The position numbers and the translations under genes were made by a program. Under the pieces are notes generated by a model. That model was not told where the DNA came from. It did no database searches and worked only from the letters and a program-made list of their open reading frames with translations. 64,000 bases of DNA, taken from the IMG/VR virus record IMGVR_UViG_3300045988_173642, positions 1 through 64,000 of that record. One strand, 5' to 3'. How positions within the stretch are numbered: position 1 is the first letter of the stretch; the number at the start of each line of letters is the position of its first letter. Origin of the DNA: a virus. Shown in pieces: positions 1-64,000 of the stretch.

Positions 1-43
1 ATATTTTTTGATGCTTATTTTTCTGGAAATTATCATGCGTTTC

Positions 44-772
44 CTATGCAAAACGGAAGGGGAAACGCATGGGGAAAACAGGTAACGTGAGTTTGCCACT
101 GCTTTCAAACTCTCCAATCAGTTGTGTGCGGAGATAAATACGCCAGCATTTCATCTTTGCTTTGTCGGTTTCATCTCGGGCCACGAAATACGTCTGAAAG
201 AGCTTTGGCGAAATGGCTCTGTATTCCTCCATTGTGATGAGTTTGCCCGCCAAACCATCAACGCGCAGACCAAGCGACGCAATGGCTGCCTGTTGGTTTT
301 GCCAAATCTCCCGTAATTCCGCATCGGCCTCCTGGCGTTCCTTCGTCTCCTGCTTTTGATAAGCCTCGCAAGTCGTTGCTTTCTCTTCCAAACGCTTAAC
401 GTCTGAGGCCAAGGCCGCGTCAGCCGCCATGCGTTCCGCCCGTTCCGTTGTTAAATCGTTGTCAGGACTGCGATCAACATCATTAAGCCAAAATTGGTTG
501 CAACGCCAAATTTGGTTTGTCTCGCGAATGAGGATTTCAGAGTAATAAGGTATGTCTGGTTCGCCTTCACTGATAGGCGCATCCGATGCAAACGAGCCCT
601 TGCGATAAGTCGTGTTACGCGGGTCGGCCCCAACCTTATACTGATAAACGTCCTCCAGTTTGTTGAAAATGAAAGTTTTCTTGTTAATCATTTGTTCGTG
701 TTTGTTTAATGCCAAAGTTACGTGATAAATGCAACCGCATACGGACAAACAAAAAAGTCTGAAACGCTTCAT
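44..772 (-). CDS. hypothetical virion-module protein with central coiled-coil segment
   Basis: 242-aa ORF at the end of a same-strand string of large structural-type ORFs. It has an Ala/Glu/Gln-rich helical centre. The start is uncertain (772 or the ATG at 691). Confidence 0.5.
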   Translation of the reverse strand: MKRFRLFCLSVCGCIYHVTLALNKHEQMINKKTFIFNKLEDVYQYKVGADPRNTTYRKGSFASDAPISEGEPDIPYYSEILIRETNQIWRCNQFWLNDVDRSPDNDLTTERAERMAADAALASDVKRLEEKATTCEAYQKQETKERQEADAELREIWQNQQAAIASLGLRVDGLAGKLITMEEYRAISPKLFQTYFVARDETDKAKMKCWRIYLRTQLIGEFESSGKLTLPVFPMRFPFRFA

Positions 773-814
773 TGTGGTGTTTCAGACCTTTTAGAATATG
801 ATGAAAAAAAGTCT

Positions 815-1861
815 TCAGACAACGGGGAACGGATTGCCATTGATGCCCAATTCAGCTTTAAATGTGAGCGTGTACACATCATCCGTTGTTCGGTCAACGA
901 TGACCACTTCGTCTTCCTCTCCGGAGGTTAAATTACAAGGCAACCACACACCGCCACTAAACATCCATACGTGCTCCGCCATTAGGAACTCATGCAGATA
1001 CCAGCGCATCCATTCTTCATTAAGCGGGTCGGTCATAAACGTCCATTTTTCTGGATTCTTCTCTTTGCGAACGACAGAACGAGAAAAGCGGTTGAAGGTC
1101 TCGCGGCGTGTAACCACAAACGAATTTGTGGTTGTTGGCATGGTCTGCTTGTAGGGACACGGGACGCTCACGCTTTCCATTACGCCGAATGAGTTGATGA
1201 AACGAAACACCACGCGGTTTCTGGCATCTTCAGCAGGCATGGCATACACTTCAATGCCACCAATCGTTTGCAAGCCTTCGTTAACGATGTCAGCCACGAC
1301 AGACACGGGATTGGTGAGCGTGTCGCTCTCGGTCAGCAACTGCGGTGTGTCATAGGGCTTGGCGTAAACCAACTGCTCGCCAACGGTGGCCAATTGCTGC
1401 CCAATGGTCGGTTTGCACGACAAGCGCTGAACGGCCTTTGTTCCAGTAGATAGCCAACGCTCCATGTCGCTTAATTCGCCAAAAATGGTTGAAGCATAAG
1501 TGTCGGCAGAAGGATAATAGATAGGAGAGGACGTATGCACAACGCCTTCCGTCATATATTCGTCATACACTTTTAAGCGGAATTTCGCCACGGGAAACTC
1601 CGTGTCTTCCGGAGAATATTCGTGGGCATCACGCAACGCTTTGAACACCGATTGCGTGTTGAACTCCACCGCCTTGCCTTCAGCCAAGACAGGCTCATAC
1701 ATACGAAACGTTTCAGGGGCAACACCGCTCATGCCCACCTCCATGTCGATGACCACGCGATGGAAAGAGGGCAGTCCAGCCACAACGGTTGGTGAGATTT
1801 CAAATGTAATGGGGCTACCATTAAGCACGGAGCCGGAAGTCAGAGAAATTTTATTTGCCAT
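815..1861 (-). CDS. hypothetical tail/baseplate-module protein
   Basis: 348-aa ORF packed 32 nt downstream of the 930-aa ORF on the same strand. No recognisable motif. Confidence 0.55.
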   Translation of the reverse strand: MANKISLTSGSVLNGSPITFEISPTVVAGLPSFHRVVIDMEVGMSGVAPETFRMYEPVLAEGKAVEFNTQSVFKALRDAHEYSPEDTEFPVAKFRLKVYDEYMTEGVVHTSSPIYYPSADTYASTIFGELSDMERWLSTGTKAVQRLSCKPTIGQQLATVGEQLVYAKPYDTPQLLTESDTLTNPVSVVADIVNEGLQTIGGIEVYAMPAEDARNRVVFRFINSFGVMESVSVPCPYKQTMPTTTNSFVVTRRETFNRFSRSVVRKEKNPEKWTFMTDPLNEEWMRWYLHEFLMAEHVWMFSGGVWLPCNLTSGEEDEVVIVDRTTDDVYTLTFKAELGINGNPFPVV

Positions 1862-1892
1862 AGATTCTATTTATTATAAGGAGGTGAAATGT

Positions 1893-4685
1893 TCACAACG
1901 CATACACTTCTAATTCAACCTCACCGATGCCTTCCTGCACGGAGATGGAAGTATTAACCTTGTTGATAAGACATTTTCGGCCATCGATGTTCCACCATTC
2001 CTTCCAATGGTTTTTGATGTCGGCCACTTGTGCCACAGATGCCAGCACCTTCACGTAGAACGTCTTCCGATTAAGCAAGAAATAAACATAGTCAATCAAA
2101 AAAGTATCTACCCATCCTCTATTTTTTACAAAGGGGTCGGAGATGATTAACGGCGCGTCGGCCCATTCAGGCTGCACCCAGGCACGCGGTTTGAGCGAGA
2201 AACTATCGGCATTAGCAACGCCATACACATTGCCGTAGCAATCGATGGAATCCGTTGTCAAGGCATACTTCCCTGCCGTTGTTCGCCATTTGCTGTTGCC
2301 GAAGCCATCGTAATCTGGGTCGTAAACCTCGTGCGTGGCGCCTGCGCCGCCGCCCCTCATGATGGCAACGGACAGTCCCCAATCATGGCTTTGCAGCGGA
2401 GAATTGCCATCGTCGGTAGACGAAGGAGAATAGCTCTCACGAAGCGAAAGCACTTCCGTCACATAGAAGTCTGCCACGGGCGAAGAAATGGAAGTCTTGA
2501 TGTTCTGCACGATAAATTCATGTTCCATCTTGTCTTCGATGGAGGCCACCATGATGTTCTCGGCATATTGACTGTTGATGCCTTGAAGTTCCAAGCCTTC
2601 GTACACCTTTCCCGTCTCCGTCGGCTGCTTCGGATTATCCGACACACAAGTGCTATCGAAGTTAGCAGAGCGAGCCTTGCGGTAGTTGGCATCCACCATC
2701 GGAATGGGCACAAAACTTGATTTCATCTCGTGGATATACTCTTCATTTTCATCTGAGCAATCGCCAAACTCCACGCCCTTAAACGCCCCAACTTCAAACA
2801 AACGCGGTTCCATATTGCTAACGTCGGTGTATTGCGAATCAATCTTGACGCGGTATTTATTGCCCGTCTGCTTATCAATGAAAAGCGTGTCGAGCGTGTT
2901 GCTGATTTTCGGCAAGATTTCGCGGTAGGTGAAAGCCGTGGAAGTTTTCTCTTTATTATAGTCTATATAGTCATAGTCCGTGTTATAGTCCTTGACTTTG
3001 TTCTTCACGTTGTCGCGTTGTTCCTTTGCATCGCTCTCTGCGGAATATCCGACCTTGACCCCGGTGATTTTTTCCGTTATCGGTGTGAACGAAAGCACTT
3101 GTCCAAAGAATCGGCGCGGCTGTGGATTTTGCTTGCGAAAGACATCGCGGATGAGATAGGCCGTCACCTTCTTTTGCTCATAGTCGTAGTTGAACTTGAT
3201 GCCAAATTGCTGTTCCAACGACTCAATCACGTCGCTCACCGTCTCGTTGGGGAAGTTCTCGCCGTTGGCATACATTCGGAAAATGCTGGCGCTCATTTCG
3301 GCTCCCGTGATGGTGCTGCGGCAGGTGATGCTGACCACGTCATCTTCTCCAACAACGCGCTGTTCCCAGTCTCCCAATACCTTGACCACCTCCGTCTTCT
3401 TCGTCGTTCCACCCATGAAGTTTTTCTGTTCCTTCTCAACTATCTTATATTGCACGCTGCGGAAACGCACCTGTTGCACGCTCTTGTTCTTTGGGTTTTC
3501 CAACTTCAGATTGCCGCCACATCCGCGAGAATCCAACCAGGCATTCACGTCGTTGAAGAGGTCTTTAACTTCCGATTCGTTGTTGGCTGTCTTCGTGAAA
3601 TAGCCCAACTTCACATCGCCTTTTTTCTTTAATCCGGTGATGACCTCTTTATCTGTTTCATCATAATAGGTCTTGGCATACAAGGGTACAACGTCATAGG
3701 CACATTTCGTCGTGAAGAAACAAAGGCGGTTGAAATCATAGACTTCCGTCAGAGCGTCCTTGTCAAACTGCACGCCAAGGTGTTCGAAGAGACAGTCGAG
3801 GAAAAAAAGCAAATAGAAGCAAATTCCAGACTGCGGCCTGTCGGCATCCAACACCCACAATGGGCCCATGTCTTCATACATCTTGTCGGGGGCTGTTTCC
3901 TGCGCATATTCAACGATTTTACTCGACGTGTTGCCGTCTTCGCCGATGTCGTAATGAGCATAACAGATGCGGGCGTTGCAATAGGGCTTCGTTGGGTAAG
4001 GCTCAGAAACGTTGATGTATGATTCCGTCACCTCCGGAATGACCACCGACTTGCTATTTGGATAATAGCGCGTTTCCTTTTCCACGGCCTTGTGTCCCCA
4101 GGCGCCATCTTCCTTGCAAGCCGCAGGATAGGAGAATCCAAGCGCCTGTGGCGAAAACGTGATGCTATCCTCGCGATCATCACCAACGGAACCATAAACC
4201 TTATTGCCCTTTTTGCCTGCGAATTTGATTTCAACCGTTGTTGAATATTTGACCCTGACATTCACTTCGTCAATCTTCTCGCCAATCAAGAGTCGGTCGC
4301 GATGGCGCGAAGGGATGGGAACTTCGTTACATTTCAAGTCGCCTATGAGGTCGGAGAAAGAGCGGGTGGCTGCATCCACGTTGAGCGAGAGCGAATCGTC
4401 CGCGCGTTCCCCGTCCTGCACAACAGCCGTTCCAGAAGCGAGCGTGATGCCGTCGGCAACAATCTGCATATTGGTATGTTCCAGGTCAACGGGGCGAATG
4501 GCAGCGCTCGGGTCGTCAAGATTTTTGAGGAAATGGCGGTTGCCTTCAAACGGCAGGTCGACTGGGTAGGAAAACATCTCGTCGTCGTTGAAGAGCGGGT
4601 TACGCAGTTCAACGCTGACGGAAAAATCGCTACCCAGCGTCATCGGTTTGCCGTTAGCCAAGATAGAGAGTTTGCTGTTGCTCAT
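1893..4685 (-). CDS. large tail/baseplate structural protein (930 aa)
   Basis: Uninterrupted 930-aa ORF. Its size and its position among tightly packed same-strand ORFs are typical of tail tip or baseplate proteins. No catalytic motif recognised. Confidence 0.6.
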   Translation of the reverse strand: MSNSKLSILANGKPMTLGSDFSVSVELRNPLFNDDEMFSYPVDLPFEGNRHFLKNLDDPSAAIRPVDLEHTNMQIVADGITLASGTAVVQDGERADDSLSLNVDAATRSFSDLIGDLKCNEVPIPSRHRDRLLIGEKIDEVNVRVKYSTTVEIKFAGKKGNKVYGSVGDDREDSITFSPQALGFSYPAACKEDGAWGHKAVEKETRYYPNSKSVVIPEVTESYINVSEPYPTKPYCNARICYAHYDIGEDGNTSSKIVEYAQETAPDKMYEDMGPLWVLDADRPQSGICFYLLFFLDCLFEHLGVQFDKDALTEVYDFNRLCFFTTKCAYDVVPLYAKTYYDETDKEVITGLKKKGDVKLGYFTKTANNESEVKDLFNDVNAWLDSRGCGGNLKLENPKNKSVQQVRFRSVQYKIVEKEQKNFMGGTTKKTEVVKVLGDWEQRVVGEDDVVSITCRSTITGAEMSASIFRMYANGENFPNETVSDVIESLEQQFGIKFNYDYEQKKVTAYLIRDVFRKQNPQPRRFFGQVLSFTPITEKITGVKVGYSAESDAKEQRDNVKNKVKDYNTDYDYIDYNKEKTSTAFTYREILPKISNTLDTLFIDKQTGNKYRVKIDSQYTDVSNMEPRLFEVGAFKGVEFGDCSDENEEYIHEMKSSFVPIPMVDANYRKARSANFDSTCVSDNPKQPTETGKVYEGLELQGINSQYAENIMVASIEDKMEHEFIVQNIKTSISSPVADFYVTEVLSLRESYSPSSTDDGNSPLQSHDWGLSVAIMRGGGAGATHEVYDPDYDGFGNSKWRTTAGKYALTTDSIDCYGNVYGVANADSFSLKPRAWVQPEWADAPLIISDPFVKNRGWVDTFLIDYVYFLLNRKTFYVKVLASVAQVADIKNHWKEWWNIDGRKCLINKVNTSISVQEGIGEVELEVYAL

Positions 4686-4691
4686 GGTGGT

Positions 4692-5363
4692 TTAAATGTT
4701 TTGGGGGGAAATGAATTGCGCCTCGCCATGCAGCGTGACGTTGCGATCGCGATCGGCATAGACAACGGTCTTGCCATAGGCTTCAATCTTCTTAAACGAA
4801 AAGGCCGTAATCTGTCCACCGTGTGCCTCGCAAATCGCTTGGTCATACAAACAGGCATTCGCCTGAGTCACCAACCTGGCATTGTCATAAACCTGCGTGA
4901 AGCCCTTGCTAACATATCCGTAAGCATCGTCGTGGAGATGAATGAAGGCATGACTGACTTTGGAGTACACTTGGCTATGGTCTTTTGCCCGCACCAATGC
5001 TCGGCCCAAGACATAGGCTTTCGCATGGCCGTGGATGTTGATAATATTGCCTTTTTCCACGTCTTGCGTCGTCACGATGACCACCACAAATTCCTGCGCG
5101 TTTTCCGGACACTCGTTGACATAGACCCCTGCTTGGTTCATCTCCTCCTTGATGGATGGATAGATTTCCGGCAGGCGGCGGTTGATGATTTTGACATATT
5201 TGCTTTCCACCACGTCTTCCAGATATTTTCGCCAAACGGCCATCATCTGCCCAACGTTTTCTGCGGCCATCATATCCTTGTAACCCTCTTTGCATGCTTG
5301 CCGTTCATGGCAAGCGGCGGTGCATATCTCCTTCAGTTTTTCGTAAGCTTGTTCTTTTTCCAT
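4692..5363 (-). CDS. hypothetical protein
   Basis: 223-aa ORF lying 7 nt upstream of the 930-aa ORF start, on the same strand. Confidence 0.55.
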   Translation of the reverse strand: MEKEQAYEKLKEICTAACHERQACKEGYKDMMAAENVGQMMAVWRKYLEDVVESKYVKIINRRLPEIYPSIKEEMNQAGVYVNECPENAQEFVVVIVTTQDVEKGNIINIHGHAKAYVLGRALVRAKDHSQVYSKVSHAFIHLHDDAYGYVSKGFTQVYDNARLVTQANACLYDQAICEAHGGQITAFSFKKIEAYGKTVVYADRDRNVTLHGEAQFISPQNI

Positions 5364-5396
5364 ACCACATGCGTATTTAAATGGATTGAAAACAGT

Positions 5397-6473
5397 TTAG
5401 ACGCGCAAATCCTCAATCGTTTTGCTCAAGACGGCTTCATAAGCTGCCAATTCTTCGTCTGAAATGATGTCGGAAAATTCTTGGCGCAGGCGGTCAATGC
5501 GAGCCTTCAGACCATTCACGCGAACCTTTGTTGCCGGTTTATCCTTGCGAAGGATATATTTAATGAGTGCATCTGCTTTTTCCTTATGCTTGGCGGCTGC
5601 ATCGCGTGCGGCTTTCACCTCTGGGCGGTCGTCAGCAATCTTCTTGGCCACCATGTCGGCAAACAAAGGATTGCGGCTTTGCGCCTTCTCATAAAACGGC
5701 TTAAATTGCGTGCGAAGGTCTTGCGGCGCGATGTTGAAGGTCTTCTCAACATACGCGATGTATTCAGGGTCGCCCGTGCGGCGGCTCAACCGCAGATAAA
5801 CCTCTCCCATCTCTTCATCCACGGCTGCATAAATGACTGGCAGGATGTGGCTTTCAATTTCCACGGCGCGTGTGGCCAGAGCGGCAATCTCTTCTTCCGT
5901 GTAGAGCGCGGATGCCCCTTGGCTGATGGCCTTCTCGTTGGCTTCGGCCATAGTCTTGGCCTGCTCCGCATTGGCAGCCATTTCGTTGCGGAGTTCGCGC
6001 ACCGTGTTGACGCGCTCTTGCAGACCAGTTGAGAGGAAGGGGCGCAACTGCATGAGATTGGGCATGGTGGCCGCAATGCTCTCGCCGTTGGGGTTGGCCA
6101 CGATGCCATTGTGCGTGAGCGGTTGGATGGCGACGTTTGGCTTCAAATCTGGGAAGAGACTGCGTCGTGCTTCCTCCAGCGCCTTCTCCTTCTTGGCCTG
6201 CGCATAGGCCGCCTGCTCTTCGCGCGTTGGTCGGCCAACGTGACGCTTGGCGGGCGTTGCGACGGTGGTTTGCAGGGTTTGCAGATAGGTGAGGAGTTGG
6301 CGCACACGGCGATGATAGTCGCGGAAACGCCGGCTTTCGCGAACGAAGGATACCGCACTCGGTGTTTGTTCCAGTGCGGTCAATCCCTGCTCAAACGCCT
6401 CGCGCTGCTCTGTGGTGAGCATGCGTGAGGCGATGGCGGGTGTCAAAGTCTGAATGATGTTTTCGATTTCCAT
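5397..6473 (-). CDS. hypothetical helical protein
   Basis: ORF track gives 5397..6707. I trimmed it to the ATG at 6473 (MEIENIIQ...) because the upstream 78 codons are Pro/Arg-rich and overlap the 3' end of the next gene (stop at 6490). Confidence 0.55.
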   Translation of the reverse strand: MEIENIIQTLTPAIASRMLTTEQREAFEQGLTALEQTPSAVSFVRESRRFRDYHRRVRQLLTYLQTLQTTVATPAKRHVGRPTREEQAAYAQAKKEKALEEARRSLFPDLKPNVAIQPLTHNGIVANPNGESIAATMPNLMQLRPFLSTGLQERVNTVRELRNEMAANAEQAKTMAEANEKAISQGASALYTEEEIAALATRAVEIESHILPVIYAAVDEEMGEVYLRLSRRTGDPEYIAYVEKTFNIAPQDLRTQFKPFYEKAQSRNPLFADMVAKKIADDRPEVKAARDAAAKHKEKADALIKYILRKDKPATKVRVNGLKARIDRLRQEFSDIISDEELAAYEAVLSKTIEDLRV

Positions 6474-6489
6474 GTCTATTCCTTTTAGA

Positions 6490-7470
6490 TTAATACAACA
6501 GCGGCGAGACGAAAATCTTCGAGCCGGGCTGATTGTTCTCATAGCCCTTTGACGTGTCGGCGGTGGTGGAGGCATTGTCGGCAGCCGGCGGTGGCGTGGC
6601 GGCATCTTCGCGTTTGCTCTCTTCTTCACGCCGTCGCAGAAGGCGCGTGATGCTCTCGCGCAAGAGCACAGAATCATTGTGTGCCGTTTGTCGTTGCTGT
6701 TTGTCAAAGGCCAGCACGGCGGTGCGCTCCGTGAGGAAGGCGGCGGCCAGTTTGCGCAATTTGTCGAGTAGGATGTTTTCCCTTGTGTCGTTCTTCAAGG
6801 TCTCTTCCAAAAGGTCCGGGCCAACAAATTCTGCCAAATATTCCTCTTGGATGAAGCGGATGTCGGGAATGAGGTTGATGAACTTATAGCGGTTGTCGAA
6901 GTGGTGGAGATATTGCGAAAGAACGTCGTGAGAGGGGAAAATCAGTCCGCCACAGAAGTAATAGTATTTCGACTGCTTCCAAAGCTCCACGATTTCCAAT
7001 GTGCTCTCTTCGGTGGTTTCCATTTTGGCCCATCCCTCCAACATGCGGAGCAAGATGTTGGTGTCGCGCATGGCGTCGGCCTTGTAGCTCTGTGCCGCCT
7101 TGTCAACCTGCTTGTCGGAAGCTGCGTCATAGTCATTGCTTGAAGCGACGTTCACGCCCATGCCGTTGACCGACAATAGCTGTTTAGGGATGTTGCGTGC
7201 TTCGGCATCGGCGGCCACGATGCGCTGCGAACAAAGCAGAAGCATCTTCCACGGGTCTTTGGCATATTCGCCGCTCGTGAAGTCGTCGTAGAGTTCATCC
7301 GACGAGAGCGTTTTATAATATTCACAGAGGCGGGCATAGAGCGCATCGCCGAGTTTATCCTTTAAAACGTCTTGTTCGCTACTGTCAATCTGCGCTTGAA
7401 ACGAGGTGAAATCATCGAAGGCGCAGCTGGGGACGTAAAGACGAAATTCTTTTAGGGTTGAAATGATCAT
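6490..7470 (-). CDS. hypothetical protein
   Basis: ORF track gives 6490..7509. The ATG at 7470 (MIISTLKEF...) avoids overlap with the upstream gene, which ends at 7493. Confidence 0.55.
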   Translation of the reverse strand: MIISTLKEFRLYVPSCAFDDFTSFQAQIDSSEQDVLKDKLGDALYARLCEYYKTLSSDELYDDFTSGEYAKDPWKMLLLCSQRIVAADAEARNIPKQLLSVNGMGVNVASSNDYDAASDKQVDKAAQSYKADAMRDTNILLRMLEGWAKMETTEESTLEIVELWKQSKYYYFCGGLIFPSHDVLSQYLHHFDNRYKFINLIPDIRFIQEEYLAEFVGPDLLEETLKNDTRENILLDKLRKLAAAFLTERTAVLAFDKQQRQTAHNDSVLLRESITRLLRRREEESKREDAATPPPAADNASTTADTSKGYENNQPGSKIFVSPLLY

Positions 7471-7492
7471 GTTGTTGTATGTTGAATGGTGA

Positions 7493-7840
7493 TTATTCGG
7501 TGAAGCCAAATTGCCTTTTGAGGAAGTCGTTGCCTTTGATGAAGGATTCCATTTCTTCTTCGGTGTGGCGTCCTTCCCAAAACAAATCGGTGTGGGAGTT
7601 CAAACGATGATCGTCAACCGACATTGGAATGGAGTAGACGGTGTAAATCAAGCCGTAATGTCGAACGTATCGCGTGTGCTTGTCTGGCTCCCGATAGAGT
7701 TTGTCAATCCAATAATCGTTGTCGCATTCACAGAATCGGTTGTACTCTTCATGCGACAAGTCGGCATCAATGCCGATGGCCGTATGGCCTGAACTTCGGT
7801 TCGTGCCGAAATAAATGATTTTTGCTTTGTTTTTTGGCAT
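7493..7840 (-). CDS. hypothetical protein
   Basis: 115-aa ORF lying 13 nt downstream of the 587-aa ORF. Confidence 0.5.
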   Translation of the reverse strand: MPKNKAKIIYFGTNRSSGHTAIGIDADLSHEEYNRFCECDNDYWIDKLYREPDKHTRYVRHYGLIYTVYSIPMSVDDHRLNSHTDLFWEGRHTEEEMESFIKGNDFLKRQFGFTE

Positions 7841-7852
7841 GAGATGTATGGT

Positions 7853-9616
7853 TTATTCCTGCTTTGTCACCCCCGTTTTTGAATTATCCAGTGTTGTGAG
7901 CACTTCGCGGTCAATCTGCCAAACGAGGTGAGCGTCCCACTTGTTGACCCTCGTTATCACTTCCAAGGGGCGGAGCATGAGTTGCTGCAACGGGGCAAAC
8001 TGAATCTGCTTTACAAGGAAACGCTCGCGGAGGTCGGTGCCGCCCGATGAAGAAGCGTCGCCGGGGGTGTTTCCGATGAGCTTTGAATCAAGGCCCATAG
8101 CAAAGAAGATGATGGAAGAAATCTCCTGAAGTTCGGTCTTTTCGGCTTGCGCCTGCGAGTTGGCTTTGCTTTCAATCTCCACGATTTCCCACGCCTTATG
8201 CTCTTTGCCGTCTAAGCCCGTGAACACGGCAGAGATGAGCGCCTGACCTGCATTGTCGGGGTTGGAGAGCCACGTGTTGATGTCGGAGAATACCTCTTGC
8301 TGAATTTGCGCCATCGTCTTGTTTTTGTTCTCACCCTGCTGCGTGTAGAGCTGTTTGAGATATTCTTGATGAATGTAGATGACGCGGCCGATGATGTTGG
8401 AGTTTCGCTTGCGGGTCAAACGGTCGTCAACGATGGTGAAGGCATATTCAAAGATGCTTCCTGCAAAGATGGAGTGCCAGAGGGCATCGGCATAGTAGGG
8501 GCCACCGAAATCGCGTGGCGACATGATGAAGCGCGTTGGGCGGTTCTTGCGGCTCACGCGCTGCTGCCGGGCTTCACGCACACGGCGGTCGAGGTCTTTC
8601 ACGGCCGTGTCGGCGGCGAGATAGGGCACGGCGGCGATGCGCAAATCCTCTGGCTTCAGCGTTGTTTGAAGCAATGAGGAGTCGAGCCATTGGTTGGAGG
8701 TGTAGGCATAGTTGATGCGATATTGGTCGTCCATGCGTTCCAGGCGAGTGGTGAAGATGCTGCGGTGTTTCAGTCCGATGACCTTCGGGTCCCATTGCGA
8801 CGTTGGTACGGAATGGCCTTCTGCATCCAGTTGGCGCTGATTAAGTTGAATTTCGCAGAAGCATTGCGACATGAGGGCCATGTCGCCTGCCATGTCGAGA
8901 TAAGTTTGATGCAGATCGTTGTTGTCGATGAACGTTTGCAGTTCATTGTTCGTACGTTCCCATTCAGCGAGGTCGGCTTTGAGCGCCTTCATATCTTCGC
9001 TCTCTTCGTGTGTTTGATTGTTGCTGAGAAGTTCTGAGACGGGATTCTCTGCGGCCGAACCGCTGGCTCCCGAATTTTGTTTCGCTTCACGTTCCTTCGC
9101 TTTGAGGTCGGCAATCTGCCCTCTTAGCAACGTTCCGGCTGAGGAAAAAGGGATGAACTTCTCCGTGATGTTGCCGCCGACGTATTGCGTGTAATGGTAT
9201 TTAGGCGATGGGCCGCGTCCAACGAGAATCTTCTTGACAAACTCAACGCCGGCGGCCGTGAATGGCGACATCTTGGAAAGGATGTAAATGATGTTGGGCA
9301 AGCGGTTGCCAAGGCCCCATTCCATAAACCCGAGGCCTGGTGTGCCAACATGCTCGGGCTTTGCCGTGTTCTCCCCACCACTGGAGGCGAAGACGGCGGC
9401 GATTTCGCGGCGTGCGTTGCCGGTGCCGGTGGATGTGGAGAGCATGGAATGGGCATATTCAGCCCAAGAGAACGTTTGACTGCCATCGGCGTTTGGCCGA
9501 GAAAAAGCAGCGGGGCGCACGGCCTCATATCCTTGCGCCTTGAGCGCTTCGCTGCGCTGCTGGAGTTCGTTGATGTTAGATACGGTATTCATCGCGTTTG
9601 ATGTCTGTGTTGTCAA
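7853..9616 (-). CDS. putative portal protein
   Basis: 587-aa ORF with portal-like size in the virion module. The assignment rests on size and context only; no diagnostic motif was recognised. Confidence 0.4.
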   Translation of the reverse strand: MTTQTSNAMNTVSNINELQQRSEALKAQGYEAVRPAAFSRPNADGSQTFSWAEYAHSMLSTSTGTGNARREIAAVFASSGGENTAKPEHVGTPGLGFMEWGLGNRLPNIIYILSKMSPFTAAGVEFVKKILVGRGPSPKYHYTQYVGGNITEKFIPFSSAGTLLRGQIADLKAKEREAKQNSGASGSAAENPVSELLSNNQTHEESEDMKALKADLAEWERTNNELQTFIDNNDLHQTYLDMAGDMALMSQCFCEIQLNQRQLDAEGHSVPTSQWDPKVIGLKHRSIFTTRLERMDDQYRINYAYTSNQWLDSSLLQTTLKPEDLRIAAVPYLAADTAVKDLDRRVREARQQRVSRKNRPTRFIMSPRDFGGPYYADALWHSIFAGSIFEYAFTIVDDRLTRKRNSNIIGRVIYIHQEYLKQLYTQQGENKNKTMAQIQQEVFSDINTWLSNPDNAGQALISAVFTGLDGKEHKAWEIVEIESKANSQAQAEKTELQEISSIIFFAMGLDSKLIGNTPGDASSSGGTDLRERFLVKQIQFAPLQQLMLRPLEVITRVNKWDAHLVWQIDREVLTTLDNSKTGVTKQE

Positions 9617-9698
9617 TTGGGGCTTTGCGTTTCTTCCCCCTTGAATGTCAACGGCAAAGATACGGCAGGGGATTTTTTTAGGGCGGACATAAAAAAGA

Positions 9699-9769
9699 GA
9701 CAGACCGAACGCCGTCTCCTCATTTTCCCCGAATTATAAACGGGGAAAAAGGGGAACGTCCGGTCTGTC
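9699..9769. promoter_or_regulatory. nested inverted repeats between the accessory module and the portal gene
   Basis: Outer arms are gacagaccg (9699-9707) and cggtctgtc (9761-9769). They enclose a perfect hairpin, ttttccccg (9723-9731) / cggggaaaa (9741-9749). Confidence 0.4.
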
Positions 9770-9801
9770 GAGTGAAACAACAACAAGAAAAAAAATTATG
9801 G

Positions 9802-10920
9802 TTACACTGTCTCTAAATGGAACAACACCACATCGTTCGTTTCCAACAAATGTTCTGTTTCCTTATTATAGGGCACACACTGCACGAAGAACAAGGGGCG
9901 ATGCGCGTTGATAACGCCAAAGATTCTGTCAAGGCCCTCCGTGCCGTCGCGTCCGCAGGCAAAGAAGGCAGGGCGCCAAGGTTCGCTATCTTTGTTGCGC
10001 ACAAGCACCTTGTCGAAGGGCTTAAACACGAAAGGCTTGTTTACGAGGTTGCGCTCAAGGAGGCTTTTAACGCTCATCGTTTCGCAGTCGAAACGGAGAC
10101 CTTTGCTGGCGAGTGCGGAATTGAGTTCGGAGATTTGGTTGAGCGTGGCAGGCTGAATGCGGTAGTAACCGAAAGGGTCTTTTTCGGTGGAGAAGAGTTC
10201 CACGTCCTCTGGAGTTTTCATTTCAAGTTTGTCGGAATCATACGCCACAATGCAATGGGCAACGTGGCGAACGACATCATATCGATCCAACACGGCAATT
10301 CTTCTGTCAACCATTTCCCCCTGCTCGTTGTAACGGCGAATGATCACATAATCGCCTTTCACCAATTTCGGCGTAAGGAAATTCTCCTCACTTCCGCGCT
10401 TTACTTCCACGCCAAAGCGCGTTGAGATTTCCTTCAGGAATTTATCGCGCGTTTCTTCGCAGCGGCAACGACGGTAAAGATGCGTGGGGAGATCCGTATG
10501 GTCGAAGCCAAATTTGTGGCCTTCGCCTTCCTTTGCATAAGGATAGAAGAGGACGAACGGGGCACAGAAAAACGCGCAAGTAGAAGTGTTAAATCCGCCG
10601 AAGAGAATCATTTCGTCGTTGGCATTTCTCGGCACCAACACATCCCCCGGCCGCCATAAAAGCACATCCCAATCTCTGATTTTCTTGCTTGGGAAAAGTT
10701 GGCATTCGCCGTACCCGTTCTTGTTGAATAACAATTGCCCATAGGCATTAAAACCGATGACGCTATTGTCACCATTTAGTGCTGTAAATCTACAAGCGAT
10801 TTCGTTGTCCTTGACGTGCTTCAACGTCACGTTTCCGCAAAACGGAGAGTAAAGCATCGTGCCAAGCGCAATGTTGTTTTCTCTTAGGAGTTCTACGATA
10901 TTGGTTTTTGGTTGTTCCAT
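9802..10920 (-). CDS. hypothetical protein
   Basis: 372-aa ORF. Its first 7 codons (MEQPKTN) and 5 upstream nt are identical to those of the gene starting at 13338. Confidence 0.6.
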   Translation of the reverse strand: MEQPKTNIVELLRENNIALGTMLYSPFCGNVTLKHVKDNEIACRFTALNGDNSVIGFNAYGQLLFNKNGYGECQLFPSKKIRDWDVLLWRPGDVLVPRNANDEMILFGGFNTSTCAFFCAPFVLFYPYAKEGEGHKFGFDHTDLPTHLYRRCRCEETRDKFLKEISTRFGVEVKRGSEENFLTPKLVKGDYVIIRRYNEQGEMVDRRIAVLDRYDVVRHVAHCIVAYDSDKLEMKTPEDVELFSTEKDPFGYYRIQPATLNQISELNSALASKGLRFDCETMSVKSLLERNLVNKPFVFKPFDKVLVRNKDSEPWRPAFFACGRDGTEGLDRIFGVINAHRPLFFVQCVPYNKETEHLLETNDVVLFHLETV

Positions 10921-10924
10921 GATT
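10898..10924 (-). repeat. 27-nt start-box repeat, copy A
   Basis: The string atattggtttttggttgttccatgatt matches 13325..13351 exactly. It spans the ATG and the first 7 codons. Confidence 0.9.
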
Positions 10925-10939
10925 ATTTAGTATTCAGTT

Positions 10940-11060
10940 AAAAACGTGCAGTGGTTTATTCGGTTTACCTTCCCAAAATCACGTCTGCACAAGTGTCCGT
11001 TAATTACGTTGTACGGCGACAGCGGTAAGGTCGTGCCGGTCTACGTTCCCCTCGCCCTTC
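10940..11060 (-). repeat. ~115-nt conserved structured element, copy 1 (candidate cis-regulatory RNA or module-boundary cassette)
   Basis: Aligns with 13751..13870: 12 mismatches and one 2-nt gap over about 110 nt by manual alignment. On the minus strand it ends in a hairpin followed by a U run about 25 nt before the ATG at 10920. It overlaps the last 20 codons of the 212-aa ORF. Confidence 0.8.
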
Positions 11061-11638
11061 TCAATCTTCCAGTCGAACCCTGCCGCCTGCAAGCTCTGCA
11101 CGAAAATGTTATAGTCTCTATCTACGATATACGGAGAAATGTTTTCTTCTTCTAAGACAACGAGGCGAGGATTGCGGTCGAGGTCGATGCGAAGTCGGTT
11201 TTTGCCGAGGAAGTCGCAGAACGTGGCCATATTGATAGGAGTTTCAATATGCAGATTATAATGTCCATTTCCGCTTATCCAAAGGTAGGCATAGCAATAT
11301 AGTATTTCCTTTTCGGCATCGTATCGCTTGGCGCATAAAATGCAAATTTCAGAGTTGCTGGGCGAAAAGATTTCATAAAAACGTCCGTCCTCGATATGGT
11401 TGAGCATGTATTCGCGACGCTCTTGCAGGGTGAGGTCCACAGGCGGTGTCGGCAGCCATGTAGGTTTTTCATACTGTTGACATTTCTCCTTTTGCTTTGC
11501 CTTCTTTTCTCTCCAGGTAAGAAAAAACTCCTGCAACAGCCAATTGGAACAGGCGATTATGGCTACTACTACTATCACGCCCATCATGCACTGGAAGAAA
11601 AGCCCCACGCTGTAGTGTTTCAATAAGATTGTTTCCAT
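11000..11638 (-). CDS. hypothetical single-pass membrane protein
   Basis: 212-aa ORF with an N-terminal hydrophobic helix (GLFFQCMMGVIVVVAIIACSNWLL) followed by a Lys-rich stretch. Confidence 0.55.
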   Translation of the reverse strand: METILLKHYSVGLFFQCMMGVIVVVAIIACSNWLLQEFFLTWREKKAKQKEKCQQYEKPTWLPTPPVDLTLQERREYMLNHIEDGRFYEIFSPSNSEICILCAKRYDAEKEILYCYAYLWISGNGHYNLHIETPINMATFCDFLGKNRLRIDLDRNPRLVVLEEENISPYIVDRDYNIFVQSLQAAGFDWKIEKGEGNVDRHDLTAVAVQRN

Positions 11639-11658
11639 TGTTCTCTATTTTGTTATTA

Positions 11659-12759
11659 CTAATTTCTAAAACCATTACTCACCACCCACACGCTCAGTCC
11701 TATATTAAGCAGGAGCATAAGGATGATGATGGCCCAATACTGTTTGTCGCTCAGTTCTACCGAGAGATACTTGAAGTCGGAGAAATTCTTACGCTTCCAT
11801 TCCTTCTGCACGATAGGCTCTATGTAGGCGGCAAAGGCGCGGAGGTCGAGGGGGTGCGACATAAACCAGTCGCGGCTCTTTACCGAAAGCACGGGCGAGT
11901 CGCACCATGAGAAGGCATCGCTCCATACGACGCGGTTGCGGCTGTCAAGACCCCCACACACCACAAGCTCGTTCTTGTTGCCACCCTGCCAGTAGGAGCG
12001 TTGGCGATCGGCAATGGATAGAGGCTTGTTGCGATAGAAGAGCAGATAGAGGCGAAACTCCTTCTTCGGCCCGTATTTAGCATTGAACACACGGATGGCT
12101 CGCTCCTGACAAGCAGAAAACTTGGCTCCGATGATAGGACATTGGTCGCGCAAATGAATGTCGGGGTAATCGTATAGCCCGATGCGCCGAGCCTCCTTCT
12201 CGCTAATGTCCTCAAGCTTGAACACCGAGCGCGAAGCCTTCACTTTATTCTCGTATTCATGTTCACGGGTCACAGGATAGAGCTGGGCGGTCTGTCCGTT
12301 CCACTGGTATTCATAGGCATCGCCATCACGAGTGTAATACTGGCGGTGCATATCTACAAACACCGACGGAGCCTGCAAACGGTCTTTCATCGCCGAAAAC
12401 TCACTTCTACTGCAATCGCGCTCCTTGCCAGAATGGTCGTAATAAGACCATCGCTCGGAATGGTTTACCGTGACGTAATAGGTTTCTGTGTGGCTCTCGC
12501 CTTTTGAGTCGGTGTAGGTTCGGGTACGAATTTCCTGCTCATTCCACGGCTCATAATAGCGTATCTTCGTAACGTAGCTGCCTAAGTATTCGGTGTCGCT
12601 TGACTCTGCTCGTTCAAATGCCCTTATCATCGCTACGCCCACAAGGAGCGGCAAGAGGATTATAAGCACGGCGTGCTCCCACCATGTTGTCTGCTTTCGG
12701 AAGAACAGCAGCAGCACGGCCGACACGAAGAAGGGGATAAGGAAAACGAGTAGTTCCAT
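11659..12759 (-). CDS. hypothetical membrane protein (N- and C-terminal TM helices)
   Basis: 366-aa ORF. It has two hydrophobic helices at the N terminus and one at the C terminus (YWAIIILMLLLNIGLSVWVV) flanking a large soluble domain. Confidence 0.6.
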   Translation of the reverse strand: MELLVFLIPFFVSAVLLLFFRKQTTWWEHAVLIILLPLLVGVAMIRAFERAESSDTEYLGSYVTKIRYYEPWNEQEIRTRTYTDSKGESHTETYYVTVNHSERWSYYDHSGKERDCSRSEFSAMKDRLQAPSVFVDMHRQYYTRDGDAYEYQWNGQTAQLYPVTREHEYENKVKASRSVFKLEDISEKEARRIGLYDYPDIHLRDQCPIIGAKFSACQERAIRVFNAKYGPKKEFRLYLLFYRNKPLSIADRQRSYWQGGNKNELVVCGGLDSRNRVVWSDAFSWCDSPVLSVKSRDWFMSHPLDLRAFAAYIEPIVQKEWKRKNFSDFKYLSVELSDKQYWAIIILMLLLNIGLSVWVVSNGFRN

Positions 12760-12765
12760 AAGCCT

Positions 12766-13338
12766 TTATTGTTTCTTGCCGAACAAATCCACTTCATTGT
12801 CTTCGCCCTCCGTCATCACTTCCTTGGAGCGTGACGAAGAGATTACCTTATACTCGATAGGCATGGTGTTAGACACAAACCATCGGGCAGGGTAGGTGCG
12901 AGTGAGCGTTTCGTGTTCACGGATGATGTCGAGCATACGTTCCTGCGAGGACTGAAACTCGGTGCGCTGTATCTCAATGGCTTGCATAAGGTCGCGGTAG
13001 AGCGATACATCAAAGTTGGGGTTGCTCTCCTTAATCCACTTCATCATCGTGCCCTGGTCGTTCTGATAGCGGCCTGCAATGAGCTGCGGATAAATCTTCT
13101 CGAAAGTGGTCTTGTACTCGTCTGTTACCTGTGCCTTCTGCTGGATGATTTTCCACATCTTGTCGTGTACACCCTCAATCTTTCCACGCTGTGCCTCTGC
13201 CTGTTGGCGCAGCGCAATCTCGCGGTTGTTATAACTGAAGTAGGTGGCTACCAATGAACAGATAACGATGGCAACCACAAGCAGTATGGATGCCGTAATA
13301 ATGTTTTTTGTTTTCATATTGGTTTTTGGTTGTTCCAT
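12766..13338 (-). CDS. LemA-like single-pass membrane protein (weak call)
   Basis: 190-aa ORF with an N-terminal TM helix (IITASILLVVAIVICSLVATYF) followed by a YNN..L....AE helical domain. This resembles LemA-family topology. The similarity was judged by eye only. Confidence 0.35.
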   Translation of the reverse strand: MEQPKTNMKTKNIITASILLVVAIVICSLVATYFSYNNREIALRQQAEAQRGKIEGVHDKMWKIIQQKAQVTDEYKTTFEKIYPQLIAGRYQNDQGTMMKWIKESNPNFDVSLYRDLMQAIEIQRTEFQSSQERMLDIIREHETLTRTYPARWFVSNTMPIEYKVISSSRSKEVMTEGEDNEVDLFGKKQ

Positions 13339-13351
13339 GATTTTATTTTAT
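13325..13351 (-). repeat. 27-nt start-box repeat, copy B
   Basis: Exact match to 10898..10924. Confidence 0.9.
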
Positions 13352-13375
13352 TGTTTATTCCAAACACATTCGCTA

Positions 13376-13729
13376 TTACAAATGCTTGATAAGCGTGCTA
13401 CACTGATGGCCAACCGCCACTTCCTCATAGCCCAATCTCTGATACCATTGAAGCACCCACTGAGGAGAGTCGCGGCCGTCAAACGAGATGGCAACGCTTT
13501 CAACGCCGAAGTTTATCAATTCCCTCTCAGCCGCTTCCAACAAAACTTTGCCCACCTCGCTGCCGCGATAGTCTTCGTCCACCCATAGGGAGTAAATCAG
13601 GGCGTCGGCTTTGCCGTCGACAGGTTTGTCTTTGGTGTAAACGGGGATGAAGGCTTGAACGCTGCCATGATGTTGCTCATCCGTTATGAGAATGTGGATG
13701 GAATCTGCCCAATGTTGATATTGAATCAT
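13376..13729 (-). CDS. GNAT-family N-acetyltransferase (small, 117 aa)
   Basis: An acetyl-CoA-binding motif-A-like string is present (VDEDYRGSEVGKVLLEAAE). ORF track gives 13376..13933; I trimmed it to the ATG at 13729 because the upstream part is the repeated non-coding element. Confidence 0.6.
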   Translation of the reverse strand: MIQYQHWADSIHILITDEQHHGSVQAFIPVYTKDKPVDGKADALIYSLWVDEDYRGSEVGKVLLEAAERELINFGVESVAISFDGRDSPQWVLQWYQRLGYEEVAVGHQCSTLIKHL

Positions 13730-13750
13730 TTGTCGGTTTTTAGTGTAGTA

Positions 13751-13870
13751 AAAAAACGTGCAGTGGTTTATGCGGTTTTCCTTCCATGACTCACGTCTAC
13801 ACCAGTGTCCGTTAATTACGTTGTACGGCGGCATCGGTAGGGGTGCCGGGCTACGTTCCCTTGGCCTTCG
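13751..13870 (-). repeat. ~115-nt conserved structured element, copy 2
   Basis: See copy 1. This copy lies in the intergenic space between the HU-like gene and the GNAT gene. Confidence 0.8.
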
Positions 13871-13947
13871 GGATAAGATGGCAATTGTTGTACCAAGCCA
13901 CTTAATTACTTCCTTCAGTGGCAAATTATGCAAGCGAGATGGCCATT

Positions 13948-14478
13948 TTATCCATCAATATCGCCCGAGTCAGAGCCGCCAGGGTTCTTGTCTGTGCCAG
14001 GGGCGGAGGGGGCATCGGTTACGGATGCGTCGCCAACGCGCTTAAACGAGCCGTGTTGCGCAAAGGCCGCGTTGAACTTCTTGGAGAAGTCGATGGCCAC
14101 GCCTGCGGTGAGGTCTTTCGTGGTGAGGTCGGTAGCCGTGATTTGGCGGTTCACGTCAACGTCCTCTCCTGCGGCCTTGCGTTCTTCAAGCTTTGCTTTG
14201 AGCTGCGTCTGGGTGAGCGAACCGCTAACGGTTGGGCGCACCGTCATGCCTTCGGCCGACACCTGTACCTTGGTGCCCAATGCGAGCAACAAAGGCAACT
14301 TCTTTTCCAACTGCGACATGACGGCCATTACGTCCGCAACGCCAACGGTGGAATCCTGCGCCATGTAGTCGCAAAACTCGGTAAACGACATTTGCTGCAA
14401 GTCGACGATTTGTGCGCTTGCAACCCTTTCTTTCGTGAAGTTGTTTACACGAACAGCAATTTTTGTTTTGATTGCCAT
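13948..14478 (-). CDS. HU-like (HU-HIG type) DNA-binding protein
   Basis: The N terminus (MAIKTKIAVR...MSFTEFCDYMAQDSTVGVADVMAVMSQLEKKLPLLLALGTKV) follows the Bacteroidota histone-like HU-domain pattern. The C-terminal tail is disordered. Confidence 0.5.
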   Translation of the reverse strand: MAIKTKIAVRVNNFTKERVASAQIVDLQQMSFTEFCDYMAQDSTVGVADVMAVMSQLEKKLPLLLALGTKVQVSAEGMTVRPTVSGSLTQTQLKAKLEERKAAGEDVDVNRQITATDLTTKDLTAGVAIDFSKKFNAAFAQHGSFKRVGDASVTDAPSAPGTDKNPGGSDSGDIDG

Positions 14479-14547
14479 AAGTTAAAATGATGTTTGGGCG
14501 TTAATACTATCCTCCATGTTTTTACCCGATTCTGCAAAGAGGGTTTT

Positions 14548-14588
14548 ACAATGTGCCGACACTTTTCATCCAAAGTTCCGACACATTG
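14548..14588. promoter_or_regulatory. operator-like motif with inverted repeat
   Basis: The string acaatgtgccgacacttttcatc (14548-14570) recurs at 44758-44780 (22 of 23 nt). Locally, caatgtgccg is inverted as cgacacattg (14579-14588). Confidence 0.5.
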
Positions 14589-14796
14589 CAATTTTTGAGT
14601 ACAAATATAGGAAGAACAGTTTTAGCCGTTCGGACATGCTCAAAGCTCCACCAACACCTTTATCTCTCTGTGCCCACCCCCTTGCGTATGCAGCGCGGGC
14701 GATATTCCTTTTGCGGAATACACTCGGCGGCTATTCTCGAACATGCGGTCGTAGGGCGGCGTTTGTATCAGGCCGACAACGATGATGCGCGTGGTT

Positions 14797-15300
14797 TTAT
14801 CCTTCATCGATGCTCACCTTCATGTCCTTCAGACTATGCAAGCAAACCACGCCGTGCCCATCAATCGCCTTCAGGCACGCTGGGCATTCCAGGCAGAACA
14901 CGGAACCAACGGGCGTGCGTTCTCGCTTATGGAGGCACAACGACTTTTTGCTCACATAGAGTTTATTTCTCACCATAAAATCGTTGACAGCACTGACATA
15001 CGTCTTCAGATGTTCATTTTCGGCGCTCAAATCATTACAAAGCGATTTCTTTATTTGTTTGGCAGCGATTTTGTTGTCCTTTTTCATTTCACGAATCTCA
15101 CGCGCCAACTTTTTGTTGTAGTCCATGAGCAGATGCAAGCGCTGCTCCAGCTCTGCGTTTTCTTTCACGGTAATGATGTACTGACGAAGGAGGGCGTGTT
15201 CAAGAGGTTGTTGAGGTGGGTTCTTGGGGGGGGTCTGTGGCCGGTGCGCTTGCTTCTTCTGGCGCATTATTCTCGAGAACAGTAAGCACATCGTCCACAC
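14797..15300 (-). CDS. hypothetical coiled-coil protein with Cys-rich C terminus (probably continuous with 15200..15352)
   Basis: 167-aa ORF with only a GTG at its 5' end. It contains a heptad-rich centre and a CLECPAC...C..H cluster. See the C8-tract finding. Confidence 0.5.
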   Translation of the reverse strand: MWTMCLLFSRIMRQKKQAHRPQTPPKNPPQQPLEHALLRQYIITVKENAELEQRLHLLMDYNKKLAREIREMKKDNKIAAKQIKKSLCNDLSAENEHLKTYVSAVNDFMVRNKLYVSKKSLCLHKRERTPVGSVFCLECPACLKAIDGHGVVCLHSLKDMKVSIDEG

Positions 15301-15352
15301 AAGAATTGGCTATACGTTCTAAATCTGACGAAGAAATAAATTTGTTGTTCAT
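15200..15352 (-). CDS. 50-codon ORF, likely the true 5' part of the 14797..15300 gene
   Basis: Manual translation gives MNNKFISSSDLERIANSCVDDVLTVLENNAPEEASAPATDPPQEPTSTTS. The ATG lies 11 nt after the stop of the upstream mini-ORF. The frame changes at the G8 run 15226-15233. Confidence 0.4.
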   Translation of the reverse strand: MNNKFISSSDLERIANSCVDDVLTVLENNAPEEASAPATDPPQEPTSTTS

Positions 15353-15363
15353 ATTTTTAGAGA

Positions 15364-15540
15364 TTACTCAAATTCATAAATAACGTAAGGCGTGGTATTT
15401 CCAAGCCCATCATTCGGATCGGGGAATCCGCCAGGTGGTAAAGTCGTCACGGCGGTGGCAATCTGCTTGCGTGGTCGGCTCTTCACGATGCCTTTGCCAT
15501 CTTTGTTGCGCACCCAGCCGATGTAAAGTTTTTTAGTCAT
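15364..15540 (-). CDS. TRD-like mini-ORF T6 (58 aa)
   Basis: Sequence is MTKKLYIGWVRNKDGKGIVKSRPRKQIATAVTTLPPGGFPDPNDGLGNTTPYVIYEFE. Its ATG is nested in the stop region of T5 (ATGACTAA). The TTL..GG...hydrophobic-strand pattern resembles the end of a C5-MTase target-recognition domain. Confidence 0.45.
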   Translation of the reverse strand: MTKKLYIGWVRNKDGKGIVKSRPRKQIATAVTTLPPGGFPDPNDGLGNTTPYVIYEFE

Positions 15541-15682
15541 ACTCAATTAAAATAATCGTGTGTTGCCCGTGCGCATCATAGAGTCCTGCCCATCCATCGT
15601 AGCGAGCAGAGAGGGCAGTGGAATACCCACGACGCTGACAGATGCAGGAGAGGCGTTGCACGAAAGGGATTTTTTTAATCAT
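15533..15682 (-). CDS. TRD-like mini-ORF T5 (49 aa)
   Basis: Manual translation gives MIKKIPFVQRLSCICQRRGYSTALSARYDGWAGLYDAHGQHTIILIEYD. The TALSARYDG...ILI string resembles the Dcm-type TLSARY TRD string. It is below the ORF-track size cutoff. Confidence 0.45.
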   Translation of the reverse strand: MIKKIPFVQRLSCICQRRGYSTALSARYDGWAGLYDAHGQHTIILIEYD

Positions 15683-15848
15683 ATTCGATGTATAACATAT
15701 TATCCTTGCCAACTGATGTAAGCGTGTTAATTGTACGCTCTCCGATTATCTCCATGCGCTGACGGAATCGGCCGTTTGAGGGGTAACGACGGTCGGATGG
15801 ATTGTTGGGGTTGCGGCCTCGAAAGGACACTATCTGAAAGTTACGCAT
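15675..15848 (-). CDS. TRD-like mini-ORF T4 (57 aa)
   Basis: Manual translation gives MRNFQIVSFRGRNPNNPSDRRYPSNGRFRQRMEIIGERTINTLTSVGKDNMLYIEYD. The RGR...Q.E....NTLTSV.KDN pattern is typical of one C5-MTase TRD class. Confidence 0.5.
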   Translation of the reverse strand: MRNFQIVSFRGRNPNNPSDRRYPSNGRFRQRMEIIGERTINTLTSVGKDNMLYIEYD

Positions 15849-15864
15849 AGGAGATTATCTTTCG

Positions 15865-16156
15865 TTACGGTGCTGATGGTGTTGCTCCACGGCCACGGAC
15901 TGGGGAGATGCAGCTTGTCTTGAAACCGACACCCGCCCCGGTCGCCATGCACGCGGCGGTAGGCTTTGGCATGTTCCGTTCGGAGATGGATAAGGACGGC
16001 GCGGCGTAATCATACGCTATCAGTATTTTCGGTTTGTCAACATCGTGCCCCTTTCCACCACCAACCAAACAAGGGGAGATACCAAGGGGCGAAACGATGG
16101 TGCCGTTCTGCGAGGGGCTGTAAGAGCCGAGGATGATGGGGCGAGGGGGTGTTCAT
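15865..16156 (-). pseudogene. TRD-like module T3 with no clean start (frame break or read-through)
   Basis: The frame ...PRPIILGSYSPSQNGTIVSPLGISPCLVGGGKGHDVDKPKILIAYDY...VRGRGATPSAP is open from the TGA stop of T2 (16153-16155) to the TAA at 15865. The ATG at 16156 is in a different frame and would join only if the C5 run lost one C. ORF track shows the part from a TTG at 16068. Confidence 0.35.
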
Positions 16157-16320
16157 AATTCTACTGCTACATAATAGTGGTTACGACTGCTGACACCGGT
16201 TTGAATGGTGTAGACAACGCCCACACCGAATCGCTTGTTGTAGGTGTCGACCCACAAAGCATGAGCGGGGCGAAAAACACGTTGGTACATTTGTTCAAGA
16301 CGGGCGTTCTTGTTAAGCAT
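16153..16320 (-). CDS. TRD-like mini-ORF T2 (55 aa)
   Basis: Manual translation gives MLNKNARLEQMYQRVFRPAHALWVDTYNKRFGVGVVYTIQTGVSSRNHYYVAVEL. Its ATG is nested in the stop region of T1 (TATGCTTAA), and its stop overlaps the next ATG (TTATGA). Confidence 0.4.
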   Translation of the reverse strand: MLNKNARLEQMYQRVFRPAHALWVDTYNKRFGVGVVYTIQTGVSSRNHYYVAVEL

Positions 16321-16471
16321 ATTCAAAGATTACTCCTATTGCATCAAAGCCATCTCTTTTCGTGAATAGGAAGTTTCGGGTTCCCATCTTGAAATAGTTA
16401 GCTTTTATCATATGGGCGAGTGGAGTGTTACCCCCATTTGCCGCATTGAGGATTCTTTTATTCAAACTCAT
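16313..16471 (-). CDS. TRD-like mini-ORF T1 (52 aa)
   Basis: Manual translation gives MSLNKRILNAANGGNTPLAHMIKANYFKMGTRNFLFTKRDGFDAIGVIFEYA. It lies 52 nt downstream of the methyltransferase core stop. Confidence 0.4.
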   Translation of the reverse strand: MSLNKRILNAANGGNTPLAHMIKANYFKMGTRNFLFTKRDGFDAIGVIFEYA

Positions 16472-16525
16472 ACAATACTACTGCCATTAGATAGTGGGCG
16501 AATGTGAGGAATGTTCATTCTTTAC

Positions 16526-17854
16526 CTATTTCTTTCCAGGTTTCCTTTCCATATTCTCCTTGAACAACTGCTCAAAGCCTTCGCACGGCATGGTTCCGTT
16601 GGTGGCAAACTTTTCGTAGTTGTCCATGATGTTAGGTGTCTGGCGTTGCAACAGGGCTTCAAGTTCGGTTGGCGATTTGCTCCATCCGTCCAACTCATCC
16701 ATCGCGATTTGCAATGACGTTTTGAGGAACATCGCCGCCTCATGTGTAGGCGGCAAGGCGAATTGCACGAAGAGGGCATTATCCGAGTCGTTGGCCTTGA
16801 GGAACTTGCTAACGGCATCATATTTGAGGAAGAATCTGTCGGCCACCTCTTCTTCGAGAACATCCTCTAAACGGGTCTTCAATTCAAAAGGCGCAGGAAA
16901 CTGATATTCAAAGGCCACATCGCTGCGCATGGAGAGGCAGAACACGCGGTCGCGGTTTTGCGGCACACCATAGTCTTTGGCGTTGAGACGTGCCCAACGG
17001 CTCACATAGCCGAGCGACGAGAGCTTGTCGAGCCACTTTTGAAAGTCGGGCATAAACTTCTGGCTCACCAGTGCCGCCACGTTCTCCTGCAAGAGATACT
17101 TCGGGCGAAGCACCTCCACGGCATCTGCCACGCGCCACAAGAGGGCACTTCGCGTATTGCTACCATCCGTCAATCCCATCTGCTTGCCAGCCTGACTGAT
17201 GTCTTGGCAGGGCGAAGAGTAAGTGAAGAGGTCAACTTCGCTCCCCTGGAGCGACGCCTTGACGGCGTGCCAGTCAATCTTGGTGATGTCGCCAAGAGCG
17301 CGGTTGGCAAACTGCGGAAAGACGAGGTTGTGCATCTGGCAGGCATATTTATCGATGTCGCTCCATCCCATACACGTCCATCGGAAATCGGGATGTCGCT
17401 CCTTCAGCACATCGGCCGCCATGAGCTGAGAATCATAGCCGGAAAACGTCGTGATGATGATTTTCTCGCCACTATCACCTTTGTCAACGGGAAACGCTGG
17501 TAACATCTGCTCGGGAAACATCGTCAACTGCTCATGGCTTTTCACAGGTTGGCTGGGGTACCACAACTGCTCATAGATGTAAGACAACACGTCCACCACA
17601 ATGGAATTACCCGCTTGCTTATATTGCTGACTGGCAGAAACGGCCATCTCCTCTGGCTTACCCTTGGCTTTCCAATCGGGAAGAATGGCCGAAGACTGGG
17701 CGTTGGTGCTCTGCATCGTGCGAATCACGCCCTCACGCACCCCCATCAAACGGAAACATTCGGGGGGGTAAGTTTGCGGATGGCATAGCTTTTGATGGTG
17801 TGGTCGGTGAAATTCAGTTTGGTGATCATTAGTTCGGTTTTTAGTTGTATTCAA
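16526..17854 (-). CDS. DNA (cytosine-5)-methyltransferase catalytic core, circularly permuted motif order (IX-X-I..VIII), no internal TRD
   Basis: Motifs read in order are: PPECFRLMGV (IX), YKQAGNSIVVDV (X), TTFSGYDS (I), SDIDKYA, GDIT, SSPCQDIS (IV, PCQ), QENV (VI) and QNRDRVF (VIII). The ORF-track start at 17854 is a TTG. The natural ATG at 17829 (MITKLNFTDHTIKSYAIRKLTPP...) is out of frame by one nt at the homopolymer 17762-17768. Confidence 0.85.
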   Translation of the reverse strand: MNTTKNRTNDHQTEFHRPHHQKLCHPQTYPPECFRLMGVREGVIRTMQSTNAQSSAILPDWKAKGKPEEMAVSASQQYKQAGNSIVVDVLSYIYEQLWYPSQPVKSHEQLTMFPEQMLPAFPVDKGDSGEKIIITTFSGYDSQLMAADVLKERHPDFRWTCMGWSDIDKYACQMHNLVFPQFANRALGDITKIDWHAVKASLQGSEVDLFTYSSPCQDISQAGKQMGLTDGSNTRSALLWRVADAVEVLRPKYLLQENVAALVSQKFMPDFQKWLDKLSSLGYVSRWARLNAKDYGVPQNRDRVFCLSMRSDVAFEYQFPAPFELKTRLEDVLEEEVADRFFLKYDAVSKFLKANDSDNALFVQFALPPTHEAAMFLKTSLQIAMDELDGWSKSPTELEALLQRQTPNIMDNYEKFATNGTMPCEGFEQLFKENMERKPGKK

Positions 17855-17992
17855 TCATAACGCCTGCATCATTCACATTAGCCTTCAGACATCGGCTTAC
17901 TCCGATAAGGCTTCCACGGTTGAACTCGGCTGTTACTTGCGTAAATACCCCCCGACTTTCGGGATGTGGTAGTTGATTTTGATTTTTGGCAT
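17841..17992 (-). CDS. TRD-like mini-ORF b, frame broken at a 6-nt homopolymer
   Basis: The ATG at 17992 gives MPKIKINYHIPKVGG and then stops early. Adding one nt to the run 17948-17953 joins it to VFTQVTAEFNRGSLIGVSRCLKANVNDAGVMIEYN, which is the ORF-track frame 17841..18023. Confidence 0.4.
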
Positions 17993-18051
17993 ATTGTTTT
18001 ATTATAATTCCACAAACACGCAAACTCCGCCGCCTGACGCGGTCAGAGAGT

Positions 18052-18360
18052 TCACCAACTTACCCCCCCGGCTGTTCTGCTGCGCCTCAGTGCCGAAGAC
18101 GGATAACTGAGGTCGGCAGCTCCGTGGCAGGGGCAATCGGTGTAGCCCAGCTCGGTGGCTTGACGTATGCGAAGGAACGTCTCGCCACCTACGTCCACCA
18201 ACTGAAGGAACGGGCGGTCGGAGGTGGAGTAGATGCGGTAGAGCGAGCCGTCGGGATAGCGTCCATACAGTTTGCCGTCCTTGCGGATGGTGCCGCGCTT
18301 ATAGTGAGGCGGGGCACTTCGGGGCGCAGGTTGGTTTTTGCGGGGTTTTAGTGAAACCAT
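18052..18360 (-). CDS. TRD-like ORF a (102 aa as sequenced; 119 aa ending at 18002 if the 7-nt homopolymer had 8 nt)
   Basis: The string LRIRQATELGYTDCPCHGAADLSYPSSALRRSRTAGG matches the ATKKGY...S.TRRGRVG TRD pattern of phage C5-MTases. With one extra nt at 18063-18069 it continues GKLVNSLTASGGGVCVFVEL followed by a stop. Confidence 0.45.
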   Translation of the reverse strand: MVSLKPRKNQPAPRSAPPHYKRGTIRKDGKLYGRYPDGSLYRIYSTSDRPFLQLVDVGGETFLRIRQATELGYTDCPCHGAADLSYPSSALRRSRTAGGVSW

Positions 18361-18365
18361 GTGCG

Positions 18366-19544
18366 CTATCCTTTCGCCTTGAAGTTGTATATCGGTTTTA
18401 TGCGCTTCACGACTTCCACTGTATCGCCTATAAGCGATTCAATTTCTTCGGCCGACTTATATGCCATTGGCGACTCGTCGATGGTTGACTCGCAGACGGA
18501 TGTAGAGTATATGCCCTGCATTTCCTTGCTGTATTCCTCCATAGTAAGCGTTTCCTTTGCCTTGGCTCTCGACATAAGGCGACCTGCACCGTGAGGAGCC
18601 GAGCAAAGCCAATCCTCGTTGCCTTTGCCACGGCATATCAACGAACCATCGCGCATATTGAGCGGAATGATGAGCCGCTCGTCCTTTTCAGCTCGCACGG
18701 CTCCTTTTCGGATGATACTTGAGTGGATGTTGAAATAGTTGTGTCTGGTGGTGAAGAAATCCTCGAACGGCATTTGAAGCCCACGAAGGATAGTCATTGC
18801 TATATTCCATCTGTTCTCGTCGGCAAAATCCTGGCAGACGTGCGCAGCAAAATTGTAAGCGTTAAGGTCTTCGCCTTCAAGATAGGCGAGGTCGGAAGGT
18901 ACCGTACCTAAGCGACGCAACGTATTGTTAATCTCTCTCTCCAAACCATACCTCTTTAAGTCTTCGATGATGCGGTTGCGCTCCTCTCTGTGGTTCACAT
19001 TCTTCTGGGCTAAGTGTTGGAAATAGTTGCACACCTTCACACCGAGATTACGACTTCCCGAATGTACAACAAGATACTTACAGCCCTGCTCGTCCTCGTT
19101 AAGTTCGATGAAATGGTTGCCACCACCGAGAGAACCAAGCGAACGTTCGATATAGTCGAGGTCGAAGCAACCTTCTGTACGTTCGTGCAAAACGTCCAAA
19201 CAACGTAACATTAACGGACTCATTTCTTTTAGTTTGGACTTTTCGTAAACGTCAAATCCGCTCGGCACCGACTCGTTGATGATTCGGTCGAGAAGCGAAA
19301 GGTTTACATCCTTCTTGCCGAGCTGAACTACCAACATGCCACAGCCTATATCTACGCCTACGGTATTTGGTACAACCTTGCCGGCAATCTTAATTACCGT
19401 GCCAATCGTGCTCCCCTTGCCGGCATGACAGTCGGGCATAATGCGTATCTGACAGTCGCGATAAGCCTCGCTCGCTGCCATTCTCTTAATCTGTTCCTTC
19501 GCCTCCTGCTCAATGGTCTTGGCGAAAATCTTTACGTTCTTCAT
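18366..19544 (-). CDS. rtcB: RtcB-family RNA 3'-phosphate/5'-OH ligase
   Basis: Conserved RtcB strings are present: MPDCHAGKG, GGGNHFIEL, VVHSGSRNLG and SAPHGAGR. Length is 392 aa. Confidence 0.9.
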   Translation of the reverse strand: MKNVKIFAKTIEQEAKEQIKRMAASEAYRDCQIRIMPDCHAGKGSTIGTVIKIAGKVVPNTVGVDIGCGMLVVQLGKKDVNLSLLDRIINESVPSGFDVYEKSKLKEMSPLMLRCLDVLHERTEGCFDLDYIERSLGSLGGGNHFIELNEDEQGCKYLVVHSGSRNLGVKVCNYFQHLAQKNVNHREERNRIIEDLKRYGLEREINNTLRRLGTVPSDLAYLEGEDLNAYNFAAHVCQDFADENRWNIAMTILRGLQMPFEDFFTTRHNYFNIHSSIIRKGAVRAEKDERLIIPLNMRDGSLICRGKGNEDWLCSAPHGAGRLMSRAKAKETLTMEEYSKEMQGIYSTSVCESTIDESPMAYKSAEEIESLIGDTVEVVKRIKPIYNFKAKG

Positions 19545-19575
19545 ACTGTATATTTCTATAAATCCTTTTATATTG

Positions 19576-19977
19576 TTAGATTAAATCCAGTCCTAATGCC
19601 GGATTTTCTTCAAAATCATACCTAACATCTCTGTTCATTTCCCACGAGATGGGTGTTTCATCGAAAATGTCTACTTCACTATTTTTTATGGCTTCAACAC
19701 ACAGAAGATACTCTTCCTTACAAGAAGAAACCGGAAATTCAACAGAGCAAGACTCCCAACGCAAATTGGGGCGAGTGCCGTCTTTTTGTGGTTTTCCCTT
19801 AACCATAAGAAATATTTCAAGAATCATACCGGCATCAACATTGCGAACTTTGGCACATAGGACGCCATAACCGATTGGTTTCACGTAAATGTGAACTCCT
19901 TCTTTCTCGCCTAAGTAGCGGTAGCTGCTATTGTGCAAAGCCTTATTTAAAATTCTGAAACTCATAATACTATTCAA
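19576..19977 (-). CDS. hypothetical protein
   Basis: 133-aa ORF overlapping the upstream gene's stop by 8 nt. Confidence 0.5.
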   Translation of the reverse strand: MNSIMSFRILNKALHNSSYRYLGEKEGVHIYVKPIGYGVLCAKVRNVDAGMILEIFLMVKGKPQKDGTRPNLRWESCSVEFPVSSCKEEYLLCVEAIKNSEVDIFDETPISWEMNRDVRYDFEENPALGLDLI

Positions 19978-20437
19978 ATTTTAGATCCAATTTTTCCTGC
20001 CATTTCTTATCGAGGATAGAACCGACGACCTCAAATTCTTGCAAATAATCTTGCGTTAGAGTGGAACGATGGCCGTCTGAAAAACCAACGACGGAAGACT
20101 CTGGATTTTTAATATCCATGAGGTAGAACATGGCAGTTTCGTCATTCCAACCTATCATACCGAAATAATTATCGCGTTTATTGTCTTCGATGCGGCTAAA
20201 CGGATAAAGGTCTGACCGCAACACGTCACCTTCATATATCTCCTTGCCGTTCTTGTCATAGAATCCGGTGTTCTGGGCGACGGTCTTGTAGTCAACCTCA
20301 TAAGGAATATTTCGGTTCAACATACTTACATTTTGACGATTCTCAATAATGTATGTATTACCATTTTCTTGATAAAAATAACCGCAAACCCATTCATTAT
20401 TGTCAAGGCGTCTTGCTCTAAATTTGATTGTTCTCAT
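19970..20437 (-). CDS. YopX-family phage protein
   Basis: Shows IKFRA....W..GYF, TGFYDKNGKEIYEGDV and a C-terminal EVVGSI pattern, all typical of YopX. Confidence 0.7.
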   Translation of the reverse strand: MRTIKFRARRLDNNEWVCGYFYQENGNTYIIENRQNVSMLNRNIPYEVDYKTVAQNTGFYDKNGKEIYEGDVLRSDLYPFSRIEDNKRDNYFGMIGWNDETAMFYLMDIKNPESSVVGFSDGHRSTLTQDYLQEFEVVGSILDKKWQEKLDLKFE

Positions 20438-20478
20438 GTTTTCTATAAATCATTTTTTATGCTATTACACTGTTAATC

Positions 20479-21579
20479 CTATCTTCTTCTCATCTGCTCC
20501 AAATCCTCGTTCTCCTTGGAAAGGCGTTCGAGGTGTTCAAGAACGAGAGAATACGATTGATTATTGATTTTGTCTTCATCCAAACCCGTGTACTTCTGCA
20601 TGGTGGCGATGGTGGCCGTGTAGATTTCCAACGGGGTGTTGGGACGTTCCTTGCGCGAAATTTTCTGCACCTTGAAGACGTGGGGGAAACGGCGAGAGAG
20701 CACCTGCATCATGCCTGTCCACCAGAAGAGGATGGGTTGCCACTGATGGTCGGGGAATTTGAGGAAAAAGGAGGCGTTGGCCGTTGTTTGCCGCGCATCA
20801 AAATGGAAATCTTTAACGGGCAAATGGGTATTCGCGTCGAGGAACGAGATGCGGCGGTTGAAGATGGTGGCGAGAAACATGGCGCGAGCCACATTCACGC
20901 TGTTGGCCTGCTGAGAGAGCTGCTCCTCCGTAAACTTTCCAATTTGCTTCATGCGAATGAGATTATTGGAAAGCGTGGTATATTGCCCCATGAGGTCGGC
21001 GGCAAATCGATATTGTTGCCAAGAGAATCCATCCATGTCTGTCGGCACGCCCATGAACTCCGTGCGGCGGCGCAACCAAGGGCCTTTGCTTCGGCGGCAA
21101 AGGGTGGGGTAGGGAAAACGGGTGAGTACGAAACTGCTGTCGCCATCGAGCCAGTCGAGTAGGCCGGCACCTGCCGCTTTGTATTCGGCCGACTGGCGGT
21201 CGTCGGTCTTCGCCTTTGGCGAAAGCCAATAGTTGATTTGCCAGAGATAGACGGGGAAAGGGGCGTTGTCCTTGCGCTGCCGACCACGCCGGCGGAACCA
21301 ACTGCGCCCACGCTTGCCGAGAGGCTTGGAGGAGAAACGACATACGTAGCATTGCTCCTCAATTGGCCGAAAAACGTCTGGCCCTTCAATAATCTCCATC
21401 CCAGAGAAAAGGAAGAAGCAAGCAATCTTCACGTTGCGCATATCGAAAGGATGATAGCGATCAGCGCGGTCAATCTGCTCAAGGATGATGCGAGAGATGA
21501 GTTCCAGTTGCTCCGTGGTGCATTCGTTCCAGGAACGGGGCAAGGTGAGATTGATGTTTCGAGTGTCTGATATTACCAT
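20479..21579 (-). CDS. hypothetical protein
   Basis: 366-aa ORF. Its ATG overlaps the endolysin stop region. Confidence 0.55.
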   Translation of the reverse strand: MVISDTRNINLTLPRSWNECTTEQLELISRIILEQIDRADRYHPFDMRNVKIACFFLFSGMEIIEGPDVFRPIEEQCYVCRFSSKPLGKRGRSWFRRRGRQRKDNAPFPVYLWQINYWLSPKAKTDDRQSAEYKAAGAGLLDWLDGDSSFVLTRFPYPTLCRRSKGPWLRRRTEFMGVPTDMDGFSWQQYRFAADLMGQYTTLSNNLIRMKQIGKFTEEQLSQQANSVNVARAMFLATIFNRRISFLDANTHLPVKDFHFDARQTTANASFFLKFPDHQWQPILFWWTGMMQVLSRRFPHVFKVQKISRKERPNTPLEIYTATIATMQKYTGLDEDKINNQSYSLVLEHLERLSKENEDLEQMRRR

Positions 21580-22127
21580 GTGATTCTCCTTCCTTTGTTG
21601 TCCACCAAATAGCCATAGTTGATGGCATTGACACGGCGATACCAGCCTGCCATGAAACGCTTTTGTGCCGGACGGTTGCGGATGATGCCATCGATGAAGC
21701 GGAGACGGCGCTTGCGCAATTTCTCAAAGAAAACAGGAGCATAAACGTTGTTGAGCGCAGCGAGCGTTTTCGGCCCAACGATGCCATCGGCCGTCACGCC
21801 AAGCAACTTCTGAGGAATGATGATGCCGTTGACACCACTGGCCCACGTCCAATCAACAAGCGCGTTAGCCAAACTCTGGTCTTCTATGCCGTCGGCCTTC
21901 CAGCGATTCCAATAGTTATTACGCATGATTCCAACGGCGTCTTCAACGGAAATCAGTTTCAAATCTTCCACGTCGATTCTCCCGTCGCCGTTCTTGTCAT
22001 AGCCCTGCGCTTTCCAGGTGGCGATGGTCACACCGCGATTGGTGGCACCGCCCAGGTCGTGCGGGTCGTTGACGTAGCCTCCTTCATAAGAAAGGATGAA
22101 CTTTGCCAATGGTTCGAGTTTTGCCAT
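21573..22127 (-). CDS. endolysin, glycoside hydrolase family 108 with C-terminal peptidoglycan-binding region
   Basis: The GH108 signature EGGYVNDPHDLGGATNRGVT is present near the N terminus. ORF track gives 21573..22259; I trimmed it to the ATG at 22127 (MAKLEPLAKF). Confidence 0.8.
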   Translation of the reverse strand: MAKLEPLAKFILSYEGGYVNDPHDLGGATNRGVTIATWKAQGYDKNGDGRIDVEDLKLISVEDAVGIMRNNYWNRWKADGIEDQSLANALVDWTWASGVNGIIIPQKLLGVTADGIVGPKTLAALNNVYAPVFFEKLRKRRLRFIDGIIRNRPAQKRFMAGWYRRVNAINYGYLVDNKGRRITW

Positions 22128-22243
22128 AATGATGTTCTGGTTAATGAGTTTTTTGTATAACACAAAATTAAAAAAACAGTACCGCCCCATCCGGACATAC
22201 CAGATGGGGCGACACCGCCAAACACATCCCCACCAAGGGAACA

Positions 22244-22286
22244 CAAAAAGCCCTGGCATCTGCCTTCATGGGGCACGACACCAGGG
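22244..22286 (-). terminator. rho-independent terminator
   Basis: On the minus strand, GCCCUGG...CCAGGGC (7 bp) is followed directly by UUUUU. A second hairpin, CGCCCCAUC/GAUGGGGCG, lies at 22182-22210. Confidence 0.6.
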
Positions 22287-22409
22287 CTAATGATTGGGTA
22301 ATAGCGCGTCGATAGGAATGTTACTCAGTTCCGAAGAGGTTGGTCGGGCCTTCTTCATCATTGGGAACATCCTTAGCGATATTGTCTGCGCTCTGTGTTT
22401 CAATATCGC

Positions 22410-22973
22410 TTACTCTTTTTTTGTGGCCAAGAGCGAATCCCAGCCAGATTCTGGCGTCGGAATGTTATAGTAGCCATACGCTGTGGGTTGCAAAGTTCCC
22501 GACAAAGTCACGCTACGGTCGTCGTCTGCCTTCTTACCTGTGTCACCCTTGATGCCGCCAGAGGCAAATTCAAACTTATGCTTAGAGTCGTAAACGATGA
22601 TATTGCTATCGCCGTCCTGGAGGATGAAACCGCAATCAAGGTTGTTCAAAGCGCGACCCACCTTTGCTGTTTCAGCGTTAACTGCTTCAATCACGAAGTC
22701 AACCTGCTGTTTGAACCCTTTCTTTGGGCCCAGGCTTTCATAGCTGAAACCCTGGCTGTTTTCCTTACACTCGAATTTGTAAAGACCCTTGCCAGTGTTA
22801 AACGATTCAGTGGACAAAGCAGCGTAGTCGTTATCCTTTGTCGGTGCCAACGGCGCTTTGAGGTCGCTCTTGACAAAGACATAAACGTTCACGCCAAGGC
22901 CGCCAAAGTTCTCCAGACAATCATTAGCCGCGAGAAGGTCCTTCAATTCCGGACATATTGCTGTTACTGCCAT
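22410..22973 (-). CDS. virion structural protein (major tail or head-decoration candidate)
   Basis: 187-aa ORF immediately downstream of the major capsid gene. It is followed by tandem terminators, and an A7 slippery run sits at its last codons. Confidence 0.55.
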   Translation of the reverse strand: MAVTAICPELKDLLAANDCLENFGGLGVNVYVFVKSDLKAPLAPTKDNDYAALSTESFNTGKGLYKFECKENSQGFSYESLGPKKGFKQQVDFVIEAVNAETAKVGRALNNLDCGFILQDGDSNIIVYDSKHKFEFASGGIKGDTGKKADDDRSVTLSGTLQPTAYGYYNIPTPESGWDSLLATKKE

Positions 22974-23000
22974 AGTTTATGTGTTTTTGTGTGTTGTTAA

Positions 23001-23050
23001 ATAAAAATGGCGACGGCCACTATCTTCCGTCAGGTCAAGCGACCGCCGCC
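23001..23050 (-). terminator. terminator-like hairpin downstream of the major capsid gene
   Basis: On the minus strand, GGCGGCGGUC...GGCCGUCGCC (about 10 bp, including G-U pairs) is followed by AUUUUUAU. The loop is large. Confidence 0.45.
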
Positions 23051-23082
23051 GAGGATTTATAGATGGAAAAACAGCATCGTTG

Positions 23083-24372
23083 TTAACCGTTCTTCTTGAA
23101 GAAGGCCGTCAAGCCCATATTCATGCCAGTGGCGGTGAGCTGAAGGGTCTTATTGGTAGAACCGTTGCTCCACGAAACGAACTTGTAAGTTGCGCTGTCC
23201 TCGGCTAAGAGCGTGACAATCTGGTTGGGAGTAGTCGCGATCGGAGTCTTATACTCTACGCCATTTACCTTAACCTTTGCGTCAATATTGCCTGTGTCTG
23301 AATCAGAATGGGCAATGGTAACAACGAGGTTAGAGTTGGTGTAGTCGCCCGACTGGAAGTCTGTGCTTTCGAGGCTTCCGTCTGTGATTGCAAACGAATG
23401 TGCCAGCGTCGACATCACCATTGCTCCCTGTATTGATTGACACTGGAACACAACGTCTCTCAAGTCGTTGTCAGAGCCAAGGGCCACGTCAACTCGAGTC
23501 TGATTGCTCTCGGTGTCAACAGCGTAAATAAGGTTGCCCTCTACTGAGAAGATGATGCGGTCGCCTACACCCATGCCTTCAACAGGCGCGATGGTGACCT
23601 TAGGCAGTTCGGGAATGACATAGTTGCCACCGTCTACAACGTTGAGCTTGTGTGTGCCGTATGACTGGAGCGCGTAACCGTCAGCAATATTGATGGCTGT
23701 CTCGGGCGTCATGTAGGCATAAAGTTTCTGACGACGCAGACGCGGGTCAAGGCTCATGTAAGCATCACGGAAGTTTTTGTAAGCCGAAGAATCGGTAGCG
23801 TTAGCAGGAGCGGTGATCGCCTCACAGTGAATGAGGTTATGGTTTGTCTCGCTGATGATACCGTCCTCAATGTCGTGATTGATGCAAGTGATAAAACCGT
23901 CGTAAAGGGCCATCGCCTTCTTCTCGTCTGATGCGCCCTCGACATCGTCGTCAATGTTGCCCCACCAGAGGTTGTTGTAAAGATCGTCGGCATGAGTCTT
24001 GATGACGGCTTCCACTGCCACGGTCGAAAGAGGATAAGCACCATGTGCGTCTACACCGAATACTGTCTCACAATATCGGTCTATATTATCCACCCCGCGG
24101 AACCAGGCGAGTCGGGCGGTCAACACACGTTCTTTGATGAATCCGATTTCGCCCTTCATGGTCGGGTTCGTGTCCTTACGACGAGTAGTACCACCCTTGC
24201 GGATGAACACGTTCATGGTGCGCTGGTACTGGATGCCGCTAATGATCTTGATGCCGAGACGATTCATCTCTTCGGGATTAGCAAACGCAGGACCCTGTAC
24301 GACACTTGCGAATACCTGGTTAGCCACTTCCTGAAGTGCGCTAATGCCAATAAAGTCTTTTGGTGTTGCCAT
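23083..24372 (-). CDS. major capsid protein with C-terminal Ig-like extension
   Basis: 429-aa ORF directly after the protease-scaffold gene, which is the canonical order. The C-terminal ~80 aa are beta-rich (KVKVNGVEYKT...YKFVSWSNGSTNKTLQL). Confidence 0.6.
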   Translation of the reverse strand: MATPKDFIGISALQEVANQVFASVVQGPAFANPEEMNRLGIKIISGIQYQRTMNVFIRKGGTTRRKDTNPTMKGEIGFIKERVLTARLAWFRGVDNIDRYCETVFGVDAHGAYPLSTVAVEAVIKTHADDLYNNLWWGNIDDDVEGASDEKKAMALYDGFITCINHDIEDGIISETNHNLIHCEAITAPANATDSSAYKNFRDAYMSLDPRLRRQKLYAYMTPETAINIADGYALQSYGTHKLNVVDGGNYVIPELPKVTIAPVEGMGVGDRIIFSVEGNLIYAVDTESNQTRVDVALGSDNDLRDVVFQCQSIQGAMVMSTLAHSFAITDGSLESTDFQSGDYTNSNLVVTIAHSDSDTGNIDAKVKVNGVEYKTPIATTPNQIVTLLAEDSATYKFVSWSNGSTNKTLQLTATGMNMGLTAFFKKNG

Positions 24373-24422
24373 AGTCTTGTTTAATTTTTGTGTTGGTTGT
24401 GTTTTGTGATTGTCTTGTGTTG

Positions 24423-26105
24423 TTAGATGATGCCGTTCTTACGTTTGTAGTCCTCGATGGCCTTCTTTGAACCTACGGGGTCGGCATCATTCCATGTGGG
24501 ATAGCCAGTCTGAGCCTTTTTCATCTTCACGCTCTCGCCATTGTTGGCCGGGGCTGCCCCAGCGTTGGTCTCTTCGCCTGCCTCGTTGGTCAGATCGTCA
24601 ATCTGAGCCTGCATGTCGGCAATCTTCTGCTCTGCCGTGGCAAGCGCGTCCTTAGCACCCTTTAAGTCGGCTTCAGCCTGCGCCTTTGCCTCGGTGAGAG
24701 CATTCATCTCGTCGTTCTTCTTGGCAATGGCCTCTGTGTGTTGGGCGTTAAGTTCTTCAATTTCTCTACTATGAGCCTCCTTTGCTTCGGCCAGTGCGTT
24801 CTCCGCGACGGTCTTGGCATCGTTAGCTGCGGTTACTTGTGCGGAGAGTTCGTCAACCTTGCCCTGCATATCTGCGAGAGCCGTCTCCGCTGTGGTGGCT
24901 TTCTGCTCAGCATCGGCCACCTTTTGCTCAGCTTCCTTCATGTTGGCTTCGAGTTTGTCAAGAAGCGAGGCGTTCATATACGCGCCCTCTTCCGTCACGG
25001 CAATCTCTCCAGCCTTCAATCCGCAAGCGGCATTGATAAGTGGATAATTCTCCATATTGAAATTTTGGTTGGTTGCTGTCTGTTTGTTCTGTGGTTCGTT
25101 CTGAGGGTCGTTCTGTGGTTCGCTCTCTGGTTCATTCTGTGGTTCCGCTTCTGGTTCCGATGCCTCGCGCTTGATAAGTTCTGCTCTGCCATCGTAAAGG
25201 GCAAACGCGCGTTGCACCACTCCCATGAATGTTGACTGACCATCGGCGAGAATACCCTTCACGTCTTCGGCATTAAATACCTTACCGTGCAAATGTTCGT
25301 CTTTGGCATTTGGGAAAGCCTTCTTGATGTCGGCGCGGAACTCAACACCCAATTCAGCCAATTCCTTGACCAACTCCTCGTCATCGTCATTGTTAGCAAG
25401 GTCGCGATAGGCCTTGTTCTTGTCAAACGACTCTGGGTCGTAAGCCTCGTGGTAAGTCTCGTCGGTGAACTGATTCTTTGAGCCATCGGCCAACGTGTAG
25501 AAAGCAGCCATCACGCCGATACAACCCATTTGGTCTTTCGGATTCATATAGTAGACCTCGTCACATAGCGAAGCGAGATACATACCGGCCGAATCGCAAA
25601 GGCCGTCAATCAAGGCAATCACCTTCTGACCTTTCGAGTGGGCATATTCAATGGCAAGCGCATAATCGTTTTTGGCCCATGCTGAACCGCCCGGCGTGTT
25701 GATGATGAACACGTGGCCGCGACAAAGCGGATTGTCAGCGGCACGCATCATCATGTCGCGATGGTCGATAGATCCATACGAGCAGGCACCACCGTTGCGC
25801 GTGATTGGCCCGTCAATCGCAAGCACTGAGACGAAGGGGAAGTTCTGTGCATGTTCGTCGTCATCCGGAAGCGTCAAAACCCAATTGCCTCTGACCTGCG
25901 TGCCATCCTCCGAAATCTGATATTCCTCCGGGTAATAAAGGTTGCCTTCTCGGTCTTCTGCGGAGACAAAGCCAGAAGTCTTCTCTGGCTTGCTGAATGC
26001 CGCATGGGTGTTCAGATTCTGCTCAAGCGACTTGCGGAAACCATGAACGAAGTCAGGACTCACCATCCACTTCCGTTCGGTGATAATCTCATAAAGTCCT
26101 TTCAT
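24423..26105 (-). CDS. prohead protease (S49/ClpP-like) fused to a coiled-coil scaffold domain
   Basis: The string INTPGGSAWA...IALIDGLCDSAGMYLAS...MGCIGV fits the S49 serine-peptidase pattern. The C-terminal half is a long Ala/Glu/Lys coiled coil. Confidence 0.75.
   Translation of the reverse strand: MKGLYEIITERKWMVSPDFVHGFRKSLEQNLNTHAAFSKPEKTSGFVSAEDREGNLYYPEEYQISEDGTQVRGNWVLTLPDDDEHAQNFPFVSVLAIDGPITRNGGACSYGSIDHRDMMMRAADNPLCRGHVFIINTPGGSAWAKNDYALAIEYAHSKGQKVIALIDGLCDSAGMYLASLCDEVYYMNPKDQMGCIGVMAAFYTLADGSKNQFTDETYHEAYDPESFDKNKAYRDLANNDDDEELVKELAELGVEFRADIKKAFPNAKDEHLHGKVFNAEDVKGILADGQSTFMGVVQRAFALYDGRAELIKREASEPEAEPQNEPESEPQNDPQNEPQNKQTATNQNFNMENYPLINAACGLKAGEIAVTEEGAYMNASLLDKLEANMKEAEQKVADAEQKATTAETALADMQGKVDELSAQVTAANDAKTVAENALAEAKEAHSREIEELNAQHTEAIAKKNDEMNALTEAKAQAEADLKGAKDALATAEQKIADMQAQIDDLTNEAGEETNAGAAPANNGESVKMKKAQTGYPTWNDADPVGSKKAIEDYKRKNGII
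25089..25160 (-). repeat. six tandem 12-nt units inside the protease-scaffold gene
   Basis: The units ctgtggttcgtt / ctgagggtcgtt / ctgtggttcgct / ctctggttcatt / ctgtggttccgc / ttctggttccga encode an (E/N)P(E/Q)x linker (EPEAEPQNEPESEPQNDPQNEPQN). Confidence 0.85.
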
Positions 26106-26167
26106 TGTCTGTGTAACTATTGTTTTGTGTTAGTATTCGGCTGGTCTTCACGACCATTGCTTCATCG

Positions 26168-26238
26168 TTGCGGAAGAAGGAGTCGAACCTTCGTCTCTTA
26201 ATGGGCGATAAGCGAGCTTCCATCTGCTCCATTCCGCG
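26168..26238 (-). tRNA. initiator-tRNA-like gene with non-canonical anticodon loop
   Basis: Manual fold: CGCGGAA UG GAGC AGAUGGAA GCUC G CUUAU CGCCCA UUAAG AGAC GAAGG UUCGACU CCUUC UUCCGCA A. It has a C1xA72 mismatch and an A11:U24 pair, as in bacterial tRNA-fMet. The anticodon loop is 6 nt (or 8 nt if U31-U39 is open) and has no CAU in position. Confidence 0.55.
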
Positions 26239-26383
26239 ATTTGTTTGTTGATTCAAACGATTGCTCGTTTATTGTCTTGTTTGATTATTCATTTAAACAT
26301 TTGAACAATCAAACATTTGTTCAGTGCAAAAGTAGAAAAGGCAGCATCTGCGAACAAGGACATAAAAAGCGGCGTAAGCGCAC

Positions 26384-26421
26384 AAAAAAAGCCCCGCCAT
26401 CCGTGATTCGGACAGCGGGGC
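26384..26421 (-). terminator. rho-independent terminator
   Basis: On the minus strand, GCCCCGC...GCGGGGC is followed by UUUUUUU, directly after the stop at 26448. Confidence 0.7.
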
Positions 26422-26447
26422 TGAACAATGAAAAAAACGATGTAGAA

Positions 26448-26936
26448 TTACTCAGATAGGGTAATTGGAATGAAATCAGACATAGACTTCAAGGTGGATT
26501 GAATAGTGGCTTGGCATGCCGTTGTGGAAAACGTCAGTCCAACTTGAAAAAGGAACGAACCGGGCAACGCATAAGCCAGAAGCAAACTGCCATCTGCCTT
26601 TTTCAATACCGGATAAAACACTTCATAGCGCCTTTTACGCGCAAATTCCCGTACATTTTCCTCTCCAGCCATTATATTGGCGTTGATTTCTATGGCATAA
26701 AGACTGCCGTTGCCATTTTCCGAAACCGTCGTTTTAGCCGAAATGGAATCAGCAACAGCGTGCCCTTCATCGCTAATGGAGATATGGAAGGCAGATGGAG
26801 TGAAACGGCATCCGTCCATTTTCTGAATCTTAGCAACCCATGGCGGGATTGGCAATTGAGCGCCAGCCACGTAATGGAAATAAACGTCTGTCACGCCTTC
26901 GAGGAAGATGTCTCTACAAGATATAGGTAAATCCAT
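26448..26936 (-). CDS. hypothetical protein
   Basis: ORF track gives 26448..27011 with a GTG start. The first ATG, at 26936 (MDLPISCRD...), is preferred, but the start remains uncertain. Confidence 0.5.
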   Translation of the reverse strand: MDLPISCRDIFLEGVTDVYFHYVAGAQLPIPPWVAKIQKMDGCRFTPSAFHISISDEGHAVADSISAKTTVSENGNGSLYAIEINANIMAGEENVREFARKRRYEVFYPVLKKADGSLLLAYALPGSFLFQVGLTFSTTACQATIQSTLKSMSDFIPITLSE

Positions 26937-27007
26937 AGAAAAGAAAAATAATGATTGATATTTAACATCTATTATTAAGCCTATTAACGAAAAGAAACAA
27001 TAGAAAA

Positions 27008-27787
27008 TCACTCCCAGACGAACTCGTCTATCTGGGTGATGCGTTCTTTTTCGTCCTCGAATTGCATATCAAGCATCGAATAGGCTTTAAAATTAACGTG
27101 TTCATGATTGAGCCAACGCTCAATGATGCGGCGAAGATTGTCTTTTTCGTAAACGCTTGGTTCAATGCCGTAGCGCATCAAATAACGCTCCAACATAGAA
27201 GCCTGCGAACGGCAGACCACTTTGCCGCCGGAAGTGCAGAAGTCGAAGGTGGCAAGTGCCCATTCCACCACACTGCGCTTGAAATCATTGTTGAGCATGA
27301 TGGTGAGTTGGTTGGCGGCAAGGCGACACAGATTCCAGGTGGCCGTGACCACCTTCACTGTATCAATAAACTCCACCTCCCTCGGCAAACGGATGCAAAG
27401 GTAATCTTCCTTCGAGCTCTTGTCGTAGTCTTGTATGCCACATAAATGTTGCACCTCGGCAAAGGAAAGATATTCTATATTGTCGCGTTTGTGGATTTTC
27501 TTGCCGTCGTTGGGAGCACCGCCAGCCATCATGTTACGCCATTGTTGTTCAGAAAAACATCGAGTGCCGACATCCTGGTTATCGTTGGAAGCTGGCACCA
27601 GACCATTTTTCAAAACAAAATACTCCGGCATATACATACTGAAAACCAACGGTTCGTCTTTCGCCAACGTATGATTCGGATTGCGGTGCCGAAAAAACAA
27701 GCAACGGCTGGTTGGCATTCTCAGATAAATGTTAGGCATGGCGAAAGGAACGTTATTTCGGTTTGTTGTAATGCGAAAGGATGCCAT
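27008..27787 (-). CDS. hypothetical protein
   Basis: 259-aa ORF overlapping the upstream ORF by 35 nt. Confidence 0.55.
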   Translation of the reverse strand: MASFRITTNRNNVPFAMPNIYLRMPTSRCLFFRHRNPNHTLAKDEPLVFSMYMPEYFVLKNGLVPASNDNQDVGTRCFSEQQWRNMMAGGAPNDGKKIHKRDNIEYLSFAEVQHLCGIQDYDKSSKEDYLCIRLPREVEFIDTVKVVTATWNLCRLAANQLTIMLNNDFKRSVVEWALATFDFCTSGGKVVCRSQASMLERYLMRYGIEPSVYEKDNLRRIIERWLNHEHVNFKAYSMLDMQFEDEKERITQIDEFVWE

Positions 27788-28688
27788 CCGTCACGGCGAG
27801 GCAATAGCTGAGCACATCTCTTGATTTGCGCTTGCCCACCAGTCTATCCAGTTTCTCCGTCTGCTCGTTGTCGAGATTGAATGCCAGTGCCACGGCATCA
27901 ATGTATGCGCCGCCACTCTCTGTGTGCTTGATGAAGTTGTGGCCAAAGCGCTTGCCAGAGTCAAAAAACTGGTTGATGGCCATGATCATATCTTCCTGCG
28001 TGTAGGCAGTAGGCAGCGGGCGGAATTTAGTAATCTTCTCTGAATAGGTCTTTAGGCGTTTCTCGAGGTAGTCGTTGATGCTGTCGGCATAATCCATATA
28101 GAGCTGCGCTTCCTTGCTTTCGCTCTCCTGTGGCCGCACCGACTGGAAATAGCCGCCAAGGTGTTTCAATACTTGCAAAACGGCATCAAACTGCTGAAAT
28201 TGGATGTTGTGCCCAAATAATCCGTCCATGTCGTCGCGAATTTCGAGCAACAGACCTTCCAACATATCAGCCAGGAACGTGAGCTTGTAAAGCCGTGCCG
28301 TCAGCCGCTGAACATTGGCTGAAGCATCGGCCTGGGAATAATCAACGAAATACTTCAACAGATGCGTAAACGACAAAGTCTCCACCTCTTCATTGGAATG
28401 CAGATTTGTCTGCACAACCGACGACAAGAGCACGTCGGCTAACTGCCGATCTTTCTTCTCAATCTGCCGCACCAAATTGGCGAGCACGCTGGAACCTTTT
28501 GCAGATCGCGAAGCTGCTTCCACGAAACGGTTGCGTTTCTCCACCATCGCCTTATATTCCGGATGACGGAAAAGCACGCTCAACGTCTCTGCATATTTCT
28601 CAATCGGCACATCGTTGAAGTTAAACGTATAAATGGTGGGCTTGGCCACAACATTGGCCAAGTCCTGAGTTTTCTGTTTTTTATTCAT
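27753..28688 (-). CDS. hypothetical protein
   Basis: 311-aa helical ORF downstream of the dUTPase gene. Confidence 0.55.
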   Translation of the reverse strand: MNKKQKTQDLANVVAKPTIYTFNFNDVPIEKYAETLSVLFRHPEYKAMVEKRNRFVEAASRSAKGSSVLANLVRQIEKKDRQLADVLLSSVVQTNLHSNEEVETLSFTHLLKYFVDYSQADASANVQRLTARLYKLTFLADMLEGLLLEIRDDMDGLFGHNIQFQQFDAVLQVLKHLGGYFQSVRPQESESKEAQLYMDYADSINDYLEKRLKTYSEKITKFRPLPTAYTQEDMIMAINQFFDSGKRFGHNFIKHTESGGAYIDAVALAFNLDNEQTEKLDRLVGKRKSRDVLSYCLAVTDGILSHYNKPK

Positions 28689-28724
28689 TGCCTAAATCCG
28701 TTTTAAACATAATGAACATACTTT

Positions 28725-29171
28725 TCATTTTCCCGTATGACCATATCCACGGTCGCCACGTACCGTTTTTCGCAGTTCCGTCACCTCCACGAAGTCCAAC
28801 GCCTCGGTGCGCTCCAAACAAATCTGGCACAGTTTTTCGCCCACCTTATAGCGTGGCATGTCGGGCATGACGTGATAGAACACCACGGAAATCTCTCCAG
28901 TGTATGACTCGTCGATGGTGCCTTGTGCGTTGGAAAGCACCATGCCCGTCTTCCACACAGAAGAACGGGCGCGAACGTTGAAGGCTCGGATGTTATGGCC
29001 GTCATATTCGTTGACTGGCTGCAAAGCAAAGCCAAGGCCATATTTCCACACGTTGGGGGCCACCTCTTCTTCGCTAACGGCAAAGCAGTCGTAACAGAAA
29101 TCATTCTCATACCCAGAAGCCTTAACCGGAATCTGGGCTTTTTCGTCTAACTTTTTGAAAAATACTTTCAT
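28725..29171 (-). CDS. dut: dUTP diphosphatase
   Basis: dUTPase motifs are present: ARSSV, GTIDESYTGEI and a C-terminal RGDRGYGHTG. Confidence 0.8.
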   Translation of the reverse strand: MKVFFKKLDEKAQIPVKASGYENDFCYDCFAVSEEEVAPNVWKYGLGFALQPVNEYDGHNIRAFNVRARSSVWKTGMVLSNAQGTIDESYTGEISVVFYHVMPDMPRYKVGEKLCQICLERTEALDFVEVTELRKTVRGDRGYGHTGK

Positions 29172-30070
29172 TATATCTCGAAATTAGGGAGGTATGCTTG
29201 CATACGCTCGTTGATAATCTTGCTGATTTGTGCCGCCACGATACGCGCATCTTCATGCGCCTTTCCTGTTGTGTCGCGCAAACGCATATCTATGATGTGG
29301 TGCCATTCGTTCAAGGTGTAGGTGTAGGCACAAATGGTGTACGTATTAAACGTCAGATTACCGCGTGCATCCTCTGGCTTGAGTCCTGTCCACAATAAAA
29401 ACTTATAGACCTTCTCTGCCACCCAATAGCCGAAGTGAGAGGCCCAGCGCTGATACCACTTAGAATTGGCCTCCCAATGCGGACGGCAAATCATAACGCC
29501 GCCTTTCTTGACGAGATTCACGTAACGTGTGCTCTGCTCCGCGATGTTGTTTGGCGATTTTCGGTTATATGATTCTCCTTGTATGCGCTGCGTTGTCACC
29601 ACTAAAGTCATACGCAACAAGAGAAAAGCATCGTCGCAATGATATTTCTGCGCCTTCGCGATGAACACTTCTTCTGTGACGATATATCTGGAAAGCATCT
29701 GCAACCAGTCCTTGTGCTCGCCGAGAAACTGACTATTGGTGCTTATCCACACTTTACTGCCCTTGACGGCATAATCTATATATGGAGAAGCCACCATGAG
29801 CGACCACACATGAATCGTATGCAGCAACTTCTCGTTCGGCACAAAGAAATACGTGGTGCCGTGGCGATACATCGACCGATGGCCGCTTTCCCAGAATCCC
29901 TGACAACGTTCTTGGTCGCGCTTCAAGATGAAAGCTTCAGTTTCTTCTTCTGTCAGTCCTTCTGCCGGCTGCTTTCCTTTTGCCTTGTAGCATATTCTGC
30001 CAACACGTGCAATGTGTTGGAACAACGATTTCTGCGGCCACCATTCGACCGACGCATTAATGAATTTCAT
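29171..30070 (-). CDS. ThyX-like (flavin-dependent thymidylate synthase family) protein, divergent
   Basis: SGHRSMYRHGTTYF resembles the GH.S..EH motif. NRKSPNNIAEQSTRYV aligns with RHR(x7)SQRYV, but RHR is not conserved. LNEWHHIIDMRL...AHEDAR resembles the C-terminal ThyX helix. Confidence 0.55.
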   Translation of the reverse strand: MKFINASVEWWPQKSLFQHIARVGRICYKAKGKQPAEGLTEEETEAFILKRDQERCQGFWESGHRSMYRHGTTYFFVPNEKLLHTIHVWSLMVASPYIDYAVKGSKVWISTNSQFLGEHKDWLQMLSRYIVTEEVFIAKAQKYHCDDAFLLLRMTLVVTTQRIQGESYNRKSPNNIAEQSTRYVNLVKKGGVMICRPHWEANSKWYQRWASHFGYWVAEKVYKFLLWTGLKPEDARGNLTFNTYTICAYTYTLNEWHHIIDMRLRDTTGKAHEDARIVAAQISKIINERMQAYLPNFEI

Positions 30071-30116
30071 GACTTATGAATTATAATTTGTTTTACAATA
30101 GAGCTAAACATGACTA

Positions 30117-30614
30117 TCACCGAAGGAGATATTTGATGCGCAACACTTCATCCGCAAGTGCTTCTGTCGTTCCATTATTGTAGATGCAATAGTCGAAGAA
30201 TGCCTTTGGCAAGAATACCCGTTCTTTGTCGCGCTTGATACGCTCTTTGCTGACACCGCGACGCAAACGAGTGCGCTCTGAGGCATACACACTGATGGAG
30301 AAGCGTTCCATCCACGGAAAACGGCGACACAACATCTTCAATCCTTCTTCATCAACCACGTAGATGCCCGCCTCGCCAATCTGCTCCACCGTGGTCCAAT
30401 ATTCGTAACCGCCATATTTAGTGTAAGCCAACATCTTGTCGCGCGGCACATCACATTTCTCCACGAAATGATGTTCAACGCCGTCAATCTCGCCCGGACG
30501 CTTTGGACGCGTCGTGTAAGAACACAACACTTTATAGCCACATAGCTCAGAAAGCATACGCGCTACGGTGTCTTTTCCAGTGCCACTCGGCCCTGTAATT
30601 GTTATTAATTTCAT
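30117..30614 (-). CDS. guanylate-kinase-like nucleoside monophosphate kinase
   Basis: Has a P-loop (ITGPSGTGKDT) and SYTTRPKRPGEIDGVEHHFV (guanylate kinase signature pattern). I trimmed it to the ATG at 30614. Confidence 0.7.
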   Translation of the reverse strand: MKLITITGPSGTGKDTVARMLSELCGYKVLCSYTTRPKRPGEIDGVEHHFVEKCDVPRDKMLAYTKYGGYEYWTTVEQIGEAGIYVVDEEGLKMLCRRFPWMERFSISVYASERTRLRRGVSKERIKRDKERVFLPKAFFDYCIYNNGTTEALADEVLRIKYLLR

Positions 30615-30738
30615 GTAGTATTTTTTTGATTTATGATGTGAATTTTTTCGATAGACAATCATAGGACTTTCATAAGACTTTTAATAGACTTGAGGTAGAC
30701 TTGCTCAAAGCATAAAAATCAATAAATATTTATAGAAT

Positions 30739-31821
30739 TTAGCCTTTTAACTCATTCCAAACACGCCTGCAAATCTGCCTATATGTTTTAACATCGAGTT
30801 CTGCTTTGCAGACATGAATAAGGTAGTTATAGGTCACGGTCTTACTTTGGCCCAACTGATTCCATTTCACGTTTGTCTGACCTTCATTGTATTTCAGGCT
30901 ACATCGTGAGAGTTGATGAAACAAGTCAAGCCCGTAAGGATGCGACCGCAACGCCCAACCGACCTTGATCCACTCATGATAACTCTCGGTGATATTTTTA
31001 TGATTGGCAACAAGTTCCTGTACAATCAGCTCTATCAATCTGTCTTGCACTCGTCGCTGCTCCCAGAACTGCACCCCACCTTTATCATTGTAGATAGCGC
31101 CGCTACCATAGCGATACGATGGCCTGAGCGCATTCGGAAGCGCGTACGGAATCGCCGGTGGAATGTACTCTTCCACCCCCCTATACGGCACCACGTTCTC
31201 ATTTATATATATACGCTCTGGCTCATCCCACGATGCAAAACGCACGCGCCCAATGTTGCTACAAGCCTTGTCAAGCCGAATACCAATGCGTGCATATTCC
31301 TTCAACAACGCTTTAAACTGCGCCTTGTGGCGGTCAGGGTAAGCCAGACGCACCAAACCGAAATAACCGCTGCCGGAGCAGGATCGCATGAGGAGACCAA
31401 TTTCTGGCCTGAAACGGCAAACCATACGGATATTTTCGAAATTGCTCAACTGCACGTTGTCGGCAAAGTCAATGTCGATGGCGAGCCATCCCGTATGTTG
31501 CTGAAGATGGCTCTCACGGCGGCTCACCATCACGCGCTTGCCAGGATGCGTCAAACTGTCATCTTCATAGAGCGCAAAGAGGCCGCTGAGCGTGGCTCCA
31601 GGCAACATCTTTTTGGTCTCGATATATTCAGGCATCTGCTTGGCCTGACTGCCATACTTCTGCCGCAGATCGCGCAAACGCTGCACATACGGCTTCCAGC
31701 GATCGGTCAGGCAAAACTCGCGGATGGTCATCTGCTGGATGCACTCACCCGTTTCACGGTCAACAAAACGCCCATAGGCATCGGTTGACTTCTCATACAC
31801 AGAGCATAATTCCTCGAACAT
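30739..31821 (-). CDS. BT4734/VirE-N-like primase-domain protein
   Basis: The strings WLAIDIDF...MRSCSGSGYFGLVRL...GRVRFASWDEPE fit the BT4734-like N-terminal (VirE_N) primase-type pattern. The ORF-track start at 31878 is a TTG; the first ATG is at 31821. Confidence 0.5.
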   Translation of the reverse strand: MFEELCSVYEKSTDAYGRFVDRETGECIQQMTIREFCLTDRWKPYVQRLRDLRQKYGSQAKQMPEYIETKKMLPGATLSGLFALYEDDSLTHPGKRVMVSRRESHLQQHTGWLAIDIDFADNVQLSNFENIRMVCRFRPEIGLLMRSCSGSGYFGLVRLAYPDRHKAQFKALLKEYARIGIRLDKACSNIGRVRFASWDEPERIYINENVVPYRGVEEYIPPAIPYALPNALRPSYRYGSGAIYNDKGGVQFWEQRRVQDRLIELIVQELVANHKNITESYHEWIKVGWALRSHPYGLDLFHQLSRCSLKYNEGQTNVKWNQLGQSKTVTYNYLIHVCKAELDVKTYRQICRRVWNELKG

Positions 31822-32092
31822 TTGATTTACGTTTTTGATGTCGGTGACAAAATTAAAAAATATATGATAATCTCGCAATGAAAACTTGTTTAATCTTGCT
31901 CTATCATAGGATTTTTAACTTTACAGGGTGTTTTCAAGGATTTTATGGCGGTTAGTCTCTGGTTGTATTAGTTATTATAATGCCTAATACAACATCAAGA
32001 AATCTTCATAGCCAAACCAAAATTTGGCTATGCTTTGTCTCTATCTTTGCGCCAAGTTCAATCATGAACGAAACTAAACAAACACAAAAACT

Positions 32093-32599
32093 ATGCAGAT
32101 TAAAACTAACAACGGCGACTTCGATGTTGCCAGTAAGGGGCTTGGCAACACGGCCCTTGGTCTTGGCATTGCGGGCTTGGCAACAAGTCTGCTCGGTGGC
32201 GGTGCCACTTTGCTCGGAGGCTTCGGCAACAAGCCGACCATGAACACCAATGACCCCGATGCGCGATTCGTCACGAAATCGGAGACTAACCTCATTCAGG
32301 AGAACTCTACACTCAAGACGGAGCTTGCTATTCAAAAGAGCGAGAACTACACCGATAAAAAGTTGGTGGAAGTGACGGCTTACATTGAGGGCAAAATCAA
32401 TCGCCTCGAAGACAAAGTGAATGCCAATAAGGATGCTCAGCAGGCCATCAATGCTCAGCAAATGGCTTATAACGCCGCAGCAAATGCCAACATCGACGTA
32501 CTGAAGTCGCAGGTGGCTGCACTGACAAGCGTCACGAAGATGTACATTCCGTCCAGCAATGTTTGCCAAACGAACTGCGGATGCGGATGCACCGCCTAA
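32093..32599 (+). CDS. glycine-zipper TM + coiled-coil protein ending in CQTNCGCGCTA
   Basis: 168-aa ORF with a hydrophobic Gly-rich segment (LGNTALGLGIAGLATSLLGGGATLLGGFG), a heptad-rich centre and 4 Cys in the last 11 residues. Confidence 0.55.
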   Translation: MQIKTNNGDFDVASKGLGNTALGLGIAGLATSLLGGGATLLGGFGNKPTMNTNDPDARFVTKSETNLIQENSTLKTELAIQKSENYTDKKLVEVTAYIEGKINRLEDKVNANKDAQQAINAQQMAYNAAANANIDVLKSQVAALTSVTKMYIPSSNVCQTNCGCGCTA

Positions 32600-32606
32600 A
32601 AGATGA

Positions 32607-33035
32607 ATGAAGATGAATTTCACAAATTCACAAATCCTGGCAGCCGTCGTGTCCGAATGGGCACGGCCTGCCATTTCTCAAATTGCGACGGGAAAGCTCA
32701 TGCACCTACCAATGCTGCAATCCATGCAGGCCACCATCGCCTCAATGGGACTGGTTAGCGGGGATTATGCGTTGCAGAAAGACATTGAACCGCTCATTCA
32801 GCCCATAATCAACTCGCTCGTCACACCGATTCTCGCCAAATACTTCGCCCAAATCCCTGAAGAGAGCATCCCGCAGATGGCACACGACATTGTGGAAAAG
32901 GTCAGATACAACGGCCCATTGTCTGTGCTTGAAGACATGGTGACCTTCGACGAGGAAGACCTTGACGAATTGGCCGACCTGTTGCAGAAGAACCTCCCCG
33001 TTGAAACGACGGAGACTTATCAAATAAAGAGATAG
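32607..33035 (+). CDS. hypothetical protein
   Basis: 142-aa ORF starting 7 nt after the previous stop. Confidence 0.5.
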   Translation: MKMNFTNSQILAAVVSEWARPAISQIATGKLMHLPMLQSMQATIASMGLVSGDYALQKDIEPLIQPIINSLVTPILAKYFAQIPEESIPQMAHDIVEKVRYNGPLSVLEDMVTFDEEDLDELADLLQKNLPVETTETYQIKR

Positions 33036-33090
33036 AAGAAACATGAAAAGCGGCGGCAAGCATCGTCGCATTACTAAAACAGAAAAGATT

Positions 33091-33519
33091 ATGAACAAAA
33101 AAACGCTTCCGGCCAACATTACGGCCACACTTGCAGTTGGCGCAACGGCCACTGCTCCTTATTATGACATCAACATCACGCAGCAGCTCTGCACACCGGC
33201 CTGCGTGGACGAAACGCCCGTGTTCTCCCCTACTTTCATGGTGAAAAGCATCGCAAATGTCGGCACCTCGCAATATTTGGTGGTGATACACGTGGAGGGC
33301 GTGGTCAACTACATTCCTTGCAACTGCGGCCCATGCTGCACGAGGTCGCAAGTCATCAGTCAGGATTTCACGATTCCCGTCTTTAGTGCAACGCCCGTAA
33401 CCGCCGTCAAGCCATCCATCGGAACGGTGCAAAACGGCATCGCACGCATTTCCTGCTGCGCCTGCTCTAAAACGTTCGTGTCGGACGTACCATTGACGCT
33501 GACCATTACAAATGCCTAA
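33091..33519 (+). CDS. Cys-cluster beta-rich small protein
   Basis: ORF track gives 33043..33519. The ATG at 33091 (MNKKTLPAN...) is preferred. Cys clusters are CTPAC, PCNCGPCC and SCCACS. Confidence 0.5.
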   Translation: MNKKTLPANITATLAVGATATAPYYDINITQQLCTPACVDETPVFSPTFMVKSIANVGTSQYLVVIHVEGVVNYIPCNCGPCCTRSQVISQDFTIPVFSATPVTAVKPSIGTVQNGIARISCCACSKTFVSDVPLTLTITNA

Positions 33520-33525
33520 TAAGTC

Positions 33526-33822
33526 ATGCTCTTGCTGACTGCGTTTGCCGCCATGATTTCCGCCACCCTTATTCACCATCTCGGACTGGCACAGGCCATC
33601 GCTGGTGTTGTGAAGAAGGTGACGGATTGCGGACAATGTTTCACGTTTTGGACCACACTCACGGGCCTGCTCTATTCCGGCGGCAACATCATCACGAGCA
33701 CGCTTCTGGCCATCATTATGGCCTACTTATATAATTGGTTTGTTTTACTTTTGTTGCTTTTGCAACGAATATTCACTAACTTGTATGGCAAAGAAACAGA
33801 ACAACGACAAAAAGGCGAATAA
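33526..33822 (+). CDS. small multi-pass membrane protein (holin-like size)
   Basis: 98 aa with three hydrophobic segments and a charged C-terminal tail (KETEQRQKGE). Confidence 0.5.
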   Translation: MLLLTAFAAMISATLIHHLGLAQAIAGVVKKVTDCGQCFTFWTTLTGLLYSGGNIITSTLLAIIMAYLYNWFVLLLLLLQRIFTNLYGKETEQRQKGE

Positions 33823-33930
33823 GGATGAACAAAAAGTTGGCACAAAACGTGTTGGCTTCTTCGCTACCTTAGTACCGGCAATACCAAAATTCAAAGGCAT
33901 TTGCCCTAACTGTTAAAACATAAACAAAGC

Positions 33931-34431
33931 ATGAAATACATACAACTGATTGAACAGGCAAAAACACATGGTGTGACATCGGAAAAGAAAATGTGGAACG
34001 CAATGGAGAAGATGTCGTGCGACCTCTCCTTGCTGGAAGAGGAAAAACCAGCGCTCTACTGGCGCATCATGCGCAACCAACACGCCGTGCTCTACGACCG
34101 CCACTATAGTGAGAAATTCGCCAACCACGATGTCAACCGCCTTGTCTACAGTAAAACAGACGAGAACGGGGAACCGGCAGGATATGGCGCCCACTGGACA
34201 CGTGCGCAGATCATCGACGCGACCAAGGGCATGAAGTTTCACCAGAAGGTCAACGACTGGGACAAATATGTCGCTTTCAACGCCATGTATGCCGACCTTT
34301 CGGCAAAGATGACCGACGAGGAGATCATCAAAGCTGCTTATCTGTTTTACTTCTGCGATGCCGACTGGCAACCGGAAGACGACAACTGCACGAAAATCTG
34401 GGATTATACGGCGATGCACGCCAATATGTAG
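33931..34431 (+). CDS. hypothetical phage protein
   Basis: 166-aa ORF followed by a hairpin plus T run. Confidence 0.5.
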   Translation: MKYIQLIEQAKTHGVTSEKKMWNAMEKMSCDLSLLEEEKPALYWRIMRNQHAVLYDRHYSEKFANHDVNRLVYSKTDENGEPAGYGAHWTRAQIIDATKGMKFHQKVNDWDKYVAFNAMYADLSAKMTDEEIIKAAYLFYFCDADWQPEDDNCTKIWDYTAMHANM

Positions 34432-34458
34432 CTCGCTGAATTTCAACGAATAAGAACA

Positions 34459-34507
34459 GAAAGCCCCCTTGCGAAATGAAAACAAAACGTAAAGGGGCTT
34501 TCTTTTG
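34459..34507 (+). terminator. terminator-like hairpin
   Basis: GAAAGCCCC (34459-34467) and GGGGCTTTC (34494-34502) are followed by TTTT. The loop is long. Confidence 0.45.
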
Positions 34508-34615
34508 ATGAAAAAATCTGAAAACTAATACGTTTATAAGATATTCTAATCAAAAACGCATCTCGGATAAGATAATCTTTTCTAACTTCGCTATCCTCAA
34601 AAACCACTTGAAAAC

Positions 34616-35521
34616 ATGGAATTACGTCATCTACGCTCTTTCGTCAGTGTCGCCGAAACGCTTTCTTTTTCTTTGGCAGCCATGCGATGTTTTGTCACTC
34701 AGTCGGCCATCAGTCAACACATCAAAGCGCTGGAAGACAAACTTGGCTGCAAACTATTTATTCGCTCTTCACACGAAATCACACTAACGGAAAGCGGAGC
34801 GGCCTTGTTGCCGCGTGCAAAAGAGATTCTCAAACAAGCTGAAGACTGCAAGGAACACATTAACGCCATCAACAACTGCATGAAGGGTGAGCTGCGCATC
34901 GGCGTTGGCTCGTTTATCGCACCATACATCCGCGAGGCAGCACTCCGCTTCATGGAGCGATACCCTAACGTGCGGCTGAATGCGGAACTTACCAAGGCAA
35001 CCAGTCTCAACCGCTTGCTGAAGGAACACACCATCGACCTGGCATTCACGATGAACACGGCCTACCAGGATGAAGGCATTGAAACACAACCTTGCATCCC
35101 CTTCCATATCTACACCGTCATGCGAAACACGCATCCGCTGACGCGCCTGCCGAAGGTGACGTATGAGGATTTGTTGAAGCATAGCGTGATTATGCCAGAT
35201 GTAGGTGACCGCTTGTTCAACACTTTTCAACAATACCTGCAACACGACCTGACGAAACTAAATGTCAAGTGCATCGTCAGTGACCCAGACGAAGACTTGG
35301 CCATTGTGGAACAAACGTCCTACATTACCTTCATGTCGAAACTCTACATGAAGCAACATCCAACGTTGGCGGCACGCCCTATCGTTGGCCTGGAACACGA
35401 ATTAATGAGCAACGCGCATTGGATGCAAGATGTGCCAATGAAACGCTCAGCACAAATTTTTCTTGACATCATCCGACAGGAGGTGGTGCCCTACATTAAA
35501 GAACTGGAAAAACTCTACTGA
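34616..35521 (+). CDS. LysR-family transcriptional regulator
   Basis: The N-terminal wHTH string LRHLRSFVSVAETLSFSLAAMRCFVTQSAISQHIKALEDKLGCKLF is typical of LTTRs, as is the 301-aa length. Confidence 0.85.
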   Translation: MELRHLRSFVSVAETLSFSLAAMRCFVTQSAISQHIKALEDKLGCKLFIRSSHEITLTESGAALLPRAKEILKQAEDCKEHINAINNCMKGELRIGVGSFIAPYIREAALRFMERYPNVRLNAELTKATSLNRLLKEHTIDLAFTMNTAYQDEGIETQPCIPFHIYTVMRNTHPLTRLPKVTYEDLLKHSVIMPDVGDRLFNTFQQYLQHDLTKLNVKCIVSDPDEDLAIVEQTSYITFMSKLYMKQHPTLAARPIVGLEHELMSNAHWMQDVPMKRSAQIFLDIIRQEVVPYIKELEKLY

Positions 35522-36320
35522 GTCTTCTACCAAAACCGAAAAAAAGAACAATTTCCAAATATCCAACTTATCTCATGCAGCTGCACGCCGATGGGCAAAA
35601 GTTCAACTTTGAACTTCTGACCTGTCGGCGTGCGCATTTTTGGACTTTTCGTCTGGAAATCTGAAAAAACGCCGATACAACACAAAACCAAAAGTTCAAA
35701 ACAGATACAAAAGTCCATAAGAAATCCATACTGTGTTCCCTATTTGTCTGTTGATTAATTTGCCTTTTCTTATTGAAACACAATTACTTATCATTCAAAA
35801 GTTCAAAAAAATTATTTTTTCATTAAACCTATACGTGAGAGAAATACATTTTATAAAATAGAAATTCATGAAATACAGTGATTTTATAGCTATTTTTTTG
35901 TGCCATCAATTTGCCTTTTCAAATATCGCTAATACATTGAAAGTCTTTAGTTTACAACAACGTTGTAGATGCTACCTACTACAATGTTGGGGTTCGGGGA
36001 TTTCGATTCCGGTAAAATTAAAAAATACGGCAAAATTTTTATATAGTATTAGGTGATTTCAGTGCATTTTTGGACTTTTAATAGACATGGAATACTGAAA
36101 GCCCACAAAATCAATTAGTTAGAAAAGTTCGTAAAATTGGACAAAGTCCAAACCAGAAATGGACCACAACGGACAGGAGAAAACAAAAAAACGGGGCGCA
36201 ACATCGCTGAAAGATGGCGGCCCGCTTCAAACGAAAGTGCGGCGTTGTTGCGAAATAGAACAAAATACGGGAAGGAGGCGGTTGACCAAGAATGCCGAAG
36301 CCGCTCATCATCAATGCTGC
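35522..36320. other. ORF-poor AT-rich region with iteron-like TGGACTTTT repeats
   Basis: The string gcatttttggactttt occurs at 35632-35647 and 36064-36079. An inverted aaaagtcca lies near 35709, and the palindrome ttggacaaagtccaa lies at about 36136-36150. No convincing ORF is present. Confidence 0.5.
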
Positions 36321-36349
36321 TGAACACAGAAAGAGCGGCAATGCCGCTC
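36321..36349 (-). terminator. terminator after the tape measure gene
   Basis: On the minus strand, GAGCGGC AUU GCCGCUC is followed by UUUCUGUGUU. Confidence 0.55.
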
Positions 36350-36399
36350 ATAAGAGTGACACTGCCGCTCACATGGGTTACTGCTGCTGCTCATAAGCG

Positions 36400-39300
36400 T
36401 CACGACTTGCCCTTCATGAATTTTGTTGCCTTGTTCATGCTGTCGTAGAGGTTGCCGTGGCCGAACATATCAATCTTGGCGGGGATTGGTTCGCTCAGGC
36501 GTTTCAAGAGCGCGTTTGCGGCCTGCAAAAGTGCGGCGTTGGCTGCAACATTGCTCGCCATCAAATCATCCGACAGAGAAACGCCAGAGAGCTGAGTGGC
36601 GGAATCCGCCACATTGCCGCCGTCAAAGACACGGCGGACACTTCGCCCAGAATAATTGCGGTCGAAGTTGACAAGCGCCTTCAACAGTTGCGGACTATTC
36701 AGCATCATGGCGCGTGTCGTTTCGCGGCCGATAACGATTTCTGGTCCATTCTCGGCAACGAGCGAGGGTTGGCCGTTGATGATGGTTGCCGTTGGCGTTG
36801 TCAGTAAGTTCACGCCGCCATGCCGCGCGTTGTCTTCCCGTGCCATGAAAATTTCTCCGGTGTCGGCCACGTATGGCCGCAATTCTTGAACGTTTCCGGA
36901 ATCGTAAGTCAGCATTCCGGACGTCACCTTGAATTTGTTGGAGTTGGTATCTGCGGCCTTATTGCCTCCAAAGGCACTCGACAAAGCACCCTTAGCCATC
37001 GACAGAAGACCTCCGAGCACTGCACTGATGACGGCAATAAGCGGAATGCCCCACCAACCGAGTTTACCGATAGTCTTGGCAGAACCTTCAGCAATGCCAG
37101 CGGCCGTTCCGACACTGGCACTTGCAACAGAGGTGTTGGCGTCTTCGATGGCTTGCGCCTTCTTCGTGGCAGACAGTTCAACTTCTGACTCCGCCATCAA
37201 CGTGTTGTAGAGCTTTGTCATCACGAACTGTGTGAGTTTTTGTTTTACATATTCGCCCGTGAGGTCGATGAAGGAATTTATCATGTCGCGCGTAGCTTGC
37301 TTTACCGATTTGCTCTCGTCGGTCAGTGCTTCGCCCAAGGCTGTGCCATATTGTTCAATTGGCTTATACCATTTTATCTGCGCTTCGGCCGTTGCCTTCG
37401 CTTTGGCTGCCACGGCATCCATCAAGGAACTATTGAGTTCTGCGACGCGCGCCGCAGCGGCCATGCGGTCTTCGTCGCTGCCTTTGTGGTCTTCAATAAA
37501 ACGATAATACTCCTTCGCCTGGTTAAGTTTCAATTTCAGCAATTCAAGTTCAGGGTCGGTGCCCTTGCTCTGGCCCCACGGCAAAACGATGTCAGCATTT
37601 GCGCCGAAAGAATAGCGACGAGCACTCTCCTTGTTTGTTTCCTCTTTCGCGTCGATAGCTGCCGTCCATTGTTTATTTTCGTCTGACTTATTCCACCGAT
37701 ATTCATTCAATTTCTTTCGCTCTTGGTCATTCTTCTTCAGCGCAGCAGTATAATCTTCATCATACTTAATGAGCCGTTCGTAAAACAGTTTCCAGGCCTC
37801 TGTGTCATCGCCGAGCGTCTGCTTAATGCGGTTGCCGAAACCATCTGCGTCATCGCCAAAAAGCAGATATATGAGCGAAAGACGGCCTTTCACGCTGCTC
37901 ACATCTATCGAGAGCACCTTCACAATTTCGCGCCGTGCCTGCTCATACATGTCTAAAATCAAGTCCTTGCGCTTATTAAACGCCTGGCGGCCTGCTGCGT
38001 CGTCTTGATTCTCCAGCTCATTCAGATTGGCGAACCCGAAGCTATTAAACGCGCCATACGCTCCGCTCTTCACTGCATTCGTGAAGTCAAGTGAAAGAAT
38101 CTCCTTCTGTCGCGCCTGTTGTTGCTGTGCCGCTAACGTCAAATTGTCTTTCGCATTCTTGGTAGCTTTTTTGAAAATTTCAGCCATTACAGAGTGCAGA
38201 GGGATGCCGAGTTCCTGAGATAACTTGCCGATTTTCTTTCGCAAGGCTTCAACGTCATTATTCATAATGCTCTCCAGCAGTTCCTCAGAAAGATTCACCC
38301 CCGCAGCATCTTCCTGCTCCAACATCTGCTTCCTCAAAGATTGCTTTAGAGCCTCCCAAACGTTCGCCTTTCCGGCGATAGCCAACCGAGCCTGCTCGAG
38401 AGCCTTGTTTTCCGCCGCCTTCAGTGGAGCAACATACAACGCCTGCTCCTCCTTGTCCATACCGCGAGCAATAGCTTCTTCGAGCTTAACATTGATTTGC
38501 CGCTCGAAAAAATTAGTAACATTATCCAACAAGGCGTTGGCGTCCGCCTGTGCCTGTTTTAATTCGTCGCGCCGCGACTTTATTCGTTCGCGACGTTCCC
38601 GTGCCAAACGCTTTTCCCTTTCTTCTTCTGTTTCTCCGTCAGACAAAGTACCGAGGTCGTCAATGGGAGGTTCGTAATTGCCAATCCAGGGTTTGAAAAC
38701 GGCATCGATTTCTGACATTGATTTGACAAGTCTATTGCCGCTATTACGATACCAATTAAGAGCCCTCCATAGTCCTGTATCGCCGTAAGTGATAATCCCA
38801 GGGATGCGTCCATTTGGACCATAGCTTACAATGTTATAATCTCCACCAACTTTCCAGTTTAAACCCTTTTCTAACTTACGACTTGTCGCTCCTTTTATGA
38901 ATTTGCCAGACATTGGATGCTTTCCGCTATTTATGGCTTCTCGAACAAGCCCCAAATAGATGTCCCACACATTCTTTCCATCCTCAATGTCATCGATTAT
39001 AGCGTCATAAGAATCCACCGAAAACCACGGGGTTTTCTGCAAATACCGACGAAGATTAATTGCAGCCCCCTGCTTGTCTCTACGTCTCTCCTCCCCTACT
39101 TCTTCTACCGCCTTCTGCTTGAAACGATAATAAGTTGCCTGGGAAATCGACGTCGACAACTTGTCATAATACTTACGCAAATCGTCAACAGTCTTGATTT
39201 CAATGCCGAGGTTTGTAAGATATTGTCGATATTCCGAATTGATGCGGCGAATGAGTTTCTGCTTATTTTCCTGCGACACGTTGGCATCATCCAAGCGCTT

Positions 39301-41988
39301 TTTGTAGTGATTCAATTTGTCTTGAAGTTTTTCAACCTCCACTGCAGCATCTGTTAACGAGCTCTTCCAAGCATTTGCCTTGCGCTTGGCTTCTTCGGCT
39401 TCCTCCTGAGCCAATTTCTCGGCATTCACAAGCGACATAATCACTTCAACGGCTGTCATCACCAAAGCAATGAAAGCCCCCAGTGCATTGGCCTTGAACG
39501 CATTGTTGAATGCAGTTTGCGCGGCAGTGGCTGCGTTCGTTTCGGTAATCCAGAGGCGAACAAAAAGAGTCACCTGTTTAATGGCAACACCCATATTGCG
39601 AAACAGCGTCACACCACCGATCAAAGCACGAGCAACCAAGAAATTAATCAAAGAAGGAAGTAGATACACCAACGCTTTGATGTTGCCAACCACCAACGAC
39701 AAAGCTCCGCTCAAAGTGCCACGGAACAATGGACTATTAAGCATTTCGTTGGACATGTCATACCACACTTGTGCCAACTGCTTAACCATTTCAACACCTT
39801 CTGTTGACACAAACGCCTTCTCCCAAAGGTTATTGGCGCGATCAAGGATGCCAACAGCACTCGTCTGCTGCATCTCGTATTCATTTGTCACCGCTGTCGC
39901 TTCCTCAAAAGCCGTTTCTGCCTCATAGAGATGGTCTTTCAGCAGGTCAACGTTTTTCGACATTGTAATCATCGTCGTTATCAAGCGCTGACCATCCGAA
40001 CCAAGGTCCTTAAAGATGTCGCCCAGCACGCTCATGTTGCCCTTGTCGCGCATCTTTTCGAGAACCATCACCATTGCTTCCGCAGTTTTCCGCGATTCAA
40101 ACATCTTGGAAATGATGCCCTGCTGCAAACCAAGGTCGGTTTCTATCTCTTTATGATTACGTTGCAGCGACACGATAAATTTAGAAATGGCCGTGGCGCT
40201 AACTTCTGGCATAAGGAACAGCGCATCTGAGGCCGAGCCAAGAGCCAACAATTGGTCGGCCGTGATGCCAGCCGTGCGCGAGACACCTGTCAATCGTTTA
40301 GCAAATTCAACGATATTACCACTCGTCGCAGTACTCGTTGCCGACAATTTAAACATAGCTGAACCCGTTGCAAGCATTGCTTTTTCGATGCCCATCTTCG
40401 GAATCAGTCCCATTGTCTCCACTAGTTTTGCCAATGAAGGCAAAGACTTTTCACCCATCTCTTCACCGATGGCCACGTTGATTTGGTCGGCAGCACGCAC
40501 GAAACCAGCCAAACCTTCTGAACCATATTTACCCATGCCGAGCTTCGCACCTTCATAAGCCAGTTTTGCCAAGCCCTCCATGTTGGTGCGAGTTTCGATT
40601 TTCGCCAACGATGCCGAAAGTTTGTCAATTTCTCCTGCCGTGAGACCGCTGACCTTTCGGATGTCGGTCAGTGAGCTGGAATACTCAAAGTTCTTCTTAA
40701 TGGCCGACGTAATGACACCTTGCAACATACCGAACACCTGAAAGAGGCCGACGTATGCCGTCAAGTTTTTCAACGCCGTTGACCAAGCACCGCCCTGCTT
40801 TTTTGCCGAGCCCGTCACCTTGTCGATGTCGGCTTTAATTCGCTGCATGTTTTTCTGCGTCTCTACAAACTTCTTACTGCGGATGTTCACCTGCTTTAGT
40901 TTCTCTTCCAATTGCTTGTAAGCCTGGCGCAGTTCTTCGAGCGATGCTTTCCCGTTTTTGCTGCGGGCAATAATATCGTTGAGTTGCGTCTGCGTCAGTC
41001 GCGTGCCCTTCAACGTCTGCTCCAACATCGCATACTGCTTGCGAAGGGCAGCAACGGCATTAGAGCCTGCCGGCAATTGCTGAATTTTCTGTGCAATCAC
41101 CTCCATCGTACGCTTGATGTCCTCACCAGATGCCTTGTTAGGCTCAGACAATACCTGACGCATCTGTTTCCAGCTAATGGTGGCTTCACGTGCCTTGCCA
41201 GACACCGCCTCCAGGCGCTCTTCCACCTGCGCCAACAACTCGTTGTATTTTTGGATGGCTTGCGTATCAGTCACCGACGTGTTGTCACGCGCCGATGTCA
41301 GTGTGGTGCGGGCTCTTCTTAAATCGGAAGCGGTTGTGTCTGGCGCCCCAAGAGCGGCGGCAGACGCATCTGCCTCGCTCATCTTCCCCTTACGGCGGTC
41401 TTCTTCCGCCTCCAACTGCTTCAACGTGGAGAGGTTCGACTGATACGAAGTATCCGTTTTCTGCAGCGAACCGACAAGGTCGCGCTGCTGTTTGATGGCC
41501 TTGTCGAGCCATTGGTCGGACTGAACGTATATGTTTTTCAACCCTTCCTCAATTTTCACATACTGACCTTCAATAAGTCGAATCTCGTCGCCCACCTGCT
41601 TCATCTTCTTACGAATTTCCTCAGCACGCTTCAAGTCCGCTTCCGACCCTGTGAGTTTCGCCAATTCCGCCTTTCCAGAACCAAGGGCCCGACGGAGGTC
41701 GCGAAGTTTCGTGTTGGTCAAATCCTCCACCACCTCACTAAGCCGCTTCGTATCGTTGATGTTGTCGCGCTGCACCTGAGACAGCGCCTTCAACGTGCTC
41801 TCTGCTTTCTTGCAGGCCGCAGAGTTGGCCTCACCGGCCGCCGTCATCTTCTGTATATCGGCGGTGTATTTCTCGACGAGTCGGTCAATCTCCTCCAACA
41901 CCTGCTTGGCGGTTGCGGCATTGGCGGTGATGACCACTTTTGCTAATTTTTCTGTTGCCATGTCTATATAATATTGTTTTTGAATCAT
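36400..41988 (-). CDS. tail tape measure protein
   Basis: 1862-aa uninterrupted ORF. It has long coiled-coil N- and C-terminal parts and hydrophobic central segments, and it is preceded by a chaperone-type ORF pair. Confidence 0.85.
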   Translation of the reverse strand: MIQKQYYIDMATEKLAKVVITANAATAKQVLEEIDRLVEKYTADIQKMTAAGEANSAACKKAESTLKALSQVQRDNINDTKRLSEVVEDLTNTKLRDLRRALGSGKAELAKLTGSEADLKRAEEIRKKMKQVGDEIRLIEGQYVKIEEGLKNIYVQSDQWLDKAIKQQRDLVGSLQKTDTSYQSNLSTLKQLEAEEDRRKGKMSEADASAAALGAPDTTASDLRRARTTLTSARDNTSVTDTQAIQKYNELLAQVEERLEAVSGKAREATISWKQMRQVLSEPNKASGEDIKRTMEVIAQKIQQLPAGSNAVAALRKQYAMLEQTLKGTRLTQTQLNDIIARSKNGKASLEELRQAYKQLEEKLKQVNIRSKKFVETQKNMQRIKADIDKVTGSAKKQGGAWSTALKNLTAYVGLFQVFGMLQGVITSAIKKNFEYSSSLTDIRKVSGLTAGEIDKLSASLAKIETRTNMEGLAKLAYEGAKLGMGKYGSEGLAGFVRAADQINVAIGEEMGEKSLPSLAKLVETMGLIPKMGIEKAMLATGSAMFKLSATSTATSGNIVEFAKRLTGVSRTAGITADQLLALGSASDALFLMPEVSATAISKFIVSLQRNHKEIETDLGLQQGIISKMFESRKTAEAMVMVLEKMRDKGNMSVLGDIFKDLGSDGQRLITTMITMSKNVDLLKDHLYEAETAFEEATAVTNEYEMQQTSAVGILDRANNLWEKAFVSTEGVEMVKQLAQVWYDMSNEMLNSPLFRGTLSGALSLVVGNIKALVYLLPSLINFLVARALIGGVTLFRNMGVAIKQVTLFVRLWITETNAATAAQTAFNNAFKANALGAFIALVMTAVEVIMSLVNAEKLAQEEAEEAKRKANAWKSSLTDAAVEVEKLQDKLNHYKKRLDDANVSQENKQKLIRRINSEYRQYLTNLGIEIKTVDDLRKYYDKLSTSISQATYYRFKQKAVEEVGEERRRDKQGAAINLRRYLQKTPWFSVDSYDAIIDDIEDGKNVWDIYLGLVREAINSGKHPMSGKFIKGATSRKLEKGLNWKVGGDYNIVSYGPNGRIPGIITYGDTGLWRALNWYRNSGNRLVKSMSEIDAVFKPWIGNYEPPIDDLGTLSDGETEEEREKRLARERRERIKSRRDELKQAQADANALLDNVTNFFERQINVKLEEAIARGMDKEEQALYVAPLKAAENKALEQARLAIAGKANVWEALKQSLRKQMLEQEDAAGVNLSEELLESIMNNDVEALRKKIGKLSQELGIPLHSVMAEIFKKATKNAKDNLTLAAQQQQARQKEILSLDFTNAVKSGAYGAFNSFGFANLNELENQDDAAGRQAFNKRKDLILDMYEQARREIVKVLSIDVSSVKGRLSLIYLLFGDDADGFGNRIKQTLGDDTEAWKLFYERLIKYDEDYTAALKKNDQERKKLNEYRWNKSDENKQWTAAIDAKEETNKESARRYSFGANADIVLPWGQSKGTDPELELLKLKLNQAKEYYRFIEDHKGSDEDRMAAAARVAELNSSLMDAVAAKAKATAEAQIKWYKPIEQYGTALGEALTDESKSVKQATRDMINSFIDLTGEYVKQKLTQFVMTKLYNTLMAESEVELSATKKAQAIEDANTSVASASVGTAAGIAEGSAKTIGKLGWWGIPLIAVISAVLGGLLSMAKGALSSAFGGNKAADTNSNKFKVTSGMLTYDSGNVQELRPYVADTGEIFMAREDNARHGGVNLLTTPTATIINGQPSLVAENGPEIVIGRETTRAMMLNSPQLLKALVNFDRNYSGRSVRRVFDGGNVADSATQLSGVSLSDDLMASNVAANAALLQAANALLKRLSEPIPAKIDMFGHGNLYDSMNKATKFMKGKS

Positions 41989-42515
41989 TAGAGCGGAATG
42001 TGAATCTCTGAATCCTCAAAGGCCTTGATGAGCGCCGTTTCGCCACGGAATCCGTAAAAATCCACGAGGTAATTCTGCATGCGCGATTGTAAATGGCGCA
42101 ACTCCATCATAATGGCTGGACGTTGAGAGCGGCCTGCGCCAGTACGCTGCCAAGACTTAACATATCGGCGAGCATAATTCGCCTTTCGCGCACTGTCGAC
42201 GTCGTCGTATTTAGTTCCGAGACCAACGCCCATATCAACGAAGCGCATGTAGTCGTTAAACGTGAACTCATAAGTCCAATTCTCTAGCGTGTCACTCACT
42301 ATTCTTCCACGGAATGAATTAACACCAACGCCTTCGGCATGCCACTGCCCACGGGCGGCACGGGCGGCATTCACAGCCATGAAGCCACTGTAGATTTCTT
42401 TCGGATAGATGCACTGCGTCTGCGTATTGATTTTCAACTGACGCAACACATCGCCAAGATACCATCTGGCGGTGTCTTTAAACTCAAAGGCCGGGTCTTG
42501 AATCGGTTTTGCCAT
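41988..42515 (-). CDS. tail assembly chaperone, T-like ORF
   Basis: 175-aa ORF between the G-like ORF and the tape measure gene. It is reachable by a -1 shift from the upstream ORF and also has its own ATG. Confidence 0.45.
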   Translation of the reverse strand: MAKPIQDPAFEFKDTARWYLGDVLRQLKINTQTQCIYPKEIYSGFMAVNAARAARGQWHAEGVGVNSFRGRIVSDTLENWTYEFTFNDYMRFVDMGVGLGTKYDDVDSARKANYARRYVKSWQRTGAGRSQRPAIMMELRHLQSRMQNYLVDFYGFRGETALIKAFEDSEIHIPL

Positions 42516-42520
42516 AATGA

Positions 42521-43117
42521 CTATTTTTTAGTTGTTTCACCCTCTGTTGGTAGAATATAATTCCCATTCATTCCGCAAGCAAAAGCATAGAGCGGCTTGA
42601 ACGTCTTCCAGTCAACGCCAGCCACCAACCATTGCCCCGTGTAGATTTCTGGCATGATGCCGAATGAGAACGATGCGGGGTCGATGCTGCGCACCTCTAC
42701 CATGAGTTGCGCGTCTTCCGCAAACTTTCGCCCTGTGACGGGACAAACGCCCGTGCGCTTCACTTCCATCAACCAGGAGATGAGTTGCAAGCAATGTTGC
42801 GTGAGGTCGTCGGTGGCCCGCTCTAATTGCGTGCCATTGAAACGGCCCAACGTCTGCGAGGAGTCTTTCAATTTGGATAAGAACCAAACTTGGTGCGACA
42901 CCTCGGCCTTGCGTGCGTCTACAAGTTCACCCGTCGTGACCACGCTTTGCAACATACAAGGCGAATGAAGAATGTTAGCATTACGGGAAAACGTATTTTC
43001 AAGGTCGATATAGCGGATGCGGAAGAAACGTTGGTCTTCCAGGCGCTCGCTCTCTGGATTGTGTGACAAAGGCTTGTAGATACTCGCCCAATGTTCAAGA
43101 ATATTGCTGATTGTCAT
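42521..43117 (-). CDS. tail assembly chaperone, G-like ORF
   Basis: 198-aa ORF ending ...ACT AAA AAA TAG. The call rests on its position two genes upstream of the tape measure gene. Confidence 0.45.
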   Translation of the reverse strand: MTISNILEHWASIYKPLSHNPESERLEDQRFFRIRYIDLENTFSRNANILHSPCMLQSVVTTGELVDARKAEVSHQVWFLSKLKDSSQTLGRFNGTQLERATDDLTQHCLQLISWLMEVKRTGVCPVTGRKFAEDAQLMVEVRSIDPASFSFGIMPEIYTGQWLVAGVDWKTFKPLYAFACGMNGNYILPTEGETTKK

Positions 43118-43275
43118 GATGATTAATTTGGTTGCGTGTCGTTGAAAACAAACGAATGAAAGAATGGATATTTGAATAAACGATTAAACAAACAAACATT
43201 TGAACAGACAAACGTTTATACGAATGAATGTTTGAATAATTGTTGGTTTATATCATTTTTCAGCATCTTCGTGGC

Positions 43276-43848
43276 CTACTCTCCTGCCTTTTCCTCTGCT
43301 TTTTCATCCATCATCTTTTCATCCTTGGCTGATTCATTCTTTTGGTTTTCGTCTTCTTTATTGCCCTCTATCAGTTCTTTCAACTTCATATTGAAATGAC
43401 GTTCCGTCTTATCTGCCACGATTTTCTGCATCACTCGCGCCCATGCCGCCCCGTTGCAAGTGCTCTCGTTTTCGAGGATGGAAACAAACTGTACGGCGCA
43501 ATAAACGGCAGCGAGGTAGTTGGCAAGGTGCAGCTTGTCCATATAGCCAAACAAGCCATCGTCAATGGCCGTTGCCAAAAAGATGGCCATTATAAGCACG
43601 GAGAAGTCCTGCACCATTTTGGCCATTTTCTTCGACCTCAGTTTGCCATCCATTTTACATTTTGGATTTTTCTTGATTTGCTCTCGGAAGCGGGAATAGA
43701 TGCGACGGTTGCAGCGCCATGCCGTGTAGCAATCGAGTACGAGGGCGAAGAAGCACACGGCAATGAAATTAAAACTCGGTTCGATGTAGCACCACACCAC
43801 ACTGATGATGCTGGCCACTACGCGGGCAAGGGAAAAGGTTGTGTTCAT
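43276..43848 (-). CDS. holin (phage_holin_4-like)
   Basis: Has three to four TM segments, a FVSILENES string like the holin family E..SI.EN motif, and a highly charged C-terminal tail. Confidence 0.5.
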   Translation of the reverse strand: MNTTFSLARVVASIISVVWCYIEPSFNFIAVCFFALVLDCYTAWRCNRRIYSRFREQIKKNPKCKMDGKLRSKKMAKMVQDFSVLIMAIFLATAIDDGLFGYMDKLHLANYLAAVYCAVQFVSILENESTCNGAAWARVMQKIVADKTERHFNMKLKELIEGNKEDENQKNESAKDEKMMDEKAEEKAGE

Positions 43849-43988
43849 ATTTTTTTATGTTTTTGTGTTTGACAAAGCAAAAATAGGGAACAAGCATGAG
43901 ATATATCGGACATCCATCCATTGCCGCAATGTCCTGACGGTGCAAGATGAAAATACTAACTTTACGACAAAACCAACAAAAAACGAAC

Positions 43989-44756
43989 ATGTCAGGATTA
44001 ACCAACAATACGCTGGCCCGCATTGATAAATGGCTAAGCTACGGGACGAGCATCGAAGCTGCCTTTCCAAAGTTAGAACAACGCTATCGCATGCAGGTCT
44101 GTTCAGAATTTTACAAACGCTGGGTTCAAAACCGCGACATCGACCCGCGCACCGTGTGTCGCAACATTTCCCGGCGCGACTATGAAATGTTTTTCAATCA
44201 AGCCGCGCAGGGCAATGCAGAAGCGCAGGCCTACGTGCTTGCACTAAAAATCACGCTCGATGACGAGGGAAATATCTGTCCGCGCACCGTCACGGAGCTC
44301 AACAACGACATCATGGTGTGCAACCATCTCATCCGCTTCTTCCAAACGGATGAGAGTCCGCGCCACAAGGCCATGTTCCTCGGTTCGGCAGAATGGCTCA
44401 TCCGAACGGGCAAACAACAAAATAACGACCGCGCCGTGGCAAAGGGCATGGAGGCCCTGGCAAAGGTTTACAAGGATTTCGACGAAGAACGCGACGCGAC
44501 GGACGAGATGCCCGACATGAGCCGCATTGCCATCACGCAAGACGTGAGCATCGTGAAACGCGATCGTGTCAACTATACCGAAGAAGAAAAACTGCGCATG
44601 GCACGCAAATATGGTCTTACGACTAAAGACCTCCAAGAGATTGAAGATGAAGAGCTACTCAGCGGGGGAAAGAATGGGAAAAAGCCAGATTATTTTGAAT
44701 ATTTGGAGATGGAGAACGAGGAAGGAAAAGCGGAAACTAAAGAAGCCAATTTTTAA
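43989..44756 (+). CDS. putative small terminase subunit / DNA-binding packaging protein
   Basis: 255-aa ORF from the first ATG (MSGLTNN...), at the head of the plus-strand block that ends with the large terminase. The call is by position only. Confidence 0.3.
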   Translation: MSGLTNNTLARIDKWLSYGTSIEAAFPKLEQRYRMQVCSEFYKRWVQNRDIDPRTVCRNISRRDYEMFFNQAAQGNAEAQAYVLALKITLDDEGNICPRTVTELNNDIMVCNHLIRFFQTDESPRHKAMFLGSAEWLIRTGKQQNNDRAVAKGMEALAKVYKDFDEERDATDEMPDMSRIAITQDVSIVKRDRVNYTEEEKLRMARKYGLTTKDLQEIEDEELLSGGKNGKKPDYFEYLEMENEEGKAETKEANF

Positions 44757-44757
44757 A

Positions 44758-44780
44758 ACAATGTGCCGACACTTTGCATC
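44758..44780. promoter_or_regulatory. second copy of the acaatgtgccgacacttt motif
   Basis: The string acaatgtgccgacactttgcatc lies in the 135-nt spacer upstream of the PAPS-reductase-like gene. Confidence 0.5.
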
Positions 44781-44891
44781 AAAACGTTTAGCCATTAAAA
44801 AGCGAATGTTCGAACCTTTTCATCAAAAAATTTGAACTTCAATAAAAACATACCATTGATGGCTTAAAAAAAGTAACAAATCAACAGAGGA

Positions 44892-46040
44892 ATGAACATA
44901 AACATTACGCTTCCAGAAGCCTTAGACCGCGCTTCGGAACGACTACGAAAGAAGATGCTCCACTCGGTGGAACTATTGCAAAAGGCAGAGAAAATTGCGC
45001 TTAGCTATGATACTGAGCAAGGTTATTATTTAGCCTTCAGCGGCGGCAAGGATTCGCAGGCGCTTTACCACATAGCGCAATTAGCAGGCGTGAAGTTCCG
45101 GGGACACATGAACCTCACGAGCGTTGACCCTCCGGAGGTGATACGTTTCGTTAAGCTAAACTATCCAGAAGTAGAACTTATCAAGCCCAAGAAATCCATC
45201 TTTCAAATTGCGATTGAACGGCAGTACCTTCCGACGATGAGAGCTCGTTGGTGTTGCGAAGAATACAAAGAGAAGGCAGGATCGGGCAAAGTGACGCTTA
45301 TCGGCATCCGCAAAGCAGAGAGCGCACGGCGGGCGAAACGCAACGAGGTTGAAATCAGTAGTCGGAAATTCAGCGGCGACCTTGAAGCGCTGGAGGCCTA
45401 CAGGCAGGAACAACGCGCAAAACGCGCACGGCTACAGTCAAAGAAAAAGGGCGTTAACATCACAAATGCCGACAAAGAAACAACCCTTGGTTGCATCCAC
45501 GGCAAAGAGAGTTTGCTCATCTCGCCCATCATCCACTGGGCGGAACAAGATGTATGGGAATTTCTCAACGACGTGGTGAGCGTGTCACATTGCGCGCTAT
45601 ACGATGAAGGTTGGCACCGCATCGGCTGCATAGGTTGTCCGATGAGTTCGTACAAGCAGAAAACACTGGAAAACGAACGCTACCCACACGTGAAACGCGG
45701 TTGGCTTCGGGCCATCAAAAGAATCCGTGATGTGGGGGGACTTCAAAAGAGAATATATCTGGTGGAACATCCGTTCGAACTGGATGCCGATGCAAAACGT
45801 CGGCAGATTGCTCCGAACGCAGGCGGCTACATCAAGCATCCAGCCCCGGAACACAGGATGGGAAAAACGTTCGGGTTTTCATCTTGCTCATCTTCTGACC
45901 GCTTGAACGATGAGCAAGAAAACGAAATAGCGGAGAACATCTACGACTGGTGGATTTCGGGAAAATCATACAAACGATGGTATGCTGAGAAATTCCAACA
46001 GATGAAATTGGATTTTAAAGAGGAAACTAACAATGGCTAA
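44892..46040 (+). CDS. PAPS-reductase-like (PP-loop ATP pyrophosphatase) protein with C-terminal Cys cluster
   Basis: Has a PP-loop (YLAFSGGKDSQA), RWCCEEYKEK and a later GCIGCPM. It resembles the phage DndC/IbrA-like family. Confidence 0.65.
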   Translation: MNINITLPEALDRASERLRKKMLHSVELLQKAEKIALSYDTEQGYYLAFSGGKDSQALYHIAQLAGVKFRGHMNLTSVDPPEVIRFVKLNYPEVELIKPKKSIFQIAIERQYLPTMRARWCCEEYKEKAGSGKVTLIGIRKAESARRAKRNEVEISSRKFSGDLEALEAYRQEQRAKRARLQSKKKGVNITNADKETTLGCIHGKESLLISPIIHWAEQDVWEFLNDVVSVSHCALYDEGWHRIGCIGCPMSSYKQKTLENERYPHVKRGWLRAIKRIRDVGGLQKRIYLVEHPFELDADAKRRQIAPNAGGYIKHPAPEHRMGKTFGFSSCSSSDRLNDEQENEIAENIYDWWISGKSYKRWYAEKFQQMKLDFKEETNNG

Positions 46041-46626
46041 AGACTGGACGGGCGGCACGGCTTCCGTGTTCAAAACATTAGGAGCGAGCAACCACAAAGA
46101 CGGGGAACGCCAACGAGAAGATTATTATGCCACAGAGCCGAAAGCAACAGAATGGCTCTGTCGGTTGGAGCAGTTCGAGGGCAGGATATTAGAACCTTCG
46201 TGCGGCGAAGGGCATATCAGCGAGGTGCTGAAGACGGCCGGATATGAAGTGGTGAGCCGAGACCTGATAGATAGAGGCTACGGCGAGGTGGCGGATTTTC
46301 TTGCCATTGACAATCTGGCATGGGATGGCAACATCGTGACCAACCCGCCATACCGATATGCACAGGAGTTTGTGGAGAAGGCACTCAGCATCATTCAAGA
46401 AGGCAAGAAGGTGGCGATGTTTCTCAAACTGACGTTCCTCGAAGGCAAAGCCCGTCGCCATCTTTTCCGTACTACCCCACCCATTCGGGTATGGTGCAGC
46501 TCGTCACGACTGAAATGCGCCATGAACGGTGATTTCTCGTCGATGGATAGCAGCGCGCAAGCCTACGCCTGGTTTATTTGGGAGAAAGGATATAAGGGTG
46601 AGACCGTGGTGAAATGGTTTAACTGA
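46033..46626 (+). CDS. N6-adenine DNA methyltransferase (small, NPPY type)
   Basis: Has an AdoMet motif (LEPSCGEGHIS) and a catalytic TNPPY. Confidence 0.75.
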   Translation: MAKDWTGGTASVFKTLGASNHKDGERQREDYYATEPKATEWLCRLEQFEGRILEPSCGEGHISEVLKTAGYEVVSRDLIDRGYGEVADFLAIDNLAWDGNIVTNPPYRYAQEFVEKALSIIQEGKKVAMFLKLTFLEGKARRHLFRTTPPIRVWCSSSRLKCAMNGDFSSMDSSAQAYAWFIWEKGYKGETVVKWFN

Positions 46627-46633
46627 CAAGACA

Positions 46634-47404
46634 ATGATAGAACTCAACAGAATTTACAACGAAAACTGCCTCGAAGGAATGAAGAAGATTCCGGACGAAA
46701 GCGTGGATTGCATTGTGTGTGACTTGCCATACGGCGCATTGAATAAAGGAAACGAAAAAGCGCAATGGGATAACGTTATCCCGACGGAACTGCTATTTCG
46801 GGAGTATTGGCGTGTAGCAAAAGCCGCCGCGCCCGTTATTCTCTTCTGCCAAGGAATGTTCACGGCGCAACTGATGATGGCAGAACGGAAAAACTGGCGA
46901 TATAACCTCGTGTGGATGAAGGACAGACCTACTGGCTTTCTCAACGCGAAGCGCATGCCTATGCGGAAACATGAGGACATCGCCGTGTTCTATCGCGCTT
47001 TGCCGACGTTCCATCCGCAAATGCAACAAGGGGTTCCATCTCATCCGCGAGGGCACAAACACGTGAAGACGAAGGGAAACGCTTGCTACGGCAGTTACGA
47101 CATAGGAATCTATTCCAAGGAAGTGACCACAGAGAAATACCCAACATCCATTATCTACTTTCCCAAAGAGAAACAACTGGGAATGCACCCAACGCAAAAA
47201 CCTGTTGCCCTTCTTCAGTATCTCATCCGCACCTACTCCAACGAGGGCGACACAATCTTAGACAACTGCATGGGGAGCGGCACTACTGCCATTGCAGCCA
47301 TCCGAGAAAAACGCAAATTCGTCGGATTTGAACTCAACAAGGAATATTACGAAAAAGCCTGCAAACGCATCCAAAAGGAACAAGCGCAACTCACGCTGTT
47401 CTAA
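46634..47404 (+). CDS. DNA methylase N-4/N-6 family (beta class)
   Basis: Has CDLPYG (motif IV), TQKP and NCMGSGTTAIAA (motif I), in beta-class order. Confidence 0.85.
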   Translation: MIELNRIYNENCLEGMKKIPDESVDCIVCDLPYGALNKGNEKAQWDNVIPTELLFREYWRVAKAAAPVILFCQGMFTAQLMMAERKNWRYNLVWMKDRPTGFLNAKRMPMRKHEDIAVFYRALPTFHPQMQQGVPSHPRGHKHVKTKGNACYGSYDIGIYSKEVTTEKYPTSIIYFPKEKQLGMHPTQKPVALLQYLIRTYSNEGDTILDNCMGSGTTAIAAIREKRKFVGFELNKEYYEKACKRIQKEQAQLTLF

Positions 47405-47424
47405 CACACACCAACACTTAAACA

Positions 47425-47652
47425 ATGAGCAAACACGGACGAAGCAAATATTTCAATAAGATTCCGCCTTTTAAGCCCGACCCGGAACACTACACACGGA
47501 AACAACACTCCTGGAAGGCAAAAGTGGCCTACGAAACGGAGGAAGAAGCGTGGGAGTTCCTGCAACAGAATCCAAAGATGATGGCGCAGGGCTATCGGGC
47601 TTACCGATGCAGGGCGTGCCAGAGATGGCACGTGGGACACAAAGCAAACTAA
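47425..47652 (+). CDS. small basic protein with CxxC...H element
   Basis: 75-aa ORF directly upstream of the large terminase. Contains YRCRACQRWHVGH. Confidence 0.45.
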   Translation: MSKHGRSKYFNKIPPFKPDPEHYTRKQHSWKAKVAYETEEEAWEFLQQNPKMMAQGYRAYRCRACQRWHVGHKAN

Positions 47653-47686
47653 GGAACGAAGAACAATTCAAAACCAAGAACAAGAG

Positions 47687-49687
47687 ATGCAACAGGCACA
47701 CAACATTTATCTAACCAAATTCCAGCAACAGTCGCTCTACATGGGGGCGAAGGATGAGCGCGTGATTGCGGCCCGCCGCGTGGGTAAGACGGACGGACTT
47801 GTGGCTCCTTACGTCTGGACGGCAAGTAACTCAATGCCTGGTATGCTCGGCGCATGGGTGGCGGTGTCGCGCCAACAGGGATTTGGCAAAACGATTCCAG
47901 GGACGATGGCCGCAATGGAGCGTATGTTTGGCTTCACGCAAGGCATTCATTTTGGATGGGGACGACCGCCGAAGCATGCGCGAGAGAGCATTTTCAAACC
48001 GAAGAACTATGACAACTACATTTGGTTTGCCAATGGTGCCGGATGGGTTCTTATTTCTCTCTCGCAGACGGCATCTGCCAACTCCTATACTTTCTCGGCG
48101 ATGGTGGGCGACGAAGCCAGATTCTTTCCTTATAAGAAGGTGACGGACGAACTGATGCCGGCACTGTCGGGTCAAACGCATCCGCTGGGCAATATCAACT
48201 TCTCAGACTACAATCCTTGGTATAAGTCGACACGCTTTCTCTCTGATGCCTCACTCACGGCGAAGGGCTCGTGGCTGGAAAAAGAAGAAGAAAAGCTGGA
48301 AAAGGAAGTAGAGATTGGCCCTTTCAAGGGAAAGACGTATCGTTGGGTGCAGGAACGCTTGGAGGAATATGCCGACAAGGTGATACGCTACAACGACCTT
48401 CTGTATAACGCGAAAAAGACAGGGCACGGAGTACACGTGGTCAACGCCGATCTGCGCACGATGATACGCGCCGTCGCACTGAAGATGATGAACCACGAAG
48501 GGCCGTTTCGCATAATGCCCAACCACGGCAAACACGTGACAAAAGGCATGGTGGAGATGGCCGTCAATTATAAGCTGGTGCCGCAAGAAGATGCCGAACT
48601 CATTTACGATTACGAATATCTGATTACGCCAGAAGAGGACTTTGAAATGCAAATGTTCCTGCGCTCAAAGAAATTCTCCGAGGACTATCTGAGAGAACTT
48701 CGCCGCGTGGCTTTCTGTGTGCGACGGGCATCATCGCTCGACAATGTGGACATCCTGGGTGAAGACTATATCCGGCAGATGAAACGTGACTTGCCCCCAT
48801 ATACCTTCGCGGTTTCAATTCTCAACGTGAAGGTGCAGAAGTCGAACGACGGTTTTTATTCAAACCTCGACATAGACCATGTTCATGGATATATCCCCGA
48901 CGAAATAGACCCTCTCACGGCCGCCAATTTTAAGACTCAGAAGGCCACGGGCATCATCAACGGCAAGCGCATCACGAGCGAGAGCTATCAGCCTGACTTC
49001 CAAGAACTCGCTGAGCGAAACGACTGCCGCATGGATGCTGACTGCATTAACGCGCTTCCGTTGTATATAGCGTTTGACTACAATGCCAATCTGAACACGC
49101 TCGTTGTTGGGCAACGGTATGAACGCGATGGCATGGATTGCTTGAACGTGATAAAGAGTTTCTACGTGAAGAACGAGCGCAAATTGCGCGAACTCATTGC
49201 GGATTTCTCCGACTATTATGCGCCGAAGCGAGCCATCAACCCCGACGTGACGTTCTTCTATGATGCCACGGCCAAGCAGGGGGCATCCTACGCTTCAACA
49301 GACGAACGCTTCTACATGACCGTGATTTCGGAACTGGAGAAACGCGGATGGAACGTCACGGCGATTGACATGGGGGCACCGGAACGCCACGATGTCAAAC
49401 ACAAGATTATTAATGAAGGCTTGGCCCACCAGTCGCCGCCGGCCATCCGCATCAACCAAACAAACAACCCAGACCTTATCATCGCCATGCAGCTCTGCGA
49501 GGTGGAAATATCTTACAGGGGATTCCACAAAGACAAATCGGGAGAGAAAAAGCCGGAGAGCGAAGATTCGGATTCTCTACCGCTCCAGCAACGAACGGAC
49601 TTCACGGATGCTTTCGACACACTGTATCTCGGCGTCAAACTTTTTCTTGGCGGATGGGGATGGGTGGTCATGCCCAGCGGAAGATAG
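47687..49687 (+). CDS. terL: terminase large subunit
   Basis: Has a Walker A-like AARRVGKTD, a Walker B-like FSAMVGDEARFF and a C-terminal nuclease-sized domain. Length is 666 aa. Confidence 0.75.
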   Translation: MQQAHNIYLTKFQQQSLYMGAKDERVIAARRVGKTDGLVAPYVWTASNSMPGMLGAWVAVSRQQGFGKTIPGTMAAMERMFGFTQGIHFGWGRPPKHARESIFKPKNYDNYIWFANGAGWVLISLSQTASANSYTFSAMVGDEARFFPYKKVTDELMPALSGQTHPLGNINFSDYNPWYKSTRFLSDASLTAKGSWLEKEEEKLEKEVEIGPFKGKTYRWVQERLEEYADKVIRYNDLLYNAKKTGHGVHVVNADLRTMIRAVALKMMNHEGPFRIMPNHGKHVTKGMVEMAVNYKLVPQEDAELIYDYEYLITPEEDFEMQMFLRSKKFSEDYLRELRRVAFCVRRASSLDNVDILGEDYIRQMKRDLPPYTFAVSILNVKVQKSNDGFYSNLDIDHVHGYIPDEIDPLTAANFKTQKATGIINGKRITSESYQPDFQELAERNDCRMDADCINALPLYIAFDYNANLNTLVVGQRYERDGMDCLNVIKSFYVKNERKLRELIADFSDYYAPKRAINPDVTFFYDATAKQGASYASTDERFYMTVISELEKRGWNVTAIDMGAPERHDVKHKIINEGLAHQSPPAIRINQTNNPDLIIAMQLCEVEISYRGFHKDKSGEKKPESEDSDSLPLQQRTDFTDAFDTLYLGVKLFLGGWGWVVMPSGR

Positions 49688-49702
49688 CAAACACCACGCA
49701 AC

Positions 49703-49739
49703 AAAAAAAGGCAGACGTTTCACAACGGCTGCCTTTTTC
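49703..49739. terminator. bidirectional terminator between convergent genes
   Basis: The structure is AAAAAAA-AGGCAG...CTGCCT-TTTTT, between terL (+) and the 109-aa ORF (-). Confidence 0.7.
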
Positions 49740-49803
49740 GTCTCTTCGCTAAGAGACTCGTTCTTAACTCATGATTTAAATAGTTCACTACATTATTCAC
49801 ACT

Positions 49804-50133
49804 TTACATCATCTCATGCCGCGCCCCTCGGAGCCACGACTTGAGGTTTATATATTGCTCATGGTCGAAATTGGCATCCCGCCATGCAGCATATTGCCTA
49901 TATGTTAGTTCGTTTTCAACGACACGCACCATGTCTTCCACGCCAAGACAATCACATTCTTCAAAATCGCAGACGCCGCCACGCTCATCGGCCACCCAAT
50001 ACCAATTGCGACAACCGTCAAACAACTGGCTGTTGACTTCTTCGGCCAGAGCGTCGCACGCTTCCTTGAACACACGAACAGCGCCAATGGCACCATGCCG
50101 CTCCTTAGTTTTCTTCAATATCTTGTTGATCAT
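49804..50133 (-). CDS. hypothetical early protein
   Basis: 109-aa ORF. Confidence 0.5.
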   Translation of the reverse strand: MINKILKKTKERHGAIGAVRVFKEACDALAEEVNSQLFDGCRNWYWVADERGGVCDFEECDCLGVEDMVRVVENELTYRQYAAWRDANFDHEQYINLKSWLRGARHEMM

Positions 50134-50149
50134 ATTCGTTTGGTTTTAA

Positions 50150-50395
50150 TCAAAGCACCGCAAATTCCTGTTGCTTTTGGTCGCGATGTGCCTTGATGTA
50201 TTGTTTGATTTGCTGGATGATGTCGTTTTTTTCTTCGGCCGTTATGTAAGCTTCTAAATCGACGTAACCCATTCCTTTCGCACATCGAAAATAATAGAAA
50301 TCATCTTTGACCGATTCCAAATACAACAGAGTGTCATTAAACCTCGTCAACTCTTTACAGACTTTATTGGCTTTATCTAAATCTTCCTGTTTCAT
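50150..50395 (-). CDS. hypothetical early protein
   Basis: 81-aa ORF with a 4-nt overlap with the upstream gene. Confidence 0.5.
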   Translation of the reverse strand: MKQEDLDKANKVCKELTRFNDTLLYLESVKDDFYYFRCAKGMGYVDLEAYITAEEKNDIIQQIKQYIKAHRDQKQQEFAVL

Positions 50396-50847
50396 TGTTC
50401 CAGTATTAATGGTTTAACTCTTAATCTGCATCCCATCGCATCTAACAAGGCTTGCAATTCATGAACGCCGTGTATGCAGTTCAAAACCATTCCGACCTTC
50501 CTATCCACGAAACATCCGGGGAAAACAAAAGGGCAAAATCCGTCTCCGTCCACTGATTTTCGGATGCCGATTAACTTGTCATCAAATAATCTAACCATCA
50601 AAGGACCACCATACACATAGTCCCAGCCGTGCGCCTTCAATATGGCCTCACTCAATGGAAACGGCGACATACTGAGTGCTGATGTTATGCTATTTTGTGT
50701 GCCGCCTTTTTCGTAGATTTCCTTATGGCGTATCATTCCACTTATACTATCAACACCAAGCACGACGGAATACACGTAGCTATTAAAATGATTATTGTCT
50801 TGCACGACGATGTCGCCAATACGCAATGAATTGATGTTAATGCTCAT
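50392..50847 (-). CDS. hypothetical protein, paralogue of 51629..52090
   Basis: Shares LRIGDIV..., SG.IRH.E.YE..GTQ..., SMSPFPLS...LKA.GW and VHELQALLD strings with the 153-aa ORF. Confidence 0.55.
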   Translation of the reverse strand: MSININSLRIGDIVVQDNNHFNSYVYSVVLGVDSISGMIRHKEIYEKGGTQNSITSALSMSPFPLSEAILKAHGWDYVYGGPLMVRLFDDKLIGIRKSVDGDGFCPFVFPGCFVDRKVGMVLNCIHGVHELQALLDAMGCRLRVKPLILEQ

Positions 50848-50862
50848 AGCTTTTGTGATTTA

Positions 50863-51453
50863 TCATTTCTTAATCAGGTTGAAGTCCGCCAAAATTTTGA
50901 TGAATTGTTTGCCACAATACGTGGCGAGATCATTGCTCTTAAAGCAAAGGCAAGAACCGAAGCTCGCATCCGTACACGAGGGGGAGTAAATCGTACCCGC
51001 ATAAGCGAAGCCCGCCCAGTCTCCTGAATAGTCGCCTGTTGATATGAGGTGTCGGTCGGCTTTCCATTCGTCACTCTTCTCCGACAGTTCTTCTTCCGTC
51101 CATAGCGCGAACCAAGGAAACCAACGCCGCTCGTATTTTGTGAACAGAGGTTTCCAACCCTCATTCAGGGCGGCGGCGATGATACAAAGCTTCAAGTATG
51201 CAATAAAGTCGTGACCGTCACTTGTAAAATTTCCGCTTTTCACAATCGCATGATATTGCTCTACGAAAAGGTTGTCTTCTCCCAACTCACGGCAAGCGTC
51301 CTCAAAGGTCTTCACACGTTCTATAATCGGGCGATTTGCGACTGTCTGTGCCTCTGTTTCTTTCAATTCGGGTAAGAGAGCAAGAAGTACTTTTTTGACG
51401 CTCTTGTCGGCGGCTTTCAAAGCAGCTTTTGCGTTTTCAATATTGATTTCCAT
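50863..51453 (-). CDS. hypothetical protein
   Basis: 196-aa ORF. Confidence 0.5.
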   Translation of the reverse strand: MEINIENAKAALKAADKSVKKVLLALLPELKETEAQTVANRPIIERVKTFEDACRELGEDNLFVEQYHAIVKSGNFTSDGHDFIAYLKLCIIAAALNEGWKPLFTKYERRWFPWFALWTEEELSEKSDEWKADRHLISTGDYSGDWAGFAYAGTIYSPSCTDASFGSCLCFKSNDLATYCGKQFIKILADFNLIKK

Positions 51454-51628
51454 AAATACTGTTATTTTTTGGTTGTTTTCTTTGATGTCTTCTTTTGGGG
51501 TTCGGCAGCGGGCTGTTTTATTCCGCCCGTTTCAGGGTCAGCACCCACAAGGGCTTGCGCACCCATTTCCTGAGCGATAGCGGCTGCAGCTCTTTAGAGA
51601 TTCTCGTATTCTGTAATATCTATGATTG

Positions 51629-52090
51629 TCAGGGTTTGATTTTTACTCTTACTCTTGATATATCTCTTATCTTCCACATATCAAGCAGCGCTTGCAGTTC
51701 ATGCACAGAGTCGATTTCGTACATAAACATCGCATCGTGCATTATTTTTGAACTATCTGGAAACAATATCGGGCAGAACGCATCATAAAATAACGCAGAA
51801 GATATAAGTCCGATGGTAATAGGCTCAAAATCTGCAAAAAGCATGCTTACTCCATTTACTGATGACTTCTGCCATCCGTTTGCTTTCAGTAATTCTACTG
51901 AAAGCGGAAACGGCGACATATCTTCGAATGAAGAAATAGCCATTTGTGTACCTTCATATTCATATACCTCTCTGTGACGAATAGTACCGCTGATGTTGTC
52001 AATACCTTCAACGATAGAGTATTTATAGCCTTCGTACTTGTTTTCTTTGGTGATAATATCACCAATTCTTATATCACTGATGTTTATCAT
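51629..52090 (-). CDS. hypothetical protein, paralogue of 50392..50847
   Basis: See 50392..50847. Confidence 0.55.
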   Translation of the reverse strand: MINISDIRIGDIITKENKYEGYKYSIVEGIDNISGTIRHREVYEYEGTQMAISSFEDMSPFPLSVELLKANGWQKSSVNGVSMLFADFEPITIGLISSALFYDAFCPILFPDSSKIMHDAMFMYEIDSVHELQALLDMWKIRDISRVRVKIKP

Positions 52091-52144
52091 TTTATTCCTC
52101 CTCGTTTATGGCTGGTATCACTTACTCACGTTTAATTTCTTTCT

Positions 52145-52396
52145 TCAATTTAACTTGTAGCACCACCCGAGAAGGCGATTAAATGACAGCGCTAAGTTTT
52201 CTGGGCCATGAAGGGACATCATTAGGAAAAAATAACCGCTTTCATCAACTTCACCATCACAATATCCACGATATACCAGTCCGTTATCCATCACAAAACA
52301 GGCTTCTCGGTTTTCGTCTATTTTCCCCAGTTCTTCTTTGCTTTTCAACACTCTGCGACTTCCATCTGCGAATGTTACTGTTTTTTTTGTTTCCAT
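52145..52396 (-). CDS. hypothetical protein
   Basis: 83-aa ORF. Confidence 0.45.
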   Translation of the reverse strand: METKKTVTFADGSRRVLKSKEELGKIDENREACFVMDNGLVYRGYCDGEVDESGYFFLMMSLHGPENLALSFNRLLGWCYKLN

Positions 52397-52519
52397 TGTA
52401 TTTGAATTTTAAAAAGCCGTCCGTACTTGCAAATACGAACGACACCTTAGTATGAATTTATGTAATAGAGAATAGCGAAAGCACTAATTACATCTATCCA
52501 TTACGGCCGCCCTTGTTAA

Positions 52520-53173
52520 CTATGGTCTCCCATCATCAACAAGTTTTACATTTAAATTCTTGTTTCCATTAATTAATTCAGCATCCGCCTGCAGGCAACG
52601 CAAGAAATGGTCGTACACGTCTAAATCATACCACCAATCTTCCTTTCCGCTCAGCACATAACGGTTTTCCAGAATCGGCCAGCGGTCAGCCGTCTGAATC
52701 CAATCCGGCGGAATGATGGAATTATAACGCTGAATGTATTTCGTTTGATGCCAAGTATCTGTTGTTCCTTCGTCACGCAACGAACGAACAAACTCTGGGA
52801 AGTCTTCATCCGTGCGAGCATAAAGCGCATAATATTCGCCGTTGAAACGATAACACACGGCCGACAACAGACCACCGACCTTGCTGGTCTTGCACGTCAC
52901 GAGATAGCGATTGCCGCGATGAAGTGCGGCCAAAGTATGAAGATAGTCCTTATGCCCTATGACTGGAACAATGCGCCCCTTCGCGTTGTAGAAGTAATTG
53001 GACCACAAGTCACGGCGGAAAAAATACCACAGGAAATCCATTTCGTCTAAGCTCATCTGTGGTATGGAAGGATAAACAATCTGTTTCCACACGTGCTGTC
53101 GCAAATGACTGCCGCGAGCAAAGCCTTCAACGGCACTGACGAAATCAAAACGATCTAAAAGAAGATGTATCAT
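52520..53173 (-). CDS. hypothetical protein
   Basis: 217-aa ORF with an ATGA overlap with the upstream gene. Confidence 0.5.
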   Translation of the reverse strand: MIHLLLDRFDFVSAVEGFARGSHLRQHVWKQIVYPSIPQMSLDEMDFLWYFFRRDLWSNYFYNAKGRIVPVIGHKDYLHTLAALHRGNRYLVTCKTSKVGGLLSAVCYRFNGEYYALYARTDEDFPEFVRSLRDEGTTDTWHQTKYIQRYNSIIPPDWIQTADRWPILENRYVLSGKEDWWYDLDVYDHFLRCLQADAELINGNKNLNVKLVDDGRP

Positions 53174-53433
53174 GAGCGGCCGTTTTTTGATACTCGTTCT
53201 TGCATCTGCCGGCGCCCATCACAAATGTGACGATACATCCGTGCGCTCCATTCATCGCCCGACAAACCATAAAGTTCACGGTCGGCATAGTCAATCAGAC
53301 AATCTAAGGTGATATATGCACCAAGGTCAAGGGCGTTGTCGCCATTCTTGCGGCAGGCATCAGGCGTGATACCACCAAGTTTCTTTATCAGCCACATGCG
53401 GAATTTACGCATGATTTTATTTGTTTTTTTCAT
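53170..53433 (-). CDS. hypothetical protein
   Basis: 87-aa ORF. Confidence 0.45.
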   Translation of the reverse strand: MKKTNKIMRKFRMWLIKKLGGITPDACRKNGDNALDLGAYITLDCLIDYADRELYGLSGDEWSARMYRHICDGRRQMQERVSKNGRS

Positions 53434-53435
53434 AA

Positions 53436-53996
53436 TTAGGAACGGAATAAGTTATACTTAACATCGTCGAATAAAGCCAGCTCCACCTGCTTGCCATCGA
53501 AATGGCCAACGGCGAGGAGCATGCCATTTTCTTCTGTGGCTTCTTCCATGATGGCGTGTTGACGAATAATCATAATATCGAACTCCTTAACACAGTTGAG
53601 CGATTCAATCGGCAGAGGCTGCATCGTCTCGCGAGCAAATTCGCGGATGCGCACAAGGTCGTCTTTAGTGAGCCCAGGCGTTCGTTCTTGTGCTTTGCGA
53701 ACGGCGGCCATCTCCACCTGTATGCGGTGGCGTTCGTAGGCATCCTGAATAATGCGATTGTTTTGCCAAAGTGAAACTTGGTTCAAAAAATTCAGAAAAG
53801 ACTTCCGACCACGCGCCAGTTCGGGCAAAGCCAAACGCTCTTCAATCAGCAAAGCGTTGTCTTTCGGCATCCAATGAATGGCGCCGTCGCGTTCAAAGGC
53901 ATCAAGATAGGCAAATATCTTGGTCAGATCGCGCAAATCCTGCAAGAGGATTCTGTTGCGCGTGAAACCTAATAAGACTTTTAATCGTTTCCACAT
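53436..53996 (-). CDS. hypothetical protein
   Basis: 186-aa ORF. Confidence 0.5.
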   Translation of the reverse strand: MWKRLKVLLGFTRNRILLQDLRDLTKIFAYLDAFERDGAIHWMPKDNALLIEERLALPELARGRKSFLNFLNQVSLWQNNRIIQDAYERHRIQVEMAAVRKAQERTPGLTKDDLVRIREFARETMQPLPIESLNCVKEFDIMIIRQHAIMEEATEENGMLLAVGHFDGKQVELALFDDVKYNLFRS

Positions 53997-54010
53997 AATC
54001 TAATTTTTAA

Positions 54011-54050
54011 AAAGAAAAGGCCGCCTCTATCCTCACGGACCGAAGCGGCC
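54011..54050 (-). terminator. rho-independent terminator
   Basis: On the minus strand, GGCCGC...GCGGCC is followed by UUUUCUUUUU. The loop contains GUCCGUGAGGAU. Confidence 0.6.
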
Positions 54051-54088
54051 GTACTTATTCAATAATCAATAACACTTTCAATGTTTTA

Positions 54089-54436
54089 TCAATGCGCCAC
54101 GAAACGTGTGCCGTCAACCTCCAAAACGAGGATGTCGTTGACCACGCGGATTTCCTTACTACTGACGAACTGCACTTTTCGCTGATGGCGCATAACATCA
54201 ACTGAAAGGCACACACATTCGCCTTCATCAACGTGTCCTGTCTTTGTGAGGAATTTTATGTAGAAGGATTTGCGCTGAACGTTGGTGGCCGTCTGCGGAT
54301 GAACGTAGCCAGTCACTTGCTGATGGCTACGCGGGTCGGTCCATTGCCATTTCTCGCAATAGCGACGCAGTTCCGTGAAACTCTGGGTTGGTCTTGTCCT
54401 CATACTAATCATCGTTATATGGCGGAAATTCGTCAT
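54089..54436 (-). CDS. hypothetical protein
   Basis: 115-aa ORF. Confidence 0.5.
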   Translation of the reverse strand: MTNFRHITMISMRTRPTQSFTELRRYCEKWQWTDPRSHQQVTGYVHPQTATNVQRKSFYIKFLTKTGHVDEGECVCLSVDVMRHQRKVQFVSSKEIRVVNDILVLEVDGTRFVAH

Positions 54437-55037
54437 GAAGGAACAACATCAACTCTTTGCAGAGCTTCGCTGGCTTCACCTTGCGAACTTGCTGGCGATG
54501 GCGCAACACGTCGGGGAAGAGCACATTGCGGAATGGATGGCTCCACTCTCTTTCCTTTCGCGAATAGGCGTGCATCGGATAGAAGTTGGCATGGTAGGCT
54601 GTCAGGCCGGAATCGATGTAACGCGAATACATCGGTCCCTGGATGATGACCCCACGTTCTTCGTTGTAGAACACTAAATGGGCAGAAAGGTCGGAAACAT
54701 CACGGTGGCTGACATAGAGCACACGCGAACGATAGTCGGCTAAATAGCGATCAACCATTGCCTGATAGTCGCCAGAAGTTGAAAGCACAAGCGCATTTAT
54801 CCATTTACGTTCAAAACATTGCTGGAGAAAAACGAAGGTCTCCGCAGCGACAACTGGCTGGCTGAGCACCATGACGTGGCCTTCGTCGACAAGATAGGCA
54901 ACAGCACGGTAGAACTTTTCCATCGTCACATCGCCGTGCGTGTAAAACGAGAGAGAAAAGCGCTCCGCCTGCATCAACGCCTTTGGCAAGGTCTTGTCGA
55001 CGCAGCAAGGCTGGATGAAGAGCATGTTATCGTCCAT
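54405..55037 (-). CDS. hypothetical protein
   Basis: 210-aa ORF downstream of the clamp gene. Confidence 0.5.
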   Translation of the reverse strand: MDDNMLFIQPCCVDKTLPKALMQAERFSLSFYTHGDVTMEKFYRAVAYLVDEGHVMVLSQPVVAAETFVFLQQCFERKWINALVLSTSGDYQAMVDRYLADYRSRVLYVSHRDVSDLSAHLVFYNEERGVIIQGPMYSRYIDSGLTAYHANFYPMHAYSRKEREWSHPFRNVLFPDVLRHRQQVRKVKPAKLCKELMLFLHDEFPPYNDD

Positions 55038-55062
55038 TTCTTTAGATTTTATTCGTTATTGG

Positions 55063-56250
55063 TTAGTCATCTATGACCATCGGCATACACATGGTGAGCA
55101 CTGACGGTGCAGGAATATCGGCCGTGAACAACATCTGATGTCTCTCATCCGAAAATTGCATGCGGATGTCTGGCGCATCGATGGCACTCAGTGCTGAAGA
55201 AAGGTAAGATGAGTTGACGCCGATGCGGAATCCATCAAGACATTCGGCATTGGAGACCAGCACTTGGTCAGCAGCCGACGTAGAGAAGTCAACGTCGCGC
55301 GAAGAGACATCCAAGAACATACCGTTTTTCTCAAGCACAAGCAGGTTGCTCGACTTGTCGCCAAACAGACTAACGAGCTTGATGGTCTCCAGCATTTCGC
55401 GCTTGTTGAACACAACGTAATACGGATTGCCACGCGGAATGACGGAACCGTAATTCGGATATTTCGCCTCGCAAGTTTTACAAATGTATTCCATCGACCC
55501 TGAAACGAACCTCAAAGAATGTGTGTCACATTCTATGTGAATTTCTTCACATCCGTCAAACACAGAGACGGCGCGGAAATAAAGTTGCGGAAGCAACATC
55601 CTGCTGGGCTGACCACCACGGAAGAAATCTCCACCGCCTGTTGCTGGATTGTTTGTGTAGTTGGTCTTAATAAGTCCGTGTCCATCCGAGGCAACAAACA
55701 CCACATCTGACAAATCTTCTGCCACATCGATGCAGATACAGTTCATCTGCGGCCGGATGATGTCTTTGGCTGTGAACGGAGCGGAATTGTCCAACACCTT
55801 TGAGAAGAACGGAGACGGCAGGGTAATGCACGTCTTATCTTCCATCAAATCTGGCGAAATCGGGAAGTCCTTGCCATCGAAGTAAGCGAAATTGGCTTTG
55901 CCTTCTTTTACTTGCCCGCCGCTCTCCGTGCAATAGGAAAGTGAAACACTCTTGTTGCTGCCATCGAAATCGAAGGTCAGCGTGCAATCTGGAAGAGAGG
56001 AGATAAACGGCAGAATGGTCTTCACTGGCAACGCGATTGGGGAATCAAGATTGCCGTCGAAGATGGTCAAAGGGGCTGGCAGCGTTAACTGAGAACTACT
56101 TGTAGCGGCCACGAAGAAGAAGACTCCGTCGGCATGGCGAACGAGCAACACGTTATCCAGGATGGCCAACGAGTTTTTGGTGGAGATGGCTTTGGAGGCT
56201 TTCTGCAAGACCTCTGCAAGCAGGCGTGAGGATTGAGCTTGTAATTTCAT
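55063..56250 (-). CDS. dnaN: DNA polymerase III beta sliding clamp
   Basis: The N terminus (MKLQAQSSRLLAEVLQKASKAISTKNSLAILDNVLLV...FFFVAATSS) follows the DnaN pattern. The 395-aa length fits three clamp domains. Confidence 0.7.
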   Translation of the reverse strand: MKLQAQSSRLLAEVLQKASKAISTKNSLAILDNVLLVRHADGVFFFVAATSSSQLTLPAPLTIFDGNLDSPIALPVKTILPFISSLPDCTLTFDFDGSNKSVSLSYCTESGGQVKEGKANFAYFDGKDFPISPDLMEDKTCITLPSPFFSKVLDNSAPFTAKDIIRPQMNCICIDVAEDLSDVVFVASDGHGLIKTNYTNNPATGGGDFFRGGQPSRMLLPQLYFRAVSVFDGCEEIHIECDTHSLRFVSGSMEYICKTCEAKYPNYGSVIPRGNPYYVVFNKREMLETIKLVSLFGDKSSNLLVLEKNGMFLDVSSRDVDFSTSAADQVLVSNAECLDGFRIGVNSSYLSSALSAIDAPDIRMQFSDERHQMLFTADIPAPSVLTMCMPMVIDD

Positions 56251-56265
56251 GCTTCGTTTGTTTTA

Positions 56266-56871
56266 TTAAAATGGAAGGTCGTCTTCGTTGAAGTTAGAAC
56301 CAAAGGCATAGGCATCATTCTGTTCGGCCGACGGCACATAAGCCGTTGCTGCGCCTGCCGTCTGATAGTTGGGTTGCGGCGTGGTTGACGGCGCTGCCTG
56401 CTGTTGTGGCTGATAGAGCATAGCCAAACGTTTGTTCATTCGACTGCGAAAGGCTTTAAAGAGATGTGAGGTCTCATCCTGCACGTTCTGCGTGACGATA
56501 CCTGGATCGCGATCTTTGTTCTGCTGCTTCACCTGCTCAACGAGACCGGGAGCCTTGGCAGCAATGTACTTGACATAGTCCGTTGAATAAGACATCTGCA
56601 CTTCGTGTGTCGGCACATTCACGTTTGCATCGCCGCGTTCCTGCGCCGAGCAGCGGACGGCCTTCTTATAGTTTTCGTTGAGTGGCCAGATGTTCACACG
56701 TAATCCTGCAATCTGTTTGCTGGGGTCGTTTCGCGAAACAGTCAGTTTGATTTCGTTGAAGTCTACAGGAATACAGACATACGCACGTTGTGGATTCTTC
56801 TGATCTACTCCTGTCATAACCTGTGCACCATTCAAGGCCAACAGGTCAATACTGCCATTGTAACTTGCCAT
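56266..56871 (-). CDS. putative single-stranded DNA-binding protein (non-canonical N domain, Q/P linker, acidic DDLPF tip)
   Basis: Has SSB-type architecture: a folded N domain, a Gln/Pro/Ala-rich linker and a C-terminal NEDDLPF (compare E. coli SSB DDDIPF). It lies in the replication module. Confidence 0.5.
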   Translation of the reverse strand: MASYNGSIDLLALNGAQVMTGVDQKNPQRAYVCIPVDFNEIKLTVSRNDPSKQIAGLRVNIWPLNENYKKAVRCSAQERGDANVNVPTHEVQMSYSTDYVKYIAAKAPGLVEQVKQQNKDRDPGIVTQNVQDETSHLFKAFRSRMNKRLAMLYQPQQQAAPSTTPQPNYQTAGAATAYVPSAEQNDAYAFGSNFNEDDLPF

Positions 56872-56919
56872 GATTTGTTTGTTTTTTATTTATTGTTGAT
56901 GAATGATTATTTGTCGGTT

Positions 56920-57153
56920 TTAATAGAGCCTACCGCGAGGGTCACTCATGTCGTCCATCGTCTTTACGCGAAACCATTTCTTTGGTCGGTTTTTCTTCTT
57001 ATAGACCGCTCCAAGACTGATATAGTGAGCGCAGGCGAGATGGAAAGGCGAAATACTGCCGCCGAACAACGGCGAACTTTTCTCACGACAACTGTTTTTG
57101 ATTTGGTCGTATGAGATGCAGTTTTCGCATCTTGGGGGGGTATATGTTCGCAT
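56920..57153 (-). CDS. small Cys-containing protein
   Basis: 77-aa ORF. Contains a G7 run (57134-57140) in frame. Confidence 0.4.
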   Translation of the reverse strand: MRTYTPPRCENCISYDQIKNSCREKSSPLFGGSISPFHLACAHYISLGAVYKKKNRPKKWFRVKTMDDMSDPRGRLY

Positions 57154-57195
57154 CGTTTTTTTGTTTAAAAATTCTTTCTATAGGTTTTAGGTGCA

Positions 57196-60100
57196 TCAAA
57201 ACGGCAAGTCCTCTTCTTTGATTTCCGGCAAGGTTGGCGCCGTTGTGGACGTTGCTGCAGGCATGACCACTCGCCTACCCTGCCTTCTCATCTTATTGTT
57301 TTCCCAACGTTCTTTTTCTTCGTCGGTGAGCGTAACGATTTTGCCATCATCATCGCGGTATGGCAGAGGGTCTGGCTGCTCGGCGTATTGCTTGGCAATA
57401 CGTTTCAAATCGCGATAGTTCTTCGGTATAACATCCTTCCCTGGACGATAAAAGAAGAATACGTGCTTAGAAGTTTGAAGATAGCGAATGAACTTCGGTT
57501 CGATGGTGTTGTCATTCTCCCACTCGCGGCCGGTGAAATACTCCTGCGTCACCCAGGCCTGCAATTTAAAGCACTTGCGCTGTTTGTCGCTCTCATTCTC
57601 AAAGAGCTGTTTAGGATTGCACGTGATCGACATATTCTCGCAATAGTCGTATATCTTCTTCTTGAACGTGGCTCGGCTGTATTCCTTCGACTTGCCTTCA
57701 GAGGCATCCGCCCAATCGCGCATAAACTCGTTGAACATATCGTCGGTACATATCGGCACTCCATAAACCTCATTGCGAGAAAAGAACCACTCGAAGTAGC
57801 GAACGATGCTCTCGGTGAGTTTCTGAACCATTTGACGGCGACGCACGTTGCCTTGCGGTGCGATGGCAAAAGTGTGGTAGCGCATCAGGAACTGAACGGC
57901 CAAGGCACAGAGATAGATGGTCTGATTGCGGTCGGTGTCGGTGAGCTTTTCGGGATTAGGGTCGAAATGCTTCATAAGTTCGGCCGGCGAACGTTCTGGC
58001 TGTCGCTTCTGCTGATTCTCTCGCGAAAAACGGTCAGAGAAACTGACCAAAGGGAAACGGCCGATAGTTGACGGATCATCGTCGCTCAGCGGACTATTAC
58101 TCGTTATGACATGAATGGGGGAATCTTCCATCTTCAATCCGACGGGGTCGCCAAACTTCTTCTCAACCTTGGTGCCTTGCGTCACCTTGTTATAAAAGTA
58201 TTTCATGGGAAAACTCTTTTGTTTGTCTTCCCAATGAACAACGCGATATTTCCCTGGATATACGATTAAATCCGTGAGGGCAAACTTGGCATCGGTTATC
58301 ACCATGAAGTCTTTCATGTCGACGGGCAACACATTAACAGCCGAGCCAACAACCGTGTTCACTAATACCGATTTGCCGGAACCGCCTGCCGCCTGTTTCT
58401 CGTCGGCAATATTGTCCTCCAAGAGGTAAGGCGCGACATTCTTCATACCTTCCCAAGAACGGAAGCACAAACGGCCGATACATGAGAGCATATTGGCGAA
58501 GTGAGCATTCATCACGGCCGTCTCGTCTTCGGTGAGCGGTTGTTTGTTGCGCTGCGCTTCTTTCTCCCGTTCCCAAAGTGTATTGGAAAAACCACGCACA
58601 ATGCGGAGAATCGGCCACAAGTCTTGCTCACGTTGCCCTTGCCAGTCAACGAACCAGCGATAAGTCTGTGCCCATTCCATGAGTTCGCCACGCAGTTTCT
58701 TTATCTCGTCGTAGGTGAATACGGAAGAGCCATCCTCGTTCTTCATGGCCTCTTTCTTGTTTATCGCTTCCAGGCGGTCGCGGTATTCCTGACGCTCGGT
58801 AATGACAAACGGAGTTTTAAACACACGCATCGTGAAATCATACGGCTTTCGTGCGAGTGAAGGAATGAAGAAACTGATGTCGTTGTATGACACCGGACGG
58901 ATGTTGTCTGGCGTAATCCTTAGCGCCACATTGCGGAAATAGAAATATTCCGTCTTGGCATTAAAGGCGTCAGCGAAGTTGATGACCATGCTCTGCAATC
59001 CGCCTGCCGACTTCTCCGTGAAAGTTTTGTCAACCATATTGGCGCAATCAGACATCAAGCGCTGCTCGGTGTCATTATGTCGCCAGCTCTGTTCAATATA
59101 TTCAAGCAACAAAATTTTGGCTGCCTGGATAATGCTCTTTGCATCAATATACTCAACGAAGCAACGGTCAAGGTGGATGTATTGTCCCACGAGGTCAGTG
59201 CTCTCAGTGTCAATCATGCGATAATATCCGTGCGCAGTCATGAAGAGCCAAAGGCGCGTTGGCGACACTTTGCAGGTTGGCGGTTTAGGCTTTCCGCTAC
59301 GAGGGTCACGGGGGTATTCAATTTCAAATGGCTCCGTGTTTCTCGCTCCGCGCAATCGGGAGTAGAGCGGCAAGCGCAAGTCGTGGTCAAACTGAAAGTT
59401 ATCTTCATCGGTCATATTGTATGACAAGAGATAGTCACGCACACTTCTCGGTGAACACCCAAAGAGCCATTTCCATCGCTGGTTATAACGCGAGCGGAAC
59501 TGCTCCGGCAACATGGCATAGTGAATGGCGCTGAATTTGGTAGCTATTGCACCGCAGTCGCGCTGCGAAGCGATGTCGTTGGGATAGAGGATGATGACAC
59601 GTTCGGCAAAACAATTCATCTTCTGATATTGCACGGCGCTGAAATCCAGTTTTTCTTGTTTCCATTCTCCCCGTTCGATGTACCAGAAGTTTCTTCGCCC
59701 GATGGAGAACGCCACGTGATACCAACAATAATCTGCAAAATGCTGGTCGCCATCCTGCTTATCAAGTCGGAGCGAACGCATGGCGTAATACACGCTCAAG
59801 GCATCTTCGGGGGTGCGGCAGAAAACGATGTTGCGAGCTTTGATTTCATTGGTCGGTATCTTCACGTCAATTCTCTTGAACGTGCCTTTCGGCTCTCCGT
59901 CCTTCGTTTCGTTTTCTTCCCATTCTTCACGGGTCTCGGTGTATTTCTCCTCCGGCTCTATCTGATTGATGGCGGCATGGACGGCGGTGTTGTCGCTCTT
60001 GCGGTGGTCCATCGCATAAACAAAAACGTTGTCGCCCATGAGCCATTTGCTCACCTTCCGCACGCTATGCTCCTCGGCGGTGGAGAACACAATCGGTTCG

Positions 60101-60870
60101 CTGCCCCCCATTGCAGGACGGAAGAAACATCCGTATGAGTTTTGCGGGCCAAATTCTTGAGAGGCGAAACAGACGAAGAGCGGATTCCACGGCGTGCCGT
60201 GGATGATTTCGCTGACATGCTGACCATTTCGGATAACGTCTGGCAGTGTGACGCTCAGCAGGGAATAGATGCGAAAGTCTTTGTTGAGCAAATCTGGTGT
60301 GAACGTCCGACCGAAACCGAAACGTGGAAGACCTTTTTCTAACGTCACCTCACATCCAAGCGCCGCCAGTTCTTGCGGAGAGAAATCCATTTTCGGCATA
60401 AACGAGAATGTCTCAATGGTCTGCTGCGCAACGGTGCGGTAATCCATGTTGCCGAATACTTCTGGGAATGCAGCTCGCGTTTCTTCCGTGTCGCCGTAGC
60501 ATTTCAACACCAATGCCTTGCAGATTCTTAGTAAACTTTGCCCGTGCATCAGAAGGTGATGGACGGCGGCATACAGTTCAATGGCACCATAACCTTTTTT
60601 CCCAGTCTTTGTACACATCCACTTCACGGCGCCATGTTGCGCCAGACTGTCACCTTCAACCCCCACTCCATCGTACAAACCGCCACGTTCATTATTATAT
60701 ATGATGAAATGTGGTGTACGCGCCGATCTGCCGTCTGCAGCAGCTTCGTCTTTCTCACAAAAGGGACAGAAACAGGCTGTCTGCCCTTCGACGCGCTGCT
60801 CGTCAGAAGGCCGCACCAATAATGCCAAGTCGATGTTGGCAAGCTGGTTGAGTATCGGGTGATATATCAT
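57196..60870 (-). CDS. primase-helicase (P4/D5-like) replication protein
   Basis: 1224-aa ORF with an N-terminal CFCPFC zinc element, a central P-loop (AAGGSGKSVLVN) and a C-terminal EEDLPF tail. Confidence 0.65.
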   Translation of the reverse strand: MIYHPILNQLANIDLALLVRPSDEQRVEGQTACFCPFCEKDEAAADGRSARTPHFIIYNNERGGLYDGVGVEGDSLAQHGAVKWMCTKTGKKGYGAIELYAAVHHLLMHGQSLLRICKALVLKCYGDTEETRAAFPEVFGNMDYRTVAQQTIETFSFMPKMDFSPQELAALGCEVTLEKGLPRFGFGRTFTPDLLNKDFRIYSLLSVTLPDVIRNGQHVSEIIHGTPWNPLFVCFASQEFGPQNSYGCFFRPAMGGSEPIVFSTAEEHSVRKVSKWLMGDNVFVYAMDHRKSDNTAVHAAINQIEPEEKYTETREEWEENETKDGEPKGTFKRIDVKIPTNEIKARNIVFCRTPEDALSVYYAMRSLRLDKQDGDQHFADYCWYHVAFSIGRRNFWYIERGEWKQEKLDFSAVQYQKMNCFAERVIILYPNDIASQRDCGAIATKFSAIHYAMLPEQFRSRYNQRWKWLFGCSPRSVRDYLLSYNMTDEDNFQFDHDLRLPLYSRLRGARNTEPFEIEYPRDPRSGKPKPPTCKVSPTRLWLFMTAHGYYRMIDTESTDLVGQYIHLDRCFVEYIDAKSIIQAAKILLLEYIEQSWRHNDTEQRLMSDCANMVDKTFTEKSAGGLQSMVINFADAFNAKTEYFYFRNVALRITPDNIRPVSYNDISFFIPSLARKPYDFTMRVFKTPFVITERQEYRDRLEAINKKEAMKNEDGSSVFTYDEIKKLRGELMEWAQTYRWFVDWQGQREQDLWPILRIVRGFSNTLWEREKEAQRNKQPLTEDETAVMNAHFANMLSCIGRLCFRSWEGMKNVAPYLLEDNIADEKQAAGGSGKSVLVNTVVGSAVNVLPVDMKDFMVITDAKFALTDLIVYPGKYRVVHWEDKQKSFPMKYFYNKVTQGTKVEKKFGDPVGLKMEDSPIHVITSNSPLSDDDPSTIGRFPLVSFSDRFSRENQQKRQPERSPAELMKHFDPNPEKLTDTDRNQTIYLCALAVQFLMRYHTFAIAPQGNVRRRQMVQKLTESIVRYFEWFFSRNEVYGVPICTDDMFNEFMRDWADASEGKSKEYSRATFKKKIYDYCENMSITCNPKQLFENESDKQRKCFKLQAWVTQEYFTGREWENDNTIEPKFIRYLQTSKHVFFFYRPGKDVIPKNYRDLKRIAKQYAEQPDPLPYRDDDGKIVTLTDEEKERWENNKMRRQGRRVVMPAATSTTAPTLPEIKEEDLPF

Positions 60871-60886
60871 AATTAAATTTGAGAAT

Positions 60887-61306
60887 CTACAAGTTCACGA
60901 ATGTTTCCAATTTATAATGCCTAATGGAACAGTTGCATACGTTCTTCATACGTGTAATGAGCAACGAAGTGAAATCTTTCAACGAGATGAATTGTTCGTC
61001 TAAACCATGAATTTGAATCATGGTGCGCCAATAACATTTCCCGTTGCACCAACGGCATGAATGTTCTCGGTCAATCACTAAATCTTCAACCTTTCCGTTC
61101 ATCATATTAAAGACATACAAACAAACATCGCGCAGCAAGTCAAACGGAGCGCCATAAAACAGCAATGTCGGGATATTGTCTTTCTCGCCGCGTAGGTCTT
61201 CTGAATAAGCAATGCGGTGCAGATACGAATAAGGCGTGGGACGGCCCATTTTCTTTTTGTTGCTTCGGTTTGGAACGTATGGAACAGACAAATAACTTCT
61301 TTCCAT
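60887..61306 (-). CDS. hypothetical protein
   Basis: ORF track gives 60887..61333. The ATG at 61306 lies just after the upstream stop at 61308. Confidence 0.45.
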   Translation of the reverse strand: MERSYLSVPYVPNRSNKKKMGRPTPYSYLHRIAYSEDLRGEKDNIPTLLFYGAPFDLLRDVCLYVFNMMNGKVEDLVIDREHSCRWCNGKCYWRTMIQIHGLDEQFISLKDFTSLLITRMKNVCNCSIRHYKLETFVNL

Positions 61307-61307
61307 C

Positions 61308-61976
61308 TTATTCCATCGATTTCTCGTTAACACATTGCTTCAACTGCTTCATCATCTGCCACGTAGAATAGATGCTCCGCTTACAATCATAAAGCGGAGA
61401 ATGAACGATGTTTTCTCCGTCGTCGAAATCCTCTGCAAAATCGCTATATCTGATTTCATCGCGACCGCCACGACTTAAAAGCCGAGCCCCTTCCAAGAAG
61501 AAAGTTCGATGGTCGCGAAATTTGGTGTAGCGAACGGGAATTTGCTTATTATATCGATGGCAGATGTGGCGCAAGATGGCTATGTCGAAATCTGTGCCCT
61601 GCGACCATAAATATAGATTGTCTGCCGACAAATCTTCAGACAGCCCCTTAATCCAGGCAAAGAAATGCTCCAGTACGCCTTCAATGGAAAGCAAGGGCGT
61701 GGCATCATCGTCACTAAGAAGTTCTTGCTTGGCCTTAGCGTCTTTCTCCTTCCACCAAATTGAAGTGGAAGCATCAAACGTGAAGCCATCCAAAAACTGC
61801 GAGCGCAAATCAACGTGCTTGTAAAACTGGCAAATGGTTTTCATGCCATTGCCTTCGCCGAAGAACGGCGTATTCTCAAAGTCGCGCCCCCAAGCAACTG
61901 CACCAATACTCATCACGGCGGCCGTTGGGCAAAGCGCACAAGTCTCGAGATCAAAAGTTATATCCAAAATATCCAT
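61308..61976 (-). CDS. DnaQ-like 3'-5' exonuclease
   Basis: Has Exo I (ITFDLET), Exo II-like (WSQGTDFDIAIL) and Exo III (HSPLYDC). Confidence 0.6.
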   Translation of the reverse strand: MDILDITFDLETCALCPTAAVMSIGAVAWGRDFENTPFFGEGNGMKTICQFYKHVDLRSQFLDGFTFDASTSIWWKEKDAKAKQELLSDDDATPLLSIEGVLEHFFAWIKGLSEDLSADNLYLWSQGTDFDIAILRHICHRYNKQIPVRYTKFRDHRTFFLEGARLLSRGGRDEIRYSDFAEDFDDGENIVHSPLYDCKRSIYSTWQMMKQLKQCVNEKSME

Positions 61977-62002
61977 ATTGCGAATGTCTTTTTTGAGACT
62001 AA

Positions 62003-62491
62003 TTATTCGTTATTATCATTCCCTGCGGTAAATTCATCAAGAATGGCGCGTACTCCTTTCAGTTCCCACAATTTCCAAGAGTTTTCGGCAAAACGGGTAC
62101 GCACAGTCACCTGTGACTTCATGCCACGTGCGGCCATGAACTCACACAACTTGATACCGATTTTCAAGTCAGTGACCATCCGGTAAAAATCTCGGCGGTC
62201 ATATTCCCCGTCCTGCCTCAGCACATAGCCATAGCCGCGAGAGCCTTCTTCGCCCTCACCATTGTGGTCGGTTCCGCATTGTTCAGTTAGAAAAAATTCA
62301 TACTGAACCTTTGATATTCCCTCTATTTCCCATTCGTCGAAACCTTTCTCAAACAATCGACGATAGCAGGTACTCTGACAGAGTTCATAACGATCAAAGA
62401 GTTCATACAATCGAATTTTTTCGGCAGGAGTAAGGTCTTTTACGCTTAATATGCCGCCACCTTTGACTTTTTCTATAACATCCTTGGTCAT
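62003..62491 (-). CDS. hypothetical protein of the divergent switch region
   Basis: ORF track gives 62003..62545. The first ATG, at 62491 (MTKDVIEK...), is preferred. Confidence 0.45.
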   Translation of the reverse strand: MTKDVIEKVKGGGILSVKDLTPAEKIRLYELFDRYELCQSTCYRRLFEKGFDEWEIEGISKVQYEFFLTEQCGTDHNGEGEEGSRGYGYVLRQDGEYDRRDFYRMVTDLKIGIKLCEFMAARGMKSQVTVRTRFAENSWKLWELKGVRAILDEFTAGNDNNE

Positions 62492-62626
62492 TCCGATTAT
62501 AATTTCTAAATTTATCACCGCAAAGATACAAAGAAACTTTGTCAATCAAAGACTATTTCAAATTTTAACACTATTCAATACGGATATTCAAAGTTGGATA
62601 ATACAATAACTAAAATTAAAAACATA

Positions 62627-63259
62627 ATGAATATACACAATTTTGTTTACAATTACGGATTCTTGGCCGACTGGATAAAAGCTAACCCTGATATTCTTCG
62701 TAAAGACCTTTTAGAAAGTTTAGAAATGTACGATTATGGCACACTCAACAAATGGATTGACGGAATAACCATGATGCCGCTGGCGCAGATGATGAAGTTC
62801 TGCAATGCTTGGAACGTACCAATCACGGCCTTCTTCTTTGATGAACAAGCAGACGAAAATGATGTGTGCGCCCCCATTACACCAGAATCCCAAATTGAAC
62901 CAAACGGCGGTTGGCCTGACCCAAACAGAAAGAATGGTCCAAAGGTCTGCGACCCTCGAACGACAGTCCACCAAAATTCCAAACTTCCGAATTATGTAAG
63001 AACGGCCAAGACGAGAAGAAGTGCGAGTAATGATGCGCATACGACGGAAAATGAGACTGCTGCGAAAACTCAGACCGAAATACCAAGCATGGAGCGCATG
63101 CGCTATCTTGACATCATCGAAAAGCAAAACGAAAGGATGATGAATCTTGTGAACGAAATCAACGAATTACACCGTCAACTGCAGAAAAAATATTACGTGC
63201 ATTACGAACAAGATACTTCCGTCCTCCCAATGGTTGCTGAAAACGACTCAATGGAATAA
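62627..63259 (+). CDS. HTH (XRE/CI-like) regulator candidate
   Basis: The ORF-track start at 62594 is a TTG; the ATG is at 62627. The N-terminal ~70 aa have an XRE-like helix pattern (...LNKWIDGITMMPLAQMMKFCNAWNVPITAFFFDE). The gene is divergent from the neighbouring gene. Confidence 0.4.
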   Translation: MNIHNFVYNYGFLADWIKANPDILRKDLLESLEMYDYGTLNKWIDGITMMPLAQMMKFCNAWNVPITAFFFDEQADENDVCAPITPESQIEPNGGWPDPNRKNGPKVCDPRTTVHQNSKLPNYVRTAKTRRSASNDAHTTENETAAKTQTEIPSMERMRYLDIIEKQNERMMNLVNEINELHRQLQKKYYVHYEQDTSVLPMVAENDSME

Positions 63260-63260
63260 A

Positions 63261-63300
63261 ACAACAAAAAGCGTCGCCGATCCTCACGGACAGGCGACGC
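63261..63300 (-). terminator. terminator hairpin
   Basis: On the minus strand, GCGUCGCC...GGCGACGC is followed by UUUUUGUUGUUUU. It has the same 12-nt loop core as the hairpin at 54019-54050. Confidence 0.55.
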
Positions 63301-63368
63301 CACCTAATCTAAAAACCATGAAAACATGAGCCTACGCTTAGGCTCGATACAAAAAACAAATAATAACT

Positions 63369-63893
63369 TCAGCTTTCGTTCACCGCAGCTAAACGGCGGC
63401 GATAAAATTCTTTTTCTGTAATGGGCTGCATATCGGCATGCTGGCTCTCATAAGGCACTCTTACATACCAATATCCATGATGCCGGAACAAAACAGGGGT
63501 TTTGTCGCCAAACGTGAAAGGCGCTTTCATGCCGTTTCTGGTCACACTTGGCTGGAGGGATAAAATGGGCACAAGCTCCGTCTCGGCAACAATCGGAAGA
63601 GCATTTATTTCTTTTATCAATTCGGAGCCTGCCTCTGGCACAAATATTGCGCCGCCGTCTTGTATCTCAATACGATCCCACCCTTTCTTGTATAACACAT
63701 GGTCAAATTCAACGGCCGCGACGCCTCCAGCCATGCCGACTGGCGATTCATAATAATGCTCTGCACCTTGACGCTTCACCCATGCCTTCGCCGCTTCTTC
63801 GGCTTCTTGGCATTTCTTTACAAATAGGGTCAATCGGATGCCAACTTCTGATTCTACTGCTGTTTTATACAGAAAATATTTTGCATGTTTCAT
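63369..63893 (-). CDS. hypothetical protein
   Basis: 174-aa ORF. Confidence 0.5.
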   Translation of the reverse strand: MKHAKYFLYKTAVESEVGIRLTLFVKKCQEAEEAAKAWVKRQGAEHYYESPVGMAGGVAAVEFDHVLYKKGWDRIEIQDGGAIFVPEAGSELIKEINALPIVAETELVPILSLQPSVTRNGMKAPFTFGDKTPVLFRHHGYWYVRVPYESQHADMQPITEKEFYRRRLAAVNES

Positions 63894-64000
63894 AAAATAG
63901 ATATTTTATTTGATTTTTGCATAAATGACCGGCTCGCCACATTCATCGTCCACCATCTTAAAGCCGCGTGCTGCCAGTTCTTCTAAGTACAAGGCAAGAG

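What the first reader, a model, noticed from the sequence alone, without database searches (positions are those of the whole stretch)
26168..26238. Phage-encoded initiator-tRNA look-alike with a broken anticodon loop
The 71-nt minus-strand sequence folds as a cloverleaf with a perfect T arm (GAAGG-UUCGACU-CCUUC), a D arm (GAGC-AGAUGGAA-GCUC) identical in its stem to E. coli tRNA-fMet, and U8. It also has the two hallmarks of bacterial initiators: a C1xA72 mismatch and an A11:U24 pair.

The anticodon arm is aberrant. The stem is CUUAU/UUAAG, with a U-U at 31-39 and no G-C run. The loop is CGCCCA, which is 6 nt, or 8 nt if 31-39 is open. There is no U33 and no CAU at positions 34-36. The 3' end reads ACGA instead of ACCA.

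Possible interpretations are a decaying tRNA gene, a one-nt assembly error, or a functional tRNA-like decoy or mimic. A decoy could, for example, target host nucleases that cut initiator tRNA anticodon stem-loops, as VapC-type toxins do. That would fit with the RtcB RNA-repair ligase encoded 7 kb away.
Basis: partly seen in the sequence, partly recalled or inferred. Interest (0 to 1): 0.6.

Follow-up and report, generated by a model that had tools for sequence, protein, structure and literature searches.

The report
Non-decoding tRNA relic kept by phage
A gut-bacterium phage carries a tRNA-shaped RNA that descends from its relatives' start-codon tRNA, can no longer read a codon, yet has been conserved as tightly as a working tRNA, so it probably now serves as a cutting or stability signal at the head of the capsid-gene message.

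Summary
ARAGORN calls tRNA-??? and Rfam tRNA scores 42.9 bits at 26168-26238(-). It is the only tRNA-like gene in this complete 100-kb phage.

It is not an assembly error: 24 assemblies from several projects share the same odd anticodon arm. It descends from an initiator-type tRNA-Met(CAU) that 43 of 80 related phages carry at the same spot, about 60 nt upstream of the prohead-protease gene. Other relatives have lost the tRNA without trace.

In this clade the anticodon arm was remodelled. The stem has 4 bp plus U·U, the loop has 6 or 8 nt, CAU is pushed against the stem, and all three initiator G:C pairs are gone. The centre of the loop varies C/U between close relatives, so decoding is implausible.

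The element is not decaying freely. Only 6 of 71 sites vary, against 43% of synonymous sites, similar to the working tRNA in sister phages.

Best reading (about 45%): a tRNA-shaped RNase P/Z processing or 5'-end element of the late operon. The same genome holds four mini-tRNA elements noted earlier in this scan, which also recorded anticodon-less tRNA mimics in other phages. A trans-acting mimic linked to RtcB is not excluded. Expression could not be tested.

The parts
26168..26238 (-). 71-nt tRNA-shaped RNA gene (C1 = 26238, discriminator A73 = 26168). It derives from an initiator-type tRNA-Met.
   Evidence: ARAGORN tRNA-???. Rfam RF00005 42.9 bits. Family model R1 58.1 bits. Syntenic with canonical tRNA-Met in 43 relatives.
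26197..26212 (-). Remodelled anticodon arm CUUAU-CGCCCA-UUAAG. The stem has 4 bp plus U.U. The loop has 6 nt (26207-26202), or 8 nt if U.U is open. The displaced CAU is at 26203-26201. Position 26204 is C or U among clade members.
   Evidence: Sequence. Structural alignment with canonical relatives and host initiators. 30:40 changed G:C to A:U and 31:39 changed G:C to U.U. Polymorphism.
26176..26192 (-). T arm GAAGG-UUCGACU-CCUUC. T-loop position 59 (26182) is C or U among clade members.
26214..26229 (-). D arm GAGC-AGAUGGAA-GCUC with A11:U24, A14 and G18-G19.
   Evidence: The stem is the same as in Bacteroidales initiator tRNAs.
26390..26422 (-). Intrinsic terminator of the upstream gene (14-bp stem followed by a T run). 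It separates the element from the preceding transcription unit.
   Evidence: Conserved in clade members.
26327..26358 (-). Candidate Bacteroidota-type promoter: CTTG at 26358-26355, a 20-nt spacer, then TACTTTTG (fits TAnnTTTG) at 26334-26327. It would start a transcript about 80 nt upstream of the tRNA-like element.
   Evidence: Read from the sequence. The motif is recalled from established knowledge of Bacteroidota promoters and was not tested statistically. Canonical relatives have TAATTTTG about 14 nt upstream of their tRNA.
26239..26320 (-). Variable 5' leader that would be removed by RNase P. It has two predicted hairpins.
   Evidence: Fold. About 21-26% of sites vary within the clade.
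26106..26167 (-). 62-nt leader between the tRNA-like element and the protease ATG. It contains the hairpin UGGUC-GUGAA-GACCA (26156-26142). It is nearly invariant in the clade.
   Evidence: 1 of 62 sites varies, P = 2e-7 against the intergenic rate. 36 nt of it are deleted in L126 and L127.
24423..26105 (-). 560-aa prohead (S49-type) maturation protease, with a possible scaffold part. It is the first gene downstream.
   Evidence: PHROG 53, E = 7e-21. Weak Pfam Peptidase_S49 match. 3250 homologues.
18366..19544 (-). RtcB RNA ligase, 6.6 kb downstream on the same strand. It co-occurs with the tRNA or tRNA-like element across the family.
   Evidence: Pfam PF01139, 207.5 bits. Co-occurrence.

Best explanation
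The element is a tRNA-shaped RNA that descends in place from the initiator-type tRNA-Met(CAU) gene of this phage family. That gene sits at the head of the late (prohead protease and following genes) transcript.

In this sub-lineage the anticodon arm was rebuilt so that it cannot decode. The acceptor stem, D arm, T arm and all elbow-forming nucleotides were kept.

I propose that it is retained because host tRNA-processing enzymes still recognise its shape. RNase P would cut at C1 and remove the variable leader of about 80 nt. RNase Z or 3' trimming would cut after A73. Together these cuts would define the 5' end of the almost invariant 62-nt leader of the protease mRNA and release a stable tRNA-like RNA. 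On this view it is a full-size counterpart of the four mini tRNA-like elements elsewhere in the same genome, and of plant-mitochondrial t-elements.

Shown here: homology, synteny, remodelling of the anticodon arm, intact cloverleaf, and purifying selection after the remodelling. Inferred: transcription from the upstream promoter, cleavage by RNase P and RNase Z, and that this processing is the selected function.
For: Origin:
- 43 of 80 related phages have a canonical tRNA-Met(CAU) at the same place, and the odd form is confined to one clade with 100/100 support.
- Phage and Bacteroidales initiator tRNAs share GAGC/GCUC with A11:U24, a 1x72 mismatch and the variable region AGGUC.

Loss of decoding:
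- The loop has 6 or 8 nt, there is no U33 in the window, and CAU abuts the stem.
- None of the three initiator G:C pairs remains.
- The central loop base flips between C and U among close relatives.
- Genes of this genome start with ATG, so there is no private start codon.

Still constrained:
- All 24 clade members keep the arm.
- 6 of 71 sites vary, against 239 of 560 third codon positions (p = 2e-9) and 55 of 212 upstream intergenic sites (p = 0.0014).
- The trough in variation lies exactly over the element and the downstream leader, with variable DNA on both sides.
- The ML partition rate is 0.60 against 2.15 for third positions.
- Control: the working tRNA in 43 sister phages has 23% variable sites against 77% at third positions.
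- The two common polymorphisms lie in loops.

Structure:
- 97.6% of cells are paired across 25 sequences (0 of 500 shuffles as high).
- Two double compensatory changes are specific to this lineage: 7:66 and 30:40, both G:C to A:U.

Context:
- The element lies between a terminator plus promoter and the protease gene.
- The part upstream of the predicted RNase P site is variable, and the part downstream is nearly invariant.
- The same genome has four acceptor/T-arm mini-elements on the same strand (earlier notes e1-3550041, e1-3464869).
- tRNA-less relatives keep no remnant, so useless copies do not linger.
- t-elements are a precedent for tRNA-like processing signals (PMC1920247).
Against:
- RNase P and RNase Z need only the acceptor/T-arm half. 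Yet the D arm and anticodon arm are as constrained as the top half (4 of 39 versus 2 of 32 variable sites). Pure processing does not obviously require that.
- Sister lineages do without any tRNA here, so the role is dispensable.
- Three clade members carry uncompensated stem mismatches: A11U in L133, G22A in L134/L135, and G52A in L126. This hints at some relaxation of constraint.
- Low diversity could in principle reflect a local recombination sweep rather than selection.
Confidence: 0.45

Rival explanations
1. Trans-acting tRNA mimic. The processed, uncharged, initiator-shaped RNA accumulates late in infection. It acts as a decoy, sponge or inhibitor for a host factor that binds initiator tRNA, for example a tRNA-targeting defence nuclease. 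It would work alongside the phage RtcB ligase that reseals cut tRNAs.
For: - The whole L-shape, including the D and anticodon arms, is constrained, not only the top half.
- The formylation and initiator body determinants are kept: C1xA72, G2:C71, C3:G70, A11:U24.
- Under the most parsimonious alignment, the segment lost from the loop is A37-A38-C39. This spans the bond that enteric VapC toxins cut in tRNA-fMet (A38/C39, as cited in PMC4105405).
- RtcB co-occurs with the tRNA or tRNA-like element: 11 of 14 versus 2 of 18 near-complete genomes, Fisher p = 0.0002.
- Phage tRNAs are known to counter anticodon nucleases (PMC10264068, PMC11464382).
- This scan has recorded other phage tRNA mimics without a usable anticodon (e1-303313, e1-3908856).
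Against: - A nuclease that recognises the anticodon stem-loop would not be expected to bind this one, which no longer resembles the host's UUGGG-CUCAUAA-CCCAA.
- The RtcB association rests on only 3 phylogenetically independent contrasts and has exceptions in both directions.
- No candidate host target was identified.
Confidence: 0.2
2. Neutral relic. The element is a recently inactivated tRNA-Met pseudogene with no function, and it has simply not yet had time to decay.
For: - The family loses this tRNA readily, with at least 3 to 5 independent losses.
- Three uncompensated stem mismatches occur within the clade.
- The anticodon lesion is what a first inactivating hit would look like.
Against: - Every sampled member of a clade whose protease third codon positions are 43% polymorphic shares the lesion. 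Yet only 8.5% of the element's sites vary.
- The constraint equals that on working copies in sister phages.
- The trough is sharply local.
- The lineage-specific G30:C40 to A30:U40 change kept the altered arm paired.
- tRNA-less relatives show clean loss, not lingering wrecks.
Confidence: 0.12
3. Still a working, non-canonical methionine or initiator tRNA. MetRS still reads the retained CAU in an 8-nt loop, and the RNA still donates (f)Met in initiation or in some non-ribosomal reaction.
For: - CAU is retained in all 24 sequences.
- The body determinants for formylation are retained.
- The constraint equals that of a working tRNA.
- From memory, not checked because the paper is not held: Schulman and Pelka 1983 reported that MetRS tolerates some changes in loop size.
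Against: - No nucleotide lies between CAU and the stem.
- There is no purine 37.
- U33 is replaced by C in half of the clade.
- All three G:C pairs that mark initiators for the P site are lost.
- A11:U24 is broken in L133.
Confidence: 0.08
4. Initiator tRNA with a changed anticodon that defines a private non-AUG start codon for phage genes. Earlier notes of this scan proposed this for other phages.
For: The element descends from an initiator and has a non-CAU sequence at the centre of the loop. Leads came from e1-4681490, e1-2911753 and e1-4439753.
Against: - The loop does not have 7 nt.
- Its central base differs (C or U) between near-identical phages.
- The protease, the following ORF and essentially all other genes start with ATG behind A-rich leaders, and there is no set of ATG-less genes.
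Confidence: 0.02

Closest known systems
Bacterial initiator tRNA-fMet, and the canonical initiator-type tRNA-Met(CAU) of the sister phages at the same locus
   Same: Homologous body. It has a 1x72 mismatch, G2:C71, C3:G70, A11:U24, the D stem GAGC/GCUC, a T arm, discriminator A73, no encoded CCA, and the same genomic slot upstream of the protease gene.
   Different: The anticodon arm has 4 bp plus U.U instead of 5 bp. None of the three G:C pairs remains. The loop has 6 or 8 nt instead of 7. CAU is displaced by two positions. Position 37/38 is missing. The variable region has 4 nt instead of 5.
Plant-mitochondrial t-elements (Forner et al. 2007, PMC1920247), and the mini tRNA-like elements recorded by this scan in this and other phage genomes
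   Same: A tRNA-like fold that cannot decode and sits next to an mRNA end or between genes. It is proposed to be a cis signal for RNase P and RNase Z. Four such mini-elements lie at about 74.2, 74.3, 75.5 and 82.6 kb of this genome.
   Different: This one is a full-size cloverleaf with D and anticodon arms that are themselves conserved. Its descent from a working tRNA at the same site is directly visible. Cleavage has not been shown.
Phage tRNAs with anticodon-loop changes that escape host anticodon nucleases (van den Berg et al. 2023, PMC10264068; T5 tRNA-Lys versus PARIS, PMC11464382)
   Same: A phage-encoded tRNA that differs from the host's mainly in the anticodon stem-loop. The phage also carries an RNA repair ligase.
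   Different: Those tRNAs keep a 7-nt loop and still decode. This one almost certainly does not.
tRNA pseudogenes
   Same: A tRNA-derived sequence with a disabling lesion in the anticodon loop. Standard finders flag it as undetermined.
   Different: It is conserved well below the neutral rate after the lesion, with compensatory changes.

Membership tests
tRNA (Rfam RF00005) | Cloverleaf with acceptor, D, anticodon and T arms that scores above the family threshold | tested here: met
   42.9 bits against a gathering score of 29. 97.6% of structure cells are paired in the family alignment.
tRNA (Rfam RF00005) | 7-nt anticodon loop with U33 and purine 37 that presents a 3-nt anticodon | tested here: not met
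   ARAGORN reports a 2-nt 'anticodon'. The loop is CGCCCA (6 nt), or 8 nt if U.U is open.
tRNA (Rfam RF00005) | Nucleotides for the tertiary fold (U8, A14, G18-G19, R15:Y48, G53:C61, T54-Psi55-C56) | tested here: met
   All are present in the sequence.
Bacterial initiator tRNA | Mismatch at 1x72 and A11:U24 | tested here: met
   C1xA72 and A11:U24. Host Bacteroidales initiators have U1xU72 or C1xA72.
Bacterial initiator tRNA | Three consecutive G:C pairs at 29-31:39-41 | tested here: not met
   The pairs are U:A, A:U and U.U. Host initiators have three G:C pairs and canonical phage copies have two.
Bacterial initiator tRNA | CAU at positions 34-36 | tested here: not met
   CAU is present but occupies the last three loop positions, next to the stem.
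t-element-like processing signal | Non-decoding tRNA-like fold within a transcript, next to an mRNA end | tested here: met
   It lies between a promoter/terminator and the protease gene on the same strand.
t-element-like processing signal | RNA ends map to the borders of the element (RNase P / RNase Z cleavage) | not testable with these tools
tRNA pseudogene | Evolves at the neutral rate after inactivation | tested here: not met
   6 of 71 variable sites against 43% at third codon positions and 26% in the upstream intergenic region. The ratio to the synonymous rate is like that of the working tRNA.
Nuclease-evading phage tRNA (PMC10264068) | Retains decoding while the anticodon loop is mutated at the nuclease site | tested here: not met
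   The loop length and the position of CAU are incompatible with normal decoding.

The most novel reading that the evidence does not exclude
The RNA is a trans-acting mimic of initiator tRNA. It is an uncharged, uncleavable look-alike made in large amounts from the late promoter. It titrates or blocks a host defence factor that attacks or senses initiator tRNA, and it works together with the co-occurring phage RtcB ligase. That would be a natural case of a phage converting its own tRNA gene into an RNA decoy.
Probability: 0.15. Interest if true: 0.8.

Novelty: new variant of a known kind. Interest (0 to 1): 0.5.

Why it matters
Phage tRNA genes are usually discussed as codon suppliers or as replacements for tRNAs cut by host defences. 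Here a family of about 100-kb gut Bacteroidales phages shows all three fates of one tRNA gene at one locus: a working initiator-type tRNA, clean loss, and a version that has lost decoding but is conserved as strongly as the working copy.

That third state is direct evolutionary evidence that a tRNA body can be kept for a job other than translation. It supplies a visible intermediate between a real tRNA and the anticodon-less tRNA-like punctuation elements seen in this and other phages, and in plant mitochondria.

It is also a clean, small target for experiments on RNase P/Z-dependent mRNA maturation in Bacteroidota phages, or alternatively on RNA decoys in the tRNA-centred arms race between phages and hosts.

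Tried and rejected
- GenBank phages: a near-identity search found nothing. By protein, only about 28% identical Flavobacterium phage proteases turned up.
There was therefore no read-level check and no RNA ends.
- tRNAscan-SE is not available. ARAGORN and Infernal were used instead.
- Two of my own patterns were mis-specified and found nothing: wrong gap length and a gap that was too short.
- Assembly error: rejected.
- Private start codon: rejected (plus the loop polymorphism).
- Antisense target for the loop: ATGRGCG sites in the genome are near chance (17 on one strand and 27 on the other, against about 12 expected per strand). None is a plausible gene start. A 6-of-7 complementarity between the loop and the leader hairpin is within chance expectation, and that stretch is deleted in L126 and L127.
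- Protein-coding explanation for the conservation: a 55-aa ORF runs through the element (26256-26089, minus strand). Rejected, because 6 of the 7 variable sites fall on first or second codon positions and change the residue (read).
- attP site: rejected. There is no long identity to host initiator tRNA 3' halves, and earlier notes report no integrase.
- Remnants of the tRNA in tRNA-less relatives: none by local alignment against shuffles or by the family covariance model.
- Minimum-free-energy folding does not recover the cloverleaf and was not used.
- Winther and Gerdes 2011 and Schulman and Pelka 1983 are not held. The VapC cut site is cited through PMC4105405. The MetRS loop-size point is from memory only.

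Full report
**1. What is there**

On the minus strand, 26238->26168 reads as a complete cloverleaf:
- acceptor CGCGGAA/UUCCGCA with C1xA72
- U8
- D arm GAGC-AGAUGGAA-GCUC with A11:U24, A14 and G18-G19
- G26
- anticodon arm CUUAU-CGCCCA-UUAAG
- a 4-nt variable region, AGAC
- T arm GAAGG-UUCGACU-CCUUC
- discriminator A

ARAGORN reports tRNA-??? with a two-base "anticodon". Rfam's tRNA model scores 42.9 bits against a threshold of 29, E = 8.9e-6, over model positions 1-71. The window is the first 64 kb of a complete 99,985-bp IMG/VR virus record with direct terminal repeats, and this is its only tRNA match.

Two details need amending. CAU is present but displaced. The non-CCA 3' end is normal for this family and for most of the Bacteroidales initiator genes sampled.

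**2. Context**

The element lies in a 342-nt intergenic region. Upstream is a strong intrinsic terminator (26422-26390). Next comes a Bacteroidota-type promoter candidate: CTTG, 20 nt, then TACTTTTG at 26334-26327, read. About 80 nt of leader with two hairpins follows, and then the tRNA-like element. After it come 62 nt that include a small hairpin, and then the ATG of a 560-aa S49-type prohead protease (PHROG 53, E = 7e-21). A 429-aa ORF follows the protease.

Other genes confirmed nearby on the same strand are RtcB (18366-19544, 207 bits), a GH108 lysin, YopX, ThyX, dUTPase and a nucleotide kinase. Earlier notes of this scan assign the genome to a Prevotella/Segatella phage-plasmid. I did not test that assignment.

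**3. Relatives**

The protease recovers 80 related IMG/VR loci of about 50-110 kb. ARAGORN finds the following about 60 nt upstream of the protease gene:
- a normal tRNA-Met(CAU) in 43 loci
- the same odd tRNA-??? in 3 loci
- nothing in 34 loci

The canonical copies are of initiator type. They have a 1x72 mismatch (mostly A1xA72), A11:U24, the variable region AGGUC, and the anticodon arm CUUGG-CUCAUAA-CCAAG, which has two of the three G:C pairs. Bacteroidales chromosomal initiators sampled from 81 genomes read UGCGGGG..GAGC..GCUC-G-UUGGG-CUCAUAA-CCCAA-AGGUC.., with all three G:C pairs. So the family carries a phage version of the host initiator tRNA, and the window's element is its homologue.

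On a protease tree the odd form is one clade (100/100) on a long branch (0.26). It is nested among lineages with the canonical tRNA (L010, L011) and lineages that lost it (L005 and L079 by precise excision; L007-L009). The tRNA was lost at least 3 to 5 times in the family. Complete genomes without it have no tRNA anywhere and no recognisable remnant.

**4. Not an assembly error**

A pattern scan of metagenome contigs added three members. The protein database shows that the clade is much larger, with 27 clusters at 88-96% protease identity and then a gap to 78%. Fetching contigs for 12 of these clusters brought the total to 24 sequences from IMG/VR, ENA and Logan samples. Every one has CTTATCGC[C/T]CATTAAG.

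**5. What changed**

A structural alignment and a covariance-model alignment show the following changes relative to the canonical copies:
- 7:66 changed from G:C to A:U. This is a double change specific to this lineage.
- The bulged U in the D stem is absent.
- The variable region is one nucleotide shorter.
- 30:40 changed from G:C to A:U. This is a second double change specific to this lineage.
- 31:39 changed from G:C to U.U.
- The loop is CGCYCA.

The most parsimonious alignment keeps C-U-C-A-U and places two extra bases 5' of it. It deletes A37-A38-C39, so that CAU abuts the 3' strand.

No G:C pair of the initiator signature is left, and no purine follows the "anticodon". The base equivalent to U33 is C in about half of the clade and U in the rest. 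A loop whose central base flips between near-identical phages is not reading a codon.

The idea of a private start codon, raised by earlier notes of this scan for other phages, fails here. Essentially all genes, including the virion genes, start with ATG behind A-rich leaders.

**6. Is it decaying?**

Within the clade I counted variation by region.

| Region | Variable sites | Parsimony changes per site |
|---|---|---|
| tRNA-like element | 6 of 71 | 0.18 |
| Upstream intergenic | 55 of 212 | 0.45 |
| Downstream 62-nt leader | 1 of 62 | 0.016 |
| Protease codon position 1 | 99 of 560 | 0.28 |
| Protease codon position 2 | 75 of 560 | 0.24 |
| Protease codon position 3 | 239 of 560 | 0.93 |

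- The sliding window shows a trough exactly over the element and the leader. Both flanks have 12-16 variable sites per 60 nt.
- Fisher tests give p = 2e-9 against third positions and p = 0.0014 against upstream intergenic DNA.
- An edge-proportional partition model gives relative rates of 0.60 (element), 0.91 (upstream), 0.08 (leader) and 2.15 (third positions). The gamma shape for the element is extreme, meaning a few hot sites and the rest frozen.
- As a positive control, the working tRNA-Met across 43 sister phages has 23% variable sites against 77% at third positions. That ratio is 0.30, against 0.20 for the odd element.
- The two frequent polymorphisms are in loops: the loop centre at 26204 and T-loop position 59 at 26182.
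- The other four variable sites are singletons. G26A is harmless. A11U, G22A and G52A each break a pair.
- Both halves of the molecule are constrained: top 2 of 32, bottom 4 of 39.

A free-running pseudogene is therefore unlikely, though slightly relaxed constraint is possible.

**7. Mechanism**

Any RNA with an intact acceptor/T-arm stack and D/T elbow is expected to be a substrate for RNase P and for the 3' tRNA-processing enzymes. This is established knowledge of these enzymes and was not tested here.

The pattern of conservation fits this. The part upstream of the predicted RNase P site is variable. The element and the leader that would become the mRNA's 5' end are conserved. The same genome carries four acceptor/T-arm mini-elements on the same strand at about 74.2-82.6 kb (earlier notes e1-3550041 and e1-3464869). 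These are read as processing signals akin to plant-mitochondrial t-elements (PMC1920247).

I therefore favour a cis role in maturation or stabilisation of the late transcript, at about 45%. The main weakness is that this role does not obviously require the conserved D and anticodon arms.

**8. Rivals**

*Trans-acting mimic or decoy (about 20%).* The full L-shape conservation fits it. So does the loss of the A38/C39 region, which enteric VapC toxins cut in tRNA-fMet (cited via PMC4105405). It also fits the co-occurrence of RtcB with the tRNA or tRNA-like element: 11 of 14 versus 2 of 18 near-complete genomes, p = 0.0002. However, that association rests on only 3 independent contrasts and has exceptions in both directions. 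Phage RtcB ligases and phage tRNAs are both viewed as answers to tRNA-cleaving defences (PMC7824862, PMC10264068, PMC11464382). Against it, the anticodon stem-loop no longer resembles the host's.

*Other rivals.*
- Neutral relic: about 12%.
- Still-charged odd tRNA: about 8%.
- Private start codon: about 2%.
- The remainder is unassigned.

**9. Novelty**

Phage tRNA-like elements and non-decoding tRNA mimics have been recorded by this scan in other genomes, and t-elements are known from mitochondria. What is new here is a full-size, initiator-derived, non-decoding tRNA whose descent from a working gene at the same site is documented, together with its continued selection. I class it as a new variant of a known kind, with moderate interest.

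Noticed in passing
window 18366-19544 (-), and relatives L002-L081: RtcB co-occurs with the tRNA or tRNA-like element across the phage family: 11 of 14 versus 2 of 18 near-complete genomes, Fisher p = 0.0002. Only 3 phylogenetically independent contrasts exist. Some relatives have two RtcB copies (L031, L032, L036), and L042 and L044 keep only a C-terminal remnant.
   Followed up: partly
window 26106-26167 (-): The 62-nt leader between the tRNA-like element and the protease ATG is almost invariant in the clade (1 of 62 sites), whereas the corresponding leader of canonical-tRNA relatives is 60% variable. It contains a hairpin (26156-26142) and a 5-codon mini-ORF, ATG AAG CAA TGG TCG TGA, directly after the element. 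L126 and L127 lack 36 nt of it.
   Followed up: partly
G000 about 74193, 74310, 75450 and 82609 (minus strand, beyond the window's end): Four acceptor/T-arm mini tRNA-like elements with T loops TTCGATT, TTCGACT or TTCAAGT. Each is followed by a discriminator base and then C. Earlier notes of this scan had already recorded them, and a simple T-arm scan re-found them here.
   Followed up: partly
L025 and L069 (about 2867-2939); L033: Some canonical phage tRNA-Met copies have A1:U72 paired (L025, L069) or A1xC72 (L033) instead of A1xA72. The initiator-type end is therefore not uniformly kept in the family. One subgroup has the loop UUCAUAC instead of CUCAUAA.
   Followed up: no
L091 / L089 (Bacteroidales MAG contig PWLF01000245.1, 7.4 kb): A sediment Bacteroidales MAG carries, besides a normal initiator tRNA on another contig (L092), a second initiator-like tRNA with the phage-type two-G:C anticodon arm CUUGG-CUCAUAA-CCAAG on a short contig. 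This may be a phage or plasmid fragment.
   Followed up: no
window 34616-35521 (+): A full-length LysR-family transcription regulator (HTH_1 plus LysR_substrate) is encoded on the opposite strand inside the phage genome.
   Followed up: no
window 26239-26320 (-): The leader upstream of the element is specific to this clade. It contains a predicted 14-bp hairpin (UGUUUGAUUGUUCA...UGAAUAAUCAAACA), a second hairpin (AAACGAGCAAUCGUUU), and repeated CAAATGTTT motifs.
   Followed up: no
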